Assembly (NCBI GenBank): GCA_964549075.1
Contig: CAZJUB010000077.1
Location: 1 to 12,273 of the forward strand
Source: an uncultured archaeon
Lineage (GTDB): Archaea > Asgardarchaeota > Heimdallarchaeia > Heimdallarchaeales > Heimdallarchaeaceae
DNA length: 12,273 bases
Direction of reading: 5' to 3'
Part shown: one piece after another, positions 1 through 12,273 of the stretch
How positions within the stretch are numbered: the first letter of the stretch is position 1
Layout of the letters: each line of letters begins with the position of its first letter
Notes under the pieces: model-generated
What the model was told of the DNA's origin: nothing
The model's input: the letters and a program-made list of their open reading frames with translations, nothing else
The model's database searches: none
Position numbers and translations under genes: made by a program

Positions 1-18
1 AACTTTACTAAACTTTAA

Positions 19-609
19 TCAGTAAAAGTTAAAGAGTTTTTTTAGAATTTTATAGGCAAAAGATGTTACTCCATAACCTTTCTTACCCATATTTCTGTTG
101 ATTAATTTTCCAACTTGATTAAACATTCCTCGAAATTTATGAGCGAATATTGTGTCAAGCATTTTCATGTCATTAAATGAATCTGGGGGAAAATTTGGAC
201 CTGGTGTAAGGAAGAAACCTGTTGTGTTCAGCTTTTGATTGTTTTTGAAGAGCTTAACAAGTTTATCTGCTCCTCTCTCAGGATTTATTCTGATGTTTGA
301 GTAAGAAACTGGTGGTTGAATCTCTAATTCTGAAGATTGAAAAGCAATTGCTGAACAACCTTGAGTTGTTGGAGTATCGTTTGAGGTAGCAATTGCAGGA
401 AATGTACCTCCAATAATATTATCAGTACCACTTTCTTCACATAATTTTGTTATTGCTTCTTCATAATTTTTCTTTTCTCTATAATTAGGAGTGTATGCGA
501 CAATAATGAAGTCTGGAGTGCCATTGATGTCTCCAATAACATCATTGATTATGTGTTTAGTTGCAGTATGGATGGATCTGTGACTTGTTGTTCCTGCTAC
601 AATCTGCAT
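19..609 (-). CDS. FIST N-terminal domain signalling protein, probably C-terminally truncated
   Basis: FIST-N-like motifs 'PDFIIVAYT', 'NIIGGTFPAI', 'GCSAIAF'. Only 196 aa with no FIST-C domain; all three minus-strand frames stop within about 35 nt of the window edge. SD-like GAGGA lies just upstream of the ATG, overlapping the roadblock stop. Confidence 0.7.
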   Translation of the reverse strand: MQIVAGTTSHRSIHTATKHIINDVIGDINGTPDFIIVAYTPNYREKKNYEEAITKLCEESGTDNIIGGTFPAIATSNDTPTTQGCSAIAFQSSELEIQPPVSYSNIRINPERGADKLVKLFKNNQKLNTTGFFLTPGPNFPPDSFNDMKMLDTIFAHKFRGMFNQVGKLINRNMGKKGYGVTSFAYKILKKLFNFY

Positions 610-618
610 AAAAATTCC

Positions 619-978
619 TCATAGATAATTCGCAATTAAGAGAGCTTTTCTCTTGGATTCTATTGATAATAAACTTAGATTTGCATTTTTACTACTAATT
701 GTTGTTAATATGGTTATATTGTTCACAACATAAAAAATTACACAGAACTCACTTAATTCATAAGTAACCTTCTTAAGATTACTTGATTTCATTTCTAATG
801 AGACTTTGTCGACATTAGCTTTGCACCATTGAATTGTTCTTAGTAACTTATGGGAATATTCTTCCTTAAATGAAGAATCGACAACATTACCATCAATACG
901 AAATAAAATTGATGCTTCTACTTCTTCAAGATGAGTTAAATCTTGTAACTCGGAATTTATTCCCAGTTTTGAACTCAT
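619..978 (-). CDS. Roadblock/LC7 (MglB-like) domain protein
   Basis: 119 aa; 'LQDLTHLEEVEASILFRIDGNVVDSSF' matches the roadblock helix-strand-DG-strand pattern, followed by a helix, three strands and a final helix 'ANLSLLSIESKRKALLIANYL'. ATGA overlap with the upstream ATPase; SD-like GAGGT upstream. Confidence 0.85.
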   Translation of the reverse strand: MSSKLGINSELQDLTHLEEVEASILFRIDGNVVDSSFKEEYSHKLLRTIQWCKANVDKVSLEMKSSNLKKVTYELSEFCVIFYVVNNITILTTISSKNANLSLLSIESKRKALLIANYL

Positions 979-1907
979 TTTCTGACCTCTTGCAAAACGT
1001 GTTTGTCTGTTAGGACTTCAACTAGTTCCATATTTTGTCTTGTATCTCTTTTCTCTCTTTCACCTAGAAGATTCTTTGCAATTTGAGCTATGATTCGTTT
1101 TTTTGGATCCTTGTCCTGGGAAAGTTCTTTCACTTTCTTCATAAGTTCCTGATATCGAATATCATATACCATGGGATCAACTTCAACAGTCTCAACAGAA
1201 CTAGTATCAATGACAATACCAGGTCCATTAACAAAATTTAACGGATAAATTCCTTCATGATGTGGAGTTTTACGAGATTTGATAATCTTACATGTACGAT
1301 TGTATTTTCCTCCTAAACCTAGATTTTGGATATGGATAACACTGTCTGACAAGTAGATAGGAACTCTAGTTTCTGTAGCTCCAATGTCTGTTTGACCAAA
1401 TGCATTAGGTTCTTCAATAGTTTGTAGAACGGTTCCTAAAGAACTCAGATGTTGGTATATTTTAGTTAATACTTTTCGTTGTTCTTTTTCAGAGGGAAAC
1501 TCCCAAAGAATTGGAGTTAAAGGGTCTAAAACTATTCTTGTGTGTTTTATATTCCTGTGTTTAAGCTTCTGAGCTAAAGCAGGAAGAATATTTGTCATAA
1601 ATTCAACAATCTTCTCACTTTCTACTAAGTGGATTAAATCTTCTGCATCATTTGTTAGACTTCTAATGTCTATACCTAGAGCTTCTGCTTCACCAATTAA
1701 CTTAGATGGTGTTTCTTCGAAAGAAAGATACAGAGTATGATCTCCGTTCAGTAAACCTTGATATAAATAAGCTAAGGCAAATGTGGTCTTTCCAGTTCCA
1801 CTACAGCCAACTATTGAGTTAACTGAATTCTTAATTATTCCACCTTGTAAGAGAACGTCAATACCCTCTATTCCAGAGGAAATTCTTTCGGTGTTAATCA
1901 TTGACAT
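975..1907 (-). CDS. KaiC-like / RAD55-family RecA-superfamily ATPase, single domain with a C-terminal helical extension
   Basis: 'ERISSGIEGIDVLLQGG', Walker A 'GCSGTGKTT', 'LYLSFEE', Walker B 'RIVLD', 'YLSDSVI', Arg-finger 'IIKSRKTPH'; about 70 extra charged, helical residues at the C-terminus. Confidence 0.92.
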   Translation of the reverse strand: MSMINTERISSGIEGIDVLLQGGIIKNSVNSIVGCSGTGKTTFALAYLYQGLLNGDHTLYLSFEETPSKLIGEAEALGIDIRSLTNDAEDLIHLVESEKIVEFMTNILPALAQKLKHRNIKHTRIVLDPLTPILWEFPSEKEQRKVLTKIYQHLSSLGTVLQTIEEPNAFGQTDIGATETRVPIYLSDSVIHIQNLGLGGKYNRTCKIIKSRKTPHHEGIYPLNFVNGPGIVIDTSSVETVEVDPMVYDIRYQELMKKVKELSQDKDPKKRIIAQIAKNLLGEREKRDTRQNMELVEVLTDKHVLQEVRK

Positions 1908-1951
1908 CTATATTTATATCCGAACAAGCTAAATAAACTCCACAATTTCTA

Positions 1952-2018
1952 TCTTCTGCTTAAATGTATATATAATAGAGATTCTCTGGAGAATTGCACT
2001 GTTTCTAAAAGCAGAAGA
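1952..2018. repeat. Inverted repeats in the divergent promoter region
   Basis: TCTTCTGCTT (1952-1961) and AAGCAGAAGA (2009-2018) are perfect 10-bp inverted arms. Between them is the palindrome ATTCTC-TG-GAGAAT (1981-1994). Confidence 0.5.
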
Positions 2019-2030
2019 GAACTTTTATAA
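2011..2030 (+). promoter_or_regulatory. Archaeal BRE/TATA promoter for the winged-helix gene
   Basis: Purine-rich GCAGAAGAGAAC followed by TTTTATAA (2023-2030), about 30 nt before ATG 2060. Confidence 0.6.
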
Positions 2031-2059
2031 GAGATTTGAATCATCTTTCTTCGAGTACT

Positions 2060-2818
2060 ATGAATTCATTCTTTCAGAAAATTAAATCTATCTTTATTTC
2101 AGAAGAAAAAAGATTCAATTCTACATTATTGGAAGAGCTAGAAATAAAAAATTTCATTAATATCAGAAAACTTGATTCTCAATTAAGTTTAGAAAAACGT
2201 TATGTTTGTATTAGAAAACTTCAGAATTCAGGAAAGATATCTGGAGTCTTTCTCTCAGATAAATCGTTTTTTTTCTCAATTTCAGATGAAGAACTAAGTG
2301 AAATTAGAAATTCTTTAAAGAAACAAGGACAAGTTGAATTATCTCCTCTCAAAGATCGATGGTCAATCAATGAAAAAACTTTAGTCCCCTTCCTAATGCA
2401 CCTAGAAAATGGTCTTATAGGTAATAACAAATTTTACTCTTTCACATTTCTTCAGAGGGAATTTGTTACTGTTCTCAAGAACGTTGAGGAATATAATTTA
2501 GAGGAGTTACAAAAAACTTACGGATTTAAACTAGAAGATATTTTAAATTTAGTTGGAAAGATAGTTGATGAGAAAGAACTTGATGGAGTTGTACAAAAAA
2601 AATACTTATACACTGGATTTAAACAGTTCGAAGAGATTGTCTCGGAATTTATCGAAGATAATTTCGAAGATTCTTTAGAAATGACCTTTGATTTCATATC
2701 AGATAAGTTAGAAATTTCTGAAAAAGATGCAGAAAGATTTTTGGTAAATTATGTGGAAAATAATCCACACAAATTAATTGTATATCCTCTAGAAAAGAAA
2801 ATCAAATTTAAAGGATAA
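2060..2818 (+). CDS. Tandem PCI-like winged-helix protein with DDRGK1/UFL1-like segments
   Basis: About four 55-60 aa WH-like units. 'IRKLQNSGKISGVFLSDKSFFFSISDEELSEIRNSLKKQGQVELSPL' resembles the DDRGK domain; 'KTYGFKLEDILNLVGKIVDEKELDGVV' resembles UFL1 WH repeats. Start moved from TTG 2036 to ATG 2060 because the TATA box ends only 5 nt before 2036. Confidence 0.65.
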   Translation: MNSFFQKIKSIFISEEKRFNSTLLEELEIKNFINIRKLDSQLSLEKRYVCIRKLQNSGKISGVFLSDKSFFFSISDEELSEIRNSLKKQGQVELSPLKDRWSINEKTLVPFLMHLENGLIGNNKFYSFTFLQREFVTVLKNVEEYNLEELQKTYGFKLEDILNLVGKIVDEKELDGVVQKKYLYTGFKQFEEIVSEFIEDNFEDSLEMTFDFISDKLEISEKDAERFLVNYVENNPHKLIVYPLEKKIKFKG

Positions 2819-2870
2819 TGTTTTATTAGAGGATTCTTTTTTGTTATTCTCTTTCTCTTCATATTTTTTG
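2819..2870 (+). terminator. T-rich / oligo-pyrimidine archaeal terminator candidate
   Basis: Several T runs (TTCTTTTTTG, CTCTTTCTCTTC, ATTTTTTTG) directly after the stop at 2818. Confidence 0.4.
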
Positions 2871-2884
2871 ATGTTATTCTGTGT

Positions 2885-2898
2885 CGAAATCTTTAAAA
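2885..2898 (+). promoter_or_regulatory. BRE/TATA promoter of the OSTC-like gene
   Basis: CGAAAT-C-TTTAAAA, ending about 31 nt before ATG 2930. Confidence 0.65.
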
Positions 2899-2929
2899 TA
2901 GTATGTTCTATCTCGAATTTTAGATAAAG

Positions 2930-3364
2930 ATGGTCAGAAAGTTACCGTGGTTATTCCCAGGAATAAGAAGACCCAGTTTCAGTTTACATCAAGTGTCTAT
3001 AAGAATTCCCACACGTATTCCTATAAGCGTTCTATATGTTATAATATATGGAATCATATTTTATATATTCGCAGGTGGAGCTTATATGTTAGTAAATAAG
3101 GATAATTTGATTAGTATTGGTCAAAATGCAGGCAATCCTCAATTTATAGCTCCTAATGTACATTTACAATATCTCATTGAAGGAATAGTAGCAGGCTTTA
3201 TCTTTGCATTTGCTGCGCTAAGTCTTTATCTCTTTGATCATGCTACACGATATGCCTTCGATGTAAGTAGCGCACAAAAAATCGAATTAATCGCAACAAT
3301 ACTTATCATTATATGGTATGTAGCCATTCTCCTATTATTCAGGGCGAAAACGACAACAGGATAG
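2930..3364 (+). CDS. Oligosaccharyltransferase subunit OSTC/DC2-like (OST3/OST6 family membrane domain)
   Basis: 144 aa with three hydrophobic helices. 'FAGGAYMLV', 'PQFIAPNVHLQYLIEGIVAGFIF' and C-terminal 'LLFRAK' parallel OSTC as recalled ('TGGIIYDVI', '[22 protein letters not shown]', 'VFMRMK'). Pro-rich N-terminus; no thioredoxin domain. Confidence 0.82.
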   Translation: MVRKLPWLFPGIRRPSFSLHQVSIRIPTRIPISVLYVIIYGIIFYIFAGGAYMLVNKDNLISIGQNAGNPQFIAPNVHLQYLIEGIVAGFIFAFAALSLYLFDHATRYAFDVSSAQKIELIATILIIIWYVAILLLFRAKTTTG

Positions 3365-3365
3365 A

Positions 3366-3986
3366 TTATTTTTTTATAACCTCTATTCCTTTTTCATTTA
3401 TTGTATAGTACTCCTCTTCGTCTTCAACTGATGCCTTCCATAGTCTTTTATTTATGTGGATTAACATAATTTCATTATCTATATAGTTCTTGATAGAAGA
3501 TCCTGCAACTGGACGAAAAGATTTTTCATTCTCTTTAAATGGAGTTACTTGATTTGTAATAATTATGGGTATATTATATTCTCTGTTTAACATCTGTAAG
3601 AATGCTAATTGTAGAGTTATTAATTTATGTGATTCTTTTTCTATTTTACTCAATCTAAAATGATCTGTTATTCCATTTATAGCTATGAAGGTAAAATCAG
3701 TTTTTCCAAGAAAATTCTGAATCTTCATTACTGTTCTTATTTGTTGTTTCTCATTAAGTAAACTAATAATTCTTATTTTTGCTAAATCGACTTCTGAATC
3801 TATCAAAATCTCTCGCAGTCTTTGAGCACTAAAGTTTACCTCACAGTCTAAAATCAAAGCTTTATTCTCTTTTTTCAATCCTTTACAAGTCTGGTAGAGC
3901 ATAGTAGTTTTTCCTGAATTCGGAGGACCTGCTATGTGTGTGATTCCTATCGGTACAATTGATTTTTCAAGAAAATCTAGGAGCAT
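3366..3986 (-). CDS. radB: RadB-like RecA/Rad51 paralogue
   Basis: 206 aa, core ATPase only. Walker A 'GPPNSGKTT', 'LILDCEVNFSAQRLREI', 'PIIITNQV', 'RPVAG'. Walker B region reads 'IAINGI'. Confidence 0.7.
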   Translation of the reverse strand: MLLDFLEKSIVPIGITHIAGPPNSGKTTMLYQTCKGLKKENKALILDCEVNFSAQRLREILIDSEVDLAKIRIISLLNEKQQIRTVMKIQNFLGKTDFTFIAINGITDHFRLSKIEKESHKLITLQLAFLQMLNREYNIPIIITNQVTPFKENEKSFRPVAGSSIKNYIDNEIMLIHINKRLWKASVEDEEEYYTINEKGIEVIKK

Positions 3987-4081
3987 TATAATAACACCAA
4001 TTTCGATTGTTTAATTATATTTTTATCAGTATTTTAATTCTTTTGCGAAAATAACCTGATTTATTGCTCTTTGCGTTATTT

Positions 4082-4306
4082 TTAAACTAGAATCAAATAT
4101 AATAAAAGAGAAAAACCAACTATACCTAAACCTTGCATTATTTTTTTAGAATGAAATCTTAGATTTCTATCCATTACCACTTTACAAAGTTTTTCAGTTG
4201 TAAACATTAATCCAATTATGAGACTGATTTTGGATATGTACAAGAATATTAAATACATCACATCTAAAAAGAACTGAAGTGCGCTTCCACCTATATCGAA
4301 TGTCAT
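4082..4306 (-). CDS. Small hypothetical membrane protein (about 74 aa, two hydrophobic segments)
   Basis: Fills the gap between nadE and the radB-like gene in the same orientation. Two hydrophobic stretches flank a basic loop. TATTTAA on the minus strand (4336-4342) lies about 30 nt upstream of ATG 4306, favouring it over GTG 4348. Confidence 0.55.
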   Translation of the reverse strand: MTFDIGGSALQFFLDVMYLIFLYISKISLIIGLMFTTEKLCKVVMDRNLRFHSKKIMQGLGIVGFSLLLYLILV

Positions 4307-4380
4307 TAATCTCAATATCATTGTATGATTATATGTTAAATACCCCACAAAAAAGGTTATATGAACAAGATTTTTTTCTT

Positions 4381-5166
4381 TTAATTTCTTTCCATTATGC
4401 AGATTTTTGGCATTTTTCCTTTATGTTTGTTTTTTTCCATAAGAGCTCTTATTCTATCTACTTGTGCTGGCTTTAATCCTAAATCTATTGCTAACTTTCC
4501 TTCATCTATATTGTTCTCTATTCCAAGTAAGAATTTGTCTAATTTTTCATAGGATGCTCCTATTTCATTCTCATCAGTTTGATTAACCCATAAACCAGCT
4601 GTTGGAGGTTTTTCAATTATTTTTTTATTTATACCCAACTCTTTACAAATCTGATATAATTCGGTTTTGTAAAGATCACCTATCGGCCACATATCAGCAG
4701 CTAAATCACCATATTTTGTACCATATCCAATAGCGAGTTCGGACTTATTTGATGTACCTATGACTAATTTGTGTTCGAGATTTGCAATTGTATAGAGAAA
4801 AACTGCCCTTAATCTAGCTTTCAGGTTTCCTTTAGCTATTCTATCTTTATTAATTTGCGGTAAAATTTCTGATATTTCAATAAGAGGTTTTGATATTTCT
4901 ACTATTCTCAGCTCAATACCAAGTTGCTGGGCAATTAGTTTAGCATCTTCAGTGTGATGAGAATCCATCTCTTTTTCTGGGAGATGCACCAAAGTAACAT
5001 TTTCTTTTCCAATAGCTAAAGTTGTAAGAAATGCCACGGCAGCTGAGTCAATACCCCCACTAAGGCCTATTACGGCGCCTTGAACACTAGCTTTTTCTAT
5101 TTCTTCTTTAATAGAAGTAACTATTTCTTTGATTGCTTTTTTTTCATCTTTAATAAATGAAACCAT
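4381..5166 (-). CDS. nadE: NH3-dependent NAD+ synthetase
   Basis: 'GLSGGIDS' PP-loop, 'GNLKARLR', 'GTSNKSE', 'GYGTKYGD', 'PIGDLYKT', 'PPTAGLW'; no glutaminase domain. Confidence 0.97.
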   Translation of the reverse strand: MVSFIKDEKKAIKEIVTSIKEEIEKASVQGAVIGLSGGIDSAAVAFLTTLAIGKENVTLVHLPEKEMDSHHTEDAKLIAQQLGIELRIVEISKPLIEISEILPQINKDRIAKGNLKARLRAVFLYTIANLEHKLVIGTSNKSELAIGYGTKYGDLAADMWPIGDLYKTELYQICKELGINKKIIEKPPTAGLWVNQTDENEIGASYEKLDKFLLGIENNIDEGKLAIDLGLKPAQVDRIRALMEKNKHKGKMPKICIMERN

Positions 5167-5235
5167 TTTTGGTCGAATACTTTTTCTAAAATAGATTTAA
5201 TAATCTTCTTCTTTGAGTAAAAACTCTATGGGAGG

Positions 5236-5311
5236 TGGAGCCTCGAAGGGGATTTGAACCCCTGACCTCTGCCTTACCAAGGAAGCGCTCAACCAGCTAA
5301 GCTATCGAGGC
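5236..5311 (-). tRNA. tRNA-Thr(GGT), intronless, with encoded CCA
   Basis: GCCTCGA-TA-GCTT AGCTGGTT GAGC-G-CTTCC TTGGTAA GGCAG-AGGTC-AGGGG TTCAAAT CCCCT-TCGAGGC-T-CCA. Full cloverleaf, anticodon at 5276-5278, U73 discriminator. Confidence 0.95.
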
Positions 5312-5497
5312 AAATCAAATGAATTTTTCTGAGATGTTTTTTAAAGATTATGATTTTAATTATGTAATTACTTAGCATTTTGTAGAGCAAAATAATTTAG
5401 AATTATTGATTTTAAATTATATTCTTATAGGATTTAATTTGATTTTTACTAAATAATTCTCGAATTACCTATCTATTGCTGAAAAATCCACAAAGGG

Positions 5498-5514
5498 CGA
5501 AAAGTCTAAATATA
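5498..5514 (+). promoter_or_regulatory. BRE/TATA promoter of the GIFT-domain gene
   Basis: CGAAAAG-TCTAAATATA, about 27-30 nt before ATG 5541. Confidence 0.55.
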
Positions 5515-5540
5515 CTTTCTTTAAATTCCTAACAAATTGC

Positions 5541-6656
5541 ATGAATTGGGATAATATGAAAAACCATACAGTAGTATTAATTTTAATTAGTATGCTAGCT
5601 TTAACAAGTGTTCGACCTATATATTCAGCTACAGAGCCAATTGTTGAAAAAAAGGTTCTAGATTATGTTATTCTCTATGATGAGTCTCATGGACAATATT
5701 TCAATAGGACACTTATGACTACAGCTTTGGATTCCCTTTCTAATATTACTGTGCAAGATCCTGAAGTAGAAATTAGCATCGATATATTATTCCAAGAAAA
5801 TGGTACAAAATTTAATTCAACAAATTTGCAAGGTATTGATCTATTGATCATAACCAATCCTGGGATAGACAATGATTTTACAAATGCTGAAATCAATGCT
5901 ATTCTGGATTTTGTTGAACTAGGTGGTTCTTTATTCTTACTTAATAATCCTCTAACTCGAAGTGAAAATATAACTGGTCACACTGCCACTATGAACAACT
6001 TACTTTCATCAAGAAGCAATAGAATGACCTCTGCTAGATTTACATCCTGCACAGATCAAATCCACTCTCAAGTAATAATAGATGATTTCAACTCCACATA
6101 TGGTAATGATTCCTACATAACAATAAATGAATACAATACAACCAAAAACATACTTACCTCACAAATTAGTTATTTCTGGCAAGAAGTTGCAATTGATAAT
6201 GTTACAATATATTCAACTCCTATTACACTAGGAAATGAAAAATCAGATGATAATACTGATAACGTGGAATTAGGGAAAACTCTTTTTACTTCTTACTCTG
6301 TTGATGAAGACTATAGTATCTTCAGAAATACAGCTACTGGCTTTCTTACTTGGTTACTGAGTAAAGATTTAGGAAATTCAAGATTAATTATGTCTGGCTC
6401 TACAATCATGTTTAGTGATTATATTATCTCTGGAAATTCAACTTGGATTGAAGAGAATCAAAATCTTGATTTGTGGAAAAATCTGATTCTTTGGCTCTTA
6501 GAATATACTCCTCATCCAGTTAGAGAGCCACCAGCAATTTGGGTTTTTGAGAATTATGCGTTAGTTGTTGCAGCTCTCTCCATTGTAATCTTTGGTATTT
6601 CTATAATTATTTACAAATATCGTAACAAAAAACGATTATCAGTTAAAATACAATAA
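5541..6656 (+). CDS. Type I membrane glycoprotein with a GIFT (GldG/IFT52/DUF4350/Wbp1-like) domain
   Basis: Signal peptide ('KNHTVVLILISMLALTSV', start at 5541 or 5557 region), 'ILYDESHGQ', 'DLLIITNP', 'EINAILDFVELGGSLFLL', 'SRLIMSGSTIMFSD', 'QNLDLWKNLILWL', C-terminal TM helix and basic tail. Ten N-x-S/T sequons in the mature part. Confidence 0.75.
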   Translation: MNWDNMKNHTVVLILISMLALTSVRPIYSATEPIVEKKVLDYVILYDESHGQYFNRTLMTTALDSLSNITVQDPEVEISIDILFQENGTKFNSTNLQGIDLLIITNPGIDNDFTNAEINAILDFVELGGSLFLLNNPLTRSENITGHTATMNNLLSSRSNRMTSARFTSCTDQIHSQVIIDDFNSTYGNDSYITINEYNTTKNILTSQISYFWQEVAIDNVTIYSTPITLGNEKSDDNTDNVELGKTLFTSYSVDEDYSIFRNTATGFLTWLLSKDLGNSRLIMSGSTIMFSDYIISGNSTWIEENQNLDLWKNLILWLLEYTPHPVREPPAIWVFENYALVVAALSIVIFGISIIIYKYRNKKRLSVKIQ

Positions 6657-6702
6657 GTTCTGTTTTTCAGCTTCTAATTTCTTTTTTTCTTAAAGAGTGG
6701 TG

Positions 6703-6710
6703 TATAAATA
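6703..6710 (+). promoter_or_regulatory. TATA box of the HTH regulator (leaderless spacing)
   Basis: TATAAATA ends 23 nt before ATG 6734; it is preceded by a T-tract terminator candidate of the upstream gene. Confidence 0.55.
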
Positions 6711-6733
6711 TTGAAGTTTCGGTATTTTATCTG

Positions 6734-8008
6734 ATGAATGTTCAAGACGATACAGATGCTAGTTCTTATATTTCACAGTTAATTGATTCGTTACTAAGAG
6801 GTGAAATTAATCCTAGTGATTTTGGCATTGCAATTAACCACTTCTCTAAAACTATGACGAGAAATCTCTTTCGAGACAGTCTTCCTAGATTTTACTCAAA
6901 TTTACGGTCGAAAAGCACCACTGTCTTCATGCGCTATTTCTTCAATGATGCTGCATACCAAGATAATGATCTATGGAAATTCGTTGATTACAAGGATTTT
7001 TGGGTACAACTCCTTAATTTTCATGATACTGTTTATACTCGTGATATGACTCTAGTTGATGTGTTAAAATTCTTTGAAGAAAATCTTTTTTTCACTAATA
7101 ACCGACCTAATCTGAGTTATCTTGAGCAAAAGGTGATTGAACTGCTAGATCAACAACCTCATCTTCTAAACAAAGATTTAGCTAAAAAATTCAAAGTTTC
7201 TGAAAAAAAAATAAGTAATCTGATGGGTGAACTAAAAAATAAAGGAATCTGTTTAGGTTCTTCAGTGGATTATTTAGCTTTAGATCTCCACGAATTTTTC
7301 ATCTTTGGAAATAGCAGTTTACAGGATGATAGAGCAATCTTATTAAAGAAATATGTTTTATTTCCTGGTTTTACAATTACTTATGGAGTAGCTTCTGAGA
7401 AAATTAATGGCCCCTCAATTTATACTGTATTGAACAAGAAAATCTTGTGTAACACTAAAATTCTCACTATGGGGATCTCTTTAAAAGATTGGAGTAGCCA
7501 TCCTATAAGAAAACCAGAGGTGTCATTACCAGTAAAAGAACAGGAAAGAGCATCTTTCTATCTTACACCAGTAAGTAAAGATTACATACTACAATTAGTT
7601 CGAAATTGTGAAACTGATTTTAGGAGACCCAATATAAAGAAAATAGCAGATCGCTTTGATGTCTCCATTAGAACATTATTTAGAATAAAATCGAAATTAA
7701 AGGATGGGGGTATAATTGTCCCTAGGATTATTTTGGAGAATGAAGAATTAATGTCCTTATTCCTGATATCTGAAAAAGAACTTGTTGAGTTTTACAATAA
7801 GGTTCCTTACATCGAATCCTATGAAGTACAGGATAATGAAGGTAACATTAAATGGTTAACAATTTTATCTATTTTCCCAAATGATTTCAATTTTATATAT
7901 AAAAAAAACAATAAACTAGTAGACATCTTTCAAGTAATTGAAAAAACTATCCTCAATCAAATTATTCATAATGAAGAGACATTATTACAATTAAATCAAA
8001 AAATTTAA
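6734..8008 (+). CDS. Transcriptional regulator with two winged-HTH (Lrp/AsnC-like) modules
   Basis: HTH1 'LSYLEQKVIELLDQQPHLLNKDLAKKFKVSEKKISNLMGELKNKGI' followed by 'VDYLALDL' (Lrp-type linker); HTH2 'NIKKIADRFDVSIRTLFRIKSKLKDGGII'. Extra helical N-terminal domain of about 125 aa. Confidence 0.75.
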   Translation: MNVQDDTDASSYISQLIDSLLRGEINPSDFGIAINHFSKTMTRNLFRDSLPRFYSNLRSKSTTVFMRYFFNDAAYQDNDLWKFVDYKDFWVQLLNFHDTVYTRDMTLVDVLKFFEENLFFTNNRPNLSYLEQKVIELLDQQPHLLNKDLAKKFKVSEKKISNLMGELKNKGICLGSSVDYLALDLHEFFIFGNSSLQDDRAILLKKYVLFPGFTITYGVASEKINGPSIYTVLNKKILCNTKILTMGISLKDWSSHPIRKPEVSLPVKEQERASFYLTPVSKDYILQLVRNCETDFRRPNIKKIADRFDVSIRTLFRIKSKLKDGGIIVPRIILENEELMSLFLISEKELVEFYNKVPYIESYEVQDNEGNIKWLTILSIFPNDFNFIYKKNNKLVDIFQVIEKTILNQIIHNEETLLQLNQKI

Positions 8009-8034
8009 ACAACGAAAAAATGGATGTTTATTAT

Positions 8035-10155
8035 ATGTCAAGTCAACGTTCACTAAAAGAAATAATAGAAATAATCTCTTCAGAAACAAATCTTGGGAAA
8101 GAAGAGATTCATAAGCGTATAAATGATAAGATGGAAGAACTTGGAGAGTTTGTAACTGAACTAGGAGCAGCTCATATCGTTGCAAGAGAGATGAGTGTTG
8201 ACTTGTCTTCTGAACCACCAATTCAAGTACAATCTCAGTTGACAATTGATCAATTAACTCCTGAAATAACAAGTGTTAATGTACTTGGCAGGATTCTAAG
8301 AATCTACGATCAGTATACCTTTAAGAAAAAGGATGGTACTGATGGGATATTGCAATCAATTTTAATCGAAGATAAAACTGGTAAAGTAAGAGTCGTATTT
8401 TGGGATCAGATAGTCTCTGAGTTGCAAAACAAGAATGCTAAAGTTGGAGATCCAATCAGGATTCTAAACGGATACACAAAGCTTGGACGAGATCAATCAA
8501 TAGAAGTACATTTAGGAATACGAAGTCAGGTTCAAATCCGTCCTTCCGGAATTGACGATACCCAACTTCCTGAAGCTCAGTCAACGTTTGTTAAAATAAA
8601 AGACATCAAAGAAAATGAAATTGATTTGTCCTTACATGCAAAGATAACTCAGATGGATGATTTACTAGAGTTTGAAAGATCTGATGGAACTAAAGGAAGA
8701 AAAAAAGGGCTAATTGTAGGTGATGAAACCGGAGAGATTTCCATTAATTTATGGAACGAGAAAGTTGATATTGCTGACAATTTAGCTTTAGGTGATATAA
8801 TTGAAGTAGTAGGTTTGGCAGCTAAAGAGGGACTAAGAGGTTTTATAGAATTGCATTCAAGTAGATATACAAGCATCTCTAAACTTGATAATGTTGACGA
8901 TATTATCGTGAAAAAAGGCTTCATAGGATCAAGTGCTGGAGTTGATTCACAATTAATAACTATAGAAAATATCACTAGTATCGGCAATCTCATTTCTACT
9001 AAAGGTATTATTGTTAATATTGTTCCTATTCATGAATTTACCAGAGATGATGGTTCTCAAGGTAAAGTTAGAAACATCTCAATTTCGGATAATTCTGGCA
9101 TTATAAATGTGGTTTTATGGGATGACAAAACTCAATTGATTAAAACTGAAGACATAAATAAGCTTCTAATTATAAAAAATGGTTATACAAGAAAGGGAAG
9201 GAATGCTGATATCGAAATCCATTGTGGTAATCAAACAATTTTAGATATAAAATCCCCAGATTCTACCGATATAGAGCCACTTGAATTCGATTTTATAGAT
9301 ATCAAAAATATCTCTGATGATATGGAAGAAGTGCATGTACAAGGAGTGATAACTGATTTTTCAGCAGTTCAGGATATTGTTACAAAAAACAATGAAACTA
9401 TTCAATTGAGGAATCTTAGAATTGAAGATCAAACTGCTTCTATCCGTATAACAAGTTGGAGAGATAATGTATCAAAACTTACAGGACTAGCTGTGGGTGA
9501 TACTATAGAACTTTTCAATGCTGCGGTAAAAGAAGATACTGGTTATGGTTTAGAACTACTAATTACACGGAATACCATTGTAAAAAAATCTTCATCTAGT
9601 TCCTCTAATCCTCAAGGATTTGTCTCAAGTTTAACTGTTTCGCCTAAGGAAACCAATCTTGAAAAACTCAAGGATATTGAAGATATAGAAGAAGGTGATG
9701 AGGTTACTATACAAGCAACTGTTATTAAATTAATCGAGAAACAATTTGTGTATCCTTTGTGTCCTGAATGTAAGAAAAAGGTAAAAAAGGAAAATTCTGA
9801 CTATATCTGTTCAGAACATGGAAAAGTAGATGATCCTTTAAATAGAATTCTATTTACATTTATAGCTAATGATGGTACTGGAAATATCAATGTACTTTGT
9901 GCTGGAAAATTAGCTGAAATTGTTTTAGGCGTTTCTGCTGATGATGCAGCACGAATGGTAGAGGAGAGTGAATCAGATAAAGCTCCTTACAATTATCTTA
10001 AATCAAAGAACTTCGTTAATTCAGAACTTATAATAAGTGGTAAAGTCAATAAGAATACTTATCTAGATAGCCTAGAAATAATCGCAAACTCCATTGAAAC
10101 AGTGAAATACTCTGAAGCTACCAAGACAATGATAAATCAAATACATACCAATTAA
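8035..10155 (+). CDS. rpa: Replication protein A large subunit (DUF2240-like N-terminus, five OB folds, zinc finger)
   Basis: N-terminal 'GEFVTELGAAHIVAREM'; repeated OB motifs 'IEDKTGKVRVVFWD', 'VGDETGEISINLWN', 'ISDNSGIINVVLWD', 'IEDQTASIRITSWR', 'ANDGTGNINVLCAG'; zinc ligands 'CPEC...CSEH'. ATG 8035 is preferred over 8020 because TTTAAA at 8004-8009 lies about 26 nt upstream. Confidence 0.93.
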   Translation: MSSQRSLKEIIEIISSETNLGKEEIHKRINDKMEELGEFVTELGAAHIVAREMSVDLSSEPPIQVQSQLTIDQLTPEITSVNVLGRILRIYDQYTFKKKDGTDGILQSILIEDKTGKVRVVFWDQIVSELQNKNAKVGDPIRILNGYTKLGRDQSIEVHLGIRSQVQIRPSGIDDTQLPEAQSTFVKIKDIKENEIDLSLHAKITQMDDLLEFERSDGTKGRKKGLIVGDETGEISINLWNEKVDIADNLALGDIIEVVGLAAKEGLRGFIELHSSRYTSISKLDNVDDIIVKKGFIGSSAGVDSQLITIENITSIGNLISTKGIIVNIVPIHEFTRDDGSQGKVRNISISDNSGIINVVLWDDKTQLIKTEDINKLLIIKNGYTRKGRNADIEIHCGNQTILDIKSPDSTDIEPLEFDFIDIKNISDDMEEVHVQGVITDFSAVQDIVTKNNETIQLRNLRIEDQTASIRITSWRDNVSKLTGLAVGDTIELFNAAVKEDTGYGLELLITRNTIVKKSSSSSSNPQGFVSSLTVSPKETNLEKLKDIEDIEEGDEVTIQATVIKLIEKQFVYPLCPECKKKVKKENSDYICSEHGKVDDPLNRILFTFIANDGTGNINVLCAGKLAEIVLGVSADDAARMVEESESDKAPYNYLKSKNFVNSELIISGKVNKNTYLDSLEIIANSIETVKYSEATKTMINQIHTN

Positions 10156-10177
10156 GAAAGGCGGTTTTGCAATGGGT

Positions 10178-10194
10178 CGAAAAGCTTATTAATA
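10178..10194 (+). promoter_or_regulatory. BRE/TATA promoter of the OST4-like microgene
   Basis: CGAAAAG-CTTATTAATA, a near-consensus archaeal promoter about 28-30 nt before ATG 10222. Confidence 0.7.
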
Positions 10195-10221
10195 AACAAG
10201 AAACTGCTTCAAACGAATAAC

Positions 10222-10332
10222 ATGGATTTCATCGCAATAAGAACTATAGCTATAATTATTATAATCGTGGCAATAATTTTTGCTCTCTTCTATCATGCTT
10301 TTAGTGTTGGTAAAGAAGAAGAAACCACATAA
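10222..10332 (+). CDS. OST4-like 36-aa single-TM microprotein (not in the ORF track)
   Basis: Translates to MDFIAIRTIAIIIIIVAIIFALFYHAFSVGKEEETT*. One TM helix ending in 'YHA', own promoter, and a stop 2 nt from the convergent gene's stop. Length and YH position match Ost4 as recalled. Confidence 0.75.
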   Translation: MDFIAIRTIAIIIIIVAIIFALFYHAFSVGKEEETT

Positions 10333-10334
10333 TT

Positions 10335-12257
10335 CTATATTTCTAGTATCATGCCTTTCCTCTTGTTGTAGATTTTAATTCCTATTGTTAGTATTACTAA
10401 AAGCACACTAGTTGTTATAGCTACAGGAATTATAATATTCGTAAACGAATTACTATTAGAATTTCTACTGCCTACCAAATCAAAGACCAAAATACTACCT
10501 TGTAAAATATCTAAATTAGTAAAGTATGCATATAGACTTGTTACTTCTAATTTGTGTTGCTCAGTAACGTCTCTTTGATTATTTATTATAAGGCTCCAGT
10601 CATACTTGGAGGCGCTATAACTCTCATTGAAGCGATAAATAATAGAGAGATTAGTATATTGTTTTGTATCAGATGTTATTACAAAATGAACCATAATTTC
10701 GCCATCGGTTTCTTCATCAGTTACTTCTAATTCAGGTCCTTCTGTTATAACTATTAATTTGTGATCATCTGTCTCTTCGTTTGCTTGTACTTGCCAGTAA
10801 AATGAATTAGAATCCCACATTACTGGAATTCTTAAATCTGGAGTTTCTATGTATGCATCTAATATTGGAACCATTTCCTCATCAATTCTGTATGTCCATC
10901 TATCGTGACTTATTGAATAATTTATATCATACACTAAAGTTATGTTTGTTGAGATGAGAACATCATCAATACTTCTTTTCGCTCCTACAAGACTATTTTC
11001 AAATTCTATTTCAAAGTTCTCTCTACTTACTATTTGTGTTACTTTGAATAAGGTGCAAGTTATGTTTATGAATAGCTCATCTAAAGGCAATTCTATAATA
11101 AATGAATATAACCCATTTAGTTCTGTTATACCAGTTTTTTGGATGTCTTGATTTATCTCTACAGTAATGGGTGCATATCCAACGGGTTGTCCACTTGATG
11201 TAATATTGAAACTTAAAATATATTCAGCTTGATTCTTATATGGTTCATAATTAAAATCAATGACAATACTACTTTCCTCAATGGTAATATTAACTGATTT
11301 TGATATGCTTGAATGAGTTAGAGATTGTGCTGTAATAACTAGGAGATATTCGCTTTTTGTAAGATAGAACGATGAAAGGTAAATAAAGTAATCTCCATTC
11401 TGCTCAATTGCGGGGATTATCTCCCCTTCAAGATTTGCTTCAACTATTGCATTCTCTATTTCTACATATGGATCTAAAGTCTCGTAGCTTACCCTAATCT
11501 CTTTCATTGCATATTTTGGAATGTTGATTTGTTCCTCAACAGTCATCACTGCAGGTTTTCTTAGAAGGTTTATTGTATCATTTTTATACCCTATGAGGTT
11601 ACCATCGAATATTAACAATGTTATATCTATTATTCCATCTGAAATATAAGGAGGAAACAAAAAAGATATGCTATCATTATTTAGTTCACAGGTTATACCT
11701 ATTACCTCACCTGTATCCCAAAATATGTAGATAGAAGGATTTGATGTAGGATTTTGGAATAAAAGTGAAGCATTTAGAGTTTCAAAAATTACTGTGTTCT
11801 CATACTCTACATCCAAAATATAGTTATTTATTGCAAAATCACATTGAATAGATGTAAAAGGTTCTTGTCTAAGAAGTAAAAGTCTTTTGTAACCATTACC
11901 CAAGTCATTATCTGAAATAACATTAGCACCTATAAGGTTATCAAAATTCAGCCAAACATCCGGGTATGTTATGTTGATGTTATTAATTAACGTATTTAGA
12001 TTAAGCATATTTATCGAATACAAGATTGTGGTTTGATTGTAAAACTCAATTTGCTTTGTACATGTTATTTCAACAATTCCAATTAATCTCATCGAATAGT
12101 TACCTGTAATTGTTCTAGTTGAATTATTATTCCAAAGAATATCATATTAAACTTGTGAATCTTCAACATAAATTATTGCATCAATATATACCGTCCCTGG
12201 TCCTAAAGAAACTACTTGTATGTCATTTATTACATTTATACCAGTATGGCTGAGGTA
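10335..12257 (-). CDS. Large beta-rich surface/extracellular glycoprotein with C-terminal TM anchor; 5'-incomplete or interrupted
   Basis: Ig-like strand patterns, about a dozen sequons, S/N linker, TM helix 'IIIPVAITTSVLLVILTIGI' and basic tail. The ORF-track start at 12092 has no signal peptide. The same frame continues upstream through one TAA (12147-12149) to a TGA at 12258-12260. Confidence 0.7.
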
Positions 12258-12273
12258 TCATGGACTTCCAGGG

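Follow-up and report, generated by a model that had tools for sequence, protein, structure and literature searches.

A stand-alone protein of four winged helices in Heimdallarchaeaceae resembles the core of the UFM1 ligase scaffold

UFMylation uses an unusual scaffold-type E3, in which two subunits share one winged-helix (WH) domain. A contig of an uncultured archaeon of the Heimdallarchaeaceae (Asgardarchaeota; GCA_964549075.1, CAZJUB010000077.1), analysed here over 12,273 nucleotides and called the window in the following, encodes a protein of 252 residues that a first-pass annotation likened to both of these subunits at once, DDRGK1 (UFBP1) and UFL1. The locus therefore raises the question of whether an archaeal chain can be related to the ligase scaffold, how much of the scaffold it holds, and what it might do in an archaeon. 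A 2023 publication already traces UFL1 and DDRGK1 to Asgard archaea and gives them a role independent of UFM1, and UFL1-like Heimdall proteins have been catalogued. Because the general claim has thus been made before, what we add is narrower, namely the anatomy of the protein, its phyletic decoupling from a modifier system and its OST gene context. We found neither a published fission scenario nor an Asgard OSTC subunit in those parts of the literature that were accessible, and the one spreadsheet of Picchianti 2023 that was available contains no archaeal terms.

The gene occupies positions 2060..2818 of the forward strand, from an ATG at 2060 to a TAA at 2816-2818. Its mechanically defined open reading frame opens upstream, at a TTG at 2036, but the alignment of homologues fixes the start at the ATG: the methionine matching position 2060 is used by all 16 aligned homologues, most of which are 252 residues long. 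The product is acidic, with a pI of 5.3 (5.0-6.0 over the 16 aligned homologues), and no hydrophobic segment was detected in it (highest 19-residue Kyte-Doolittle mean, 0.59); it is predicted to be soluble. It is the sole match to Pfam PF09743 in its own genome, which is 89.7% complete. The gene occurs in 21 of the 24 congeners, and the stand-alone form of 250-290 residues is found in three Heimdall families. None of the 24 runs that contain the stretch is listed as an RNA run, and a scan for sigma-70 promoters and terminators is uninformative here, the host being an archaeon.

In line with the first-pass annotation, which had counted about four tandem WH-like units, the AlphaFold2 model (pLDDT 88.3, pTM 0.75) consists of a short N-terminal helix followed by four winged helices, at residues ~13-74, 75-127, 128-186 and 187-252. 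The basic, amphipathic N-terminal helix (residues 2-12; 2063..2095, forward strand, as are all units) is modelled at lower confidence, with a block pLDDT of 54 for residues 1-10 and of 81 for residues 11-20. It is nevertheless the most conserved stretch of the protein (mean column identity 0.85, pI 10.0), with F12 invariant and F4, K7, I8 and K9 nearly so. WH-A (residues 13-74; 2096..2281) is the counterpart of WH1' of DDRGK1/UFBP1. WH-B (residues 75-127; 2282..2440) is a complete winged helix in the model; it contains the invariant W101, which sits at the joint between DDRGK1 and UFL1 in the engineered fusion 8B9X. WH-C (residues 128-186; 2441..2617) is the least conserved unit, with a mean column identity of 0.56. 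WH-D (residues 187-252; 2618..2815) is PCI-like, with a weak PCI match in Pfam, and ends in a conserved Y-P-L-E-K hairpin, of which Y242 and P243 are invariant even among the orthologues of 16-21% identity. Charge is distributed unevenly along the chain, the N-terminal helix and WH-A being basic and WH-C and WH-D strongly acidic.

The N-terminal half carries the resemblance to DDRGK1. The Pfam model DDRGK (PF09756) matches residues 15-97 with 32.9 bits against a cut-off of 27.8, covering positions 96-179 of its 188; it exceeds its cut-off in five of 22 other family representatives, and 11 of the 22 show the same N-terminal register at E<=0.01. With the human chain alone, the family profile aligns residues 17-98 with DDRGK1 213-295 (E 9.5e-4), which is the pairing that the first-pass annotation had proposed for DDRGK1. 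The structural alignment to 8c0d_E, from the minimal E3 structure 8C0D, covers residues 17-103 of the model and DDRGK1 213-306 (Z 8.8, rmsd 3.5 A over 86 residues). The DDRGK loop motif itself is not kept, the HMMER alignment showing the consensus P-E-K-S-F in its columns; its basic position is retained as the nearly invariant K68, which aligns with the loop arginine. Just 12 residues precede WH-A, and the membrane anchor, the long ribosome-docking helix and the UFM1-interacting motif of the DDRGK1 N-terminus are absent.

The UFL1 model of Pfam, E3_UFM1_ligase (PF09743), extends further along the chain: it matches residues 79-222 to profile positions 118-268 with 27.9 bits against a cut-off of 23.2. 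The cut-off is exceeded in 16 of the 22 family representatives (best score 47.3 bits), and the register, which agrees with the UFL1 alignment suggested earlier, is shared by 19 of them. Both halves come together in 8B9X, a human fusion engineered from DDRGK1(207-305) and UFL1(27-200). Among PDB sequences, its chain 8b9x_A is the top match of the family profile (E 5.7e-7), aligning residues 17-219 with 8-222 in one colinear stretch, while the full-length UFL1 chains in the PDB are not matched by the profile at E<=10. Structure comparison agrees. In a fold ranking of 48,161 representative chains, 8b9x comes first with a Z of 12.4 over 238 residues, followed at Z 9.0 by a single WH, and in Foldseek five of the six matches at E<=0.001 are UFL1 or DDRGK1 chains. 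The resemblance of this protein to the core of the UFM1 ligase scaffold is thereby confirmed, and the proposal that a single chain resembles both partners is supported: it passes the Pfam cut-offs of both, and the fusion of the two is its best profile match.

Like the core of 8B9X, the archaeal protein has four consecutive winged helices (252 against about 255 residues), and its first unit, together with half of the second, resembles WH1' of DDRGK1 with its partial WH. In the 8b9x_A alignment, it is the first half of WH-B that pairs with this C-terminal partial WH. According to the portion of the structural literature that we could consult, the WH divided between UFL1 and UFBP1 forms a composite domain in the eukaryotic pair. 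In contrast to the human scaffold, the archaeal protein is a natural single chain, so its second WH is whole rather than assembled from two proteins; completion in trans, as in DDRGK1, is not seen in the model. The identity to 8B9X is 16-17%. The inter-domain geometry differs or is flexible, the global superposition on 8B9X being poor (TM 0.39, rmsd 10.5 A), and sharing of the arc shape is therefore not supported.

The sequence alignments disagree on the unit-to-unit correspondence with UFL1. In the alignment to the fusion, WH-B, WH-C and WH-D pair with the partial WH, WH1 and WH2 of UFL1, while the Pfam register places them at profile positions 118-266 in 19 of the 22 representatives; WH-C accordingly corresponds either to UFL1 WH1 or to profile positions ~170-232. 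Pfam scans of single WH units (12 fragments, four units from each of three proteins) could not assign the units one by one, since no fragment reached any cut-off. Strong internal repetition does not explain the conflict of registers either, because the units show little similarity to one another: the closest pair, A and C, gives a P of 0.0025 and a probability of 11.7%.

How specific, then, is the resemblance? The first-pass annotation had asked for profile and structure comparisons against other WH families, and both favour UFL1/DDRGK1: DDRGK and E3_UFM1_ligase are over their cut-offs and PCI (PF01399) is under its own (17.0 bits against 22), and Foldseek prefers UFL1/DDRGK1 chains to those of ESCRT-II and SelB. 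The relationship to PCI domains is nonetheless visible. PCI exceeds its cut-off in 11 of the 22 relatives, on a single WH; the orthologues in the two other Heimdall families match PCI only, or nothing; and WH-C and WH-D superpose on the PCI winged helices of the proteasome lid and the COP9 signalosome with Z 9-9.7 and rmsd 1.2-2.1 A. Unlike the PCI subunits of the proteasome lid, the COP9 signalosome and eIF3, the archaeal protein has four tandem WHs instead of one and no helical-repeat solenoid. Furthermore, the DDRGK and E3_UFM1_ligase models pick up numerous multi-WH proteins from Asgard archaea that look unrelated, and they do so in differing registers. Given this, and given that single units match nothing specific, the signal is that of a tandem array of PCI-like WHs.

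Longer Asgard proteins with DDRGK, E3_UFM1_ligase and PCI matches (~390-810 residues; e.g. P0044, P0054, P0061, P0070 and P0046), with source names of Promethearchaeota and Helarchaeota, contain the same kind of WH array; Liu et al. 2020/2021 had drawn attention to such multi-WH proteins. In hhalign, our family runs colinear with them, starting at the DDRGK-like unit (93.2% and 92.5% probability). They differ in having extra N- and C-terminal modules, more WH units and, in some cases, Vps28-like or zinc-ribbon fusions, and their Pfam matches are cleanly colinear and score higher than those of the four-WH protein, with DDRGK ending within a few residues of the start of E3_UFM1_ligase (profile position ~25). 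Profile matches outside the Heimdall class are mostly long open reading frames, many of ~790-810 residues. An exhaustive search of 1.84 billion representatives yielded no Pfam score of UFL1/DDRGK1 grade among the 40 distant matches scanned (E3_UFM1_ligase and DDRGK <=53 bits).

The UFC1-binding α1 helix, which precedes the partial WH in UFL1, is absent, as it is from the ΔN fusion; there is no insertion at the junction of WH-A and WH-B, and the sole extra helix lies at the very N-terminus. The chain stops after the fourth WH, at residue 252, and has no five-WH array with C-terminal helical domain of the UFL1 type. Compared with the human scaffold, it is thus devoid of the transmembrane anchor, the UFIM, the long UFBP1 helix, and WH3-5 and the C-terminal domain of UFL1. 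In the part of the structural literature available to us, it is the C-terminal domain of UFL1 and the N-terminal helix of UFBP1 that obstruct the tRNA sites and attach next to the ribosomal exit tunnel. The clamping of large ribosomal subunits, which the earlier annotation had brought into play, is not supported, as both of these elements and the membrane anchor are absent here and CDK5RAP3 was not found in the genome. Judged by the model, the protein represents the central winged-helix core only, and since anchor, UFM1-binding motif, UFC1-binding helix and clamp ends are missing, a role as a ligase or ribosome clamp is not supported.

The distribution of the modifier system points in the same direction. 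As had been observed before, the window harbours no UFM1, E1 or E2 gene; none of the 11 open reading frames scanned in it matches such a family in Pfam. UFM1, UFC1, UFSP and CDK5RAP3 were not found in the genome either (89.7% complete; for three of the families, the control genomes gave no match either), and Pfam Ufm1 matched none of the 83 genomes of the class. Published Asgard homologues of Ufm1 exist; they are divergent and were found by structure, and the supplement of the same paper includes UFC1-like and Ufm1-like Loki proteins. Because of this, and of the incompleteness of the genome, not finding a Ufm1-like protein carries little weight. Searches with alignments from the same family found a UFC1-like E2 in seven and a Ufm1-like Ubl in six of 31 family genomes, each in one of 24 in the genus and neither in the genome of the window. 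In sister genera, they form an operon with an E1 and a JAMM protein, the Ubl ending in V-G, and this operon has an ESCRT-II-like EAP30 gene next to it; at none of the loci seen does it adjoin the four-WH gene. The suggested independence from UFM1 fits this phyletic pattern, Ubl and UFC1-like E2 being missing in 23 of 24 congeners.

The four-WH gene is followed by a gene for a protein of 144 residues (2930..3364, forward strand) with three transmembrane segments, a possible partner. Its reading as OSTC-like is borne out: of the three PDB matches that the family profile has at E<=10, two are to human OSTC chains, with E-values of 0.0037 and 0.01, whereas the other, at E 1.8, is to an unrelated protein, and residues 29-106 align with 30-108 of human OSTC (6s7o_H, E 0.0037). 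Pfam OST3_OST6 matches with 28.6 bits against a cut-off of 27, at profile positions 183-289 of 294 and hence in the C-terminal membrane part only. The protein resembles OSTC/DC2 of the eukaryotic OST-A complex in length (144 against 149 residues), in its three membrane segments and in the colinearity of the profile match, but this match is weak (20.5 bits), and the N-terminal tail of the archaeal protein is long, basic and strongly conserved.

Synteny with the OSTC-like gene holds within the genus, at all 19 loci from other genomes, and in genome G041, where the gene is directly downstream. It does not hold further out, the two genes being 6-11 kb apart in G044, G045 and G046 and on different contigs in G072. 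STT3 is directly upstream of the four-WH gene in G044. Four other genera of the family have an OST-type gene next to the four-WH gene or no more than about 11 kb from it. Since members of one family share their gene order by descent, these neighbours amount to few independent events. In the third Heimdall family, genes for an Alg9-like glycosyltransferase and a ribosomal stalk protein flank the four-WH gene at both loci scanned, while no glycosylation or OST gene was found among the neighbours scanned at seven loci of the second. A CCDC47-like match in the third family was given no weight, as it covers a short N-terminal stretch with 27.9 against 27.7 bits. The proposed action on translocon-bound ribosomes is not supported beyond this gene neighbourhood, which recurs in two of three Heimdall families and is absent from one. 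eL13, which UFL1 contacts through WH1 and WH2 in the portion of the structural description that we could consult, was not found in the genome, and the control search was silent as well.

A further gene of the window (5541..6656, forward strand) encodes a membrane-anchored GIFT-domain protein of 371 residues, possibly OST48/Wbp1-like; in G043, a homologue of this gene immediately follows the four-WH gene. Its Pfam matches to ABC_transp_aux, IFT52_GIFT, DUF4350 and OST48_N are weak, and two of 46 homologues have a precomputed OST48_N match. Its own sequence has no PDB match, and its family profile matches only the GIFT domain of IFT52 (E 0.0022). In Foldseek, the model retrieves this domain (E 7e-5) and then OST complex chains (E 2e-4 to 1.2e-3); as the model is mediocre (pLDDT 61.7), the label 'OST48-like' stays tentative.

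We consider the protein to be best explained as a non-catalytic adaptor from an archaeon that is related to the UFL1-UFBP1(DDRGK1) WH core and would act at the membrane machinery for secretion and N-glycosylation, and we assign this reading a probability of about one half. The WH that the eukaryotic partners build jointly would correspond to one intact domain in the archaeal chain. The protein would mediate protein-protein contacts and would not serve as a UFM1 ligase, because the UFC1-binding helix, UFM1-binding motif, anchor and clamp ends, and in the genus the Ufm1-like/UFC1-like operon, are missing. An adaptor is favoured over a nucleic-acid binder by the acidic pI of the 16 aligned homologues and by the ribosomal contacts of the UFL1 WH domains, which, in the part of the structural literature accessible to us, are almost exclusively with ribosomal proteins. 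The most likely place of action would be the membrane-associated machinery of secretion and N-glycosylation, i.e. OST subunits and perhaps membrane-bound large ribosomal subunits, with partners bound through the WH surfaces and the conserved N-terminal amphipathic helix.

Several other identities have to be weighed. Binding of nucleic acids, as by an mRNA- or DNA-binding regulator akin to the four-WH tail of SelB, might be read from the basic N-terminal helix and WH-A, from weak SelB-wing_3 matches of WH-B (at most 22.3 bits, with the cut-off at 23.2) and from a C-terminal SelB fragment that comes sixth in Foldseek (E 1.8e-4, TM 0.37). This fragment, however, ranks 4-5 orders of magnitude in E-value below the UFL1/DDRGK1 chains, and compared with SelB WH1-4 the archaeal protein stands alone, with no EF-Tu-like GTPase or other nucleic-acid module attached and with an acidic C-terminal half in place of a basic WH4, so we regard this reading as very unlikely. 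An ESCRT-II-type subunit of the Vps25 or Vps22/36 kind is extremely improbable: Odinarchaeota Vps25 (E 1.4e-3 over 140 columns) and human ESCRT-II chains do occur in Foldseek at E 1.4e-3 to 1e-2, but they span two WH units and rank below UFL1/DDRGK1, neither the window protein nor the 22 representatives has an EAP30 or ESCRT-II match in Pfam, no ESCRT gene neighbours it in the window, and the EAP30-like gene of the sister genera is a separate one in the Ubl operon. More weight attaches to a generic tandem-WH adaptor that works with KaiC-like ATPase, Roadblock-like and FIST-like genes in a module for signalling or regulation that has no connection with ribosomes or glycosylation, its likeness to UFL1/DDRGK1 reflecting nothing but shared PCI-like descent, as the Pfam matches of diverse Asgard WH arrays would allow. 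The KaiC-like gene of the window (975..1907, reverse strand; Pfam KaiC E 1.2e-36) is the most widely retained neighbour in the family, at least as constant as the OST-type genes: within the genus it adjoins the four-WH gene at each of the 19 other loci, and outside it in G041, G044 and G045, some of them genomes where the OSTC-like gene has moved away, and a KaiC-like gene occurs two genes downstream at both loci scanned in the third family. Yet the two genes of the window are divergently transcribed, the third-family genes may not be orthologous (33-41% identity over ~50 residues to the window's KaiC), none was seen at the seven second-family loci, and the 119-residue gene of the window is just weakly Roadblock-like (E 0.062). 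We therefore think this reading unlikely.

The two remaining possibilities concern the relation to the modifier system. The protein might serve an archaeal ubiquitin-like modifier as a genuine E3-like adaptor, together with an E2 and a Ubl so divergent that they escaped the searches; the operon of the sister genera, the published Asgard homologues, the lysine at the arginine position of the DDRGK loop and the conserved N-terminal helix would all be compatible with this. Against it, the operon was seen beside EAP30 and not the four-WH gene, it is missing where the four-WH gene is retained, and no helix occupies the α1 position of UFL1, between WH-A/B and the rest; on balance, we find it quite unlikely. 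Similarly improbable to us is a bolder version of kinship, in which the protein is an unsplit, modifier-independent UFL1-UFBP1 core that couples membrane-bound large subunits to OST and the translocon through the OSTC-like subunit. In eukaryotes, this core would later have been divided within its second winged helix, with one of the halves becoming fixed to the ER, and the Ufm1-like/UFC1-like system, which in Asgard archaea sits in a separate, ESCRT-linked operon, would have been added to it.

This family has lost, or never used, Ufm1-like and UFC1-like genes, and yet keeps company with OST genes. The four-WH protein may thus offer a simple, expressible object for asking what the scaffold did before it was a ligase.

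The gene at window positions 2060–2818 on the forward strand (252 codons, ATG at 2060, TAA at 2816–2818) encodes an acidic protein with four winged helices (WH), to which we refer as the four-WH protein; the surrounding window is AT-rich, with a GC content of 0.28–0.34. A mechanical ORF list begins this frame upstream, at TTG 2036, and we place the start at ATG 2060 because the corresponding methionine is the first residue in all 16 aligned homologues, most of which are 252 aa long. The close homologues carry the source names Candidatus Heimdallarchaeaceae and Heimdallarchaeota. The isoelectric point is 5.3 for the window copy and 5.0–6.0 over the 16 aligned sequences, and no hydrophobic segment was found in the protein. 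An AlphaFold2 model built from the 16-sequence alignment (mean pLDDT 88.3, pTM 0.75) consists of an N-terminal helix (residues 2–12) and four winged helices, WH-A (13–74), WH-B (75–127), WH-C (128–186) and WH-D (187–252), in line with the tandem WH-like units of the first-pass annotation. The N-terminal helix and WH-A are basic, WH-C and WH-D acidic, and the sequence likeness among the units is slight (best pair A–C, 11.7% hhalign probability). Within the genus, the protein evolves much faster than its neighbours: at loci L002–L021, its identity to the window copy is 37–66%, compared with 76–94% for the adjacent KaiC-like and 66–85% for the OSTC-like protein. One copy in another Asgard genome (G028:C126:53717–54511, reverse strand) is full-length in its match except for one in-frame TAG.

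The resemblance of this protein to the two scaffold components of the eukaryotic UFM1 E3 ligase, DDRGK1 (also called UFBP1) and UFL1, is real and goes beyond chance. The Pfam family DDRGK scores 32.9 bits (cut-off 27.8, E 6.2e-8) over WH-A and the first half of WH-B (profile positions 96–179 of 188), and E3_UFM1_ligase scores 27.9 bits (cut-off 23.2, E 2.3e-6) from WH-B to most of WH-D (profile 118–268 of 272), in the same register as the UFL1 alignment of the first-pass annotation; PCI is weaker (17.0 bits, below its cut-off of 22). Among 22 further representatives, E3_UFM1_ligase matches 19 at E<=0.01 and 16 over the cut-off, in one constant register and with up to 47.3 bits; DDRGK matches 15 and 5, respectively, with the N-terminal register in 11, and PCI matches 20 and 11. 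When the family profile is compared with all PDB sequences, the top match is the engineered human DDRGK1–UFL1 fusion (8b9x_A, E 5.7e-7), aligned without a break (residues 17–219 with 8–222) and followed in rank by three DDRGK1 chains, while PCI, ESCRT-II and SelB chains are absent at E<=10. The structural comparisons yield a similar picture: Foldseek returns six matches at E<=0.001, five of them UFL1 or DDRGK1 chains and the sixth the four-WH tail of SelB, and an independent structural comparison against 48,161 representative chains ranks 8b9x first (Z 12.4, 238 aligned residues), the runners-up being single-WH matches with Z of 9.0 or lower. The best matches are thus not generic WH families, since profile and structure searches alike favour DDRGK1 and UFL1, and the reading of this gene as a relative of both proteins was correct. 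It encodes a soluble WH array homologous to the UFL1–UFBP1 core.

How far this homology extends to individual domains is less clear. The model has four WH units, as does 8B9X, but its global superposition on that structure is poor (TM 0.39, rmsd 10.5 Å) and lends no support to a common arc shape. The alignment with the fusion pairs WH-B with the composite WH of the eukaryotic complex, and WH-C and WH-D with UFL1 WH1 and WH2, whereas the Pfam register places WH-B to WH-D at profile positions ~118–266, a shift of some one to two units towards the UFL1 C-terminus; the two alignments thus disagree on the unit-by-unit equivalence to UFL1. Only the correspondence of WH-A and the start of WH-B to WH1' and the partial WH of DDRGK1 is consistent across all methods, including a structural alignment of model residues 17–103 with DDRGK1 213–306 (Z 8.8, rmsd 3.5 Å), which upholds the proposed DDRGK1 likeness of the N-terminal part. 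The Pfam signal arises from the tandem arrangement of the WH units: single units (12 fragments from three family members) gave no specific match and stayed below every cut-off. Both profiles also match many heterogeneous Asgard multi-WH proteins in varied registers (40 proteins scanned), and the four-WH orthologues in the two other Heimdall families have PCI matches only, or none.

According to the available text of Banerjee et al. 2023 (PMC10702826) and Makhlouf et al. 2024 (PMC10937380), eukaryotic UFL1–UFBP1 comprises seven WH domains, one of them a composite to which each protein contributes a partial WH, and 8B9X combines DDRGK1 207–305 with UFL1 27–200 in four WH repeats. The archaeal protein matches this four-WH core only, and the composite WH corresponds to a single undivided domain in it, WH-B, whose invariant W101 coincides with the junction of DDRGK1 and UFL1 in the fusion. 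The same accounts describe a C-shaped clamp on the 60S subunit, one end of which is formed by the C-terminal domain of UFL1 at the tRNA sites and the other by the N-terminal helix of UFBP1 beside the exit tunnel, with CDK5RAP3 bridging the middle; WH1 and WH2 contact eL13, UFBP1 WH1' makes no ribosome contact, and the N-terminal helix of UFL1 is required for UFC1 binding and activity. Unlike UFL1, the archaeal protein has no helix at the α1 position, no WH3–5 and no C-terminal domain; unlike UFBP1, it has no UFIM, long helix or transmembrane anchor, and a lysine at the arginine position is the sole remnant of the DDRGK motif. Its closest counterpart is the inactive ΔN fusion. Because these helices, the anchor, WH3–5 and the C-terminal domain are missing, it cannot act by the known mechanism as the ribosome clamp invoked in the first-pass annotation.

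An exhaustive profile search retrieved 57 proteins at E<=0.001, including 14 at E<=1e-30, all of 242–254 aa. Five proteins of 262–265 aa are full-length orthologues with 16–21% identity, which retain G62, F71, G90, W101 and the terminal Y-P motif. Matches at E<=1e-5 occur in 55 of 83 genomes of the class: not counting the window's own genome, in 27/30 of its own family (f1), in 11/12 each of f3 and f7, the other two Heimdall families with the gene, weakly and within ORFs of 591–598 aa in 5/22 of f5, and in 0/6 of f2, f4 and f6. An f7 orthologue is colinear with the window family (94% hhalign probability). Across the phylum, matches occur in 131 of 400 genomes, beyond the class mostly through long ORFs, many of ~790–810 aa. 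Among the 40 scanned distant proteins, at least four (P0044, P0054, P0061 and P0070) show DDRGK ending at profile position ~182–184 and E3_UFM1_ligase beginning 4–11 residues later, at profile position 22–29; in them, the DDRGK1 and UFL1 parts follow each other cleanly in one unsplit chain, with the UFL1 α1 helix left out. The window family is colinear with P0044 (93.2%) and P0070 (92.5%) by hhalign; by source name, P0054 and P0061 are from Promethearchaeota and another of the longer proteins, P0036, from Helarchaeota. The nearest archaeal kin of eukaryotic DDRGK1 and UFL1 is more likely to lie among such longer Asgard proteins than in the 252-aa family.

The gene does not appear to depend on a Ufm1-like modifier. 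Pfam Ufm1 finds no match in the window's own genome (89.7% complete) or in any of the 83 class genomes, and UFC1, Peptidase_C78 and CDK5RAP3, three profiles for which control genomes are also silent, have none in the own genome. UFC1 exceeds its cut-off of 25 in five class genomes (25.7–28.1 bits), where an operon outside the window (loci L065–L069: G017:C14, G041:C33, G045:C1, G042:C7 and G046:C1) encodes a ThiF-type E1, a JAMM protease, a Ubl of 87 aa with V-G at its C-terminus (weak Ufm1 match, E 0.061), a UFC1-like E2 (26–27 bits versus 16 for UQ_con; best PDB match a UFC1, E 0.022), an ESCRT-II-like EAP30 protein and a Band_7 protein. With alignments of the operon proteins as queries, the E2 was found in 7 and the Ubl in 6 of 31 family genomes, each in 1/24 of the window's genus and neither in the own genome; of the other genera in the family, all have the E2 and three of the four the Ubl. 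The four-WH gene is present in the own genome and in 21/24 of the genus, so that it is kept where the Ufm1-like and UFC1-like genes are gone, and it is unlinked to the operon at the loci seen in genomes with both. This favours a modifier-independent role, as had been surmised, bearing in mind that the genomes are incomplete and that Asgard Ufm1 homologues are divergent and were found by structure (Koestlbacher et al. 2026, PMC12962969, available text). The supplement of that study lists UFC1-like and Ufm1-like proteins from Loki, and the portion available of Picchianti 2023 reports UFC1 and UFM1 as eukaryote-only.

The next gene (2930–3364, forward strand, 111 bp downstream) is OSTC-like, as previously noted: its 144-aa product has three transmembrane segments and passes Pfam OST3_OST6 in the C-terminal membrane part, and its family profile yields three PDB matches at E<=10, two of which are OSTC. 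Its cytosolic-looking, basic N-terminal tail (residues 1–32, window 2930–3025) is almost invariant across 10 genomes, with P6, W7, P10, G11, R14, P15, R25, R29 and P31 among the fully invariant positions, which suggests a conserved binding function. Co-transcription is not assured, because the spacer contains T-runs and an A/T-rich box. Divergently upstream (19–1907, reverse strand), the gene for the KaiC-like ATPase is accompanied by one whose 119-aa product weakly resembles Roadblock/LC7 over its full length (E 0.062) and by one for a FIST-like protein of 196 aa, as against 435–446 aa in other genera; four genera of the family retain this run next to the four-WH gene.

The proposed synteny with OSTC holds in the window, in all 19 other-genome loci of the genus, where the gene order is kept (all five genes in 18), and in G041 of another f1 genus, but not everywhere. 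Elsewhere in f1, the OSTC-like gene lies 5.9 kb off in G044, where STT3 (E 4.7e-46) adjoins the four-WH gene upstream on the same strand, and ~11 kb off in G045 and G046; in G043, the four-WH gene is directly followed by a homologue of window gene 5541–6656 and has uL3/uL4 on its other side. Two of the five f7 loci retrieved were scanned with Pfam (L058 in G072, L060 in G081): one flank carries genes for the acidic stalk protein Ribosomal_60s and an Alg9-like GT22 mannosyltransferase, the other a 261–281-aa gene of unnamed function, a KaiC-like gene and one for a two-TM protein, which has a borderline match to the CCDC47 N-terminus (27.9 versus 27.7 bits). The OSTC-like and four-WH genes of G072 are on different contigs, and the seven f3 loci retrieved have no glycosylation or OST gene among the neighbours scanned. 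The Pfam scan of neighbours across these loci covered 50 of 124 selected ORFs. The link to N-glycosylation genes is recurrent, not universal, and reflects few independent events.

Further downstream, the gene at 5541–6656 (forward strand) encodes a 371-aa GIFT-domain protein, membrane-anchored with N- and C-terminal hydrophobic segments and weakly similar to the N-domain of OST48/Wbp1 (E 0.066 in Pfam and 2e-4 to 1.2e-3 in Foldseek, model pLDDT 61.7), and is followed by one for a 424-aa protein with two HTH/WH matches (6734–8008, forward strand). Two distant multi-WH proteins (P0053 and P0057, 1258 and 1459 aa) fuse GIFT-like DUF4350/ABC_transp_aux domains to DDRGK/E3_UFM1-like WH arrays, so the window may contain an equivalent of this architecture divided between the two genes. 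Other window genes encode a 711-aa RPA-like protein that combines several OB folds with a DUF2240-like segment at its N-terminus (8020–10155, forward strand) and a 585-aa protein with no family match and a putative C-terminal membrane anchor (10335–12092, reverse strand).

Proteins of this kind are already known: Picchianti et al. 2023 put forward an Asgard origin of UFL1 and DDRGK1 with a UFM1-independent role, the available text of Liu et al. 2020 (bioRxiv) describes Asgard fusions with an E3 UFM1-ligase-1 domain, and in the supplement of Koestlbacher et al. 2026 UFL1 is given as the best structural match for Heimdall proteins, among them cog.009033 (range 22–250, ESP flag from Liu et al. 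2021), with no occurrence of DDRGK or OSTC in the file. The literature searched, in the portions available, contains no statement on the single-chain double match, a fission within the composite WH or the neighbourhood of OST genes. Anatomy and gene context are partly new. The four-WH protein would be a non-catalytic adaptor whose WH surfaces bind other proteins, as those of UFL1 do, with the conserved basic amphipathic N-terminal helix as a putative binder of a partner or the membrane and the OST/secretory machinery as its putative site of action; we give this joint reading a probability of about 0.5.

Follow-up and report, generated by a model that had tools for sequence, protein, structure and literature searches.

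Does the short spacer behind the RPA-like gene of this archaeon conceal the smallest part of an oligosaccharyltransferase (OST)? Ost4/OST4 (PF10215), a subunit of about 36 residues, belongs to OST subcomplex II (Stt3-Ost4-Ost3/6); it is the smallest of the OST subunits, and in yeast it keeps Stt3 and Ost3/6 together. A first-pass annotation of the window, by which we mean the whole stretch of 12,273 nt analyzed here, had proposed that a counterpart of this protein is encoded in the spacer under a promoter of its own, within a genome that specifies a multi-subunit OST. The answer bears on the origin of eukaryotic N-glycosylation and of the translocon machinery.

The concept of an Asgard Ost4 is already in print. 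Eme et al. (2023; PMC10307638) report Asgard homologues of Ost2, Ost4, Ost5, Swp1 and Wbp1, those of Ost4 and Ost5 occurring in most Asgard classes, on the basis of HHblits profile-profile searches that were curated manually and used no fixed cut-offs; the gain here therefore lies in detail, not in kind. The available main text of that study gives no sequence features, binding site or promoter for the Asgard Ost4. A literature search found no other paper that treats archaeal Ost4, and in the accessible text of a 2026 bioRxiv preprint the matches to 'ost4' all refer to OST48. The family described below is the obvious candidate for the Ost4 entry of Eme et al. (2023) for this order.

Materials and methods

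Profile A1, comprising 21 members of the microprotein family, was searched over 301 genomes of the phylum with a threshold of E ≤ 0.01; counts per family exclude the window's own genome. Alignment A3 has 25 rows, three of which (L091, L094 and L051, also rows of alignment A6) are regarded as doubtful for the reason given below; the other 22 are referred to as secure members.

Selection was estimated by the Nei-Gojobori method from the first 34 codons of 24 sequences, namely that of the window genome and those of 23 other genomes of the genus, with all 276 pairs pooled. Complexes between STT3 and the small protein were predicted from matched 19-genome alignments of STT3 (A4) and the peptide (A5). 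Of 80 solved complexes, 58 attain the score mark applied to such predictions, as do 2 of 110 mismatched pairs; these counts apply only roughly here because the alignments were built by ourselves.

A small gene under purifying selection

The ORF at positions 10222..10332 of the forward strand runs from an ATG to a TAA codon and translates to exactly the 36 residues quoted in the first-pass annotation, a single-pass membrane protein. It lies within a spacer of 179 nt. Upstream is an RPA-like gene (8020..10155, forward strand; 711 aa), to which Pfam assigns several OB-fold families and Rep_fac-A_C, and downstream a convergent open reading frame of 585 aa (10335..12092, reverse strand), the stop codon of which is separated from that of the small ORF by 2 nt, in agreement with the tail-to-tail packing described earlier.

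The window is AT-rich, with a G+C content of about 31%. By itself the small ORF is not beyond chance, because a complete ATG ORF of 36 codons or more turned up in 407 of 5000 mononucleotide-shuffled versions of the 179-nt spacer. A six-frame search, on the other hand, recovered it intact and free of internal stops in 23 of the 24 other genomes of the genus, at 62-89% identity and E values of 1.7e-15 to 1.2e-10. The sole genome without it, G015, is 82% complete and also has no detectable STT3 or OST48-like gene, for which reason the absence is probably due to incomplete assembly.

Over the 24 genus sequences, the frame shows a pS of 0.61 and a pN of 0.14, giving a dN/dS of 0.125 from 276 non-independent pairs, while the five other frames of the same sequences range from 0.43 to 2.23 (antisense frames, 0.43-1.8). 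Variable sites are found in 16, 10 and 32 of the 34 codons at first, second and third positions, respectively, and the segment F-A-L-F-Y-H-A-F-S is identical in 21 of the 24 sequences, with Gly in place of Ala in the remaining three. The small ORF evolves under purifying selection and, in view of this selection and its conservation, is a genuine gene. Conservation and dN/dS in relatives had been named beforehand as a check on the ORF; the intact copies, the low in-frame ratio and the invariance of a His residue (see below) all speak in its favor. An antisense ORF of 35 aa (10189..10296, reverse strand) was set aside as a mirror image of the coding frame, judging by the dN/dS of each frame.

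Within the genus, the flanking proteins are 53-83% (RPA) and 36-75% (585-aa protein) identical. Both accompany the small ORF at all 24 genus loci and at none of seven loci from other genera, where the small ORF persists without them; the gene is independent of its neighbors.

A conserved promoter-like element upstream of the gene

A promoter had been claimed for the small ORF from the string CGAAAAGCTTATTAA, which starts at position 10178. At 10177..10193 of the forward strand, -45 to -29 from the ATG, we find the 17-nt element TCGAAAAGCTTATTAAT, in which positions 10186-10193 form a TATA-like octamer. When the upstream sequences are aligned on the ATG, 23 of the 24 genus loci carry this element unchanged and L018 differs from it by one substitution; it stands at a constant distance from the start codon in a spacer that is otherwise largely divergent. 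The string GAAA(A/T)GCTTATTAA is retained in three other genera of the same family, and an A/T-rich stretch resembling a TATA box precedes most of the more distant copies by 30-40 nt. By its sequence, the element would be a BRE followed by a TATA box and thus a putative promoter of the small gene, so that the earlier claim is upheld as regards a conserved promoter-like element and stays provisional as regards its function.

Right alignment of the upstream sequences from the 24 genus loci brings out a second box between the TATA-like element and the ATG, at 10207..10212 of the forward strand. It reads CTTCAA in 18 loci, CTTCAC in three and CCTCAA in three, and may mark the region of transcription start. 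In archaea, the distance from the TATA center to the transcription start downstream of it is expected to be about 25 nt. Given this spacing, a leader of only a few nucleotides is expected, and the small gene's own BRE/TATA promoter would give rise to an almost leaderless mRNA.

Range and conservation pattern of the microprotein family

The weak matches that a first search had given in other genera proved to be small ORFs of the same design. At each of the seven loci fetched from other genera the frame is open, with 25-38% identity, an (L/A)-Y-H core and an acidic tail. The genes next to it there encode an NYN RNase, an EXPERA protein, a D12 methylase, a cytidylyltransferase, TetR and ArsR regulators and a prolyl oligopeptidase; outside the genus, the neighbors are unrelated to glycosylation.

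Profile A1 has matches in 59 of the 301 phylum genomes (E ≤ 0.01). They occur in 42 of the 43 genomes of the order, its four families taken together, in 4 of the 11 genomes of a sister family of the same class (f6), in none of the 21 genomes of another family of that class (f5) and, scattered and weak, in 12 of the remaining 225. The background can be read from a non-Asgard archaeal phylum, in which 4 of 301 genomes gave a match (best E 3.2e-4). Because it is this low, the matches in the order and the sister family are judged to be real; the 12 scattered ones are not clearly above it, and L091, L094 and L051 are accordingly treated as doubtful members. The small gene is single-copy and conserved across the order.

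All 22 secure members have 34 to 38 residues and one uninterrupted hydrophobic stretch, the helix of the family being rich in Ile and Val. The core of alignment A3 is gap-free: His25 is invariant, Leu22 occurs in at least 90% of the rows, and Tyr or Phe precedes the His in every row except one of the doubtful ones. This aromatic-His pair occupies residues 24-25 or 25-26 at a fixed, gap-free spacing from an N-terminal Asp or Asn (as read from A3, 16 of the 22 secure members have Asp or Glu at position 2-3 and 5 have Asn), and the conserved residues cluster at the predicted cytosolic end of this helix. Following the His, every one of the 22 secure members has a tail with a net charge of -1 to -7; their N-terminal segment is close to neutral. 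The 'polar tail' that the first-pass annotation listed among the likenesses to Ost4 is acidic rather than basic.

The small gene is missing from the gene calls of this genome, and its exact product is absent from a collection of 15 billion proteins. The same collection has 22 relatives of 28 to 62 residues, all unnamed or entered as 'hypothetical protein' and devoid of a Pfam domain. The earlier remark that gene callers would miss such a gene therefore fits the window protein itself, but not these relatives, which had been called. A search of the ESM Atlas was uninformative, its top score of 0.79 being to unnamed clusters. With a family profile such as A3, annotators could detect this unannotated family.

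Sequence comparison with Ost4

Searching with the Ost4 profile had been suggested as a direct check of the proposed identity, and its outcome was negative. PF10215 gave no match to the window ORF at E ≤ 1; one of 21 family members reached E 0.044, below the cut-off, and among 10 divergent members nine gave nothing and the tenth, a doubtful member, scored 11.9 bits (E 0.21). Nothing was found at the small ORF in a six-frame scan of this genome, and none of 301 Asgard genomes scanned in the same way passed the curated gathering cut-off of 25 bits; the sub-threshold matches in these genomes are mostly noise, and several contain stops. Since neither a family sequence nor an Asgard genome passes the Pfam cut-off, the family lies outside formal PF10215 membership.

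Searches of PDB sequences with profiles A1 and A3 and with one single sequence retrieved no OST4 chain at E ≤ 10, the human OST-A complex 6s7o being present among the sequences searched. The only PDB matches of the family profiles were helices of the PetM, PsbT and Ycf12 type, with E values of 1 to 9. PsbT, Ycf12/Psb30 and PetM resemble the family in length and in having a hydrophobic helix, but the matches cover the hydrophobic stretch only, never the Tyr-His pair or the tail, and no photosynthetic complexes, from which these proteins come, were seen in the window. We regard these matches as compositional. In Pfam, weak matches of the family were to generic single-helix models, for instance FeoB_associated in 12 of 21 members (best E 0.0008).

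The likeness to Ost4 lies in the design of the protein. Eukaryotic Ost4 and the archaeal family have in common a length of 34-38 residues, a single transmembrane (TM) helix and, near residue 25, an aromatic-His pair. In the PF10215 model, Tyr-His occupies positions 25-26 of 34, as deduced from seven sub-threshold matches and one Pfam alignment; counted from the N-terminal acidic or polar residue, the placement of the pair in the archaeal family agrees with this model within one residue. The conserved residues sit at the cytosolic end of the helix in Ost4 and at its predicted cytosolic end in the archaeal family: the crucial conserved residues of Ost4 have been placed there (PMC3687696, PMC7226087), charged substitutions at its positions 18-24 are described as disrupting the Stt3-Ost4-Ost3 subcomplex (PMC7226087), and the part of Ost4 described by Dumax-Vorzet et al. 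corresponds to the invariant part of the archaeal peptide. The two differ in that the archaeal family stays below the Pfam cut-off and detects no OST4 chain in the PDB, that its helix is rich in Ile and Val and that its tail is strongly acidic, whereas the eukaryotic OST4 tail is reported to be poorly conserved and to end in a basic, KKXX-type C-terminus in vertebrates (PMC3687696). Of the proposed OST4-like identity, then, the size, the single helix, the aromatic-His pair and, as set out below, the predicted docking stand, while the expected matches in Pfam and the PDB failed to appear.

Other OST subunits in the genome

The OSTC-like gene that had been noted 7 kb away could be substantiated. 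It is located at 2930..3364 on the forward strand and encodes an OSTC/DC2-like protein of 144 aa, equivalent to the membrane part of Ost3/6. Its product matches Pfam OST3_OST6 with 28.6 bits (cut-off 27) over profile positions 183-289 of 294, and among solved structures it matches human OSTC best (6s7o_H; E 0.0013, residues 25-137 aligned with 26-132 of 149).

A second candidate, at 5541..6656 on the forward strand, encodes an OST48/Wbp1-like type-I membrane protein of 371 aa with a signal-peptide-like N-terminus, a C-terminal TM helix and a basic tail. Its match to Pfam OST48_N is weak (E 0.066). An AlphaFold2 model of moderate confidence (mean pLDDT 63.6) found as its top three fold matches a chain of 410-411 residues from human OST structures (8b6l_N, 6s7o_G and 6s7t_G; E 2.3e-6 to 8.8e-6, TM about 0.4), ranked ahead of IFT52 GIFT domains; from its length we take this chain to be OST48. 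Of 41 relatives, 38 have the gene, which in G034 shares a contig with STT3 at a distance of about 5 kb. Ribophorin I is encoded elsewhere in the genome (63.4 bits, above the cut-off). A Pfam search at E ≤ 0.1 detected neither DAD/Ost2 nor Ost5 in this assembly, which is 89.7% complete. The OSTC-like, OST48-like and ribophorin I genes provide the multi-subunit context that the first-pass annotation had surmised. Within the genus, the small gene is about 4.6 kb from the OST48-like gene and about 6.9 kb from the OSTC-like gene. The genome also contains DDRGK/UFL1-like genes; with the OSTC-like, OST48-like and ribophorin I genes, these suggest that the organism is an Asgard archaeon.

Predicted complex with STT3

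The genome encodes a single STT3, an ORF of 759 aa (170.9 bits) with a WWDYG motif starting at residue 541. Small gene and STT3 are unlinked; in G030 they are about 36 kb apart. Prediction of the peptide-STT3 complex gave an ipSAE of 0.76 (0.76, 0.76 and 0.77 in separate runs), compared with 0.00 for the best of three controls; with STT3 replaced by an unrelated protein of 729 residues, the score was 0.00. At least 92% of the contacts recur between runs, with a partner pLDDT of 82 or higher.

Confident contacts of the peptide fall on STT3 residues 29-55, 157-169, 438-449 and 474-493. In a hydropathy scan of STT3, the first TM helix spans roughly residues 36-54 and the last roughly 471-489, with 438-449 forming the loop between the last two. 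Segment 29-55 thus covers the first TM helix and 474-493 the last, and the peptide is modeled antiparallel to both. Because peptide numbers fall as STT3 numbers rise along either helix, the model implies an N-out/C-in orientation with the Tyr-His pair and the tail on the cytoplasmic side. The invariant Leu22 is paired in the model with Tyr474 of STT3, which is itself invariant. In short, the model inserts the peptide, N-out/C-in, between the first TM helix of STT3 and the last.

This is the arrangement published for Ost4, which is described as 'nestled between TMH1 and TMH13 of Stt3' (PMC7226087) and for which Nout-Cin is reported as the validated topology (PMC3687696). The proposal that a modeled complex with STT3/AglB would dock at the Ost4 site is thereby sustained, at the level of a prediction that scores 0.76 against 0.00 in the controls. 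As Stt3-Ost4 complexes have already been solved, however, the score may come from the model's memory of them, and the docking may show a remembered likeness rather than binding. Moreover, the two decoy partners folded poorly (pLDDT 24 and 45), so that the controls leave room for the placing of any hydrophobic helix at this site. The conservation of STT3 lends the docking no support, since the interface, with a mean identity of 0.66, does not exceed the remainder of its segments (0.66) or residues 1-495 (0.70); 5 of its 37 residues are invariant. Nor does the positive-inside rule by itself support the N-out/C-in orientation, given the acidic tail and the approximately neutral N-terminal segment.

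A probable Ost4-type subunit and its alternatives

We estimate the probability that the product of the small ORF is an Ost4-type subunit, an Ost4 counterpart that STT3 binds between its first and its last TM helix, at roughly 0.6. Such a protein would insert with its N-terminus outside, keep the Tyr-His pair and the acidic tail in the cytoplasm, and wedge itself between the first and the last TM helix of STT3/AglB. By analogy with the yeast and mammalian enzymes, the bound peptide might stabilize the catalytic subunit STT3 and help to form the seat of the OSTC/Ost3-like subunit, as Ost4 does there. Stabilization of STT3, recruitment of the OSTC-like protein and common descent with eukaryotic Ost4 are parts of this reading that we infer from the analogy.

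The alternative that the gene encodes a genuine membrane microprotein unrelated to the oligosaccharyltransferase, be it a small subunit or regulator of another complex or a membrane-active peptide, strikes us as unlikely. None of the sequence methods used returned a significant match to Ost4, the weak Pfam matches are to generic single-helix models (FeoB_associated in 12 of 21 members, best E 0.0008), the gene has no linkage to STT3 and no glycosylation-related neighbors outside the genus, and the predicted interface on STT3 is not especially conserved. What this alternative would have to explain away is a complex score of 0.76 with STT3 against 0.00 with the unrelated 729-residue protein, at a site and in an orientation that coincide with those published for Ost4, together with an aromatic-His pair placed as in the Ost4 model and with OST48-like and OSTC-like genes about 4.6 and 6.9 kb away within the genus. 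Small membrane toxins usually have basic tails; the acidic tail of this single-copy protein and its conservation throughout the order tell against a role of that kind.

Convergence, in the form of a lineage-specific helix that came to occupy the Ost4 groove of STT3 with a Tyr-His anchor and is not homologous to Ost4, appears to us less probable still. A hydrophobic helix of 36 residues holds little phylogenetic signal and the tests of sequence homology failed; the acidic tail is the opposite of the basic tail of vertebrate OST4, and the family is secure in only one order and its sister family. Yet convergence would have had to arrive at an equal length, at an interval between the N-terminal acidic or polar residue and Tyr-His that is within one residue of the Ost4 model and at the same predicted orientation, in a genome with other accessory OST subunits of the eukaryotic type. 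Homology of the Asgard Ost4 candidates is, besides, what Eme et al. (2023; PMC10307638) infer from profile-profile searches.

That the frame is a chance ORF, favored by a G+C content of about 31% that promotes Ile/Phe/Leu-rich frames and matched by comparable ORFs in 407 of 5000 shuffled spacers, and owes its conservation to a non-coding function, for instance that of a promoter, a terminator or a small RNA, is effectively refuted by the codon-position pattern, with a dN/dS of 0.125 under near-saturated synonymous change (pS 0.61), third positions varying in 32 of 34 codons, antisense ratios of 0.43-1.8 and an open frame with the same motif in 23 of 24 other genus genomes and at 7 of 7 loci of other genera that share no neighbors with them.

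Returning to the Ost4-type subunit, a wider reading, which we put forward tentatively and hold to be somewhat less probable than its negation, would have a multi-subunit OST in the cell membrane of this archaeon, composed of STT3, the Ost4-like peptide, the OSTC-like and OST48-like proteins and ribophorin I. The Ost4 groove would then be pre-eukaryotic, with the invariant His and the acidic tail being either ancestral or specific to this lineage. If this were true, eukaryotes would later have exchanged the acidic tail for a basic or KKXX-type one, for instance for contact with the translocon or the ribosome. To know a peptide in the Ost4 role and its site on STT3 would also enable reconstitution of an archaeal multi-subunit OST.

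Start codon of the Ost4-like microprotein gene

Between the conserved TATA-like promoter element and the ATG of the microprotein gene lies a CTTCAA box (window 10207..10212, plus strand), which is intact in 18 of the 24 loci of the genus that carry the ORF and is replaced by one-base variants in the remaining six. This box may mark the transcription start region. An upstream in-frame ATG, located 3 to 25 codons before the conserved start, is found in seven of the 24 loci (L024-L026, L006, L017, and L020-L021), and longer forms of 42-62 aa are used by some database entries for the microprotein family. The conserved spacing from the promoter element favours the 36-codon form over the upstream ATGs as the start of the microprotein.

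Ost4-like candidates in other Asgard families

Small ORFs encoding 47 aa (L091, positions 277-417, plus strand) and 43 aa (L051, positions 1459-1587, plus strand) were found at two loci from other Asgard families, both doubtful members of the microprotein family from outside the order. Each specifies a hydrophobic helix with L-Y-H at its end, followed by a Lys/Arg-rich tail. The two ORFs may represent basic-tailed Ost4-like forms, although their matches are at background level.

Genomic neighbourhood

The type-I membrane protein encoded at 5541..6656 (plus strand) is OST48/Wbp1-like: its match to Pfam OST48_N is weak, and the best fold matches of its predicted structure are to a 410-411-residue chain in human OST complexes. 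Of 41 relatives, 38 keep this gene, which in one of them (G034) lies about 5 kb from STT3, the catalytic subunit gene.

Convergent to the microprotein gene, a 585-aa protein with a C-terminal TM anchor is encoded at 10335..12092 (minus strand). A Pfam search with this protein matched no family. It contains 12 N-x-S/T sequons, versus 7.4 expected from its own composition, and its identity within the genus is 36-75%, indicating fast evolution. Possibly this is a surface protein that carries glycans.

The gene at 6734..8008 (plus strand) encodes 424 aa with winged-helix domains, whose matches include a weak one to the winged helix of archaeal MCM, and it ends 11 nt ahead of an RPA-like gene with four OB-folds (8020..10155, plus strand). 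This pair stays together in those genus loci that extend far enough upstream.

The 260-aa protein encoded at 2036..2818 (plus strand) exceeds the Pfam cut-offs for both DDRGK (32.9 against 27.8 bits) and E3_UFM1_ligase (27.9 against 23.2 bits) and is a eukaryotic signature protein of the UFMylation type. The OSTC-like gene is located immediately downstream.
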